DNA from: Fistulifera solaris
Taxonomy: Eukaryota
Length of the DNA stretch: 64,000 nucleotides
Direction of reading: 5' to 3'
NCBI GenBank assembly: GCA_030295235.1
Contig: AP026124.1
Span: forward strand, 744,001 to 808,000
Shown here: one piece after another, positions 1 through 64,000 of the stretch
How the letters are laid out: every line of letters begins with the position of its first letter
Numbering within the stretch: position 1 is the stretch's first letter
Notes under the pieces: model-generated
Seen by the model: only the letters and a program-made list of their open reading frames with translations
Told to the model about the DNA's origin: nothing
Databases searched by the model: none
Program-made: the position numbers and the translations under genes

Positions 1-871
1 AACGTTGATAAATGAGAGGAATGATCAGTGCGAAGAATTTGACGACACGGACGTTCATATAGCAGATGACACAGTCAAATTGGAACGGGCCATTTTTTTC
101 TCTGCTGCATTTCTAGTGCTCGACTTGAATTTCTTGCTTTGGTGGGCAAAGTTTTGCATCGATCTCAAGAGAGGACGCTCGGAGCCTCGGCTAAAACACT
201 GACTATCACCTAGAGATTAAGATAAAGATAGAGCTTAAGTTCCTTTTCGTATCGTGAAAGCCGTCTTACCAGGAATGCGTTTGATAAGATTGATAAGATG
301 CTCATCGTGCAACACCAATTACGGTACGGTACCGTACCAGTTACGGTACCGTACCGGTACCGGGTACCAGGTCCCTTGTACAGTACAAGTACTACGTACT
401 TGTAATACGGTGCGCCGAGAGTTCTTCATTATTTCGTGACTGGTGTGCAGTCGTGATGAAGTTCCGCCTGAACCTGCACCGGGGTCTATAGTTTTTACGG
501 ACAAGAACGATCCGTAAGAATTCTTCGACATACATATCAGGCTGCTGAAGATAGTTTTATGACAGGAAAGACCAGATTAGACGTACCACGCTTGCAGAGC
601 AAACTTAAGTTACAGGTAGCAGTGGTGGCCCGTTTTTCTTGATGATGATTCATGACTGAAGTCGTGAAAAGGTCGGCTACACTTTGGGTCACCTTGGACA
701 GTAATGGCTATAGTACGATAAGTGGCAGCCATCGGCCGACGTCGGCTGTCGGCTGCTGAAGACAATCTCTCCCATGACCATGGCGCCTCAGGTTTACCCT
801 ATCTTGAGTACCACCGAGCCTTTGTTCTGTACCCTATTCAATAACATCTCGGAAAAGAAAATAAAGGAAAT

Positions 872-2301
872 ATGACTCGTCGTGTCTCCTATTTTTACGA
901 TGCCGAGGTCGGCAACTATCATTACGGACAAGGTAAGATTTTGTCTCGCACGGTCGCGCTGTCTTTGGATCTTCGTCCTTGTCGAGCCGTTTCGAAGGTG
1001 TCAGTCTTTTAATCGAATACTTTCCTTTTTCAAAGATTGCTTACTTCTATATGTCTAATGGAAAATTTTCTCACATTAATTGGAAATTAAGGTCACCCCA
1101 TGAAGCCTCACCGCGTCCGCATGACGCACAACCTCGTTGTCAACTATGGATTATACCGCAAAATGGAGGTCTTCCGTCCTCGTCTCGTCTCCCCGACGGC
1201 TTTGACCCGATTCCATTCGGATGACTACATCAACTTTCTACGTGTCATTACTCCCGACAACATGCAAGATTATATGCGCCAGTTGCAACGCTTCAATGTC
1301 GGGGAAGATTGTCCGGTCTTTGATGGTCTCTTTGAGTTCTGCCAGCTTTACACATCGGGATCGATCGGAGGTGCTGCTCGTCTCAATGAAGACCAGGCTG
1401 ATATTGTTATCAACTGGGCCGGAGGACTTCATCACGCAAAAAAGGCCGAAGCTTCTGGATTCTGTTATGTCAACGATTGTGTCTTGGCGATTCTTGAGTT
1501 GCTCAAGAAGCATGAACGCGTTCTCTACATCGACATTGATATCCATCACGGAGATGGAGTTGAAGAAGCTTTTACGCCACCAATCGCGTCATGACGGCGT
1601 CCTTCCACAAGTTTGGCGAGTATTTCCCTGGCACTGGTGACGTCCTCGACAGTGGTTTTGCCGACGGAAAGAATTACGCAATTAATTTCCCTCTCAACGA
1701 TGGAATGGATGATGAAGCGTATAAAAATATCTTTCGTCCGGTTATTGGGAAAATTATGGAAATGTTTGCTCCGGGTGCCGTGGTGTTGCAATGCGGAGCT
1801 GATTCACTTTCCGGTGATCGTCTCGGGTGCTTCAATCTCTCCGTCAAAGGACATGCCGACTGCGTGGAATATGTTCGAAGCTTCAATATCCCCACGTTGG
1901 TTCTAGGTGGAGGTGGATATACTCTTCGTAATGTGCCGCGTTGTTGGACGTATGAAACCTCCATCTTGACGGGTGAATCGGTGAACGACGAGCTCCCCTT
2001 CAACGACTACTTTGAATATTTTGGCCCTGATTATCGGTTGCATCTTCCTGTGAGTAACATGGAGAACTTGAACTCGCCAGAATACCTTAATCGAACGCGT
2101 AACCAGCTCTTGGAGATACTGAGCCAAGTCGAACCGGTGCCGGGTACTCAAATTCAGACTGGCCAAGTGGAATCGCAACTCAATCCTAAAGAAATGGAGA
2201 TTGATAAGGAGGAAGATGGAGAAGAAGCCGAGCAAGCGGAAGAGAAAGGTGACACCGATGAAGAGGAACGAAAGGAACATCCTGCTGAACTTGCTTCGTA
2301 A
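872..2301 (+). CDS. HDAC1: Class I histone deacetylase (RPD3/HDAC1-like); intron 933-1091; homopolymer frameshift near 1570
   Basis: [10 protein letters not shown]...[12 protein letters not shown] joined across a GT-AG intron. Motifs [35 protein letters not shown] and GGGGYT are present; acidic tail. Confidence 0.95.
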
Positions 2302-3946
2302 CTTAGTCGGTCGCTAGAAAATGAACCTGATTTACTACAATATCAAGAATCGCATTAATGCTTTTTCATGAATTTTCATCTCCAATATCGTTATAAGTGG
2401 CTTTTAGAGTTTGAATTTGATCGATATTGTCGGCTAGAGTGAAAGGGGCGACCGCAACAAAAGCGCCCTTATTATGCAATCCACATTATTGGGCGATAGT
2501 TCAGCGCGCAAGCAGAGCAGTGGACATTAAGCTTCTGCTTGTGCCGTCCAAAGACGAGTGTTAGTGTTAGCATCATGACACGTTATTATTGCATGAAAAC
2601 ACAAGGAAATGAGGTACGCAGAGAAAGGTTTCTAAAAGCAGAAGCAACTACCGGTACCCAATCGACAGCCCCCTAATCTTCGACTACATCATTTGTATAT
2701 CTCGATAGAGATGTGGTATACAGTTGAGCCTTGCAATTTATGATGCATTGCTCAAATCAACTACCTTTCTTTCGAACTCCCTCCAAATAACATCATCCAA
2801 CAAATAATAAACTTTGTTACCTAAATGGTTCTCAATAATAATAACGAGCTTACCTGTACCGGTACTCCATAAATTGGGTAATGGATACTGCTGTGACATG
2901 TGAATGACTTTCACGATTCACGTCTCCGTAGTAGGATACGATACCTGGTACAGCACCGTACCGGAAACCGGTAAGACTACAAAATTAACGACCGCGTACC
3001 TGGTACCTGGTACCAGTTACCGCAACTCAAATCCGGAACAACAAGTATGATCATTCTTGTTCAGTCATGGTTCAATGATAGCCGTCATTTGAACGTCCAG
3101 TATGAAGTATCAAGCATCTTATCAAAATTAGGACAAATTTCATTGATGCCGTAATGTCTTGTTCCACGTTGTACAAAAAGGATGAAACATGACATGTCAC
3201 ATGCTTCATGCTTCGGAGCTGTGAGTCTCGGAAATGCTACGTAGTACATGTTCATTCTTTATGATACTAAGTGACTAAACTAATACTGTACTTGCTTGCT
3301 TCCGAATTGCACTCGGTTAGCCCGTGCACTGTACGCTATACTCAATTGTAAGATATGTTTGATATTATTTGTACACGACTAATCTGTGCTACTCTCCGAA
3401 ACTTTGATTAATTGGACCGAATAATAAAAACAGTTTGATGTAAGAGAAGACCTTCTCCTGAGTAATCTTATCTTCCGATTGGTTTCGTGGAGATTCTACG
3501 AAATAATACGAACCAGTCGAGTTTAGGCACCATTCGATGGATCTCCTTTCATTGTACTCATTTTCGGATGACCGGTATTCGCCAACTTTATTGTTGTAGA
3601 TCTTATATCGCTGTAGCACGTCTCGAACAGGCAACCGTGAACACTCCTTTGTTCTCATTGGTCCAAAGTGAGCGTCTGAAGTGTGTCTGATACCAATCGT
3701 ACACGATGTGCGAATGAAATGCCGTTTCGTTCTCGGCATTTCTTCCCCGCCCCTACAAATTTAACCATATACACGTGACCCTTTTCGCCGCAATTCGGCT
3801 CCTTTCACCAGTTAATCCTCAACCGGTCGAAGACGGCATAATAATCGACGCAAGACCCAGCAACACCACAACAGCAACCACCTGCCGCAAAAATATTCAA
3901 TTGAACAGAAAATACGAGTAGTGCTTTCAATTAAATTAACACAACA

Positions 3947-5076
3947 ATGGACGACAACAATATCGATTTTTCATCAATGCACGATGGTGATTATGACGAA
4001 GAAGTCTACCGTCGCATCGGGGTAGCAGCTCCCAGTTTTGGTGCTACAACGTTCGAGCCATCCTCTCTGGACCCCGAAGCCCTATCTACACAAGCAAACA
4101 AAATTCTTCATCAAGCTTCGCCACCAGAAACGTTTCGCACTGGAGTTTGGTCAGTGACGGATGATCAGATCTCAGAATTGCCTGATTTATATCAACTAGA
4201 CCCGAGCGCTGTGTTCATTCCCGATGAGTCTCCCGAACAGATCACCGCGCGAATCAGCGGAGAGCTCCGTGACCGATCGATTGAAGCCGAATTTGACCAA
4301 GAGCACGCGAAGGCTACTTGCACGACCACAGAGGGCGTTGAATTTCGAATCAAGCTGTATCGTGGCCGAGGAAAGTTCAGCAATGGAACCATCGTAGAGG
4401 TTCAACGAAGGTTCGGCACCGCTGCCAACTTCCATGCAGACACATCTGCTATTCTCGACAGAGCTCGAGGAAAGCAAATTGCGAAAGCTACTTTACGAAG
4501 CGCGAAGGACGTTTTGCCTCTTGTAGCGGACCAAGAAGATGACTACCAACCGGACGGATCTTCTTCACTAAAGATGGTTGCCAAGATGTTGAACCAACCG
4601 GGATACGACTCTCATTTCCTTGCCCTGCAAACTCTCTCTTCACTCACGGACGTTCAAAAATGGGAACGACCACAGTAAAGAGCGTTGCAAAGGAGCTGAT
4701 CAAAGGGAACAATGAAGTGGGAAACAAGATTCTCTCCATGATTCTGAATACCAACGGCGAAGATGAGACATTCAAGCTTCGAACACTAGCCATGACTATT
4801 CTTGCCAACACTCTACAAGCCGTGAGTAAAGAAGAGATCTCGGATTCACTACGAGAGCAGCTTCAACCTGTCCTTCTTCGAGAACTTCGCGCGGCACAAA
4901 AGAACCAGCGAAATGCCGTTCAAGCTGCTAAATGTGTAGAGGCTCTGCTCACTGTTGAAGACAGTAGCTTCGCCGATTACGACGAGGCGTTGAAGATTGC
5001 AATGGAGGTCGGCCGAACAAGACACTTGGCTTTGGAGCGACAGGTTGAAAAGTGCTTCAAGAAGATTCTAGCATGA
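3947..5076 (+). CDS. Uncharacterised protein with a KA1-like domain and helical C-terminus; frameshift near 4658
   Basis: Two overlapping ORFs join at an A-run. EFRIKLYR...IVEVQRRFG..ANFH resembles the kinase-associated-1 fold signature. Confidence 0.6.
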
Positions 5077-5329
5077 GCTGACAGAGCAGATGCTCATTGT
5101 GTTTCATAGTTTCCGTTTGTAGTTGATACTAAAGTGTAAATTACGAACGATATCATTTCAAATTTGACGTGCAAGAAGTACACTTGTAAAACTAGTAATT
5201 CTAGCATGAGCTGACAGAGCAGATGCTCATTGTGTTTCATTGTTTCCGTTTGTAGTTGAAACTGAAGTGTAAATTACGAACGATATCATTTCAAATTTGA
5301 CGTGCAAGAAGTACACTTGTAAAACTAGT
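5065..5329. repeat. 132-bp tandem duplication spanning the stop codon and 3' UTR of the upstream gene
   Basis: 5065-5196 and 5198-5329 both read attctagcatgagctg...aaaactagt, with about 3 mismatches. Confidence 0.95.
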
Positions 5330-5390
5330 GGCATGATGAGCTGCGAATCAAGATAGATTTAGCGTCTCTAATGAATTAAGTAGGGTGTCG

Positions 5391-6881
5391 TCAAGCTGCT
5401 TCATTCTTGCACTTGATACAACCGCAATGAAAGAGATACTTGGCATAAAGTTCTCGTTGTCGTTTGTGCCGTCCAAGCCTTCCTGTGGCGGACTGTGGTC
5501 CAGTTCCGATGTAACTAATAGTAATCTCCTCTCCTGATTCTATGGTTTCTTTGGCAACTAAATCAACATGATTGTCAACAAATTCTTGCGATAAGACCTC
5601 CGCATTAGGACAGCATGAATGGTTGATGCGCGAGATAAGAAGAAAGAGCGCAACAATCTCGGGAGCTACCTGTGCATCAACTTGACGATCCATACCTCTC
5701 TGTAAAGACGATGCACCCAGGGCTCGCGCAACATGGTTTTGCACTCCAAGGTGCTTTGCTGAGTTATCTCGTCCACCAATTGATCTTAAAAGGGCGGCAT
5801 AGTAAGGACGAAATGGACTCTGCGTCCTTATTCCAAATCCATTTCGTGCAGCAATAGATGCCAATCGACCTAGAAGCTCCGACGAAAGTGTTGCTTGCTC
5901 TACAGCAGAAATTGCAAAGCTTTCGACCAAAGCGTCGTAGAGCCATTGTAAGTTGTAAGTCAACTTTCCATCCGCAGTGCATACTACAGGCTCTCCCAGT
6001 TCAAGCGCTGTCAAATCTTCTGCATTTCCGCACATTGTCAGGATTGAATCTTCCATCCAAAGCTTGGATGCTGCGCGAAAATGTTGTACGTTTATCACAA
6101 ACAGGCGGGATGCCAACATGAGAGCAGGCTCCACATCCTCGATCATCTCTTCCTCTATCTCCTTACTTCTGGGTAACTGAGTGTAATAAGGTATCTCTCG
6201 CTGTATATCAGTAAGCTTGCAGCAGTCTCCTGTCTGACTTTGATAATTATTGTAGCAGCCTGGAGAGCAAAAGTGACTCTGACATAATTTGTAACGTCGT
6301 CTACCAAACATGTCTATTTCTACGTTACCTTCAGCCTTTCCATTGGAAAAGACCAGATTGGATATAGGCCAGAGATGAGGAGATGGTAGTTGTTCTGTTT
6401 CCGAGACACAGCAGGAGTGTATCGGTTCCAGAGAGCGAAAGCAAAACTGACAAGCTCGAATCGTGGCCCCAAAAAGTTGACTGGCTACGGCTGCACGCTC
6501 GGTGAATATCACTTGTCCTCTTTCGATCCGTTCGGTTGCGACCAAAACATTCCCTCGACCTTCCGAGGACAGGTCCACAATACGCACGTGAGGACGAAGG
6601 TTGCCTTGCGGATTACTCCTGTGAGAGTTGAGGAAAGCTTCGTCCCAAGGAAAGGATTTCGACACGGAAATATCGTGATGAATAATCTTTTGTGGATTTG
6701 CCTCCTCTTTCTGTCGATTGTTGTGCAGAAGATTTGCATCCGACACGCTACCTTGCTCGGGTAAACTCTGATTGTCCCAAGCATCGTGCGTGAAATCGGA
6801 GGACGTCAATCCACCCAATAAATATTGTAAGCCTTCTTCCGTTTCCCTCGACGAGTCGGAACCGTCTTCGTCATGGGTCAT
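5391..6881 (-). CDS. SET and MYND domain (SMYD-like) lysine methyltransferase
   Basis: Split SET domain (GRGNVLVATERIERGQVIF...RINHSCCPNAEV...GEEITISY), MYND-like CQFC, post-SET YLFHCGCIKC. Confidence 0.85.
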   Translation of the reverse strand: MTHDEDGSDSSRETEEGLQYLLGGLTSSDFTHDAWDNQSLPEQGSVSDANLLHNNRQKEEANPQKIIHHDISVSKSFPWDEAFLNSHRSNPQGNLRPHVRIVDLSSEGRGNVLVATERIERGQVIFTERAAVASQLFGATIRACQFCFRSLEPIHSCCVSETEQLPSPHLWPISNLVFSNGKAEGNVEIDMFGRRRYKLCQSHFCSPGCYNNYQSQTGDCCKLTDIQREIPYYTQLPRSKEIEEEMIEDVEPALMLASRLFVINVQHFRAASKLWMEDSILTMCGNAEDLTALELGEPVVCTADGKLTYNLQWLYDALVESFAISAVEQATLSSELLGRLASIAARNGFGIRTQSPFRPYYAALLRSIGGRDNSAKHLGVQNHVARALGASSLQRGMDRQVDAQVAPEIVALFLLISRINHSCCPNAEVLSQEFVDNHVDLVAKETIESGEEITISYIGTGPQSATGRLGRHKRQRELYAKYLFHCGCIKCKNEAA

Positions 6882-7342
6882 AGTGAATTGATCGAAGGAA
6901 CGAAAGACGCATTCAGTGGTTACAGTCGGTTCTAAGCCAAAGAGCAAAGGTCTTTTGCGATGAAATGAAATGAAATGGCTTCATTTTTTTGACGGTAGGA
7001 AACTTTTCCGCGTCGCACTGTCAACCGTAGAACGTCGCATCCTGCACGATGAGACTTCGTGTATCCCCCAAATAGTTAAATCCCTTTTTCTATAGACCTT
7101 TGAAGTGCAATCAATCGTGAACACGGATCGATCCGAGTGAATGAATGAATCGTGACAACGACATGTGACATGTGTCCCATCAGCTCTCGTCAGTGTGCTT
7201 GGCGAAGAGGGTCGCGTTTTTCCACCGCACACCTCCATTTTGTTGTCATTTCATTTGCATTACTTGTAACCACTTTCATTATCCACGACAATCGTGTTTC
7301 TAATTACTTTCTCTATTTCTCATTCATTTACATTGAAACACC

Positions 7343-8521
7343 ATGCCATCACCCAACTTGAATTCGGAAGACTATTATCAAATTTTAGGAGTTGCGCGAA
7401 ATGCTGACGATGCCGAACTGAAAAAAGCGTATCGTAAGCTGGCCGTCAAGGTAAGTCGATTCATTAATGTAATATTCACACCATCGTACGCGTGTTCGGC
7501 CTGTCTCTCACTTTAACTCTTTTTTTCTGTCGGTCTTCATCATCAATTATAGTGGCATCCCGACAAAAATCCCGATAATGAGGAGGCCACCAAAAATTTT
7601 CAAAAAATATCCGAAGCCTACGCGACCTTGTCGGACAAAAAGAAACGTGACATGTACGATCGGTACGGAAAAGAGGGAGCGAATATGGCGGATCAAATGG
7701 GAGATAATGCTCCGGGAGGACACTTTCCGGGAGGAGGTTTTCATGGAGGTGGAGGAGGAGGCTTTCCGGGGGGTTCGTTTCACTTTTCCGGCGGGCCGGG
7801 TGGTCACATGAGTCAGGAAGATGCCCAAGCTTTCTTCACGTCGTTCTTTGGTCATGATGATCCTTTTGGTGGATTTGGTGGAGGCGGCTTTGGTGGACCT
7901 CGCCGGTCAGTTCGACAGGATCCGTTCGCTTCGATGTTCGGCGGAGGTGGAATGCCGGCTGGAATGCACGGAGGTTTTGGAGGTATGCCAATGGGTGGAG
8001 GAATGCCACAAAGACCACGCGTCAAACGATATGATGCGATTCCTAATGGTACCATTGTTTCACTAAGAGATTTGGTCAGCAAACCGGAACGAAATGGAGA
8101 TCGAGGAGAGATTCAGGATTTCGATCCAGCCACCGGCCGTTACACGGTAATACTAGAAGATACGGATGAAGCGCTGCGTGTCAAACCGAGTAACTTACTA
8201 CAGCATGTACACGTCAAACTGAATGGTATTGAGAGTCAACCGGAACTCAATGGTGCGCGAGGGACTGTTATTGCTTGGAACTCTCACAATGAGCGCTACA
8301 ACATTTACGTCATGGACAAATCTCGCGTTGTGAGTCTCAAACCGACAAATGTGATTCTAGACAACGGCACAGTCGGTATGATTGTTGGTTTGGTGTCGAA
8401 ACCTCATCTCAATGGAAAATATGGTACAATCAAATCATGGGTACGAGATGCGAACCGTTATGAAGTCCAAGTCTCTGCTGATCAAATCTTACGTTTGAAA
8501 GTAGAGAACATCCGCGTGTAA
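7343..8521 (+). CDS. J-domain (DnaJ/Hsp40) protein with a G/F-rich linker and three C-terminal repeats; intron 7451-7552
   Basis: DYYQILGV...[15 protein letters not shown] across a GT-AG intron, with the HPD motif intact. Confidence 0.9.
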
Positions 8522-8601
8522 TTATTTCCCCATAGCGATATCAAAATCATAGATTTTAGTTAGCAGTTGTAGGTTCAATGACAATATGATGAACAAAAGA
8601 A

Positions 8602-10450
8602 CTAGTTTGGGTGACCAGGAAGCGAACCGATCGCGCAGACATCCCATTTCGAACATCTCACCCAGCACTTTCTTAACGGCGTTTGACGGGCGTCGTAAGG
8701 TTCTTCTGCAGCGGCGGCTTTATCGCTCTCGACAAGCATACTGTTATTTTCGATGCTCTCTGCCAGTTGTGGTGTTCGCGTTGTGTCACAATTGTCGCCA
8801 AATAATAGCTCCTCCATTTCTTCAAGCGATAACGCTGCTGGCAAAATTGGTTTCGTTCCATCGTGACCAACCGCTTTGTCCTGGCTACTTTCCTGCATCA
8901 CAACCTCTTTCTCTGGAATGCATTTCGCACCAAAGTATCTGACACGTTCATCACCCAGCATATCTTGGAACAATTTTGCAAGGATATAGCTGGACGACGA
9001 CGGGTCAGTCAAACCGTCATCTTCGCAGCGGTCACATAAGCTATTCAAAGGGAGTTGAAGCGACCGCAACGAGCGGCAATGGATGGTATCGCCTGACTTG
9101 TAACATTTAAGTTCAGACCCTAGAATCGGAAACGTTTGCACGAGAGAATCTTTAGAAAGTAAGCAACGAACCCACTGTTCTAATAACGAAATCTTTGTGA
9201 CAAGATCGTCGCTACTGCTGCTGCTCTCTTGATCAATTGCTTCCATAGAAAGTAAAGCATCCATCAAGTGGACCAAAATGGTTGTTAGAAATCCCGGCCA
9301 TGCCCGGCATGCTGATTGTATCAAAGGCAAGTATCGCTGCTTAAGTAACTCAAAGCTATCGTCCACACCTTGATCATACGCTTCCGCAAATAAAACGCCA
9401 CCGACAATCATTTCATCGAAATCCGGGCCTTTCCAAATCAGATAGGAAAGTAATGCGTGTCGCAAAATATTCAAAGGCACATTTGCTTTGACAAACGCTT
9501 GTCCACACGAGGCACACGTCGATTTTCCCGATGCCAGTTGAATGATTTTGACGGCTTTCCGTGGCTTCTTTTGTATTTTCGCAACGGGTGGCTTTCGTTT
9601 TGGTCTTTTTCTTCTTTTCTTGCGTTTTCTTGGACGTAGATTGGAGGACGGCAAAACGATTGAACGAAGTACCCAGCTTTGATTGTTGAAAAGGGAATAA
9701 GAGCGCTTTCAGTTCTGTCTCCTCGAACTTTTCCTGTTTCCGATCTGGTGGTTCACTCTTGACAGAAGGCTTATCTTCGGGTAGTGTCACCGGTTCCTCG
9801 GTCTCAAACACATTTTGTAGCGCGGCCTTGTGATAAGCTTGCAATAATGAATTCGCGTCGTTCCAATGATCAAGCTTAGCTCTCGCAAGAGGATCCCAAT
9901 AAACCTGACGAAAGTAGTGCAACAACGATTTCGCGGATAGACGCAATACGGCCATTGACGGAAGTTGATTGTGCGTTGATTCGTGTCGAATGCCGACCAG
10001 CCACGAAGGAATACCGAGTTGCTGACACAAGACAGCGACACTCGCAGCGTTCACTCGCTGCTGCTGTAACACATCTGCCAGTCCATTGATGGCACGTAAA
10101 ATAGCACTCGAATAAGCTAGCCTCAATTCCGTCGACGATACGGTTGCCTGCATGTCTCGCAGAATGATCTGAGCTAAGGCTGCAGTTGACTCGATCGAAT
10201 GTGACATGGCATTCGTTCGTGACTTCCAGATATTCACCTGCTGCAACGCATCTTCCAGTCGTGCGATCACTGATGCTCTGTAGCTCTCAGTTTCAGGGGT
10301 GATAATCTGGTCGTTGCTTTGCAACAATTCCGGAGAAAGAAGTAGCGCTTCGCCCACTCGTTCAAATTCAAAAACGTCCCTCCACGGATTCAATCGTGCA
10401 TGTTCGCGAAGCCTCTCATTCCGTCGAAGTTCCTGTGCCGCATCCAGCAT
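8602..10450 (-). CDS. LAS1: Las1-like pre-rRNA processing HEPN endoribonuclease; frameshift around 9500-9650
   Basis: N-terminal PW motif, LRLAYSSAILRAING, IPSWLVGIRHESTH (HEPN RxxxxH), YW, and a C-terminal W..CAIGSLP. Confidence 0.8.
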
Positions 10451-10862
10451 TCTGACGCCGCAATGGAATGTTCGTATGGTTAATGGTTCCCCCGAATGGG
10501 TTTATTGGTTGTAATGAAGTATGAAGAATAAAATTGATGGTTTCGTTGTTAATAAGTAAGGCGGATGTCATATCCGGGTTGTCCCTGAATCGACAAGTTT
10601 CCTACGGCGACTACGCGAAAACCCCGTAGGGATTGCAAGCACATCAACTTTCGCTTTTCTCTTTGTTTGCGCTTGAAAACAAGCAAAATGGCAGATATCT
10701 ATCATGAAATGGAATACATTGGTGAAAGCAAATGTGATTCTCATGTTCATGAGACCCTATAATCAAAGAGCTATGACAGTATTGCTCTTTGTCTTTCAGA
10801 TCCGGGTTGCCCCTGTATCGATAAATTTCTCACCGGGTACTTGTACCAGTACCGGTACGGTA

Positions 10863-10949
10863 CCAGGGAACAGCGTTAAAATTCTGCCTCGTCGTAGACG
10901 CTACGTAGAATCTTGTACTGGGAGGCAGAATTTTAACGTCCTTCCCAGG
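10863..10949. mobile_element. ~87-bp hairpin mini-element (MITE-like), copy 1
   Basis: Perfect 17-bp inverted repeat CGTTAAAATTCTGCCTC (10874-10890 / 10922-10938), extendable to about 28 bp. TA lies on both flanks. A second copy is near 46771. Confidence 0.65.
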
Positions 10950-11138
10950 GTACGGCGGCTACATACGTGAAAACTGCCTAAACTTTCGAAGCACAGCCGT
11001 TTTTTGTTTTTTATACAATTTTGAACGGTTTTATTGACATCGAATGACTTTTTTTATGTTTTATTGACATCGACTGAATGAGGATGCAAATCAATTGTTG
11101 TTTTGACATGTGAGCATAAGCAAAAGAGCCTATTCAAC

Positions 11139-13144
11139 ATGCCAACGTCTGCCTGTTCGAGAGCGGACATCGAGAAAGAAGTTCGAAGTGTATTCCAAAA
11201 CATCAAAGAAAAGAGACGTCACCAGAAAAGCGCAGATTTGGAACAAAAACTGAAATGGAATGAAATTGAGAGTAACAACTACGCGCATCTCAGCGACGAT
11301 CGACCGAAACACATCATTCGTCGAACACCAGTTCCGAGCCATGGTCATCCACCCAAACATTTTGCTACCCTGTATTACGAAGGAGAGCCATCGCGTGTCA
11401 CGGCGGCAACTCCTACGCGCGTACCCCTGGCCGAACCGCTGCCCAAAAGCATTCTACATGCACCCATCAGTCGGTACAACTGCTCTTCTATGATCGAAGA
11501 TCCCATATTCATTCCGTATTTGGGCGACGACAATGTAGATCATACTTCCATCCTTTCGGAGCAAGAGTTGGAGATTCGGATTAAAGCAACGGAAGAAGGT
11601 CCGCCGATGCTTCGCGACGAAATGAATTTCATTGTCGATCAGGCTCTTTTGGAGTGTTCGATCATTAAAGGAACTATTGTGTGGGAACATGACGAGACGA
11701 CGGAGTATGTTCTTTCGGCACTCGCACAATGTGCCTGTCTCAAGCGAGCACGCATTCAAGAGCGTTATGAAGTGACGATTCTTCCGTTTCATCCCTCAAC
11801 ATCAAACAACAATTCCCGTATTGCGACGAACACGGAATATGATAGTAACATAACCAATCCACTGCAAATGACCATGTGTGGAGAATGTGTTAATGAAGCC
11901 CCAGTTGTCAAAGACCAATTGGATGCCGACTACCTCCAAGATATGGACTCCTTTCGCGCACTTTTCTGTCGAAGATGCCTTACCTACTGTTGCTCCATAC
12001 ACGGTTTAGAGTCCAAGCCCAGCTTGGAGTTGCAACAGAACCTTTATCAAGAAATGGATGCATCGAATTGTTTTCCTTCGTTGGGGATTGAATTAACAGA
12101 TACCGACATTCGTTTCGACCAAGTCAAAGAACTATCCACTTTTCAAAAGACAATGTGCAAACGAGCTTTTCTTATGTGTAATGGGGAATACAAGCGGATT
12201 TCGCTTTTACTCGGTGCGCCGGAGCACTTGATCCGATTGTTTGTCCGTGAGCACAATTTACAACTTCCACCGAAGAGAGACAAAGCTGCAGTCAAGCTAC
12301 GAGCCAACACAATCAAGTATTATTCAGTGAAGAACTACAATCAAAAGTGGTACAATGCGACTAAGGATGCTGAGATTCATCCATTTTTCACTCCGTGTTG
12401 TCACGAAGAAATGTGTTCCGAGGAGACCTGTAGTTGTATCCAGAATCGATTCTTCTGTACTCCAGCCTGTTGCTGGGGTGCAGCGAGCCCTAACTTCTTT
12501 AGAGGTTGTGGATGTAAGGGTAGCTGCAACGCCAGCAATTGTACGTGTTTCGCGGCAAAAGGGAATGTGATCCCGAACTGTGTTCCTGTCGCACATGTTC
12601 CGACCCACCGGACAGACCAGTATCGAAGCAGGTATGCCGCAATGACAACATACGAATGCGTCGACATGCCCATCTACTAATAGCTCCGTCGGCTGTTTCG
12701 GGATGGGGGTGCTTCACGAAGTACGCTCTGAAGAAAGGTGAATTCATACACGAATATGTGGGGGAACTCATTACTCAAGAAGTCGCAGAGAAGCGTGGTC
12801 AATTTGACGATGCCAAGAATCGTAGCTACCTGTTCAACTTGACGTCCGATTATGTACTCGACGCGTGTAGGATGGGAAACAAAACCCGATTTATCAATCA
12901 CTCGGACAAGCCGAATGTCGAAACAAGAAACGTATTTGTCAATGGTGATCAGCACGTTGCAATGTTCGCGCTTGAGCACATTGATGCCGAAGAGGAGCTC
13001 TTTGTCGACTACCGCTATAATGTGTCCATGAGCAATGATCTCATCGAAATCGCAAAGTTTGAACCGGAGTGGCTATCTAACGGTAGACAGGTGCAATCGT
13101 CAAAGAAACCCAAGCACGGTAAACGCAAGCGGGGTAAACGATGA
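11139..13144 (+). CDS. EZH2: Enhancer of zeste E(z)-type H3K27 methyltransferase; frameshift near 12557
   Basis: IPYLGDD, FCRRCLTYCCSIHG, a Cys-rich CXC domain, and SET motifs GWG, EYVGELI, SYLFNL, GNKTRFINHS and EELFVDYRY. Confidence 0.9.
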
Positions 13145-13198
13145 ATAGTAACAATTGAAATACAATTTCTTTTTATATATTCCAATCATTTTTTGAAT

Positions 13199-14866
13199 TT
13201 ACATCGTACTAAAATCGTAATCCTCCGCAGAGGCAAGGCCCTGTTGGATGTCCTTGTCCCCGTCATCCTCCATCTCTGTATGATCAGTCATTTCATCGTC
13301 GCTGCTGTTTGTGTCCCCGTTTGAAAAGAACTGAATGGCATCTTTAGAAGCTTCACCCATTTCAATTGTCTTTCCCGCATCCTCTAGCTTCACAAAATCC
13401 ATTTCGTCCATTTCACCAAGATGGTTTAAAACTTCAGCGTCAAATTTCGAAAGATCAAATTCAGTGGTAAACTTTGAGATGATTTTAGCATCGTTCGCTT
13501 TTTTCAGGGCCAGAGTTCCTTGGCGGAACAGTGTAAAACGGAATTTTACCATGATTCCAATCCTTTAGCACGGCTCGCGCAGCAGCAACTTTATCAGGAA
13601 TCCCCCCTTTCAACACACGCCCAAACGATCGTGCAACCATGGCCAAGAACATCATTACATCACCCGGTGGAAACGCAGGGATGCTATACGTCATGAGCAA
13701 GCTCTCGTGGTTGCAACGCTGAAGCAAGGCTGCAACCGCTGGAATAGGATCTTCTATGGATTCAGCGTCTACGCAATTGCCAAGCATCGCCGAGCGGTCA
13801 TCGAAAACCACGCCCGGGCTATCCAAGAGGCGTACGTTGCGGTCAAGAACAACTTCTTGCATGGAAGTGGTAAAACCGGGACGAGGGCTCACACCCACTG
13901 ACCTTGTTCTTTTCAACGCGTTTATGATGCTACTTTTTCCTACATTTGGGTATCCGATAATGCCAACAACAATCGCCGTCTTTGATTTTCCACCCGATCC
14001 TCCAGTGCGAGCATAATTCTTTAATAACTGGAGTAAACCATCCATACCTAAAACCGTTGCTGAATTCGCCGACGACGCTTCGTCTTCGATCGTGGTCGAA
14101 CCCCAAACGCTACTCGCTTTGATGGCAATAGTCGGATGAGACCGCCTCAAATATGTTAGCCAGCTACCAACTACTTCTTTGGGAACTAGATCGATCTTAT
14201 TGAGTACCAAAACCATTCTTTTATCGGAGTGGGAAAGAAGAGCATCTTCGACGGATGGATGAATGCGTGACCCAAGAGGATCACGGGCATCAAGAACTTG
14301 TAGTAGCACGTCTGCTGTGTCGACGACCTTTCTTAATTCTCGCAAATACTGCAAAGTAGAGACAAAAGTAAGTGTAAGATGGAATATCTATGCATGGCCG
14401 GTAAAGTGGTGTCAAAAGTACGTACGGCACGTCGTGACTGCTGGCCGGCCGCGACCGTTCCGTCACTCTTTTCTTTCTCCACTTGACCTCGACCCTCTTT
14501 TGCCTCAAAATTTGCTTTGTCTTGATTGGCTTGTTCCATTAGCTCTTGTACAGTTCTGGCTGTTCCGCCTTGCTCCTGGTGAGCCCTTAGTGCACGAAGG
14601 TCGGATTTCCTACGTTCTTTCGTTTCCGCTTGCAACTGCTGTTGTCTCTCACGCTGACGCTGAATTTCCTTGAGTAGATCCTGCTTGAAAGGCCAAGAGT
14701 TGGGAATGCCTGGGTCATTCTTTGATTTTCCATGTCGGATTACTCCATTCGCAGCATCTTGCTTGCTCTGCTTCTTGCGTTTCCGGTGCGTTTCGAGCGT
14801 TCTTTTCTGAATCTTGTACTTGTCTTGCAGCGTTGTGCGCTTTGACTTGCCCTTCTTTTTCACCAT
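13199..14866 (-). CDS. NUG1: Nucleostemin/Nug1/GNL3-like circularly permuted GTPase; intron 14349-14425; frameshift near 13500
   Basis: Basic N-terminus, DPGIPNSWPFK, VLDARDP, NKID, GYPNVGKSS, DSPG, KGGIPD. Confidence 0.92.
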
Positions 14867-15264
14867 GCTTTACAGTCGCGAAGTTTTTATAAAAGGTTTG
14901 AGGCAAGGAGTATTGTTGTTGATAAAACAAATAATAGCACTTGCAAGGTGCTCAAATGGAGAAAAGAAAAAAGATGGTTGGTTGTTGCACAAAACACAGC
15001 TTGTGTTGGTGTGAAGTGCAGACGTTGCTTTCGTAAAGAACTCTTATCTCTTATTATTAATTTACTCCGTATCTTTTCCGTTGAGCCTTGGGGTGAATTC
15101 GTTTTGTCGCAATAAGATGCCACGTCGTCTCACTCTAAGCTGTAGAGTCACTTAATGCTGTGGAGATTTCTGAATACCACGTCACACATCTACTATGTCA
15201 TTAAGTCTTACGGTACTCCGAAAGGTAAGAAAATCCTGAACAAACTGATCATCACCTTTTTGTT

Positions 15265-16220
15265 TTAGACAGCGACAAGCTCAGGCTTTGGAACAAAGTT
15301 GATAATGCGACTAAACTTGGACGCATCTAGAGAGGCTCCTCCAACAAGCGATCCGTCAATATCTGGCTTGGCCATTAGCCCATCTACTGATTCGGGTGTA
15401 ACGCTTCCTCCATACAGGATGCGCGTCTTGTCGGCAATTTCTTTACCGTACATTTCGGCCAGGATCCCGCGGCACATCGCATGAACCTCTTGCGCAATTT
15501 CAGGGGTGGCAACTTTGCCAGTTCCGATAGCCCAGACTGGTTCATACGCAATCACAACCTTATCCATGTCCTTTGGTGCAATTCCCGCGAGTCCTTTCTT
15601 AAGTTGAACTTCGCAAACAGCACTGACCAGATTCTGCTCGAACTCTGCTTCCGTTTCACCGACGCATAATACAACGTTCATACCGAGACTAATAAGTAGT
15701 CGGCATTGCTTATTTATGTATTCATCGGTTTCTTTGAAAATAATTCGGCGTTCTGAGTGACCCGCTAGTGACCACAGAATGCCCATACTCTGGAGCATAA
15801 GGGGAGAAATTGCTCCAGTAAATGCCCCATGCGTCTCGGGTGTGATCATCTTTATTTTGCAAAAGCTTTTGAGATCCTTTCATTCCAAATATAACGTCGA
15901 ATGACTTTCAATTTCGTCTTACCTCGGCGCCGACAGAAATCTTGTCGCCGACTGCGCTTTGGACTGCCTCAATGAAAGGAAAAGGAACGAATAGTGAAAC
16001 ATCTCCAGGAGATCCTGCGGAAACCGATGCAGCTATATCTGTCGCCAACTTCACCGCTTCCGCCTTTGTTTCCGGATTCAGTTTCCAATTTCCGGCAATA
16101 AATGGTTTCCGATGGGCTAGCAGATCCATCGGTAGCCGAAAAGGCGTCATTCTTCGGCAGAAAAGCCAGAGACTGGCTAGCGAGGAACAATAGTAATAGT
16201 GATCCGTAATAAAATTTCAT
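15265..16220 (-). CDS. TPI: Triosephosphate isomerase with a bipartite plastid presequence; intron 15850-15922; frameshift near 16140
   Basis: MKFYYGSLLLLFLASQSLA-FLP (ASAFAP-like); AGNWK, GHSERR, AYEPVWAIGTG, YGGSV, LVGGASL. Confidence 0.93.
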
Positions 16221-16717
16221 TTTTTGCAATTGTTTCAATTTCCGATGAATGACAACAGCAGAACCTTGAGTGGTTTGAATCTCTTTCTTGTCCGAGTTCT
16301 GCTCGAAGCTGCAAGCCGAAGGTGAGAAGGGAATGCAAATGATGACGTGTGGCCAGTGACGCAGGTAAGTAGTTATGTGCACTCTTTAGATGACAGTGAC
16401 GTCAAATTCAAGTGTTGGTGTCCGTCCGTCGGACAAACTTCCCCGTTCTCCGTTCGCTTTCTCCCTCCATCCGAGGCCTGCCTGTGCGCCGGTCACGACC
16501 ATGGTGGGTGAACAAAAGCAAAGCGCAAAAAATAAAGAACCTTATTTTTCGCTACCAGGTACCATCAGTATTGTAACACGTAATATTTCTCCTGAAACAT
16601 AACAACAATCATCGCAATTCATGTCATAAAGCGAAACAGATGAGCAAGATTCTCCTGTGATTATAGTCAGTTCAGATATCTTTTTCTGTCTCGCTGTTGA
16701 GAAGTAAGCGGCAAGCG

Positions 16718-17062
16718 ATGGCCTACGCATCACGCGGTCGAACCATGGCCGAAGTCATTCTGGCTGCCATATTTGTTGGCTTTTTGACTGGCTTCGTTGC
16801 TGTACTCTGCATTGGAAATTACTTTCGAGCCAAACGAGCTATGGAACGACAGCGGCAGCGTCGATTAGCTCATCTGGCCGCGGGTGGCACTTTCGATTCA
16901 CCTCGCAGTAATTATTCGTCGTCGGGAGCGTCATCCACCGGCGGCGAGCAACAAATGCTACTAACAAGGCAACAACTGGATGGTCGAAGAAAACGCGGAG
17001 ACGAAAATCTGCTTATTCTTAACGAGAATTCCAGACCCGCAATGAATCTCATCCGGGTATGA
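16718..17062 (+). CDS. Small single-pass membrane protein of unknown function
   Basis: Hydrophobic VILAAIFVGFLTGFVAVLCIG followed by a basic RAKR...RQRQRR segment. Confidence 0.5.
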   Translation: MAYASRGRTMAEVILAAIFVGFLTGFVAVLCIGNYFRAKRAMERQRQRRLAHLAAGGTFDSPRSNYSSSGASSTGGEQQMLLTRQQLDGRRKRGDENLLILNENSRPAMNLIRV

Positions 17063-17205
17063 CGTGGTCAGCTTTTTAAATAATATCATATCACACAATG
17101 ATTATTAACTGCTATATGTCCCATTCAATGAAAGCTAATATAATTAGTATTAACGGGTTACTTGTCACATCCCCCAACGCTCACATCCGTAGTCGTTCCG
17201 CGCGA

Positions 17206-18044
17206 CTACATCATTGAGTCACCGGCAAATGGAGGGCATCGATCACTCTTAAAGTACCGCTCCAAATTGGGACGATCTTTCATCCAAAGGTAATATTCCT
17301 TCAAGGCAGGAACTTCGCATTTATCCCACGCCATATCATAGAATTCTGTATTGAATTGAACAACCGACGCATCAAGGACGTGGAACAAAGCAAAGTCGGC
17401 GTCTGAAGTGTGAAAATGAGTGAGTAAGTTGACCTGATAATGACCACAACGCAAGGAAGAGCACCATAATGGCACGTACATGTTACATGGTCTCCCCCAG
17501 CTACTGGCTTGTGAGAGCCAATTTTCTTCACGACTTTGTTGAAATGATGAAGATAGATGGGCATGCGTTTTTTAGAAAATTCCTTCGAAGCCTTGTCGCC
17601 TTCTTCCTTCTGATCTTTATACGAGAGCTTGTCTTCCACGGGATGGAAGCTGCGACGTCCTTCCGATATATAGTCCAAGGCATTGAGCATAATAGAATCG
17701 GCTCGAGCTCGTTCCGCGGCCGATTTCGGTGCATAACCCAAGTTCTCTCCCAAATAGACCAGACAAGCCGCAACTTGATTAACGATCAATTCTTCTCCCT
17801 GCGCGGGACGATGCCAGATCGCCGGAGGGAACAACAACGGAAACGGTGCAACGTCCTGATCAACATCTTCCGGTGTGCCGCGAAACATATCCATGACGCC
17901 CGTGGGTCCGTACAAATTGTCGGAACTATTTTCGTACTCCACACCGGCATCTTCGAGCATGAGACGGAGAAACTCGCCGCGGCCTTTGAACGAGAGGGGT
18001 CCGTGATATAAAATAGTCCATTCCGGAGGAGGGCGGGGTGTCAT
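17206..18044 (-). CDS. Glutathione S-transferase; intron 17403-17479
   Basis: LYH...KGRGEFLRLMLEDAGVEY, FPPA and Q.AA.L.YLG; splicing gives VTYADFALFHVLD. Confidence 0.88.
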
Positions 18045-20204
18045 TTTACTACAGAATGTATTTTGGCGAAAAGACGATAGTTACGAACGATTGTTATGCT
18101 CGAACGAATCTTTCGTTAAAACGCGAGCGAGCGACGAGGAGGCCAAAAAAACATTCGCAGTTTCAGCGTGTCCCGCGTCTGGATATTCAATCTATGATTC
18201 ACGAGTCGTCAACAGTCTAGTCTATAGTCGATAAGACGGCAAGTCTGTCCGTGAATCCTTAGTGACATTTATGAATCCAGTCTTACTACGACACGGACCG
18301 ACATTGAGAACCCGGAACCCGGATACAAAGTAAGGCAGCTACGACACGGTAGCGGTAGCTGGCAGCTATGGAAAACGTTTGCTAAAAATGGATGCCATCT
18401 CATCGAAGCTCAAAACAACTATCAACATACATTTATAGATCCCCTTAACAAGAATTGACATTACTTGGAACATCAAACACAGAAAAAAGCAAAGATATTT
18501 ATCGACAGAGGCGGTAGGTTATCGGTACCGGTACACGTTACTGTACCTGGTACCCCCGGTTATGGCAGCTACGGTAGCTGGCGGCTGTGGAAACCTTTCC
18601 AAATCATGACTGCCTAACTCGCTTGTGCTTCTAACGCATTCATATATTCATAGTGGGAATAATCTATGGAGAAAACGGTATCCTGTAAGCTGAAAAATAC
18701 ATGGCAGCGCTTTTCCCCCGAACCGTGTAGAGACGAATTACGTCCATCAGCCCCCGAGATCCCCACCCTTTAATTTCGAGAGAACTCTTCACTGTGCTTA
18801 CGACGCGGGCAACTCATTGCTTTTTCAGTGTTAAATGGTGACTTTGAGCTACAAATTGTAGCTTCACGTATCTCACTTGCAAGCAACAAGCGGGCTTAAT
18901 CGGTCTCTGTTGACAGGTCTGACACCGGATTCAAAGTATGCGCTTTAGTAGCTTCCAATTTTTGATTGATCAGTCTTGGGATTATCCATTGATTAACGGA
19001 AACAATCTTGACCCAAATGACTCCACGACAAAGTTTCAACAAAGTCTGTTCAACAAAGATATCATAGTAATCAATGACGGTGTCGATCTCCCGCACCAAA
19101 TGCGTTGTTGAGTCTCCCCAATACTGCACAAGCATACAAACGAACCAAAGGGGAGATGATGTCGGAAAATGCTCGATACGAAGCGGCCTTTTTCAAAGTC
19201 ATCCCTCAGAACAGTAGTCGCTCTTTGTCGCTATCCATGTTCACATATTTCGTCGACCTAATCGACCAATCAAGACATATTAATGGCGCGTGGAACGCTC
19301 GAGAGCTCGATGCTCGATCGGGTTTGTCAGCGGAGATAAGAAGTTTGCCATCAATAACCGACGGGAAGGGGGAGTTTTGAGCAGACGGGGGGAGTCCCGT
19401 CAAAGTGAATCATTATCAAGTAAGAACGTCATATTGCTTGAGTGTGCATCGGTCAATCGCCTAACGTGTCGCCTGCGACAGCCTGCAGACGTCGGTGTTG
19501 CATTCTTCTTATTTGAAGCGTTCCATGTCGAAAAGTGACCTGCCGAACGATGATGGCTAGTCATATGAGGAGAATTCACTCCCAAGAAGCGACCAAATCA
19601 TATTGGTAAGAAAAGACGTGCTCATTGATGATGAATGTTCATTAGAAAGTGCAATGAATGTAACTATCACCGACTGTCGCTCGTCGAGCATCGAAGTCAA
19701 AATGTCTTAACAATCAATAGAAAAGGAGACGTTGAGCGCCTATTGCGGGATCCGACACATCCATGTCTTCTGAAGCACAAGGATTGAGTCATATCATGGA
19801 AGAAACGACATGATGATTCGATAGAATATCTTTCAAAAGGTCGCTCAATGACAACACATGAGCCACAATTTTCTTCGGGCTTTTTTTACGGGCAAATACC
19901 TTCCATTTTTGGCCCTGTTTCGACAGTAGGGCTAATTGTACAAATCTCGCAGCGGGATCGAAGTCGCATTGCGTGTCGCAGTGTGTTTACAAAATTTCGT
20001 CGTAAGGTGTACGGACAGACTGGGCCCTCGTTTGAGGTTCGTGACTAAAAGGCGACATTTCCCGGGACACACGTACAGTCCACTAAGTAGGAAATGTGCG
20101 TAGACTTTGAAAACCGACTTTCATTATTCACCTTATTGAAGCAGTTCATTACACTTTCTTTACATCATTTACTTTCTTACTTTGATCAAGCTTTTCATAC
20201 AATT

Positions 20205-21779
20205 ATGGAGGGGACTTCCACATTAGCGGATGCTCTCCTCGACGATCTCGATGACTTGTCGGATGTCGAAAACGAACAAAGCTCGGAAGATGCGGCATAC
20301 CGCAGTCCACCAGACGAGGCAACCGAGAAAGCGACAGTCTTTCTCGATACGAATGGCGTAGAAGAAAACTTTGTGCATTCGAAGACTTTGCAGAATCACT
20401 TATTAGCGATTCGCTCATCGCCATCAGCTACCACGAAGGAGGAGAGAGAACGTGAACACGAAATGATTGTGCAATCTAACAAACTGTTATCGAGATTGTC
20501 CGATGAATTGGTGGTCGCGCACGGCAATCTTCGGAGTGCCTATGCGCCCAAATTTCCCGAACTTGAAGATATTCTTCCCAATCCTATACAGTACACAAAG
20601 GCGGTTCGAGTCATTGGAAATGAAACGGATATTGCTAAAGTCAATGATGCTCTCAACGATTTTCTCAACAGCAATCAGATCATTACCCTTAGTATTGCGG
20701 GCAGCACGACGTCGGGTCGGCCCTTGAATGAAACAGAACTAGACACTCTTTTTCCATAGCTGATTCGGTCGAAGAAATACTTAGTATTCAAGAGGAAATT
20801 ACAAAATTTGTTGAAGGTCGTATGGAGGGCTTGGCTCCCAGTATTAGTGCTTTGATCGGGCCTTCTTTAGCGGCTCGAATGATTGGACTGGCGGGAGGAC
20901 TGAAGCCTTTTTCGAAGATTCCAGCGTGCAATTTACAAGTTTTAGGACAGCACGTCCGGACGAGCGCGATTCAGAGCACTCGTGTCTTGTCGAATATCAA
21001 ACATCATCAAGGAATATTAGCGGAATGTGATCTGGTTAAAAGATGCCCGATAGCTCTCCAAAAAAAAAGCGCTCAAGGCGGTTGCGGCCAAATTAGCTCT
21101 GGTCGCGCGATGTGATTTTGTCAATGTTGATGCGGGGCGATCGCGAAATGCATCCGCGGGGCACAGCTTTCGACACGAATTAGAACAAAAGTTTGAAAAG
21201 TGGCAGGAGCCAGATAAAGCGCAGACGCTGAAAGCACTTCCAAAGTAAGTTATATGCAAGCATTTGCTCGGGGTGGATTGCTACCGAAGACAGAGTCTAG
21301 CTTTAACCTTTTTACAATGCTCACACGAATTCTTTGTTTTTTCTAGACCGGATTTGACCACCAAGAAGCGCAGAGGAGGAAAGCGGATGAGACGGTTAAA
21401 AGAACGCTACGAAGAAACTGCATTGATGAAACAAGCAAACACTAGAGCGTTCTCAGCCCAAGCTGGTGAGTATGGAGATGACGCCATGGGATTGACAATG
21501 GGATTGTTGGGTACATCGGGAGAGGTGGGTACTGGTGGCATACGAAAAACAACAGAAAAGCGAAAGATGAAGCAAGCAAACACGAAAGCATCACGGAAGC
21601 GAGCTGCACAGATGAATGCCAAGACTACTACCAGTGGTTTGGCAAGTAGTATGGTGTTCACCCCGGTGCAAGGAATGGAGTTGGTGAATCCTGATGCCAA
21701 CAAGGAACGGGTCGCGGAAGCTAACCGAAAATGGTTTGGTGATAACGCAGGTTTCATGTCAGCTCTGCCCAAAAAGTAA
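20205..21779 (+). CDS. PRPF31: U4/U6 snRNP protein Prp31; intron 21245-21346; frameshifts near 20750 and 21065
   Basis: YAPKFPELE, Nop domain IPACNLQVLG, KALPK|PD...KKRRGGKRMRRLKERY, SGLASSMVFTPVQGMELVNP. Confidence 0.93.
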
Positions 21780-21825
21780 TATTACTAGTTTTGTTAGATG
21801 CACGCCCTTTTATATACATTCTATT

Positions 21826-23974
21826 TTAAAGTGCTTTCAATGTGCCAAACTTTGGTGGTTTCGGTAGTCGGCCGCCACGGATAGAGTTCCTGTTGCGCTT
21901 GTCTATCAGTCTTCGCAATCGGAAATCGGACACCTCCTTTGTAATTATTATCTCTCCATCGGCTCCAAGTGGTAGTGATCGACTTCCGTCTGCACTGCAG
22001 ACTTTTCCCCCGAATGCATTTCGATTCCAGTCCGCTGGAATTGCTTTATTTCCTTCCAAATTTCGGCAAGACGAAATAACAACATCAATGAATCGATCAG
22101 ATGGGACGGACTTCTTGAATTCCAACAGAACCGATTTATTTACCATCCCTGCATCCCGACATAAATCGAAGACTCGTTCTGCAAATTTCTGCCTAGTAGG
22201 CAAGGATAAAATCAAAGACTGGCAAGCTTTCAGAAGCGACGCAAAGCTACTGGAGTCTGGTGTAGTAGCGTGGGAGCAGCGGGCGGCTTGAACAGCGTCC
22301 AGTACCTGACCGAGTATCTTCATTCCTTCCGCGTCTGATTGAACGTTCGCAGAGGCGCATACTTCGATGAATTCATTCAGTACAGCGACTTGATCGCGAC
22401 GTGAGTGCGAACAATTTTGCTCATCCATGTTGCGATAAAAGCGATCCAGAATATCCCTTGCTCGATTCAGTTTATCGTCCGTTGTTCTGTTCTTCAAAAG
22501 GCGGAGAACAAGGCGGTAAGTCGCCGCGTTGGGTTTATCAGCAGACGATGATTGCTCCATTTTAAGAAGGAGCTTTTCTGCTTCTTCCCACCGTTGTCCT
22601 TCTATGGTCAAAGCCTCCAGTACGTCATTATAGATTGATGTTGTTGGTCGCACCAGGACGGTTGAACTCTGATTGTGTGCTACATCCATTTCTCCAAGCA
22701 ATTCAAGCACACGATTTACAGCCTGGGTCTGAAACATTCTATCATGCTTTGCATTGAGAGCCTCATGCTTCCACGTTCGAATAGCGGCTTCGTAGCAGAT
22801 TGTGTCTGGGACCAAGAACCATTCACCCATTCGCTTCAATACACGGTCCACCAGTGTTTTCCCTAGATCCGTGAGCTCAGGTCTCCGGGCAGCAGTTACA
22901 AGAATAGATCGATAGCAGTTGCTATCAAACTGTACAAAAGTTGTTCCTCTGTCTAGTGCATGATCCAGTAGATTCGTGACGGACATGGCTTTTTCTGGAG
23001 CATGCTGGTCTCTGAAGAACACCCAACAAGAGTGAGACTTTGCGCCCATTTAAATAAATGAAGTCAATTAATACTTACTTGGCACGAGTCCACGAGTCGA
23101 GCACTATACGATACTCATCAATCGATGGCTCCATGTCGCGATTCCCCTCATCCAACAATCGCAGCATCCGCCGCAAAAACCCCGTCGCCGTAAAGGCGCC
23201 TCGTCGTTCCCCACTCCAAGCCCAAGCGCGTATCATGAGACGGTACGACTCAGCATTCGGATTCACAATATTATTGAAAATACTTTGCGCCCGCGTTCCT
23301 CTCCAGTGCTCGTGACTATAAGCCCATATTCGCAGTAAAGCATTGGATGATTCGGTCGATGGGGGCAGCTGCTGGCACAGAAATTGAGCACGCTGAGGAA
23401 TACCCCGTAGCTCTTTCCGCAAAAACGAACGACGGTGTCCCGCTTGTGTGGTGGAGGCCCAGAGTGCTAGTATTTGATTCGCACGCGCAACAGCTGCCGG
23501 ATTGTTCTGTTCTTCGGACGATTGACCGAAGCGCCGAGGAGACCACTGGGGATACAATCGATCCAGTACCGAGTGTGCGCGATGAGCAGAATCAATCATT
23601 GCCGACAGCTTTGAGTCGTTATTTGTTTCGTCTTCGTAATATGAAGCAGATAAATCAGCGTGATATCGTATCCATGCATCGAGTAAATCGGGGGCGATAA
23701 ATTGTTGCTCCTCGAGAGACAGTGCTTTCCAGCGTTCATGTTCCTGGATCGGTGAAGATCTACTGTTTATAGTCCTCTTAAGATCATTCTTCAGCGGTGA
23801 TTGGAAATCGTCATTGGTGGCGAATGAACGCTTGATTGCAGTAAAGCAACAAAGTCCTGATCGTTCGACGGACCACTTTTGACTTGTCGTCGACAAAGAA
23901 GTCAAGGAACGAGCCGCATGGCTACATTGTCGCGCTACCTGCGAGCTACTCCGTTGTATAAGATATCGATACAT
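21826..23974 (-). CDS. PPR-like helical repeat protein, probably mitochondrial; intron 23012-23078
   Basis: Ser/Arg-rich presequence MYRYLIQRSSS and degenerate PPR motifs (PNAESYRLMIRAWA, PDTICYEAAIRTW, PTTSIYNDVLEA, PDSSSFASLLKAC). Confidence 0.7.
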
Positions 23975-24372
23975 AATTTTTAAAAGGAAAACAAAGATTG
24001 TGCGGTGTTCTAAAGGACAAATGGCATTGAAAGTATACCAGGGCAATTTGTTATCACACCTCTTTCTTTGATGCATGTTCGGCATAAAATCGTCCGACGA
24101 CCGACGGCCAGGAGCGATTGCGGAATGAAGATACTTGTACTTGTAGACTTGTAGATGATACGCGATACCTGGTAAGAAGCGAAGGGCGAAGGTAGGCAGC
24201 GCAGCAGGACGAAGTATTTGCCGTTCGTCCTTCACCCGTTTCTCAACATCATTCGCCATCCGTTTGCTAATTTCACAGAAAATATTTTCATTCTTTCCAG
24301 TTATTATTGTTGGCATTGACGTTCAGGGCAACAATATCAGTACAATCCTACCACTTTGATCCGCCATTGAAC

Positions 24373-25759
24373 ATGTCCGACTACTCTTCTTCGTCCGATA
24401 GTGACGATGGCGAAAAAAGTTCGTATTTCGCTCAAACTTTCAGCGAGTTGCAACCAGCACGACTTGGAAGTATCGTCGGAACCAGTCGCCGTTCCGGTCG
24501 ATGTGACACGCAGAGGACTTTCTGCCATCATCAATCATTTGCTGGATCGGAAACAAGCGGAGCCGAAAGAAGAAGACGAAGACGATGACAGTAGTAAATT
24601 GCCTTCCTTGAATTTTGATTTCATTTTGGGGTCGAGCAATAAATTGTTGCGAACTTCGGTGGGAAGAGAAGCCCGTCGTCAGGGGCACAATTTCGAACAA
24701 GCCATTACTATTACGTACTTTCCTTCACAACCGGCACCCGAAGATCAAGGAGAAAGTGAACCGATGCCGGATTGGATTGGGGCCTTGTCGGCGGTATCCG
24801 GAATGGTCTTTGCGGGATGTTATGACGGTTCTTTGCAAGTTCTGCATGAAGAAACGATGGAGCCTTTAGTGCCGCGCGTCTTTTCTCATACAGGAGCCAT
24901 CAAATGTATTTCATCTGTAGCACGCGATGATGATTCGTATTACGTGGCGACAGGATCTATGGATCATTCCCTCTCGGTGCAACTCTATCAAGACCAAGCA
25001 TTGCAACAAGTGGCGTCGTGTATAGAAGGTCACAATGCGGCAATATCAAGTGCTGATTTCGGCAGCAGTTCTCAGCTAGCAAGTGGAGATTGGGGCGGTG
25101 AACTGTATCTTTGGAATTTAAATCAAGACATCTCAGAACAGGCGACCGTGAAAAAGGCCAAGAAAGACAAAAGCAGTGAAACAGCTAGTCATTTTCGCTC
25201 TTTAACACCCACTGGCTCCATGAAAGCACATTCCTCGCAAATCACTGGTATTGCGTGGAACAGTTCGGATCAAATGATAACAGGTAGCTGGGACCATAGT
25301 ATCAAAGTGTGGAATGTGGAACGCCAAGATTGTTTGCTAACGCTGAACAGTTCCCGCGTGGTCACCTGTTTAGACGCCTCTCGGGTCTCGGCGGCATTAG
25401 CCACGGGACATCCCGATTGCACAGTCCGTCTTTGGGATGTCCGCACGAAATCCGAAACATCGTCCTGGTCCGTGTCCGACAACACCTTCCGTCCCAGTCA
25501 CAAAGCATGGGTCTCCGCGGTGCAGTGGTTCGATGCTTACCAATTGGTGACAACGAGTCATGATGGTATGGTGAAATGGTGGGACATTCGATCGTCTCTT
25601 CCGTTGCATTCGATACGCGCGTTTTCTAAAAACAAGGGCCTCGCACTGTCGACCACATCTTCGGCCATTTACGTGGGTGGGACGGACAATCGAGTGAAAC
25701 GATTACAAATACCGCAAAGTGGTATGGATGTACATGAAAAAGGAATCGCTAAACAATAA
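24373..25759 (+). CDS. YTM1: Ribosome biogenesis protein Ytm1/WDR12 (NLE domain + WD40); start at 24373 via an A-run indel, or at 24407
   Basis: PVAVP...GLSAIINHLL...FDF NLE domain, PDWI, and several WD40 repeats (GSWDHSIKVWN, HPDCTVRLWD). Confidence 0.88.
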
Positions 25760-25820
25760 AAAATCCTCCTTTTCGAATAAGTGTTCAAACGTAAGACTAC
25801 TCTATAAGGGCCGGATGAAT

Positions 25821-26874
25821 TTAGCATCTATTTGTTGTATCGGAGGTTGGGACGCAATGGGAAAGGGTTAACATCGATGCTGGACTATCCTCATGCGCTG
25901 AACAATTTCGTTTTCGATTTTGAAGTTGTTGATGCGTAAGAGGAACACTAAAAAGAACCAAGTTGCGTGCAGTGGCAGTCTCGTGGAAAGCGAGCTGTGC
26001 TTTCTGTGCATGGGGGTACTTCTGTGTCAAATACAACAGCAATCCGGAATAGTCGCGTACGCGCTTACCGTCTAGCAACATCCGGTGTGGAAACTGCGCC
26101 GGAAACACGCAACAGGGAACGACGCAAAATGGAATATTCAGCACTTCTGCTAATTCGAAGCAAAAATCTGTTGCCTGGTCGGGATGGAAGGCCACAATCA
26201 ATTTACATTTCTGGATAAGATCCCATGCTTTTTTCGGATCTGTTACACTGATATTCTGTGGAGCTTGCGGAAGGTCCGTATTGTTGTTTGTGATTGCCGT
26301 AGCTCGAGCCCAGTATAATACCCACTCAACTTGTTTTCCCTGTTGAGCAGCCTGTACGGCTTGGACGAGGTTTTCATCGACCCAGATGGGAAAATGCTGG
26401 GGAGTCTGAAACTCATCGGTGGGCAATGCCGGCAACAACGTCGCCAATGGCTGGTGAGTCGGCTTATTTCGAATCGCTCGTAAAGCCGCTTCGTCCGGAT
26501 ACTTTCTCAAATAGTCAATGGACCGGAGAATATGTTGATGTTGTGTAGGCCGAGGATCGACGACAATGGAACGATACCCATCTGCATTCGACAGCAGCCA
26601 CGAGAGATCACCTTTTCCGCCGGCAATGTCCAATATAACGTCGCCCTGTGATAGATAATCGCCTCCGTATGTTTCTGCGAGAAAATCACGAAACACATAG
26701 ACTCGATTCTTGCGAGAGCAAGCGCGTATACTTGGGAGTGTCGTTGTTGTCATTACAAGAAAAGATTCTTCTCGCCCCTTGCAACATTTCTTCTTGTGTC
26801 TCCAAACGAGGTACTAGAGTTTCTCTTTTAACCTTTCGTATCAATTGTTCGAGTCGGTTATCTTTCACATTCAT
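25821..26874 (-). CDS. Putative SAM-dependent methyltransferase-like protein; probable frameshift near 26760
   Basis: ILDIAGGKGDLS (motif I), VVDPR, FHPDQATD, PFCVVPCCVF. Confidence 0.7.
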
Positions 26875-27386
26875 CGTTCACCATCAATTGTAACACCAAA
26901 CATCTCATTCAACCAATACAACCGATGCAATGTTGTAAACGTCGAATGCGAGAAAAAATCCTGTGCTACTACCAGTAGTACCAGGCCCTTGCATTTTTGG
27001 CCGAATGACTACGTAGTAGCAAAACACAACACCTTGAAAGTTCAAGATAACGGACTTCTACTAATTTTTAAAGTAGGTTTAACTCGGATCTAAGCAGAAA
27101 ATGTAGTAGGAATTGCACAACGGTACTCGATGGTTGTCGAAAGTTGCAGAGGATGCACGGACAGAGTGGACCCTCAGTCAGACTCGTGATTCAGAGAGTA
27201 AACAGAGTAACACTGACATACAATGTGCTATCAACTTACACGGGACACGCTGAAAAGAAGTGGATGGTTGATTATTATTTCTCGCATCGATCGACAGCCG
27301 CAGAACTACAAGGTATAACGTTTATGTAATACCTGGTACAGTTCCTTGAAACAAACAAAGCAATTGAACTTGAACCGACATAAAAG

Positions 27387-28388
27387 ATGAGGAAATCTAC
27401 ACCCGCCGGGCAAATGACGCGCGGCGCCAATTCCGGCCCCGCCATTATGTTAATGCCGCCGCACATCCGCTCCACGTTCATGCCGAATCCTCCGTTGAAA
27501 CCTATTCCTCCTCTTACCAAACGACGGAAGCAAGAATGGCAGGGAATGACCGCTTATTTGAAGCATTTTGAAACGACTCCTCCACCGGAACGGATCGTTC
27601 AACCGACACCCAAATCTTTGCGAGAAGAACGACGAAAGAAACAAAAGGAACAAGTCGAAAATGAACTGGCGCCAAAAATTGAAGATTATCGCAAACAGCA
27701 AAAGGCCAGTGGTGGAGAATTTCAAGGAATGAACTGCTATAATACACTGTTCGTGGGCAGGTTGGCGTACGAAGTCACCGAACGAAAGTTGTTACGCGAA
27801 ATGGAAACATTTGGGCCGGTCAAGGACATTAAAATTGTCAAGGACCAAGAGGGCAAGTCGCGAGGGTATGCGTTCGTCGAATACGAACACGAAGAAGATA
27901 TGAAACGAGCGTATCGAGCAGCGGATGCCATGCGGATTGAGGGGCGTGAAATTGTCGCCGATGTCGAACGAGGACACACGGTACCCTCGTGGCTTCCGCG
28001 TCGCCTGGGAGGTGGTTTGGGAGGCACCCGATTGGGTGGGAAAGATGTTAATGTTACGTTTCCGGGTCGATTTGATCCGGCGCGACCAGAAGCTTCGCAA
28101 CCGGTGGCGCCCATGGGAGGAATGGGACGTGGTGGAGGCGGCCCTCCACCACCACCCCATTTGGGATACGGCGGTGGTCCTCCTGGTCCCGGTCGTGGAC
28201 GGGGCTTTCGTGACGGTCCTCCGCCGCCCCCTCGATTTGGAATGGGACGTGGTGGACCTCCTCCTCCGGACAGATACGGAGGACCTCCTCCCGATCGTTA
28301 CGGCGGTCCTCCAAACGATCGCAAACGCCCACGCGATTTCCCCGATCGAGATGGCGGTCGATTCGATCGCCGTGATAGGCGTTATTAA
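27387..28388 (+). CDS. SNRNP70: U1 snRNP 70 kDa protein
   Basis: N-terminal MPP..F.P.PPL, RRM (TLFVGRL, RGYAFVEY), DVERGHTVPSWLPRRLGGGLGG. Confidence 0.95.
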   Translation: MRKSTPAGQMTRGANSGPAIMLMPPHIRSTFMPNPPLKPIPPLTKRRKQEWQGMTAYLKHFETTPPPERIVQPTPKSLREERRKKQKEQVENELAPKIEDYRKQQKASGGEFQGMNCYNTLFVGRLAYEVTERKLLREMETFGPVKDIKIVKDQEGKSRGYAFVEYEHEEDMKRAYRAADAMRIEGREIVADVERGHTVPSWLPRRLGGGLGGTRLGGKDVNVTFPGRFDPARPEASQPVAPMGGMGRGGGGPPPPPHLGYGGGPPGPGRGRGFRDGPPPPPRFGMGRGGPPPPDRYGGPPPDRYGGPPNDRKRPRDFPDRDGGRFDRRDRRY

Positions 28389-28425
28389 GAAGCAACTTAG
28401 TAATTATTATCATTGTTACAATCTG

Positions 28426-28959
28426 CTATACGTACGAATTGGAGTCTGCTATGTTTTCCTTTTGTTCTTCGTCAGCCATGATCTGAATCGCGTTTTCGAC
28501 GGCTCGCCACACACGATCGACATCGTCTTCATAGAGAATTCTTTGAAAAACTCGTTGTGAGAATTCAGAAGCAGTCATGCCTTCTAAACTCACAGGGCCT
28601 ACAAAATCGTCGTGTTCAATCCCGACACACGGAGCTTGTTGACATGCGCCAAGACACGGAGATTCTTCAATTCGTATAGTAGAATATCGGTCTTGTATGC
28701 GCGAATAAAAAGCTACAAATGTAGCGTATGGATCCATATTCAAAGCTTTTCGTTTCGCTGCACACGACGTGGAACAACAGGTCAATATTTTGAATTTCTC
28801 CGCCGCATTTGATTGTGAGTTATTAGTTTGAGGGTTCGTCGAGTTGTCGTGAGCCATGAAAAGTGTGTGCCTCATTCGACATTCTGTCAAGGAAGGACCA
28901 AAGGCCAGCGCCGCTGATGTCAAGGACAGCACGCTAGAAACAAATAAGCCGAAATTCAT
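28426..28959 (-). CDS. Thioredoxin-like [2Fe-2S] ferredoxin-family protein, probably plastid-targeted
   Basis: Signal peptide ending ALA-FGP; CCSTSC ... PCLGACQQAP cysteine pattern. Confidence 0.65.
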   Translation of the reverse strand: MNFGLFVSSVLSLTSAALAFGPSLTECRMRHTLFMAHDNSTNPQTNNSQSNAAEKFKILTCCSTSCAAKRKALNMDPYATFVAFYSRIQDRYSTIRIEESPCLGACQQAPCVGIEHDDFVGPVSLEGMTASEFSQRVFQRILYEDDVDRVWRAVENAIQIMADEEQKENIADSNSYV

Positions 28960-29073
28960 ACAGGGTATGCCATGAATCTCTACTGGTATAAATGGTTTAG
29001 GTAATTTAGGTCGAACCATTATAGCGGCGAGCATTATATTTTCTGGGCATATGGTGAGTGTAAATGACACAAA

Positions 29074-30460
29074 CCCAGATTGTTTGGGAAACTGAAAAAA
29101 TAAAAAACTCACCCAGATTTTCTGGGGACGTTGAAAATACAACTGGTCCAGATTTTCTGGACCAGTGTAAAATTCAACTCCCCCAGACTTTCTACAAAGT
29201 AGGAAACTGAGAATGCAACCAGTCCAGATTTTCTGGGGAGGTTGAAAATACAACTGGTCCAGATTTTCTGGACCGGTGTAAATACCATTCACCCAGATTT
29301 TCTGGGGACGTTGAATATACAATTGGTCCAGATTTTCTGGACCAGTGTTAAATGCCACTTCCCCAGATTTTCTGGGAAACTGAAAATGCAACTAGTCCAG
29401 ATTTTCTGGACCAGTGTTAAATGCCACTCACCCAGATTTTCTGGGGACGTTGAAAATAAAACTGGTCCAGATTTTCTGGACCGGTGTAAAATAACCCTAA
29501 CACAGATTTTCTGGGAAACTGAAAATAAAAATGCTGGTCCAGGTTTTCGTTAAATACCACTCGTCCAGATTTTCTGAGGCCGTTGAAAATACAACTGGTC
29601 CAGATTTTCTGGACCATTGTAAAATACCCCTCACACAGATTTTCTGGATTTTGAAAATGTAAAAGCTGGTCCAGATTTTCTGGACCAGTGTAAAATTCCA
29701 CTCCCCAGACTTTCTGGGAAACTGAAAATAAAACTGGTCTAGATTTTCTGGGGAGGTTGAAAATACAATTGGTCCAGATTTTCTGGACCAGTGTAAAATA
29801 CCACTCCCCCAGATTTTCTGGATGTTGAAAATACAACTGCTCCAGATTTTCTGGATGTTGAAAATACAACTGGTCCAGATTTTCTGGATGTTGAAAATAC
29901 AACTGCTCCAGATTTTCTGGATGTTGAAAATACAACTGGTCCAGATTTTCTGGACCAGTGTAAAATACCACTCCCCAAGTTTTTCTGGAAACGCGACAAT
30001 ACAAAAGGTCCAGATTTTCTGGACCAGTGAAAATACCAGGTACTACGGTACTACTCTCCCAGATTTTCTAAGAAACTGAAAATAAAACTGGTCCAGATTT
30101 TTTGGACCAGTGTAAATAACACACCCCCAGATTTTCTGGGGACGTTGAAAATACAACAGATCCAGATTTTCTAGACCAGTGTAAATAACACACCCAGATT
30201 TTCTGGGGATGTTGAAAAATAGAACTGGTCCAGATTTTCTGGACCAGTGTAAATAACACACGCCCAGATTTTCTGGGAAACTGAAAATAAAAAACTGGTC
30301 CAGATTTTCTGGACCAGTGTTAATACCACTGGCCCAGATTTTCTGGGAAACTAAGTGAAAATACCACTGGCCCAGATTTCCTGGGAACGTGAAAAACAAC
30401 TGGTCCAAATTGTCTGGGCCAGTGAAAATACCACTCCCTAAGTTTTTCTGGGAACGTGAA
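29074..30460. repeat. Minisatellite of about 40 units (~28-34 bp) with a palindromic CCAGATTTTCTGG core; stray cores extend to about 30711
   Basis: GGTCCAGATTTTCTGGACC and CCCAGATTTTCTGGG cores alternate, separated by related A-rich linkers. Confidence 0.95.
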
Positions 30461-30915
30461 AATACAACAAAAAATGAACAACAATAATACTAAAATTTTT
30501 ATTTCTAATTTCCTAAAGTCAGAATGTAATTTTGACATTCGACTGAATTTTCCATTTTTCGTTTCATTTTGTCACAAATATTCCATCCGGCACTTCGCTG
30601 AGTAGGCTCTGGTTCAGGCTTTAGTGCTAGTAGTGCTCCAGATTTTCTGGAGATGTTTAGTTACCACACGCCCAGATGGACACAGGAAAACACTCACCCA
30701 TATTTTCTGGGAATGTGAAAACTCCTGGTGACGTGAAAACGCTTGGACATCGCCCATCGTAAACAAGGGGAAATTTTTTGCCTGTCGATGAGCGGCAGCA
30801 ATTTTTTTACTTTATGAATGCCACGATCATTGACAGCGCAAGCACCTCGAAACATAGCACAGTCTCTCCAACTTCTTGATTCGTGTCTGTATCGGGTGGC
30901 GTTGGCAAAAGGCGC

Positions 30916-31878
30916 ATGAAAATCGGCCCGTTTCTTTTCACGCGAAGTGCCATTTTCGCCGCCATTTCCTCTTCTTCGTTAACGACTGTTATGGCACTCT
31001 CTGTAATCGGAACGAACCGTATCAAAGTTATTGATTCTCACTTGCATGTATGGGCTAGTCCTGAAGAGGCCGCTGTAAAGTTCCCCTACGTTCAAGATCC
31101 TCCGGATTCTTTGAAAGATCGAGCATCGGCGTCATGTCTTATACGAGAAATGGAGGCGGCCGGAGTCGATGGGGCACTCATTGTTCAGCCCATCAATCAT
31201 AAATTTGATCATTCGTACGTAATCAACGCAATACAGACGTATCCGGATCGGTTCAAAGGAATGATGTTGTTTGATCCGAGTACGGGTGAAACAGACGCCA
31301 TGGCGCAACTCCGGGACTTGAAGGAAAAAGGCTTTGTAGGTGTGCGATTTAACCCATACCTCTGGCCGAAATTAGATGAAAATAAGTGGTCACCCATGTC
31401 CCAAGGTGTGGGACTGGCATTTTACAAAAGATGCGGGGAACTAAAGATGCCGGTAGGAATTATGTGTTTTCAAGGTTTACATCGTCATTACGACGATATC
31501 CTTGCCTTACTGGCAGCCTCACCTGAGACCACACTCATCCTGGACCATTTTGGCTTTACGACCCTCGATAGTGATGCTACGTTTGATCAGCTGCTGAGCC
31601 TAGCACAATATCCAAACGTATATGTGAAGATATCTGCATTGTTCCGCTTGAACGACAATCCACCTTTTACAAAAGTAAAAGAAAGACGTTTTATCCCGTT
31701 GTTGAATGCGTTTGGAGCCGATCGTCTCATGTATGGCTCAGACTTTCCTTTTGTTTTAGAGCAGCCCAATGGTTACGGCATGGTGCATCTGGTCTCATCA
31801 TGGATAAAAGAAGAGGACGTGAGACGAGCAATCATGGGAGGAACAGCGGAACGTGTCTTTGGCGTTTGGGAAGCCTAA
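30916..31878 (+). CDS. Amidohydrolase_2 family metal-dependent hydrolase with an N-terminal targeting sequence
   Basis: VIDSHLHVW, GVRF, ILDHFG, NVYVKIS, LMYGSDFP. Confidence 0.85.
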   Translation: MKIGPFLFTRSAIFAAISSSSLTTVMALSVIGTNRIKVIDSHLHVWASPEEAAVKFPYVQDPPDSLKDRASASCLIREMEAAGVDGALIVQPINHKFDHSYVINAIQTYPDRFKGMMLFDPSTGETDAMAQLRDLKEKGFVGVRFNPYLWPKLDENKWSPMSQGVGLAFYKRCGELKMPVGIMCFQGLHRHYDDILALLAASPETTLILDHFGFTTLDSDATFDQLLSLAQYPNVYVKISALFRLNDNPPFTKVKERRFIPLLNAFGADRLMYGSDFPFVLEQPNGYGMVHLVSSWIKEEDVRRAIMGGTAERVFGVWEA

Positions 31879-32047
31879 TTAGCTTTGTTCTCTACTTAGA
31901 AAAGCTTGGAAAAGGAGGCGCTAAATATATTTACTAAAGTTTAACTTACAATGCCGTGATAGGGGCAAACTACCTGGAAGTAACATTGTCAACGTAACGC
32001 CGGTTCGTGTTCGTGCCTGTTCAACGTCTTTTTACAATATTATCTAC

Positions 32048-33860
32048 TCACTTGGCGTATCGAGCACGTTTTTTCGCTCTTTCATCCGGAGTATTGATCT
32101 CACGAAGAGTTTGACTGGCCTTTTGCGTGCTGTGATGTTCAGCACCTCGTACCAAGAATCTTCTGTCCCGTTTTCAAGCTTGAGAAATCGGCCACCGCGC
32201 TGATGAACGAGATCCACGAGTTCTTGACTAATGAGTGTCTTCTCGTTCTTGTCGGCTTCTCTGTATCGCTCTTGGAGCATTTCTTTCAGCTCCAAATAAG
32301 TTTTGTTTCCAGGATGGTGATTCGTTCGTCCTCCTCTGTAGCGATGCGGTCAGTTGTGTGATATAATCAGAGCGACCAAGACTTCTCTCACGCTTACCTT
32401 CCAAACAGCACGTCTTGACTGTTCACTTCCACAAAAACCTTTTGAGCCGGTTCATGAACTTTACGCTGACGCTTGCGTTTCGGCTTGTCGTCTCCTAAAC
32501 TCTGTCGTCGGAGCATCTCTTCTTCACGAGGTTGCATTGATGCGAGAGCCATTGCTGCTTCAGCGGCCGAATTGTCGCCTCCATTGTAAGCTGGCGGTCT
32601 AGTCACAATAGGATTCTGTGCAAGCATTGGGTTGTCAACCGCCTGCCAGTTAGGCCGGAGTGGAACTTGAGCAACAGGAATGGGAGACACCGTACTGGCT
32701 CCATTTACCGGTAGAGCTCCCTGCATTGGCAGCTGTCTCGCTGATAAATCCCAAGCGTTGACATGATTGGTCTGAGAATTCAGTAATGCCGATCGAAAGC
32801 GTTGTTCCATCTCAAGCGACACTCCTCGAGGAAGGAACTCTTGCGTGTTAGTCAAGAAAACAGAGTTCTGTGGTGAAATCCCGCCGAAAGTCTTTGATGA
32901 CTCCAATGTTTTCAGCAAGTCTGAGGTAGAAAAGTCAACCGATTTCAACATGCTGTCCATGAAAGCAATGCTCGCATTTCTTGCTGCAATGTCAGTACTT
33001 CTATCGTTGTTATTTTGACCCGCATTCATCCAGCTCATGCTTTTCATGAACTTCATGAAAGGAGAATCTCCGTTATCCTCGGTGGGTCGGGCGTCGAGCG
33101 TTTTGAAAAATTTTAAAAGTTCATGATCTCCACCGATACTACCTGGCAACAGGTTGCTAAAGTCTGTGGGATTATTGTTGTTCGTACCCACCGATCTCAT
33201 ACCAATCGAACTCAGCATAAATCTCCGAAAAAGTTCTTTGTCCTCCACGTCGAATCCTGCCATAGGTGAGGGTAGCGTAGCAGTTGGCTCTTGCGCTAGA
33301 ATTTTGACTGGGGGAGGACCTGGTTTCCCGTCATTTTTTCGACCGTTTGTACCAAAGCCCGCCGGAGTATCTTTGGCCTGTTTCATGAAATCTCTGACAA
33401 ACTGCGCATCTCCACCGCCCTTTTTCGTCTCTACAAAAGAAGGTTTCGCAACTCCTTTGGTGACACCCAGAAAAGAAGATCCTGGATTTTTGGAATGGTC
33501 AATTATCTGTGTCGTTACAGCAGTATTTCTCGCGATGTTGAAATCTTTGGGGTACGTCCCCATCGCCGCAAGCTCGGTGGCTCGTTCTGTGCCTACGGAT
33601 CTCTGCATCAAACTAGGAAGATCTCCTTGTGTGAAGATTTGACTCGTAACTGTCTGAGAACTTTGAGATCCCGAAGAATGCAATCGAATCAAATGCTGCA
33701 AGTGACTGGCGTCCGTGCTTCGGGACAGTGAGTCACGCAACATCGCCGTAGTGGGGTCGTTGCTTTCAAAGAGTCTGCGATAAAAAGCGGCTTCTTCGAC
33801 AACGTCTTCCGCCGACACTTTTCGATCTCGATCAAATGACATGTCTGGTTTCGGTGCCAT
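32048..33860 (-). CDS. DUF6824-domain protein (diatom-expanded family); intron 32336-32397; frameshift near 32120
   Basis: Splicing gives DVLFGR|GGRTNHHPGN...GGRFLK...W..V...ARKKASQTLRE. Confidence 0.85.
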
Positions 33861-34318
33861 CGACGCGAGAGAGTGCACAGGTCAATTTGCCTTGTCTTCT
33901 TTGCTTGACGCTGCGTTGGGTTGATGATTGCGTTGGAGACGTGCTCTCTCGAAAGGCCTGCTGTACGTTTGGACGAGAGATTATTGCCACGTTCAAATAC
34001 CAGGTTGAGTATTACTCCGTGTGGTTACGTTACGACGTGGTCATTTGAGCGAGACTAGAGGAAAGAGTACCACAGTCCGAAATCTAATCCGAAAACGCCT
34101 GTCCGTCTGGTCTACTGTACGCAAGGGAATGAGATATGAGTGTGAGTTATTGGTTATTGTGGCGTGAGTCACGCTTGGAGCAGAGCCACTCTTCGTTTTT
34201 CGCGTCACGACAACAAGACAGATAGCAAAAGCTGCTTTCACTACCAGGTATTCCCTTTCAGATCCTTTTTCATTACAGTACAATTCTCGATACTGTGTTA
34301 TCTTTGTCAATACAGAAC

Positions 34319-35203
34319 ATGAGCGGCACAGAAGAGCCAACCCAGTCCACCAAATTGCTCAGTCGTGCCAAGGGACGAGCAGCTCGTCAGCGCAGACGCA
34401 AGCTACGCGACATACAAGAGGCAGAAGAAGCCTTGCGCGAAGGTCGAAGCTCATCGGCGTCAACGTCAATTCCCAGTGATCGAAGCTCTGTTTGGCCTGC
34501 TGTTCTGGATTGTAGAAGCAAATACGGCTGGAGTCAAGAGGACGAGATGGCGCTGGTGGGTCAATTGGGCTACCTTCCCGGAAACGCCATCGGTGTATGT
34601 GCTCGAGCGAGTGGAGTGACTTGTTTAGGCGACATTGATGGAGCTGAGCCTGTTGTACTAAAATTGTACCCTATTGCAGTCAGAGAGGAGTGTAGCGGCT
34701 CGTCTGCGGGTGGGCGTCGAAAGGCTAGAAAAAGAACGCGACAGGCAAAGGACATTGCGGACGCGTCCGATGCTTTTTCAGAAAAGCATCTTATCGAACC
34801 CTTCCCTACAATGTACTGGGTAACCAGCCCTATGCTTCGAATTCTAATATCCAAACTGGAACTAGAGTCTTTCGGTGTGAGACTTAAAGAGAAGCTCGAG
34901 TCGGAGACGGAAAGCCTGGAATCAATGAGGCGTGCCCATGTGGCATACGGTAAAGCGCGAAAAGAACTTTTGAGTGACTCAGATAGTGCTCTGATTATGG
35001 AACGAAAGTGGGAGTCTGCATTCGCCGAAACAAGGGGTGTTGCAGGCCTTCGGCATTATTCTGCAATTAAATGTTTACACGCTCATGCCGCGCACTTCCT
35101 GAGTGGTGAGAACGGTTCAAAGGATAATGCTGTAGGACGTTGGGTAATGGAAGAAGTCGAAAGGAGACTTCGTGAAGAAGGGGATTCTTCAAAGTGTGAA
35201 TAA
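34319..35203 (+). CDS. DUF501 family protein
   Basis: QLGYLP, PFPTMYWVT, GVAG, IKCLHAHAAHFL, NAVG. Confidence 0.8.
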   Translation: MSGTEEPTQSTKLLSRAKGRAARQRRRKLRDIQEAEEALREGRSSSASTSIPSDRSSVWPAVLDCRSKYGWSQEDEMALVGQLGYLPGNAIGVCARASGVTCLGDIDGAEPVVLKLYPIAVREECSGSSAGGRRKARKRTRQAKDIADASDAFSEKHLIEPFPTMYWVTSPMLRILISKLELESFGVRLKEKLESETESLESMRRAHVAYGKARKELLSDSDSALIMERKWESAFAETRGVAGLRHYSAIKCLHAHAAHFLSGENGSKDNAVGRWVMEEVERRLREEGDSSKCE

Positions 35204-35630
35204 GATGTCGTTGTTTCTTTCTTCCGCGGGCCCTTATTCAACATAATAGACCAACAGAACTATTGAGCTAAATTTAATTTTGCTTCTAAGAGGGTCTATA
35301 TGAACTAAGTTGGAACCTAGAGTGTTAATCGTCGATCGACGATGGCATGCGTTGATTCTAGGGCGCTCTAACCTTAGATTTTCGAAGAAGTACAACCCGC
35401 CTTACAACATTCCGAAATGTCGTAACGGCAGTAGCTTTCGCTGCTTCCCGAAAACGTCCAAAGTGTCCGTTGTTGAATTAACGTTACGGTTCTTTTCCGT
35501 TGATTTAATACAGAGCGCAACGTGCAACGCCGAACGTGTGAAACGCTGGGTTCGTCTTCATCTTCGTTATTGTAAAAGAACTAATACTTTAGCGAACTAA
35601 TTGCGTTGACCTTTTGAATGATACTTCAAA

Positions 35631-38600
35631 ATGGATCGATTTCTTGCCTATAACTATGGCTACGACTACTGGAGCAACTCGACAAATCAAACGGATACAG
35701 ACTTTGATTCAAATTTACACGCACCTGAAGATGTTTCGGTTGATGCAGTTGTCACAAGTTTGTACTTCAACTCGGTTGTTTTCTTACTTCTCATGACATC
35801 TTATGAGTGTTTACGTCGTGTTTTACCGACTGTTTACTCGTCACAGAAGAAATTGGATCATATTATGCATCCTCAACGCACGTCGGATGAAATGGATGAG
35901 TATCACCAACTACATGAAAAAGAAAAGCTGTCTGATGCCAAGTATGTTCCACCAACACATGCTTTCTCGCAAAACGAACCTATGAAAAGTCTTGATAGTT
36001 GCGAATCAACTGGGTCTTCATCTCTATCTTCTCTGCCTGATGATATGCCTCTTGATTGGGTTGCGCCGGTGTTTGGTGTCCCCTGGTCGAAAGTTCGAAA
36101 AACGGCCGGTCTTGATGGCTATTTCTTTCTACGTTACATTCGAATGAATATCCGAATCACAGCAGTCTCAACATTTTGGTTTTTCTTGATCCTGGTTCCT
36201 ATTTATGCAACGGGGAACGGCAACGAGATGTACCCAGCGCAGGGATGGTACCGTATTTCGGCTTCAAATTTACCTGCTACAGGCTGGCGCATGTGGATTC
36301 CATGCCTATTTGCGTACTTGTTTACTGGCTTCATCTGCTTTGTTATCAAGCAAGAATATAGGCATTTTCTTGAGCTGCGTCAGGATTTTCTTGCGAGAGG
36401 TGTTTCTCATGTGGACCCTCAGCAGCACTACTCTTTGATGATTGAGGACATTCCGTACGAGCTTCGAAGTGACCGGGCTTTGAAAGAGTATTTTGAGAGC
36501 TTGTTTCCTGGAAAGGTGCACTCAGCAAACGTTATTTTAAATATTCCCGATTTGCAGGAAGTATCAGACCGTTGTACAAGGGTTTGTCGACGATTGGAAA
36601 AGAGTATTGCGTATCTCCATGCGTACGGAGAGAGACCAACCCATATTGTCGGTAGAGGGCGACTTACGGTGCTCGGTGTGGACTTACAGCCACTGGATTG
36701 CCGACAGTGCTGGAACGCGGATGATGAGCCGGTATTATTAGCGGACGATCACCTCGCGCAGCGTCCGCAAAGGGTGAACGCGTCGATTCAATCTCCTACT
36801 ACACACAAGATCTTGCAGCTCAAAGTCGCACGTTGTTTCGAATGCAACGTCAGAAGTCTCAAGTCGCTATCTCTGGAAACTTGTCAATCAGAGCAGATAA
36901 TTGGTTTGACCAAGTCGTGATGGAAATATCGGAAGTGGCGACCAGAATCATGGATGATTCCGTCATTGACAACGATTTAATATCCCCCAGTAGCTCAAGC
37001 GGGCGTTTTCCTGGTCGCCCGAACACTGCGGAAACGATGACATCCCAGTATGGCTCTATAAGTTCTGTTGCTGTTTCAGAGCGGCTATTTCGTGTGCATA
37101 CAACTGAAGCCGAGCTCAATGCTTCTGCTTCGCGGCTCATACAAAATGATCACCATCTTGTAAGTTGATTTGCGTGTACAAGTGTGCTATCGAACGACCA
37201 ATCTCATGACAGTATGGTCAATCAATATTCAAGGGTGGAAAGGAATCTGTTGAAAATTTTCAGACGCCTTTCGGGGCGGAACAGTATAGCTCGACAATAC
37301 GACGGTGGGCTGGCCGACTTGGCCTAGATTTCGTGGTTGCTATATTCAGGTTACTCAATAAGCAGATTGATGTTGCATTTGAAGGCGTATTAGGGTCGAC
37401 CATGTCTTCTACCGGTTTTGTCACTTTTCTTGATCTCTCGTCAACCACTTGTGCTGCAAGTGCTATCCTTTCCGCCAAGGCTAGTGTTTTGTCTGTTTCA
37501 GTTGCTCCTGAACCGAGGGAAATCATCTGGGCCAACGGCCACGTTTCAAGGAGCACGCGCGAGAGGCGTGAGCATATAATTGAAATCATCCTCGCTCTCG
37601 GTATGATATTGTGGAGTTTCCCGTTAGCCTTTATCCAGGTCTTTGCTAAAGCCAGAAACTTGGCCGAACTTCTTCAGATGGAATGGATACTCGAATACGA
37701 AGATGGGGCGCTATTTCGACTTATCAATGGATATCTACCGGTCGTTGCTTTGCTTTGCCTCATTTTGATTCTCCCCGTCATTTTCGAATACATTGCCGTC
37801 AAAGTCGAAAAACGGAAGACGTTCACCGACGTCCAGTCCTCTATGCTCTGTCGGTATTTCAATTACCAGCTTGCGAACATTTACATCACCGTAACGGCTG
37901 GTTCCCTTTTAAAGAGTCTGTCGATAATCATCGAACATCCTCAGAACCTCTTACCTTTGCTCGGTGAATCTCTGCCAACAATGGTTGGTTACTTCGTCGC
38001 TCTACTCGTGACAAAAATCATGGCAGGTTTACCAATGGTCTTTTTGCGCTTTGGGGCATTGTCGAGGATGCTTGTTTTGAAACTACTCTCCTACGAGCCA
38101 GCGATGTCTCAAAGAGAGCTTGACGCTGTGTATCGGCTTGAAAATGTGCAGTACGGCTGGGAGTTTCCCACGCAGTTACTTGTTGTGGTAATCGTTTTCA
38201 CCTACGCCATCATCTGCCCAGTGATTCTTCCATTTGGCTTGGTTTACTTCCTAGGGTCGTTGACGGTTTACAAGAAACAAATTTTGTACGTCTACAGCCC
38301 CGTCTATGAGAGCGGTGGAGCCATGTTCCCATTGGCCGTTCAGCGAACAATTTTCGGACTTGTCTGCGGTCAAATGACGTTGCTCGGATATCTTTTTACA
38401 AGAGCATGCTACTACCAAATGATATTCCTTTGGCCTCTTCCTTTCATGACATTGGTTTTGATGCGGTATTTCCAGAAAACCTACGTAGAACCGGCTGCCA
38501 AGTTGAGTTTAGAACGAGCACGTGAATATGATCGGCTAACAAGTGTCCTTGCCGGGGGTCCTGGAAGCACTAGGTCGAGCACCGTAAGCCACGATGCGGG

Positions 38601-38802
38601 TATTGCGTTACGAGAACGCGAATTCGACAAGAACGCTTATCGCCAGCCAGTTTTGACGGAGCTGGCCACAGAGCCACTTACATATAGACGTGGAGTTGAC
38701 GATGACGAGACGATTGAAGTCCAGCGAAGACTGAGAGAGATTAACCGATTTGCCTCGCAAACAAGCGATTCGGAAAAGGAATCTGCCTTAAAGGTTTCAT
38801 AG
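35631..38802 (+). CDS. OSCA/CSC1/TMEM63 mechanosensitive Ca-permeable channel; frameshift near 36770; intron about 37160-37232
   Basis: GLDGYFFLRY, TGFVTF, APEPREIIWAN, multiple TM helices, YKKQILYVYSPVYESGG. Confidence 0.9.
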
Positions 38803-38926
38803 TTCAGTAGTATTTAGACTCTTTCATTATTTTTATAGGTAAACAAGAGAGTCTGGTCTTAAAACTAAATCTTATTCAATTAACAGGGTTTTAGCATATA
38901 TCCCAAAGGCAATCTCTTTCGTTTTA

Positions 38927-39175
38927 TTAACAAACAACGCAGCATCCGCCCTCACCCGACGTGCCCGTGGACGTGTGGTATTGGTTTTGCTCAACGGCAC
39001 CTCCTTCTGTCACTAAAAATCCGTCTTGGTCTTGAGCAGCTAGAATGTTGGATATCACACGATTGCAGGCTACGCTGGTGTTTTCCGCAGTACCGACAGC
39101 CTTTAGAGTCTTGTTCAGATTGCTGAGATCGATTTCCAGAGTTTGTAGTTGAGTAAATCCGTTTTCATCCGTCAT
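38927..39175 (-). CDS. Probable heterotrimeric G-protein gamma subunit
   Basis: 82 aa with an N-terminal heptad helix, SVAC, D-GFL, NQY and a C-terminal GGCCVVC CaaX box. Confidence 0.6.
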   Translation of the reverse strand: MTDENGFTQLQTLEIDLSNLNKTLKAVGTAENTSVACNRVISNILAAQDQDGFLVTEGGAVEQNQYHTSTGTSGEGGCCVVC

Positions 39176-39639
39176 TTTCGCGAATTAAACTCTGTCGTTC
39201 CTCACGATATTCTTTGACTTCAGCGTAGGAGCTGGCGATATTATTTTCACGTCGGTCTGATTGCAACAGTAATTGCCTTCAGCTGAAATTACAAGGTTTG
39301 ATTTCCAATGTTATGGAATTATTGAATCATCGTTATCATCATCGGCGGCGGATGCAAAGGAAGCGTTGCGTGCTTGTGTTGGCGTTGTGCTGGTACTGGT
39401 AGAGGTAAAGGTAAATGTCACCTCGGGTTTGAGTGCTTTCTAAACTATTGTAGGTTCACGGTTAAAATATCTCCATCCCTTATTGAAAAAAATCGGTGTT
39501 CTTTGGCATCACGGAAAAGGCGTTCGGTATCAAATAACTAGTGTTACAAGCAACACAAGTCATTGCCGTGCTTGCTCTCGTTCAGCGCGAGAAACTAATA
39601 ATGTTACTGTACAATATTTAAGCATGGCGGTTCAGTGTG

Positions 39640-40650
39640 TCAATCGAATAAGTATTGCAAGAGAGCTGCATCGTGGTAACCCGCGAAACCTTTGAGCACT
39701 TCTTGACATAAAGCGGTCCGTCGCGGCAAGCATATACATCCTTCCTGGCAACGTCGAATAGTGGATCTAGCCCCAATGATCAAGATGCGGCAAGTTGGGA
39801 CACCAGCATCGCGATACGCAAGTTCATCCGCGATGCAGTTCCCGATTCCTCCCCACAGGAAGCGCGCCGGATCTGTGCACCCAATATCGTTGTAAGGCCT
39901 TAAAAGACACAATTTTAAAGCCTTGTATTTGTGGATCCTTACGGATGCGTCCATTTCCATTTTCAACACACCCGCTAGTGTACCTGTAAACCCAATGAGA
40001 GGTCCTTCGGGCAAACCAAAACCATCGTGTTGTGCCTCAGCAAGGAACGTGCGAGTAGGCTCCGCCATGGCTATAGGTCTTGCTGTCAAATACAACAGTC
40101 GCAACCGACATGGAGCTCGCTCCACGAGTTGAGATAAAAATTGACAAACACCAGGGTGGCACACAGTATAGTTTTGTAAATATACAGTGGCCAAGAATGC
40201 TGGTATGGTAGAGGATGAAATGGTCCTATCCACATCCACAATGCAGATTTTGTCTCGATAATCCCAGACGAAGATGTTGGTGGGAACGATGCTAACAATG
40301 CGGTGATGTTGGTCCGTCAACACAAATCGCGCCGTATTTCTTCCCGGCTGAAGTAGTTGATCCAGAAATCGCAATGAGTCCATGCGATGAGCAGCGGCGT
40401 TCTCCGCGTAGTTCATATGATTGAGTTTGTGTGTCACTTCTTCTTGAATCTTCCCATGGCGCACTGCAAATTGGAAGTATGCGCCGACCTGCGATTTGAC
40501 TAGTAATCTCAAAGATAAACCCAACTCATGAATATTCTGGCGTCCAACGGTTCCACCGTACCAACAAACTACATCCGAGCACGAATGTCTTTCTTTTCCG
40601 CACAATAAAATCAGATCATTGGAACATCCTATCGAGAAATCGTGCTCCAT
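39640..40650 (-). CDS. Lipin/Ned1/Smp2 (LNS2) HAD-like phosphatase domain protein
   Basis: IFVWDYRDKICIVDVDRTIS (DxDxT), YLTARP, LPEGP, GIGN...D..AY...G. Confidence 0.75.
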   Translation of the reverse strand: MEHDFSIGCSNDLILLCGKERHSCSDVVCWYGGTVGRQNIHELGLSLRLLVKSQVGAYFQFAVRHGKIQEEVTHKLNHMNYAENAAAHRMDSLRFLDQLLQPGRNTARFVLTDQHHRIVSIVPTNIFVWDYRDKICIVDVDRTISSSTIPAFLATVYLQNYTVCHPGVCQFLSQLVERAPCRLRLLYLTARPIAMAEPTRTFLAEAQHDGFGLPEGPLIGFTGTLAGVLKMEMDASVRIHKYKALKLCLLRPYNDIGCTDPARFLWGGIGNCIADELAYRDAGVPTCRILIIGARSTIRRCQEGCICLPRRTALCQEVLKGFAGYHDAALLQYLFD

Positions 40651-40861
40651 CGGCTGAGTTGTGCGTTGACGAAACGAGAGACGCTAAAATTACTGCAAAT
40701 CGCCCATCCGCTCTGGGCTAAAATTCATATAGCCTTATAAGAATTCACTTCACTCTGTGTCATAAGTAAGTTTCCTTTAACTTCGAAAGATTAAAGACAA
40801 TGCTGCGATGAGGTTATCAAAAGCAATAATAAAAGCCAAATGTCCTCATGTTTCGGGATTG

Positions 40862-43363
40862 TTTGCTTCGTGACTGATTTGCAGTCATGGCGAAAGGTCG
40901 CTTACACTTGGGCCTAGAGTAATTACAATAATCGACGATCCGCTTAAAGTTTTTCGACGTCTAGCATTGTGACGAGGACGGAAAATGCTTCGGAAGGTAT
41001 AATTGTCGTGCAAATGACAAATGTAGCCTCATTCCTCATTTAATGGGAGTTCGAAATGAAGGTGCGGTAGAAATTTTGGCTCGAAAGCACTTTGCTTCGT
41101 GACTGATTTGCAGTCATGGCGAAAGGTCGCTTACACTTGGGCCTAGAGTAATTACAATAATCGACGATCCGCAAAGTTTTTCGACGTCTAGCATTGTGAC
41201 GAGGACGGAAAATGCTTCGGAAGGTATAATTGTCGTGCAAATGACAAATGTAGCCTCATTCCTCATTTAATGGGAGTTCGAAATGAAGGTGCGGTAGAAA
41301 TTTTGGCTCGAAAGCACTTTGCTTCGTGACTGATTTGCAGTCATGGCGAAAGGTCGCTTACACTTGGGCCTAGAGTAATTACAATAATCGACGATCCGCA
41401 AAGTTTTTCGACGTCTAGCATTGTGATGAGGACGGAAAATGCTTCGGAAGGTATAATTGTCGTGCAAATGACAAATGTAGCCTCATTCCTCATTTAATGG
41501 GAGTTCGAAATGAAGGTGCGGTAGAAATTTTGGCTCGAAAGCACTTTGCTTCGTGACTGATTTGCAGTCATGGCGAAAGGTCGCTTACACTTGGGCCTAG
41601 AGTAATTACAATAATCGACGATCCGCTTAAAGTTTTTCGACGTCTAGCATTGTGACGAGGACGGAAAATGCTTCGGAAGGTATAATTGTCGTGCAAATGA
41701 CAAATGTAGCCTCATTCCTCATTTAATGGGAGTTCGAAATGAAGGTGCGGTAGAAATTTTGGCTCGAAAGCACTTTGCTTCGTGACTGATTTGCAGTCAT
41801 GGCGAAAGGTCGCTTACACTTGGGCCTAGAGTAATTACAATAATCGACGATCCGCAAAGTTTTTCGACGTCTAGCATTGTGATGAGGACGGAAAATGCTT
41901 CGGAAGGTATAATTGTCGTGCAAATGACAAATGTAGCCTCATTCCTCATTTAATGGGAGTTCGAAATGAAGGTGCGGTAGAAATTTTGGCTCGAAAGCAC
42001 TTTGCTTCGTGACTGATTTGCAGTCATGGCGAAAGGTCGCTTACACTTGGGCCTAGAGTAATTACAATAATCGACGATCCGCAAAGTTTTTCGACGTCTA
42101 GCATTGTGACGAGGACGGAAAATGCTTCGGAAGGTATAATTGTCGTGCAAATGACAAATGTAGCCTCATTCCTCATTTAATGGGAGTTCGAAATGAAGGT
42201 GCGGTAGAAATTTTGGCTCGAAAGCACTTTGCTTCGTGACTGATTTGCAGTCATGGCGAAAGGTCGCTTACACTTGGGCCTAGAGTAATTACAATAATCG
42301 ACGATCCGCGAAAGTTTTTCGACGTCTAGCATTGTGACGAGGACGGAAAATGCTTCGGAAGGTATAATTGTCGTGCAAATGACAAATGTAGCCTCATTCC
42401 TCATTTAATGGGAGTTCGAAATGAAGGTGCGGTAGAAATTTTGGCTCGAAAGCACTTTGCTTCGTGACTGATTTGCAGTCATGGCGAAAGGTCGCTTACA
42501 CTTGGGCCTAGAGTAATTACAATAATCGACGATCCGCAAAGTTTTTCGACGTCTAGCATTGTGACGAGGACGGAAAATGCTTCGGAAGGTATAATTGTCG
42601 TGCAAATGACAAATGTAGCCTCATTCCTCATTTAATGGGAGTTCGAAATGAAGGTGCGGTAGAAATTTTGGCTCGAAAGCACTTTGCTTCGTGACTGATT
42701 TGCAGTCATGGCGAAAGGTCGCTTACACTTGGGCCTAGAGTAATTACAATAATCGACGATCCGCAAAGTTTTTCGACGTCTAGCATTGTGACGAGGACGG
42801 AAAATGCTTCAGAAGGTATAATTGTCGTGCAAATGACAAATGTAGCCTCATTCCTCATTTAATGGGAGTTCGAAATGAAGGTGCGGTAGCAATTTGGCTC
42901 GAAAGTTTTGCTTCGTGACTGATTTGCAGTCATGGCGAAAGGTCGCTTACACTTGGGCCTAGAGTAACAACAATAATCGACGCTCTGCAAAGTTTTTCGA
43001 CGTCTAGCATCGTGACGAGGACGGAAAATGCTTCGGAAGGTATCTCTATAGTGAAGCTGACAAAATGTAGCTTCATGGATAGGACTTCGAAACGAAGATG
43101 CGGTAACAATTTGGCTTAAAAGAAGATTTTTTCGTGACGGAATTGGCAGTCGTGGTAAAGTTGAGAGTCCACATTAAGCTATAGTAAATACAGTAATCGA
43201 CGCTCTGCAAAGATTTTCGACGTCTAGCATCGTGGCGTTCACCGGAAATGCTTCGGAAGGTGTTTTCATAGTGGTATTGACAGTTGTAGTTTAGTTTGCT
43301 TATCGACTGAACAAAGTGTAGGTTGCAGTTTGGCTCAGAAGAATGTTTTTGAATTGCAGTCAT
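40862..43363. repeat. 227-bp tandem satellite, about 11 units
   Basis: Unit starts at 40862, 41091, 41318, 41545, 41774, 42001, 42228, 42456, 42683, 42907 and about 43128. The first nine units are near-identical; the last two are diverged. Confidence 0.97.
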
Positions 43364-43720
43364 CTGGCCAACAACCTCAGTCTAAAGCAGATGACAGCCA
43401 CCTTGCTCACCACCTACAGTGACCTGGCAATCTGAGGGATCTAGGCAGAACCTAGAATGATGGATTGTGTTTTGGTTCTGTCATAAAGATGGGACATGCG
43501 AGATCGATAAACTTCATCGCAAAACTCTGTGTCCTACTGGCAATAGGTACTGTTTATCAGAGACTTTCGTGGTGCCATTTCGACCAAAGAGCGGCTGGGT
43601 CGGGCCGCCAGCAACATCTCGTGCAATCAATGAACATCATTCATTCCTGATAACATTGCAAGGACCCAAATCCAGGACTTTAGTACAGAAGCATTTTTAA
43701 TATCGAACAACTGAATTGGC

Positions 43721-45049
43721 ATGGTGACTTGGGGAAGCAACACGATACACACTGTTCCGCAGCGTTCTCCAGCACCGACGACCACTTTTGGGTCACCAGC
43801 TCCTTCGACTAATTTTGGGGCGCCGGCAGCTTCATCGGGTTTATTCGGGAGTGCTTCTCCCAGCACCGCGTTCGGTGGAACTCCTTCGTCGAGCGGGATT
43901 TTTGGTTCTGCGCCGTCGTCCGGAAGTTTGTTTGGTTCGACACCCTCTTCGGGGACGTTTGGTGCTCCTGCTCCGTCGGGTGGATTGTTTGGGTCCGCAC
44001 CGGCGCCCTCGACAGGTTTGTTTGGTTCCGCACCTTCTTCTGGAAGTTTGTTTGGGTCTACGCTAGCGCCGTCGGGTGGATTGTTCGGTAATACTAGCAA
44101 CACTTCCTCGGCTCCTTTCTCCTTTTCGAATGCGGCACCATCGTCGGGTTTGTTCGGTGCTCCCTCGACTTCTGGATTCAGTCAGCAGCAACAACTGCCT
44201 CCCACTGTTCCACAACAAGCGGCTCAACAAGCTTTGTTGGATGCATCGGCTCGTCAAGAAGAATACCGTGTACAAAGTGCTCTAGAAAAACTCAACCACG
44301 CCTATCAGGGCACCGAAATTGCGACCGACACAAAATCGGCACATTTCTCGGTTACACTGTACCATTCCGTTTCTCCGGAAATTCGTCAAATGCAATCGTT
44401 GCAAGGTGTAGGCTTGGATGGGAAGCCATTACCGATTGCTCCGCCACGGCCGCCACAAATATCCGCAGACGATTGGACGCGGGCGGTTGTTTGCAATACG
44501 GATCATGAGAATTACATGCCAGTTGCCGTGGTTGGTGCTCGGGCACTCCAAGCACGAGTCCAGGGTCAGCAGGAACAAGCCAATACATGCATCCAACAGT
44601 TGAATGACATTCAAGAAACAGCCGAAGTCATTCGCGACCGAAATCACGGTGCGAATGCGCGACTCGTCGAAGCCGAACGGGAACAAGCTCGCCTGCGCAA
44701 GCGAATGCTAGCTGTCATGCGAAAAGTAGAAGTCTTGCGTTGCTTTGGTCATCCTTTACAACAAGGTGAAGTAGAAGCCATGCACAAACTCGCGGAGGTG
44801 GAGAAGCAAATTTATCAGAATATACAACCGGTGTTGCAGCGTCTCGCAGAAAATGTTCGCGCGAATGCTCCTTCGCAACCACCGACCGTGGCCTTACCCA
44901 ACGATTTGGATGAACTCAAAGGTGTCTTGACGAAGCATCGGGAGGCTTTGAGTCGTATGACGACAGCGGTGCAGCAAGATAAGGGCGACCTAGAATTGAT
45001 TCAAAAGCGAGTACAAATGAAGGCTCCTTCTTCATCCAGTTTGTTCTAA
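43721..45049 (+). CDS. NUP54: FG-repeat nucleoporin Nup54/Nup57
   Basis: N-terminal GLFG/SLFG repeats, then RPPQISADDW...NYMPVAVVG..ALQAR and a coiled coil. Confidence 0.85.
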   Translation: MVTWGSNTIHTVPQRSPAPTTTFGSPAPSTNFGAPAASSGLFGSASPSTAFGGTPSSSGIFGSAPSSGSLFGSTPSSGTFGAPAPSGGLFGSAPAPSTGLFGSAPSSGSLFGSTLAPSGGLFGNTSNTSSAPFSFSNAAPSSGLFGAPSTSGFSQQQQLPPTVPQQAAQQALLDASARQEEYRVQSALEKLNHAYQGTEIATDTKSAHFSVTLYHSVSPEIRQMQSLQGVGLDGKPLPIAPPRPPQISADDWTRAVVCNTDHENYMPVAVVGARALQARVQGQQEQANTCIQQLNDIQETAEVIRDRNHGANARLVEAEREQARLRKRMLAVMRKVEVLRCFGHPLQQGEVEAMHKLAEVEKQIYQNIQPVLQRLAENVRANAPSQPPTVALPNDLDELKGVLTKHREALSRMTTAVQQDKGDLELIQKRVQMKAPSSSSLF

Positions 45050-45286
45050 TATAAAGTAGTAAGACAAAAATTTCTCGTTTGTTTTCAAAGTCAAGTCTAC
45101 GATCTGGATTGAACATTTTGATTGTTAACGAAACTGCTTATACTGTAATATAATCTCTACGGACTAGTACTGTCGGCATTCTGGTTTAATGCAATACTCA
45201 ACCACATTGCTTCACGATATTCTTCGGGAACGAGATCATTTGTTGTCATGGCTTCCCTTTTGAATCTCTACGCAAGAAATTATGCA

Positions 45287-46522
45287 TCAAAGACATGAGT
45301 CCTCGTGCAGCATGTGCGGAAATAGTGACGAGACCAACCGTGAGGACTGCTGCCGTGACTGCGGTTGGAATTGTGACCCCGCTGTTATAATATTCAATGC
45401 ATTCAGCATCATTGGTGCCACGATGATTCCAACTGCACCGCCGATGGTTGTGGAGACTTTCATTTTCCGAGAGTCGACCACCGAAGAATGAGAACTAAGG
45501 ACGGGAACCGTTTTGAGAGGGACAGCGATGGGTTTCATCATCGTCCGTGTAACAGGAGCTACAGGAAGGTCCAAACGCATGATAGGAGAAGGAACTGGAA
45601 GTGGTGCAGTCATAGGAACTTGGGATTCCGGGAACTGCTCCTTTTGTAAGTACTCTGAAGTGTGCCAATGAATTGCAAAGGGTAATTCGATTTTCGGAAA
45701 TGAGTCCGGTGAAGCACCACAGAAAAAGCCCATTACACCACCAACCATGAGCACAAGAGCTATGCGAACGACCACCGACATATTGTTACTCTCCGGCGAG
45801 GAAGTGTGCATAAAAGCTCCGGGTCGTTTGGTTTCGTGCGTCAACGGTGAGATGTCGACAGCGGTACTTGCCTGCCCAAAGACTTTACAAGAGGCCCCTT
45901 CGAAGAGCGATAGCGAGGTCATGGTACGTTCTCGAGTCCTAGTTCGTACGAAATGATCATGTGGAAGGTGTTGTAAGGTGAACATCCCCGCAATGCACGT
46001 TTTATACGCTTGAAAGATTTCCGCCCAAGTAATAAACGCCTCCTCGTTCTCGTCGAAAGCTGGATCTTCAGGAGATGTCGCCTTTCGCGTTAACAATTTC
46101 AGAACCATCATCAACTGGCGATCGGCCAACATTTGTTCAGTCAGTGCTGTTTTCTCCTCGAGTAAATCAACGGCTTTTTTCAATGCGGAAAACGATATCT
46201 CGCGTGTCAATAAAGTTGATTCTGCGACAGACCAAGACAATGATGTCTTTTTCCCGGATGGCTTCTTCTTTAAATTTACCCCAGCCAACTCTTCCAACCG
46301 CTCGATACAGGGACGAAGGTAATCCAGAGTCGCCATGTCTTCAGCTTCCTGTTGACGAACCATCGTCTCATAGCGCAACAAATATGCCAAGGCCTCTCTG
46401 TTTTCCCCTCCCTCTCTAAGGTGGTGGATAAGAGCGTCGTGTCCGTCAAGAATGAGAGCGTCATCGTCATCCTCCGTTAAACTTGGGGCAAGGCAAGGCT
46501 CGGGACGTGTATCAATTTTCAT
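45287..46522 (-). CDS. Hypothetical membrane protein (3' end uncertain)
   Basis: ORF of about 410 aa with TM-like VVVRIALVLMVGGVMGFFCG; no recognised motif. Confidence 0.55.
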   Translation of the reverse strand: MKIDTRPEPCLAPSLTEDDDDALILDGHDALIHHLREGGENREALAYLLRYETMVRQQEAEDMATLDYLRPCIERLEELAGVNLKKKPSGKKTSLSWSVAESTLLTREISFSALKKAVDLLEEKTALTEQMLADRQLMMVLKLLTRKATSPEDPAFDENEEAFITWAEIFQAYKTCIAGMFTLQHLPHDHFVRTRTRERTMTSLSLFEGASCKVFGQASTAVDISPLTHETKRPGAFMHTSSPESNNMSVVVRIALVLMVGGVMGFFCGASPDSFPKIELPFAIHWHTSEYLQKEQFPESQVPMTAPLPVPSPIMRLDLPVAPVTRTMMKPIAVPLKTVPVLSSHSSVVDSRKMKVSTTIGGAVGIIVAPMMLNALNIITAGSQFQPQSRQQSSRLVSSLFPHMLHEDSCL

Positions 46523-46770
46523 GGTTGTATTCCCTCTTATTTCACTGTCGAGAAAAACAAATGTGAAGAGATGAACATGCACCATTTTTGTCTTTCACCT
46601 TCATGTTCGTTCTCTGCTTCAAATACCAATGTCCTACAATGTGTAGACTACCTTTTCGCAACGGAAATCTATTGGCTATCTCATTTACGAGAACGATCTT
46701 TTTTCGCTATTGGTAAAAACACCTTGGCAAAAGGTGGCACATGAGACAAGTCAAAATAAATTGTCTTACT

Positions 46771-46850
46771 GGGGAACGGCGTTAAAATTCAGCCTCTTCG
46801 TAAACGCTACGTAGAATCTGTACTGGGAGGCAGAATTTTAACGTCCTTCC
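46771..46850. mobile_element. ~80-bp hairpin mini-element (MITE-like), copy 2
   Basis: Near-identical to 10866-10945, including the loop acgctacgtagaatc(t)tgtactgg. Confidence 0.65.
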
Positions 46851-47141
46851 TGATGACTACCTACATAGTACGTAGTACACATCAACACACAATGCTCGTA
46901 CTGGTGGACAGACGGTTTTGCTGGCCTATGATGATCGTGACTGAAATTCAGTCGCGGTCGATTCAAACCAACAATAACAACCTACCACTACAGCAAGGAG
47001 AAAATAAATACGGAGTATAAGTAAAGTGAACCGGTAATAGTCGTTACGGAAGTACAAGTACCGGTAGCCTTACAAAAAGCAATGCAGCATGGCCCTCCGT
47101 CATCGGGGAAACAAACTTAAATTTTAGTTTAAACAAAGAAT

Positions 47142-48184
47142 TTATACTTCTGCACCCGTTTTGGCGTCAACACATTTGGCATTAGGCAATCCTCGACAGC
47201 ATACCGTACAACAGCTGCATTGGACTTCCGGATTCGGTCCTAAGCAATCCACAATCAGGCTTTCCAGTTTAAGATTACAAATCGCTTGTGGAACACTACC
47301 CACGAGGTTGTTATCGTGTAAATCAAGGACACGAAGCTTCTTCAGCTTTCCTAGCTCTGCTGGAATTGTACCAGTTAAGAAGTTGGCGTACATGTCTATG
47401 ACCTCGAGATCTTTCAAGCTCGCCAACTCCTTGCCAGGTAGAGTGCCAGCAAAGTAATTTCCGAACAAACGTAGCTCCCTGAGCTTTCGCAAACCCGCAA
47501 TTTCTCTATGCAAATTACCAAAAAAGCCGTTCATATGCAACTCTAGAATCTCCAAATTTCGTAGACCATCCACGATCTTGTAGGGCAACACGCCCTGGAA
47601 ATCGTTCGCATGCATGTCTAGCTCCTTTAATTGGTCAAGCAAGTACAATTCACGCGGTAAAATTCCGTCCAGCTTTAAATAGCCCAACGCTAGCTTTTTA
47701 ATTTTCTTTCCAATCGGAGTACACTTCACACCATACCAGTTGCATTCGTGATGTTTGTGACTCATCCAATGTCCTTTGGCAGCTTCGGCACCAGGTTCGT
47801 CGACGGCCATGAACCAGTCCCATGATGTTGAGTTTGACTTGGTCGAGGCGAAATGCAAAACCGACAATGCGTAGCGCTGAAGAAAAAAGACTTCTTGATC
47901 TTCCCTTGGACTGCCGCCGATCTTGGTATAAGATCCAGCATGCCGCTTGATGCTGGGCACTCGAACTCAAGAGTAGCGACTGTTTACCAGTGGCCTCTAC
48001 TAACCACTTAAGTTCGGTCTTCTGACGGGAGGAGGAGATCGGATTGCGTTTGTCGCACATGTAGAGCAAGTCATCCGTCAATACCACCGGATCCTTCTTG
48101 ACTTTCTGACGCGCCTCCGTCAGCAAAAAGAAAAAAAGTAATTAGGACAGTTAATGCAAACGGCGTTCGAATAGAAAGCTTCAT
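47142..48184 (-). CDS. Secreted leucine-rich-repeat protein (diatom LRR family); frameshifts near 48130 and 47960
   Basis: Signal-like MKLSIRTPFALTVLITFF, QRYALSVLHF, CNWYGVKC cap, plant-type LRRs (LTGTIPAELGKLKKL), C-terminal CSCCTVC. Confidence 0.8.
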
Positions 48185-48546
48185 TTTATCCAATTCTGTA
48201 TCTTGATAGGCGACAAATGAGTTGCTTGAAGTCGATCAACACAATTGTCATCCGATCAGCGTGCAACGCCGGGTGCAAGGTGGAACTTGAATGATGTGTT
48301 GGCTCATAACCCAGTCTCCGACCGCAGGACAGAAGTGCGGCGCGCGTCAACGAACAGGTCCTCCCATGTTGTCTCATACTAATTACGTCGGGTGGATTTA
48401 ACATTAAGATGTTTCCCCAGTCGGTCTCGTTTGCGCGATCTGTACTTAAGAAAAAAATGAATTGACGTTTGACATTTAAGTGAATGTTGCGCGAGCATGC
48501 TTTCAAAATATATGGACGTGCAGCGCTCCTTTGAAACCTTCTCTAA

Positions 48547-51500
48547 CCGATATCCGATCACCCCCCTGATATCCCATATGGGATATCAGTACCGGTCAGA
48601 AACTGTAATTATACCTGGTACTGTTTCTACGCAAATGTACTAATGATGCTATGAAATCATGGATCTTAAGTTATAAACCTTTGCAAAACTAACATATCAT
48701 TGGTTGTTTCCATTGAAAGTCACCGAATAGTGAGTTGACTATATATAGATTACTAATTTTAATTTTTTTTCTTTCCTCTGTTGTTTGTTGTTGTCTGCAT
48801 CTTCTTGTAATGGGCAAGTGTCAACTGTCTCACATCCTCATTTTTATGAGCCTCACTGAAGCAATCGTGATCACTCTTACCATTGAAAACAGAACAAAGG
48901 GGAATTCCACAAGTTTCACATCTGTACCTTGACCTACTGTCCTTTCCTTGAATGGAACAATAGGCACATTTGGATCTCTGGTCATTAGGAATCTTCTCAG
49001 CCCTATGTCCTGCCATTGCCACATTCGGTTCATTTCCAGACATCTCTCCTGCAAGACTGGAGATTAGTTTTCCTTTGAACTCCACAATATTTGTTGGCTT
49101 ATAATCATTGACTCTTTGCTTCTGTGACTCGTTGTACAAGACAAGAGCATTAGAAGTCCCAACATCCAGCAAATAGAAGAAGAGTTTTAACCACCAACGA
49201 CTTAGTCCCATCACCGTCGAAGTTACAGTGCAACCGGCGCATATCCGCCAAGTCAACACCCCCATGTATTTGTTGTAGTGTGCAATTGAGATTGGTCTTG
49301 GGACTGTAACAATCCCACCTTGCACTCTTCGGCGACACTCATCGAAGTCATGATTATTGCTGTCATTCGAAAGGCAGTAAACCATTTTACTGTCTTTCCA
49401 ACACACCAGACCAGCATAGAAGACCCCACCACTTCCATCATTCATCTTTAAGCGAAACTTAATAGCATCTCCTCTTTTCATGGACTTAAACACCGGTGAA
49501 TTCTTGGCTAGTCGCACATCTTTTGGTAGTCTGTTTGCAACAACGGTCCCCGTCACATAGATATCATTTTTTTTCAGCGCCTTCATCAGATCAACTGATG
49601 TATAGAACCGATCCACATAAACAGTTCTGTGAGTACCAAAGAATGGGCTCACCAGCTTCTCAACTACCTGAACAGTTTTCTTTTGTTGACTTCATCTGAT
49701 TCATGTTCGCCCGTAGGTCGCTTTTCCGGTGTAAACAAGAACACGAAGGACATATGCTGTTTCAGCATCAGTCAACACATATACTTTGATCCCGTACCGT
49801 GCTGACTTAGAAATGATGCGCACTTTGAACTTCATCCTTCCAAATGCACGAATGAGAGTCTCATCAAGTGACAATTGTTGGCCAGGTGAAAATAATCTGG
49901 AAAAGCGGTCTTCCAGGTAGTCCCGTACTTCTGCTATCTTATAGGCTGGATCATAATTGTCTCCTGTTGGTTGATTGGTTACAGAGCAACAGTGAAGAAA
50001 TCGAAGCATCTTGTGGAATTTTCGCCCACTCATAATGTTTTTTGCAGCCTGACATTCAAGGTATGGATCGTCTGAGAACCAGTTTGATGGCTTGTCTTTT
50101 CGCTTTTGGATACTCATAAGGAATAACACCGCAATGAATTGCTCCAGATCATGCCGTGTAACATCCTTCCAATCTTTTGATCGTAGCTTTCCGTATTCGT
50201 TCGTATGAAACACTATTCTATCAAGTAGTGTTTTCTTGAAAATTTCCCTCCAGGCACGAATCGGTGTGTTGACATCAATGGGACTGCACAACAGACCCGT
50301 TATAACTCGTTCGCTCCTGCCAACTGTTGTGTGGTGGATCCGGAAACTTTCCATTGGATTCGGCTCCATAGCCTGGAAGATGACATCCTTTTCCCAAGAA
50401 TCCCCAAGAGGCTGCGTTTGATTATTGACTTCATCAATCAATTCATCAGTGAATTCTTCCCGACTTTGCTTTCTTCATCAGAAGAAACTTCCTCCTCCCT
50501 CCAGTCGTCAGGCAGATCCAGTGTCAATGTGGTGGGAGCTTCCAATGCATTCGGATGTAACAAGAACAAGCAACTCAGACGAATTGACCAAAAGTGCTGA
50601 AAGCGAAATACACGGACTGTTGACTGCACATCTGACCAAGCACGATGCGCTTGGTCAGGGTTTTCACCAGTGACATATTGAAAAAGAGAACCAAGGTTGT
50701 AAGCTGGCGGTGCTGCCAAATTTCTTTGAGAGACAGCTTTTTTTGCCATTTCTATCGTGGTCGATAGCAAACCCAAACCTATGATCTTCAAGGATATGAT
50801 GTTCAAGATTGTATCTTTTCAATTCAGAAAGCAAGAAAGGAACATCAAACCGTTTCCCATTGTGCTTAACGAGGACGATGTGATCAACACGAATGTCGGA
50901 TTCTGATGCACATTTTTGCATTAAATGGATGAAATCTCTTGCAACAACTGGGAACAATGGAGAATTCTTAACCATATCATTGGTTATTCCAGTCAATGCA
51001 ATGATTTCATCCGAAATCATCTTGCTTGGATGGATAAGTTCGCTGAATTGGCCATCTTCGACTTGAATACCGGATGGATTCAAAATCTGTGCCGACAATT
51101 CAATGATTTCGTGAAACTTTTTGAAAATCCAGTGGTCTCCAAATCAAATACAACATAAAGAATATGTTGCCAGTTAAGTATAGGAGGGAATCGAGGAACA
51201 AAAGCAGGCATGGGGAGGTGTTGGTGGTGCCACAATAACATCATTTTGATGTACGGTCGTGTCAGGCACTGAATTTTGGGCTGGTAAACGGTTTCGCGCA
51301 GGACAATTCCGTTTGTCATGACCTTCGGCTTTTGCAAAGGCCACACTTTCGTTTTTTTTGGTTGTTGTTGTTGATCATTATCAACCAGATTTGCAGGAGA
51401 CGCCATGGTGATCGAGATATTGGAATGAGAAAAAGGGCCTTGTGTGGGTGACAGACAGAGCAAAAAGTGCCGACGAGGTGCTCGATATAGCAGATAATAG

Positions 51501-51676
51501 GATTTGCAATGTCTGCCTAATTTAAAAACAAATTTCAGAACCAATTTACTTAAATAACAAGGATTACAATATCAAAATGGGGATTTCGAAAGTTAAACAG
51601 AGATTAAGTTAGGTAACGAAATCTTCGCTAAAATGGGGTATGATATCCCAAATGGGATATCATGACCGGATATGGG
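48547..51676 (-). mobile_element. Full-length piggyBac-superfamily DNA transposon (3130 bp) with CTAA target-site duplication
   Basis: 14-bp TIRs CCGATATCCGATCA and reverse complement CCCATATCCGGTCA (2 mismatches). A 22-bp palindrome TGATATCCCAWATGGGATATCA lies near each end. CTAA at 48543-48546 and 51677-51680; internal transposase. Confidence 0.9.
48759..51406 (-). CDS. DEDDh exonuclease-piggyBac transposase fusion (~880 aa after correcting six homopolymer indels)
   Basis: Exonuclease motifs VFDLETTG, HNGKRFD and HRAWSD; transposase motifs LSLDET, YGIK, VYVDRFYTS, WKD, YNKYMGGVDLAD and RWW; C-terminal CAYC...CETC.IPLC...CF..AH domain. Confidence 0.8.
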
Positions 51677-51765
51677 CTAAAATCTTTTCTCGATGTGACG
51701 ATTTGTTGTCGCACACAATCGCATCTTCTTGTTGTTTGGAATACTAGGAGAACACTGAGGTTAAA

Positions 51766-54700
51766 ATGATGAAAACACCCACAAAGTCCAGACTCTCTTC
51801 GAGTCCATTGTCTACTTTCTCGCCGAACAAGCTCTTCGGCTTGAAGCAGTCACCCGATCCTCCTGGTAAAGGTAGTGATACTCGCAAATCAGCAGCAAGT
51901 GATTCGAAAGTGAAATTTTCTCCACTTAAGAAAGTGATTACTTCACTTGATTCAAGAGATTGTTTGGGAGACTCGGTTAGGCTTCTACAAAGTAATCTCG
52001 AAGAAGCACGACTTGATAACATTTCGGACCATCTGGACCAAGCAGCCAGAGATGATTTTGCGAATGATGGACAAGACGAAAACAAAGACACTGCTTGGCT
52101 TCTGAATATGTTCAAGAGCTTAGAGAAGAAGCATTCAGATGACAAGTCTGATTGGGATAAGCAGCTGCAACAAGAGAGAAAGAGCAAGTCGTCCTACAAA
52201 AACAAACTCACTAACGCGTACAAGGAAAAACTGACATGGCTCGAAAACCAGCTACAGAAAGTAGGCGAGACTCACTGCGCGGTCAGCAGAGATGTTGTTT
52301 ACAGTGAAGGCAAAACTTTGCATGAAGCTTCAAGTGGAGAATCTTCTGGGACGGCGAGCACCTCGAGTAACAGTCAACGCTGCGGAGGCGGAACACAAAA
52401 CAGTTCCCCTGCCGTTGGCGAGAAAAGCTCGATGTCGACAATATTATCACCCGATTCAGTCCGCAGGGTTCAACTTTTAGAGCAGACGTTGAATGACACA
52501 CTGCGGCAGTATGAGTCTGATCGTGCCGTATGGGTCAAAGCGCTGGAGGAAGCAGCAGCCGTCACCCAGGCCGGTGAGCAACTTTCATCCTACCAGGAAC
52601 AGCTTTTGTCTGACTTGAAAAAGCAGTTAGCGGAAGAACAGAAACAACATAAGAAGAAGTGGAAAGAACAGAATAATGTATTGAAGAACTTGCTCACTTT
52701 GACTGAAACTCAGTTTCAGCATGAGAGGCAAGAGTGGGAGCGACGGGCTAGTGAATATGAACGCACCATCGAAAAACAAAATCAACTCGCTTGTGAAGCC
52801 CAGGAAAGGTTAAAACTCGATCTAAGCGAGATCACAAAGGAAAATATATCCCTCCAGGATGAAAAATCGAGCATGGAAGAGACTTTGGCGAAGATGCAGG
52901 AAGAAAAAAGCAGTGATGAGCCGACAGGTCAAGCAGCTTCAGAAAAATCTAATGGAGACACCGGGTAGTCGCGGCAATGCAGTAAGCGGAAGTCGTTTTC
53001 AAGCGCTCTCTCCTTCTCGACGAACAGATTGGGATGATAGACTCGACCGCGCGATGGTCGAAAGGGACTTGTACAAACAGGAAGCTAGTCAAGCTGCGAA
53101 GAATCTCGAAGTCGAGAGGAAGAAATGGGAAGAGCACTCTGAAGAAGCATTGAAGGCTGAACGTAGAGATGCTGCCGATCGACTAGAAGCGGAGCGAAAA
53201 ATATGGGAGGAAAAGATTGAGGCTAAAGAGAAAGAATGTGTAGAAATTCGAAACGGATGGGAAGCCGAGAGACAGCAATGGGCTGAAAAACAGGAAAACC
53301 TGGTAAAGGAGTGGGAAGAGGAAACACGAAACCAAATCGAGGAGCTTCAAAAAATCCATGCAGCCGAGTTGAGTGAAATGCAGTCTTCGGACGACGAACT
53401 CGCAGAAAATTACAGAGAGGCTCTTGAAAAGAAGAATGAACTTGTTTTGCGCTTAAGAAGAATGGAGCAGCAACGCAGTGAAGAGAAGGGCACGTGGAAG
53501 CTACAACTTGAAGGGGCTCTTTCAGAGTCGCGGAGGGGTGCCTTGACTGTGCAGCAATTAAAAAAAGAGATTGCCGAAGAGCGAAGACGTCGGTCAGAAG
53601 AAACCGAGTTATTGCGCGATGAGCTGTCCCACACGCGACTTCTTCTCTCCAGTAAGACCATCCATGATGCTCAGCCTAGTGGTATAACAGAGCATGTTAT
53701 GAAGCTTCATGAAGAGCTCGAAAAAGCCAGAGAAGGCACCGAATGTCAACTGGCAATGTTGCGCGAAAGTCACGCTCGAGATATTCATCGACTAACAAGC
53801 GAACTTGAAATACTTGAATCGCAAAACGGAGCGCTTGTTGTCGAGCTGAAACGACAGCAAAAGATCAGGAATGAAGTAAACGAGGACGAGCTTACTCTGA
53901 AAAAGTCACAAGAAAATCAATCGTTGGAGCATTGCTTAGCTATACAGGAAAAAGAAGAGGAAGTCAACAAATTAAAATCGAAACTTGAAGATGCAGAACA
54001 ATTTCGAGAAAAAATAGAGCAGGATTCGATCTATCTGGCGGAAAAACTAGATGCGGCACGCAAAGATGCAAAACAATTCGAAGATAAGTTGAAAGACGCC
54101 AACGAAGAACACTTCAAAAATACCCAGGAATATGCTGTCCAATTGCAAGCTGTACAAGAAGATTTGTGTAAAGCAAATGAAGACAAACAAGAAATTGAGC
54201 AACAGGTGGCTGCTGTAACGATAGAGAACAGGAAGCTTGTGGAACAGAACCTGGAATTGACTGGGATAATCGACAACCTAAAGCAGAAAATGGAAACGCT
54301 GGTGAGCGTATTGTCGTCCGACATAGAAACGGTCGAAGGGCGACCTTTTGAGCCTAACTCGATGTCTCCCACTGAAGCCCTTTCAACCCTCGAAAAATTT
54401 ATTTATTCACTGGCGTCCCGCCATAGCATGATTAAAGAAAGTCTTGAGCTTAGAGTTGAAATACTTTCTGCCGAGAACGACAAGCTTAGATTAGGCGAGA
54501 AAACCAGTACTTCAAGGCTCGAAAACGCCTTAGAGGAACTTCGACAGGACATCATCTCAATCAGATATATGATGGAGGCAACGCGAAAAACTGACCAGAT
54601 TTTGGAAGAATCAAGTTTTGACATTTTACGAGCGAATCTGGAGCAAATCCAAAACAACCTTGATGACGTCGCAGGTGAAGCGGCACTTCAGACCGAATCG

Positions 54701-55641
54701 TTCTACGAGTTCCGGAAATTAGCAGAGAATCATTTTACGGGAGCCGAAAGTAATAAAGACGATAAAACTTCTGTCGAGTTTCAGCATAATATATTGTCAG
54801 AAATGGCCATTCTCCGAGACGGCCTAGCAAAGATCATCAAGAATCAGAGCGAAGAACTACAACAACCAAAGAGAGAATTAGAAAAAGTTAGAGAAGAATT
54901 AAAAGAGGAAAGAACGAGACGCCAAAAAGCGAGGCTGACATAGCAACTCTGAACGAGCAAGCAAGTGCATACACTGACGAATTGATGCATTTACAGGCCG
55001 AAAATGCGAAACTGGAAGTACTTCTCCAGGAAGCGGAAGCGAAAGCAAACTACGCATTAACATGCCAACCGCAACATACAAACGAGGAAGATTCTCTGGC
55101 TTCTGAACACGTAAGCTTTGGGCGCGCGGCGTCGTACTCAGGAGATTCAACTCTCCTCGACGAAGCTTTGGCGTTAGCGCAAGGTCTCAGTGATTTCGTC
55201 CAAGGAAACAATAATAATGAACATGAAGTCAATGTCTTGGAAATTATGGAGAACCTGGCAGGAATGATTGATAAACAAGACAAATCTGACAACGCATCAA
55301 TGCCACGCCTTGAGATAAGCTACCCGAGAGAAAATGTATCAGCCTTTATCCAAAAGACTAACAATGTGTCTCGCCAGTCAATGTCTACCGAAGATCCGAA
55401 ACTGTCTGTATTCGTTGAACAACTTTACGGCCGATGCCAGTTACTTGAACGTGAAAGGTTAGAGATGATGGAATTGACTCTGGATCTCTTGGAATCTACG
55501 CGACGATCAGGGAAGGCGGAGGTAGAAGCTGCGTTATCAATCGCGAGGCGACGAATTGCAGACGATTTCAAAAGGATGCGAGACGAAAACTCTGCCACAC
55601 GAGAAGATCTGTATCACAAAATTTGTTCGGGTCACGACTGA
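51766..55641 (+). CDS. Large coiled-coil protein; frameshifts near 52905 and 54930
   Basis: Three consecutive E/K/Q-rich heptad ORFs on the same strand, apparently joined by single-base frameshifts. Confidence 0.7.
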
Positions 55642-55699
55642 AGGTCTTCAGTTTTACTCCCTACCTTGTAGACATCTTTACTGAAAGAAAGCTTTAATT

Positions 55700-58600
55700 C
55701 TAATAATTGCTCATCATTTCAGACAAATTTTTAAACGCTACCTGGGCAGCAGCCTGCCGTTGCCTGTCTTTTGCTATAAACGAGTAGTTACCAGTGGCAA
55801 CAACCATCGTGTGTCCGTGCTGGTCAGACAGCAGGCGAACGAAAAGAGTACCTGATCTATGAACAAACTGGCGCCCTAAGACCGATGTTCGACGATTTCC
55901 CAAATCGAATTCGTCAAATTTGATGCATTTGAGAATAGATTTTGCATCCGTGTAAAATACGCCGTCGTGGATAAAGTCCATCCCCATCAATTTCCTATCA
56001 ATATTGCTAGCTCTCTTTTGTCTTTCACCAAGAAAATTTCAGGGGCGCGAAACGGATTTAGGAATACATTCCTGGATACGGTTATTTGCGGGAAAGGCTT
56101 CAAGTCCAACCCGTATTGCGTACATCGTCGTTGCAGCAATTGAATTTGGTTGTCTACCTTCCCCGAACTCGCTACAAGCCAATGTAACATTATTCTGTAT
56201 GACCAAGAAGTGTCAAGCGTAGAGTCAATGACGACTTCCATCCACTCTAAAGCGTCTCGTTTATTTTTCCGTAGGTCAACGTAAAATCGCTCCATCGAAT
56301 TGCGAGCGATACCCGGGGTAGACGAAACTTGATCGGTTTCTGTTTCAATTTTATCCGCTTTTTTCACGATTTTTACATTCAAGTCCGTCGTCTGAGAATC
56401 GTCCTTCTCCCTAAGTTTGTTTAGATATTCAAGTAGACGGTGAAATTTATCCAAATACTCCTGCTCAGCGGCATCACTATCAATTTTGGGAGGCACCAAT
56501 CCAAACATAATCCTCCTGAATCGCATCCCTTCTCGCATTTCTCGGTCGTCATCGCCGCAAATTATTCGGTCAACTTTGTTCCATATGTAAGGCCGGTTGT
56601 ATTTATTAAAAGTTTGAGTGACTTTTTTATACTGCTTGGTTTCAGTGCAAAAACAAAGATACTGGTATTGTACGGTGTTGGATTGAGAGCTCTGTGCCGT
56701 CTTTAAATCATAGCGTGTGACTTCGATGATATCAGTCCCCTTATCATAAGTGAGCACTTGTAAACGATGACCCATGGATAGGAACTGACGCATAGTCTCA
56801 GAATTCTCATCAGAAATTGAAGAGTGTGGGTAACCTCTATTCGCGAGTCCGTCTCGAAGCGTTTCACGCCTCAGATTACTCGCATTTACGTGTGACGGAG
56901 GTACAAGCTGGTAATCTTGAATGAGTCGTTGTCGAACCATTTCCATGAGAAGATCCTTGTTAGAGGAGTAAAAGGTCTTGTCAAACTCTTTCAGGGTAAT
57001 GTTATGGATACTGAATGTGAAGGCATGATCAACTTCACTTTGTGTCGGAAAGTATCCTACATATGTCGGTAGAATCGCGGGTGCGGTCAGGCTTTTCCAG
57101 TTAGGCCCCGTCCGCCGTCGGAATTCTAACTCGCCTGCTGGAAACACATGGCTCCAACGTCGACGATTATGCGAGTTTTTGGCTAAAACCTCATCTTCGT
57201 CCTGTTGACGAAATGGGTTGAACGCTTTCTTTCTTTTCGAACTGTATGCATTTTTACCTTTTGAACCGGTGTCGCGATAGTTCGGTCGATGAGATGAAGA
57301 AGTGATGCGGTTGTTTCCGACGATCATTTGTGAACCAGTAGGTGGACTCGAGGGAAGACCGTTAAAACCACTAGAACCAGACCCAGATCCAAATCCTTTT
57401 CCAATGTGTGCGTTATTCAGTCTAGACTCAATAGCAGTGAGACTACCAACGATTGGTCCCTGGGTGGCAGATATTGTAAAGTTAGATCCTTCTGTATGAA
57501 AGAACCCGAACCTAGATCCACTTGCTTCTGCTGTGATGTCCCTTCGCCCCGAAATTGGTGCCGGTGGTAGTAATAGCGGAGATAGTCCCACCGGAGCGCT
57601 CTCCCAAAATGCCTTGGAATTCGAGCCGAAGAAAAGAGAGATCCACTACTTGTCCCTTGTCCAAGGTAAGACGACTCCTTCTCAGCCTCTGTCCTAGAAA
57701 CAGATGACGCCCGATATTGTGCGAGGGCACCTCCTATCCCTCCAGGTACACCGCTGCCCTGACTAGCTATCGTTCGCCTCTGACCAGAAAACACCCCCAT
57801 TCCAGATATCGGAAGGTGCTTTGGACCATTCCGATTCGTATTTAATTCAGCACAAGCAACAATCGGTTCTGTTAGAGGAACAAGCTCCGGCGACACGGTA
57901 ACCCGAGAAGAAAGGGCGTCTCTAGATTTCATCATCAACCGCAGATTCTGGAAAATATCAGAGCTACCATCTTCACCTTCCTCATTTTCTCGAGTAACGA
58001 TGATTTTATTCTCGTGGCGGGTACGTTCAAAGTCAAGAGACGGGCATCGCTGTATCTGTCCGTGTGGAGAAAGGAAAGACTGATCGAACGACGCTCCAAG
58101 CAAATGGTTGGATATCTGGCTTGCAAAACTGGAAGACTGACTAGATTTTTCGTGAATGTCAAGCTCCTCTTGTTTTGTCGGACTTGCGATGATTGGAGCG
58201 GAACGCGATGTCGACTCAAAAGATTCATTCCCGATAGATACCTTTCGGTGATTCATAGTCGATAATTCGCCAGCCGACGCGGGCTTCGATTCCAAAGCAC
58301 CCCATTCTACTGGAGTTGATCCGTCATCATCACTGTCCACTGTAGAAATTTCGTCGCGTTCCTTTTCAGCAACAGAATTGCTCTGCATATCCAACAAAGC
58401 CCTTAAAGGCGATGGCAAAGTTCCGGTATTACGTGGTCGACATGCCTCTAGAATGTCATAGAAATCGCGACCTGCGATTAGCTGTCGTTCTTGTGTAAGG
58501 TGCGGAGGCTTTCTGGGAGATGAAGTACCATTTAATGCGACGGAGAACGACTTGGGACGAAGCAAGGGGCTGCTATTCAGCTGTAGCGCAACTTCCTCCT

Positions 58601-61051
58601 TAGGACGAGGTAGTAAAAATCCGTTTGGAGCCACAGAAAGATTGGTCGGTCTGACGGCGCTAGAGTCATGGGTAAATTCAGTTTTCTGCCTTGGCCTCCC
58701 AAAGCATCTGAATCGCCGTCATAGCTCGCAAAAGAAAGATTCATCCAATGGGGTACCTCGTAGAAAGTTCCCGACCCATCGACACTCTCAGGATCGACGT
58801 CCTGATAAAGATTGACGTAAAGAAAAAATGGAGCAGTATGTAGAGGGGGGAGACCAAGGGAAAGCATGTCGGAACCAATTCCATTGTCCATCATTCGTTG
58901 GTAGGAAATACCAGCGAGTCCTTTGTCAACTTCGAAAACACCATTACCTGCTGATATGACAACAATACTATTTCCGGTCCTATGAAGGTCTCTGTCAAGG
59001 TAGTGATATTGAAGTAAATTAAGTGTCACATTGATCGCTTCCAATACATTTCCTTGGCTTGCAGAAGATGGCCGCCTGGACTGGGATCCCGACTCCAGGT
59101 TCCATTGCACCTCGATAGGATAACGAACAAACGCTTCCTTAACACTAACAATGAATGTCTCCCAATCGGAAGGATTCTCGTGCTCGATAACTAGTCGAAA
59201 GTGATCTTCGTACTGTCGACCGTATATATCCCTGTTGATGTCCTCATCAAGCTCTTTCTCATTTGCAAAGGGACTTCCAGAATCTCCCACAAACGTTCGG
59301 CTGAAGAAAATAACAGTTACAGAATGAGTGGTATCCAGTTCTTTCCACTTTGCAAAAAGCTGGTGCAATATATCAATCAGTCTATCGAAATATATTTCAC
59401 AGCGACTCAAAGGACGATTACTTTCAAAAGGAGAAGAGTATTCCCACATTTCGCGGGACATTTGCACCAACCACATAATTCGCGCAGATCGAGACCGAAA
59501 CGTGATAGTTGTTGCCTCTGTTACGATTCCCGAACGCGCCAGCTTGTCCCTATGTCGAATTTCTTGTGCGTAAGCTTGGAATCCTCTCGTTGGTTCAAGT
59601 AAACGTTGTCCCTCATAGATCCAACTCCCAATCAAAGTCTCTTGAAATACATGCATGTCCCCTCTCGATATGAATTGATCCTTTATCGTAACCACCACGA
59701 AATCCGCCGAAACGGTGTCCAAAACCAATGCTTTGTCGTGCTCATTGATTTTACTGATCGTCACAATATCATAGCTAGATAACTCATAGAGATCCGCCAC
59801 ACGACGTAAAATAGAAACCTGCGTGCGTGCTGAGCCTTTCAAAGAAGTTAGTGACTTCTCCGTGACTTTCATCACAAACGACATGCGTAAATTGTGGGTG
59901 CTCGATATTTGCGTCCAGATATCATCGTCCACTTCAAAGTCATCGTCCAAATCTTCACTTCCCGTCCCCAAGTTGCCAGCCGGTGGTAGTTGCCCCGACC
60001 ACCCAGTCTGGTTGGATTGCAAAGTGCCGAGTGCTGTTTCTACCGTCATGTCCGAAATTTCTCGTTTATGGTGAGACTTCAAAATGCTTCGACTGGGCTT
60101 GGTCGTCGGCGTCCCAGTACTACCACCGCCACTTACGAGAGGCTTGGTAGTACGGGGATAATCAGCGGTTGATGTGCGGGCTCTCGGAAAGACGGGAGGC
60201 ATTCTGCCTCCTGGAGGCATATTCAAAGATGTGACGACCGTTTTGGTGGGAGGAGGAGGTGTGTCAGGAGTTGTTCCATCCGTAGAAGCGAGTGAAGCCA
60301 TAATTTGTTTGGAAGTCTTCGGCGAGTTCGATGGAGACGAAGGTGCGTCATAGCGGGTGTTATCTCTCGATGAAGTCGTCGACACTGTCTCCATATGATT
60401 CATGGTTTGCTCTCTCATAGTTGCTTTGGTTCCAACGCTATCTTGCTCCTCGTCCGCATGCTCCGAATACTGCAAGGAATTGACAACCGACAGTGTTGTT
60501 CTGGCTTTTATATCAGCGATTTCTTCCGAGAAAGGATCTACAGCTTCGATGTTGACGAGTTCCGAATTGTCCTTCGACGGCGATCGCTTATTGTTCTCGA
60601 CAGAGCCAGAAGCGGTGCTATTATTGTCCGTCGGCGTGACGCTTTGCGGTACGCTTGTGACCGGGCCGGATGATGCAGGATTGCGGCGTATAATGCTAGC
60701 GGCATTTGAAATGATGCGGTTCGAGGGAATAGCAGCGCTGTTGTTGATCGATGACGCCCCAACTTTGTTATTGTTCATTTGTGCTGGGTTCGGATCCCAA
60801 ATTCTGACTTCAATGAGATCTCCCACTTCCAGTTTTCTATAAGAAGATGCAGGTGCGGCTGAATCATCATGAGACGCATTGTTCGCGGAATTCTTCGAGT
60901 TGCTCCCCATCGAAAGCGTGTGTAGGGCAGCTCCATGAGGATCTTGGTTCGCACCGGGTGTATTGAAAATGTCGGGATGGACGCATATTTCCGTCCCATC
61001 AAAAGCAAGAGCCTCGTGCACGTTTAAAGAAATCAAACCGGATGTTAACAT
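55700..61051 (-). CDS. DEPDC5: GATOR1 subunit DEPDC5/Iml1; frameshifts near 58640, 57590 and 55995
   Basis: KDQFISRGDM, FRSRSAR...QMSREMW, QGNVLEAIN, RDLHRTG, PPLHTAPFF, NRRRWSHVFP, WKSLTAPAILP, LSMGH. Confidence 0.9.
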
Positions 61052-61845
61052 GTGGAAAGGAATGTCTCATGCTAAATGAACAGTTTATTTCTTGTGAAAG
61101 AATTCTGGACAAGTATTTTGCATCGCAATCAATGGAGTGCCAAGGGGGGGAGGGGGGGGGGGGGGGGGGCAGAAAGATCAACATTAAGGAGAGGGATTAC
61201 GGGGTCTTGCGCGGTGCGGGAAAAAGATGACGACACTTAATTAGAACCGATTTCGTAATGCAATGTATTGCCTAAAATTGGACCGTAATAAAACAACTTT
61301 AATATCGACACGTTTGCAGAACGTTTGAAGGTTGATAAGACTACTCGTAGATACCAGGTACTAGGTACTGATAGCAGTCGGACTGGCTTGGTCGATACTT
61401 GGTTGGTAATGGATTCATGATGATGATTCATGAATATCAAATCAAAAGTCTTAACGACATTGCGAATCGATATGTGTCTTGCCAACGCTGTCGAACATAA
61501 CTGGATTGTATGCAAAACAATTGAGTCCCAAAACGCTTGCAGAACGGATGTAGGTTGGGTAGGCGTTTGGTTCGGAAGTATGTTGACTCATGACTCAAAT
61601 GCAGTCGTGGGGGAATACGGTCAACACTTTGGGTATATAGTGAAAATAAAAAATGTGAACCTTAATAAACCATCTGAAGAACCTTAAAAAATTTAAAACA
61701 ACGATGACTCACCAGTTTAATCAACGTTAGGAGTCGATACGCGTGTTGAAAAAGTTGCCTAGAATAATAAGGGCCGTAATAAAACCATTGTAACATGATA
61801 ATAAGATTGCAGAACGAACGGAGGTTCGGCAGCAGTCTGACCCCG

Positions 61846-62012
61846 AAGAAGATTGACTCATGACTCAAATGCAGTCGTGGTAAAGTCCAGCTAACATTTT
61901 GGCCCTATACCTGGTACTCACGAACGAACGGCAAGAAGATTGACTCATGACTCAAATGCAGTCGTGATAAAGCCCAGCCAACATTTTGGCCCTATACTCA
62001 CGAACGAACGGC
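61846..62012. repeat. ~80-bp tandem duplication (87 + 80 bp) containing TGACTCATGACTCA; partial third copy at 61583-61610
   Basis: 61846-61932 and 61933-62012 differ by 3 substitutions and a 7-bp insertion. Confidence 0.9.
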
Positions 62013-62154
62013 ACGTACGCTGTACGTCTCATTGTTCGGACCGCTGACCGCTGAGCCGATTGCATGCACCGTTATTTTTTGCAGCACAACAACAACATCG
62101 GGAAGCAAGTCTTGCGGCAAAGCTTGTTGACTATAGAAAGCAAAGTTTCCAGGA

Positions 62155-62992
62155 ATGTCTTTTAAATCACTTCACAATACGCTGATTCGACACACCCTTA
62201 ATAGCATCAAGCGTCCGGGCAGTCACGTTCATGCTAGCAGCGTTTTGACGTCACATCGATCGCTCTCTTCGGAGGAAACATCGGCTCTCTTCCGCTTTCG
62301 TCGAAGTAACCAATTGAGTCATATCTTGAACGACGACCGCGGTAAGCGACCGAATAGTGTGATGCTGTTTCCCGGTGACTACCAGGATGATGCTGAAAGT
62401 ATGTGGGATGACGACGAGGATGATTACGAAGCGAGCGAAACGATGGGCGGATACGAAAGTGACACCGGGGGAGAGCAAACACTCAGCGAAACAGACCATT
62501 TAATTGAAGAGCTACGCCGCAGAGAGGCCGAAGATCAAGCTCAACGTGCGAAGTGGATTGAGAATAGCTTGCCTCCCGTCTGGAAGTCTGAGATTGATGA
62601 ACGCGGAAGAGCGTATGGGCGTGGTGGACGAAAGAAGGCTGCAGCACGCGTTTGGATTCAGCCGGGGTTCGGTGAAGTCACGGTCAACAAAAAAATCGTT
62701 CGTGGATTATTTTCCGCGCATGTCGGATCGAGATTTGATTTTACAACCTCTCGTGGCCACGGAGACGTGTGGTGACTTTGATGTGCAAGTCATGGTGCAG
62801 GGAGGAGGCTTGACCGGCCAGGCGGGGGCTGTGCGACACGGTTTGGCTCACGCACTTAACAGTTACAACCCGGATTTGTATCGACCGCCACTGAAGCGAC
62901 TTGGTTTGTTAGAACGCGATGCTCGCCGAGTCGAGCGAAAGAAAGTCGGTCACAAAAAAGCCAGAAAGTCACCTCAGTGGGTGCGTCGTTAA
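62155..62992 (+). CDS. MRPS9: Mitochondrial ribosomal protein uS9m; frameshift near 62693
   Basis: Presequence, then GRGGRKKAAARV, GGGLTGQAGAVRHG and RDARRVERKK.G.KKARKSPQWVRR. Confidence 0.92.
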
Positions 62993-63037
62993 AGCAGTAC
63001 TGAGATTCACTTGACTACACAAGAATAGCCTATAATA

Positions 63038-63945
63038 TTATCTAGAATCTGATCGTTTACGATACGCCCCGATCCAGTTAATATCCGTGTCATTCGGATC
63101 CAATTTCCACGACCAGTCACCAAAGAATGGAGGCTTCGTTAACACCATGCCCGACACGTCGACTTCTTCCATATCCACATGATTCATTAAGCGCGCTACC
63201 TCGTCCGGTGAACGGTATTCATGCCAATTGTGAGTCCCAATAGGAATATATCTCATAATGTACTCGGCTCCAACAATAGTAGCAAGGTGGCTTTTCATGG
63301 TGCGATTGATTGTTGAAAGGAACAGCAAACCATCGTTTTTCAAAAGAGCCGAAGCTGCTCCCAGCAACGACGCGGCATCAGTCGAATGTTCCAGTACTTC
63401 TAGCAAGCAAACCATATCATACTTTTTGTCCGAGTGCTCATGCGCAAACGTCTCCACTGTTTTCCCACCTTGATAATCAATGGTTCGTGTCCGAGGATGA
63501 AGTGCTGCGTGCTGTTTGGCGGCTTCCACCAACCTTACACTGGGGTCCAATCCTGTCACGGTGGCGCCTAGTCGAGCCAGAGATTCACTGAGTAAGCCCC
63601 CACCACAACCAATGTCCAGTGCCGAATATCCTTCCAGAGGATGCGCCGACGAAACAATCGTATCTTCCTTCTTAACAAGATTCTGATAGACCATTTCACG
63701 GATATATTTCATTCGGATGGTATTCATGGGAATGAGAACGTTCTTTTCGGATCCCACCAGTCCTGATCCATGGCACTAAATTTGTCCACTTCCGAAGACG
63801 ATACAGAGAAAAGACGACGCGCATGCGAAGGACGCATCGATGCGGTATGAGGAATACAAGATGAGGCTGTAAGGAATGGACGGGTGCTTCGTCGCACCGT
63901 TGCCCCACTAAGAGATGCGGGGCGAAGGAGCGATTTCGATCTCAT
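63038..63945 (-). CDS. COQ3: Ubiquinone biosynthesis O-methyltransferase (COQ3/UbiG); frameshift near 63748
   Basis: EVDKF...WWD, MN.IR, LDIGCGGGLLSESLAR, EVLEH, STINRT, GTH. Confidence 0.92.
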
Positions 63946-64000
63946 GGCTGATTCAGGACGATGAAATGAACAATATATTTTATATTATGAAAAAATGCAA

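Follow-up and report, generated by a model that had tools for sequence, protein, structure and literature searches.

A piggyBac element of Fistulifera solaris encoding a transposase with an N-terminal CCHC zinc knuckle and a predicted DEDDh exonuclease

Does this locus encode a piggyBac transposase joined, in one intact protein, to a 3'-5' exonuclease, and what might an exonuclease do in a reaction whose hallmark is precise excision and integration without DNA synthesis, and which has made piggyBac a workhorse of genome engineering? In the window, the whole stretch of 64,000 nucleotides of Fistulifera solaris DNA analysed here, we found a complete piggyBac-superfamily element of 3.13 kb (48547-51676, minus strand) with one gene inside. 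The first-pass annotation had described a piggyBac transposase with an N-terminal DEDDh exonuclease between terminal inverted repeats (TIRs), and Pfam searches and motif readings place all these parts on the minus strand where it had put them. Its list of an exonuclease, an acidic linker, a DDD core and a Cys-rich tail stands, but it had missed an N-terminal CCHC zinc knuckle. The features of the element are as follows; the gene is read as in X1, a sequencing run of the same organism whose contigs were compared with the window.

48543 to 48546, minus strand: target-site duplication on the 3' side, TTAG on the minus strand, the same as at 51677-51680
48547 to 48560, minus strand: 3' TIR, reverse complement CCGATATCCGATCA; a C6 spacer lies next inward, at 48561-48566
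48567 to 48588, no strand assigned: subterminal palindrome of the 3' end, 22 nt, TGATATCCCATATGGGATATCA; candidate transposase binding site
48759 to 51406, minus strand: one transposase gene, coding for 881 aa with its ten 1-bp homopolymer indels read as in X1
48846 to 48968, minus strand: C-terminal Cys-rich domain (C813, C816, C829, C832, C837, C848, H853)
49145 to 50267, minus strand: piggyBac DDD catalytic core (DDE_Tnp_1_7; D514, D598, D671)
50400 to 50549, minus strand: acidic linker, predicted disordered, 33% D+E, residues 284-335
50550 to 51165, minus strand: DEDDh 3'-5' exonuclease domain (D87, E89, H181/D187, H253, D258)
51303 to 51345, minus strand: CCHC zinc knuckle, C21-x2-C-x4-H-x4-C34, spread over different frames in the window through the indels 51352, 51327 and 51212
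51641 to 51662, no strand assigned: subterminal palindrome of the 5' end, 22 nt, from an inverted-repeat scan
51663 to 51676, minus strand: 5' TIR, CCCATATCCGGTCA
51677 to 51680, minus strand: target-site duplication on the 5' side, TTAG

The element has canonical piggyBac ends. Its 14-nt TIRs match at 12 of 14 bases, show the piggyBac-type CCC/CCG...GGG/CGG termini, and lie immediately outside the two 22-nt arms, which are 95% complementary. The ends are asymmetric, palindrome and TIR being 0 nt apart at the 5' end, 6 nt apart at the 3' end; the TIR with a C5-6 spacer at the 3' end recurs in three related elements (L002, L003 and L005), and comparable palindromes are present at both ends of these three and of L006. 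The subterminal palindromes may be the binding sites of the transposase. Among the five elements compared in all, the window copy is flanked on both sides by TTAG, not TTAA; L002 and L006 lie between two TTAA sites, L003 between TTAA (5') and ATAA, and L005 has TTAA at its 5' side, its 3' end being hard to place. The ends of the related elements were read by eye, and a strict pattern search of six loci gave only the termini of L002 and L006. Since the readable relatives are mostly flanked by TTAA, the earlier idea that the exonuclease trims ends at non-TTAA targets finds no support. Contigs of the runs X1, X3 and X4 lose their match to the window at 48544 on one side and at 51676-51682 on the other; four other contexts match on through 51680-51682 at the right end, and at the left end two others begin to match at 48544, with T before it. 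Among the read contigs mapped to the window, none was reported that joins the two flanks directly across an empty site, and tblastn of two relatives (P0007 and P0079) found one copy only within the window. A search of sequencing runs for the element listed no RNA run that contains it. The element has probably been active recently.

In the corrected 881-aa protein the zinc knuckle is followed by the DEDDh exonuclease, the acidic linker, the piggyBac DDD core and the Cys-rich tail. The gene was scanned with Pfam in seven pieces, four of which were without any family. The matches were RNase_T (PF00929; 50664-51143, E 2.3e-12) and DDE_Tnp_1_7 (PF13843), the latter at 49701-50474 (E 1.2e-37) and 48759-49691 (E 4.7e-20), scoring 130.4 and 72.6 bits (cut-off 22.4) and jointly covering positions 1-348 of the 349 in the profile. 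The exonuclease motifs FDLETTG, HNGKRFD and HRAWSD are readable in the translation, and ExoI DxE (D87/E89), ExoII D187 and ExoIII H253-x4-D258 are all present in the corrected ORF. Matched by motif context (LSLDE, DRFYTS and WKD) rather than by superposition, D514, D598 and D671 presumably correspond to the triad of the T. ni transposase. The knuckle residues C21, C24, H29 and C34 have the retroviral-type C-x2-C-x4-H-x4-C spacing and match KRRKCGACKGDGHDRRNCPA of the Nitzschia protein P0079; the Pfam signal for the knuckle is weak (zf-CCHC_6, E 8.8e-4 in P0128, under the cut-off), and of 64 full-length relatives, 36 have the motif upstream of ExoI, while in most of the others the N-terminus is too short for it. 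In the full-length model of P0007 the equivalent of the linker (residues 290-324) has a pLDDT below 50, and the tail residues of that protein (C812, C815, C828, C831, C836, C847 and H852) are invariant in 37 relatives.

The DEDDh domain appears to be a DnaQ/PolC/TREX-like 3'-5' exonuclease, whose activity on DNA, or else on RNA, is a prediction from sequence. When solved structures were searched with the family profile, the best matches were DinG-exo (1.8e-19) and PolC-exo (2.2e-18), with epsilon and TREX2 also near; Cas2-DEDDh was matched at 5e-8, and the RNA-acting ERI1 (1.2e-9), ERI1-family and RNase T structures within a range of 1e-9 to 1e-6. The fold evidence comes from the AF2 model of a relative, P0123 (identity to the rest of the alignment 39-63%), and not from the window protein. 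This model has an RNase H-like exonuclease fold with a pLDDT above 90 over residues 110-310, and with it Foldseek returned TREX1-like, DnaQ, PolC and DinG structures at a probability of 1.00 and E-values of 1e-11 to 1e-9. Nearest by fold were Plex9.1/TREX1, the S. thermophilus DnaQ domain, PolC and DinG, and Cas2-DEDDh ranked third and fourth. A word-based search for the exonuclease piece in longer proteins turned up nothing but a MutS-exonuclease fusion of Selaginella and was uninformative. Capture of a host PolC/DnaQ gene was considered and rejected: 260 proteins in 1.84 billion were found at E<=1e-3, and the best were all family members or fragments.

The architecture is conserved across the clade. 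The transposase piece matched 124 database proteins at E<=1e-3 (best 5e-105), a resemblance far above chance, and the domain searches in relatives that had been suggested earlier found exonuclease and transposase together in 98 of 120 relatives among the matches listed, so that the exonuclease is not peculiar to this copy. In 64 full-length relatives (746-1048 aa) both domains are matched completely in one ORF; D187, H253 and D258 are kept in all 64 and D87 and E89 in 63 each, while the triad residues D514, D598 and D671 are kept in 64, 63 and 63. Uninterrupted single ORFs of 872-928 aa are present in 6 of 23 metagenome loci, and the architecture is common in diatom-like environmental DNA. In a tree of 90 relatives the 13 sequences lacking the exonuclease are scattered singly among sisters that bear it; P0043, P0103 and P0074 lack it and have a complete piggyBac N-terminus. 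The prokaryotic genome collection held 32 distant loci (23-37% identity), matching from residue 280 onward only and with no exonuclease-bearing member, and in viral contigs none of 20 pattern matches was confirmed. The suggestion that the lineage is undescribed holds within the published papers searched, where we found no report of a piggyBac-DEDDh fusion, but public databases already contain many members under misleading names. Relatives from Nitzschia inconspicua are called 'PolC-type DNA polymerase III' and others 'DNA polymerase III epsilon subunit-like'; dozens are misnamed in this way, and one family protein is filed in a cyanobacterial MAG.

Reads of the same organism show the gene intact. 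All X1 contigs that cover the element (three records) depart from the window in exactly ten 1-bp indels and seven substitutions, and application of the ten indels yields one uninterrupted 881-aa ORF with its ATG unchanged; this polishing bears out the intact exonuclease-transposase of about 880 aa expected beforehand, of which single-ORF, two-domain relatives of 803-1048 aa are numerous. The six frame breaks recognized earlier are all X1 differences (51117, 50759, 50458, 49710, 49258 and 49220), but the total is ten, with 51352, 51327, 51212 and 49680 added. All lie in runs of 2-8 identical bases. The three N-terminal indels compensate one another, and the ATG frame therefore appears unbroken in the window yet conceals the CCHC knuckle; the pair 49710/49680 flanks two TGA codons, made by the frameshift, that are in frame in the uncorrected window. 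The frames of exonuclease and transposase differ in the window, and one X1 base added at 50458 joins them, giving the continuous linker that had been predicted from an added base near 50460. An independent soil-metagenome run (X2) agrees with X1 at three of the four indels that it covers; at 49710 the deletion is absent and a substitution at 49712 stands in its place. Errors of the same kind affect host DNA: in the flanks, an X1 contig free of substitutions shows 2 gaps, a 1-bp X1 difference at 52904 merges two host ORFs into an open stretch of 1064 aa, and in at least five pairs long host ORFs of the same strand overlap out of frame with each other, the overlap spanning a run of A5/T5 or longer in four. 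Because the flanking host gene is repaired by the same kind of change, the ten frame breaks are most likely 1-bp homopolymer assembly errors and not decay, and the earlier comparison with host genes was sound. Introns were rejected as the source of the frame changes, since 1-bp changes present in the reads suffice to close all the breaks. The host is Fistulifera solaris on the evidence of YTM1, a host protein with 100% identity to that of this species.

Might the window copy instead be truly frameshifted and dead, with the intact X1 version representing paralogues elsewhere in the genome? X1 depth is 68-93 over the element and about 30 in the flanks, and this two- to threefold excess, together with loose ends at 48539/48544 and 51676-51682 that represent other insertion contexts, indicates that the X1 element contigs are collapsed copies. 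With 2-3 copies collapsed, the interior of this locus is inseparable from that of its paralogues, so this copy could be broken; the seven substitutions point the same way. In addition, X1 may be the sample behind the window assembly and is thus not fully independent, and the indel density, ten in 3.1 kb of element versus at least two in about 3 kb of flanks, may reflect different rates. Yet all ten differences are 1-bp homopolymer changes, none of the substitutions is nonsense, and ten indels against seven substitutions are the reverse of neutral decay, in which indels are not expected to outnumber substitutions. The same differences occur in single-copy host flanks on otherwise identical contigs, with a host gene repaired, and the overlapping host ORF pairs tell the same story; the window's version of the element was present in no X1 contig among the matches listed. 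We therefore judge a dead copy to be very unlikely. That exonuclease and transposase are two genes, an assembly chimera or a host fragment captured in one copy is a reading we practically discard: the domains do lie in different frames in the window, but a single X1 base joins them, and both occur in one ORF in the 64 full-length relatives and in the six metagenome loci.

The role of the module is a separate matter. It could be a 3'-5' exoribonuclease of the ERI-1 kind, whose attack on host small RNAs would weaken RNAi against the element. The significant profile matches to ERI1, ERI1-family and RNase T structures, the presence of a CCHC knuckle, a motif that often binds single-stranded RNA, and a linker whose modelled flexibility could let the module act away from the transpososome would all suit this role. 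However, DNA exonucleases (DinG-exo, PolC-exo) match better by 9-10 orders of magnitude in E-value, the fold matches are led by TREX1-like, DnaQ, PolC and DinG proteins, a Pfam search for SAP or another ERI1 accessory domain found none, and a counter-silencing factor would need no fusion to the transposase in every member; we regard this role as quite improbable. Slightly less so, though still unlikely, is a TREX1-like clean-up function outside the transposition chemistry, in which the exonuclease would break down transposon DNA that is excised, unintegrated or nicked and would limit DNA-damage signalling or toxicity. TREX1 and a TREX1 homologue are the top fold matches, degradation of excised intermediates had also been proposed in the first-pass annotation, and TREX enzymes degrade L1 retrotransposition intermediates, according to the KolobokD study (PMC9587614); fusion in cis and catalytic residues invariant across a deep clade would suit a role in the transpososome better.

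We propose that 48547-51676 is a complete, autonomous piggyBac-superfamily DNA transposon encoding one 881-aa fusion protein with a tethered knuckle-exonuclease module. This reading as a whole is likely, and the identity and intactness of the element are held with still greater confidence. The transposase part would carry out ordinary piggyBac cut-and-paste at TTAA-like sites, the Cys-rich tail would bind the subterminal palindromes, and the knuckle-exonuclease module would work on DNA 3' ends arising in transposition, candidate substrates being 3' ends that are recessed or frayed where transposon hairpins have opened, at donor flanks or at strand-transfer joints. We put forward this 3'-end processing role tentatively, by analogy with Cas2-DEDDh and with the proposals made for KolobokD and Dada. 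More doubtful is a stronger version, in which the exonuclease is obligatory in the transposition chemistry of the diatom clade and processes 3' ends, either those of the excised element or those at donor/target joints.

The element resembles canonical piggyBac (T. ni piggyBac, 6x67/6x68; piggyBat, 9c0f) in its DDE_Tnp_1_7 domain, DDD triad, YNxxMGGVD motif, C-terminal Cys-rich domain, acidic region ahead of the core and single ORF, as well as in its short CC[CG] TIRs, asymmetric ends with internal repeats and, in relatives, TTAA flanks; the family profile matches 9c0f at 2.8e-46 and 6x67 at 5e-38. It differs in some 300 extra N-terminal residues with the CCHC knuckle and the DEDDh exonuclease, the solved transposases being 578-594 aa long and their alignment starting only at profile position 333-412, and in the TTAG site of the window copy. 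In prokaryotes, Cas2-DEDDh trims 3' overhangs ahead of Cas1 integration. As in the element described here, Cas2-DEDDh/Cas2-DnaQ (8fy9, 8h18/8h2f) tethers a DEDDh exonuclease to an integrase machine, but it serves CRISPR adaptation and the exonuclease is joined to Cas2, not to a DDE transposase, so that the analogy is functional only.

Two transposon lineages are known analogues, and the piggyBac-DEDDh combination itself is not found in the literature searched. KolobokD, as described in Mob DNA 2022 (PMC9587614), is a lineage of the Kolobok superfamily with a DEDDh/DnaQ exonuclease that resembles TREX, ERI1 and exuperantia and that, its authors propose, degrades DNA intermediates starting at their 3' end. 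Judged by that description, it shares with our element a eukaryotic DDD/E cut-and-paste mechanism, TTAA duplications and a DEDDh exonuclease; it differs in its superfamily, its RR/YY termini and its reported hosts, which are molluscs, arthropods and cnidarians, not diatoms (PMC9587614). The transposase here is piggyBac-type, and only the idea of the accessory domain is common to both. Dada (PLoS One 2013, PMC3706591) is described as a transposon that likewise occurs in a stramenopile (Ectocarpus) and carries, within its DDE transposase, a DnaQ-like 3'-5' exonuclease with a proposed function in processing cleaved 3' ends; according to the same report its exonuclease is of the DEDDy rather than the DEDDh type, and it belongs to a different superfamily that targets small-RNA genes.

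DDE transposases now appear to have gained an exonuclease in at least three superfamilies, which suggests a general, unexplained need. A large natural clade keeps a knuckle and an exonuclease that is, by its residues, catalytically intact on its transposase; which DNA ends need trimming? The misleading 'PolC' and 'epsilon' names affect diatom genome annotation and metagenome binning, and the apparently recent activity of the element in an oleaginous diatom could serve diatom genetics. If the exonuclease were obligatory, the 'seamless, synthesis-free' pathway would be altered, for example by tolerance of mismatched flanks (TTAG) or by donor repair that favours copy gain, and the clade would represent a mechanistically distinct branch of piggyBac transposition, with a recurrent solution seen also in Kolobok and Dada.

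Our analyses place one piggyBac-superfamily transposon on the minus strand of the window, at 48547-51676, and tblastn of relatives against the window found this copy only. Its features are as follows.

Features of the element (window coordinates)
51676-51663, 14-nt TIR CCCATATCCGGTCA, true end
51641-51662, 22-nt repeat arm, itself a palindrome (repeat scan)
50664-51143, minus strand, RNase_T (PF00929; Pfam, E 2.3e-12)
49701-50474, minus strand, DDE_Tnp_1_7 (PF13843; Pfam, E 1.2e-37)
48759-49691, minus strand, DDE_Tnp_1_7 (Pfam, E 4.7e-20)
48567-48588, 22-nt repeat arm, itself a palindrome (repeat scan)
48547-48560, 14-nt TIR, reverse complement of CCGATATCCGATCA, true end

The two DDE_Tnp_1_7 matches jointly span profile positions 1-348 of 349. 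The gene pieces that the first-pass annotation had described were found in several frames on the minus strand of 48500-51800, in agreement with Pfam, which assigned no family to four of the seven pieces examined. Comparison with related elements showed that the 22-nt palindromes are subterminal and not the true ends, and the tetranucleotide TTAG lies on both flanks. Genes nearby are of ordinary eukaryotic kinds (Las1, SET, WD40/NLE, a CSC1-like channel, Nup54, lipin and IML1/DEPDC5). The host ORF at 24371-25759 is 100% identical to the Fistulifera solaris YTM1 protein, its next named matches being from other diatoms at 41-48% identity.

Is the gene intact? An intact Nitzschia relative, compared with the window by tblastn, revealed more than six breaks; its N-terminal KRRKCGACKGDGHDRRNCPA aligns in two other frames, and two in-frame stops fall within the stretch GRT*IR*SQQKK. 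Four public sequencing runs were aligned to 47000-53200. X1, labelled with the organism of the best-matching run and possibly the source sample of the window assembly, has three contigs over the element, at depth 68-93 (flanks about 30). Within the element these depart from the window at seven substitutions and exactly ten 1-bp indels (49220, 49258, 49680, 49710, 50458, 50759, 51117, 51212, 51327 and 51352), and each listed X1 contig that spans one of these indel sites shows the difference there. Six frame breaks had been claimed at first; those six sites correspond to X1 indels, but the total is ten. All ten lie inside runs of 2-8 identical bases. X2, a soil metagenome from a separate study, spans four of these indels and agrees with X1 at three (49220, 49258 and 49680); in place of the fourth, 49710, it has a substitution at 49712. 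Scripted application of the ten indels gave a single 881-aa ORF that opens with the ATG at 51406 and closes at 48759, as the earlier expectation of one intact ORF of about 880 aa had foreseen.

Similar differences occur outside the element, where the same type of error had been proposed for host genes. Host ORF 51748-52968 becomes continuous with 52826-54943 through a 1-bp X1 difference at 52904 (A6 run), giving an open stretch of 1064 aa, and one X1 flank contig, free of substitutions, has gaps at two sites, including an A7 run at 48131. Long host ORFs on one strand also overlap out of frame with each other, in at least five pairs, and four of these overlaps include an A5/T5 or longer run; such ORFs are seen in a coiled-coil gene (51748-55641, plus strand), the IML1/DEPDC5 gene (55987-61066, minus strand) and the Las1 gene (8602-10501, minus strand). 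Because the X1 indels restore the ORF and like differences lie beyond the element, we read the ten breaks as assembly errors, with the caveat that the X1 contigs collapse two or three copies and do not tell the interior of this locus from the others. Homopolymer indels seem to occur throughout the assembly, and gene models taken from it would therefore be fragmented. Paired X1 flank contigs show 0 versus about 26-34 differences per 330-360 nt or so (47400-47763 and 47847-48175), which fits two diverged haplotypes or subgenomes. The soil metagenomes X2-X4 contain pieces of the element and almost no flank sequence, and loose contig ends at 48539/48544 and 51676-51682 lead into other insertion contexts.

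For the protein, we aligned the corrected ORF to 64 relatives between 800 and 1000 aa long.

Features of the corrected protein (residue numbers; relatives with the identical residue)
C21, C24, H29, C34, CCHC knuckle
D87/E89, ExoI (63/64)
H181 (59/64) and D187 (64/64), ExoII
H253/D258, ExoIII (64/64)
Linker, 33% D+E
D514, D598, D671, piggyBac triad (64/64, 63/64 and 63/64)
YNKYMGGVDLAD motif, present
813-853, Cys/His ladder

A knuckle precedes ExoI in 36 of the 64 relatives. The gene calls of the knuckle-less relatives with short N-termini probably begin too late, since 23 of these 28 proteins have at most 51 residues ahead of ExoI. The AF2 model of the knuckle-exonuclease part of relative P0123 (mean pLDDT 82.2) is confident across the exonuclease, exceeding 90 over residues 110-310, and that of the full-length relative P0007 (mean pLDDT 78.7, pTM 0.53) consists of two well-folded parts separated by a low-confidence linker (290-324). 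A contig of the soil metagenome X4 shows a length variant from a related copy: 24 other letters replace 57 nt of 48985-49043, just upstream of the Cys-rich domain.

The transposase piece matched 124 database proteins (451-2000 aa, E<=1e-3). Among the best 120 of these, HMMs built from the alignment of relatives found both exonuclease and transposase in 98 and no exonuclease match in 22, most of which begin within or just ahead of the transposase core. A FastTree phylogeny was built from 90 near-complete transposase parts and the window, excluding 30 of the 120 with incomplete parts and rooted on the single distant match P0121. Its 13 exonuclease-less members (12 without the outgroup) each stand alone amid exonuclease-bearing sisters; truncated gene calls or secondary losses seem to account for them, and the fusion itself seems ancestral for the clade. 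One such member, the 608-aa P0043, is encoded by an MMETSP transcript and neighbours exonuclease-bearing P0036; either the transcript or ORF is truncated, or this is an exonuclease-less derivative that is expressed. Members from Nitzschia inconspicua are annotated as 'PolC-type DNA polymerase III', 'DNA-directed DNA polymerase' or 'exonuclease'. The 885-aa P0049 comes from a 3883-nt contig and bears the name 'MAG: exonuclease domain-containing protein [Nodosilinea sp.]', probably through a binning error; many of the metagenome contigs are roughly element-sized, at 3.1-3.9 kb.

Viral contigs gave 20 pattern matches but no confirmed member. The prokaryotic genome collection yielded 32 loci, all distant (23-37% identity) and all lacking the exonuclease because their matches cover residues 280 onward only. 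Sixteen lie in one 'Nitrospirales bacterium' MAG (contigs of 0.4-2.8 Mb) and eight more in an assembly named 'Stappiaceae bacterium', which has dozens of 'chromosomes'; Poribacteria and Nitrosopumilaceae MAGs are represented too. These loci look like eukaryotic host DNA that may have been misfiled as bacterial.

The metagenome scan gave 23 loci, six with unbroken ORFs of 872-928 aa. In the ends read from related elements, TTAA is followed by CC[CG] TIRs, the 3' end has a C5-6 spacer, and both ends carry an internal palindrome of the ..ATCCCA..TGGGAT.. type. TTAA flanks L002 and L006 on both sides and L005 on the 5' side; L003 has TTAA and ATAA. L002 (1229-5349) is an element of about 4.1 kb whose 872-aa ORF stops at 4119; about 1.2 kb separates this stop from the 3' TIR/TTAA, where the contig ends.

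Exhaustive HMMER comparison of the 159-aa window exonuclease piece with 1.84 billion representatives reached E<=1e-3 for just 260 proteins and E<=1e-30 for none. The top matches are fragments or members of this same family; weaker ones are ordinary RNase_T domains, solo or fused with GIY-YIG, BRCT or MutS. Against PDB sequences, the family profile matched the DinG N-terminal (1.8e-19) and PolC (2.2e-18) exonucleases best; it also matched Epsilon (1.8e-10), TREX2 (3.8e-10), ERI1 (1.2e-9), RNase T (about 1e-8 to 1e-6) and Cas2-DEDDh (5e-8). Nearest by fold were the TREX1 homologue Plex9.1 (1.2e-11), an S. thermophilus DnaQ domain, TREX1, PolC and DinG. From these profile and fold rankings, the closest characterised relatives are DNA-acting enzymes.

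What does the exonuclease do? Judged by its sequence, the element carries the full piggyBac apparatus (core, triad, Cys-rich tail, TIRs and subterminal palindromes), and the DEDDh domain is catalytically complete by its residues, which are invariant across a clade reaching down to about 32% identity. PiggyBac transposases nick, form and open hairpins at the element ends, and integrate at TTAA. By this chemistry the window transposase would nick, form and open hairpins at its ends and then integrate at TTAA, its Cys-rich tail probably reading the subterminal palindromes. The knuckle-exonuclease is borne on a flexible acidic tether. We tentatively favour, as its likeliest single role, trimming of DNA 3' ends arising at the transpososome, for which Cas2-DEDDh offers an analogue. 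The enzyme may instead clean up unintegrated DNA, or may have an RNA-directed counter-silencing role. The initial suggestion that it serves non-TTAA targets finds no support in the TTAA flanks of the relatives, although the window copy itself sits at TTAG.

In diatoms, a passage of PMC2806351 mentions an element 'weakly related to piggyBac' in P. tricornutum and T. pseudonana. Our full-text searches, whose scope left aside Repbase, Dfam, subscription journals and supplements, found in the text they reached no paper describing a DEDDh, DnaQ or RNase_T domain in any piggyBac element or transposase, and earlier cataloguing of such elements is possible. The transposase-exonuclease principle is already known, because of KolobokD (in passages of PMC9587614) and Dada (in passages of PMC3706591). 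What seems new here is a piggyBac version with a knuckle, abundant in diatom-like environmental DNA.
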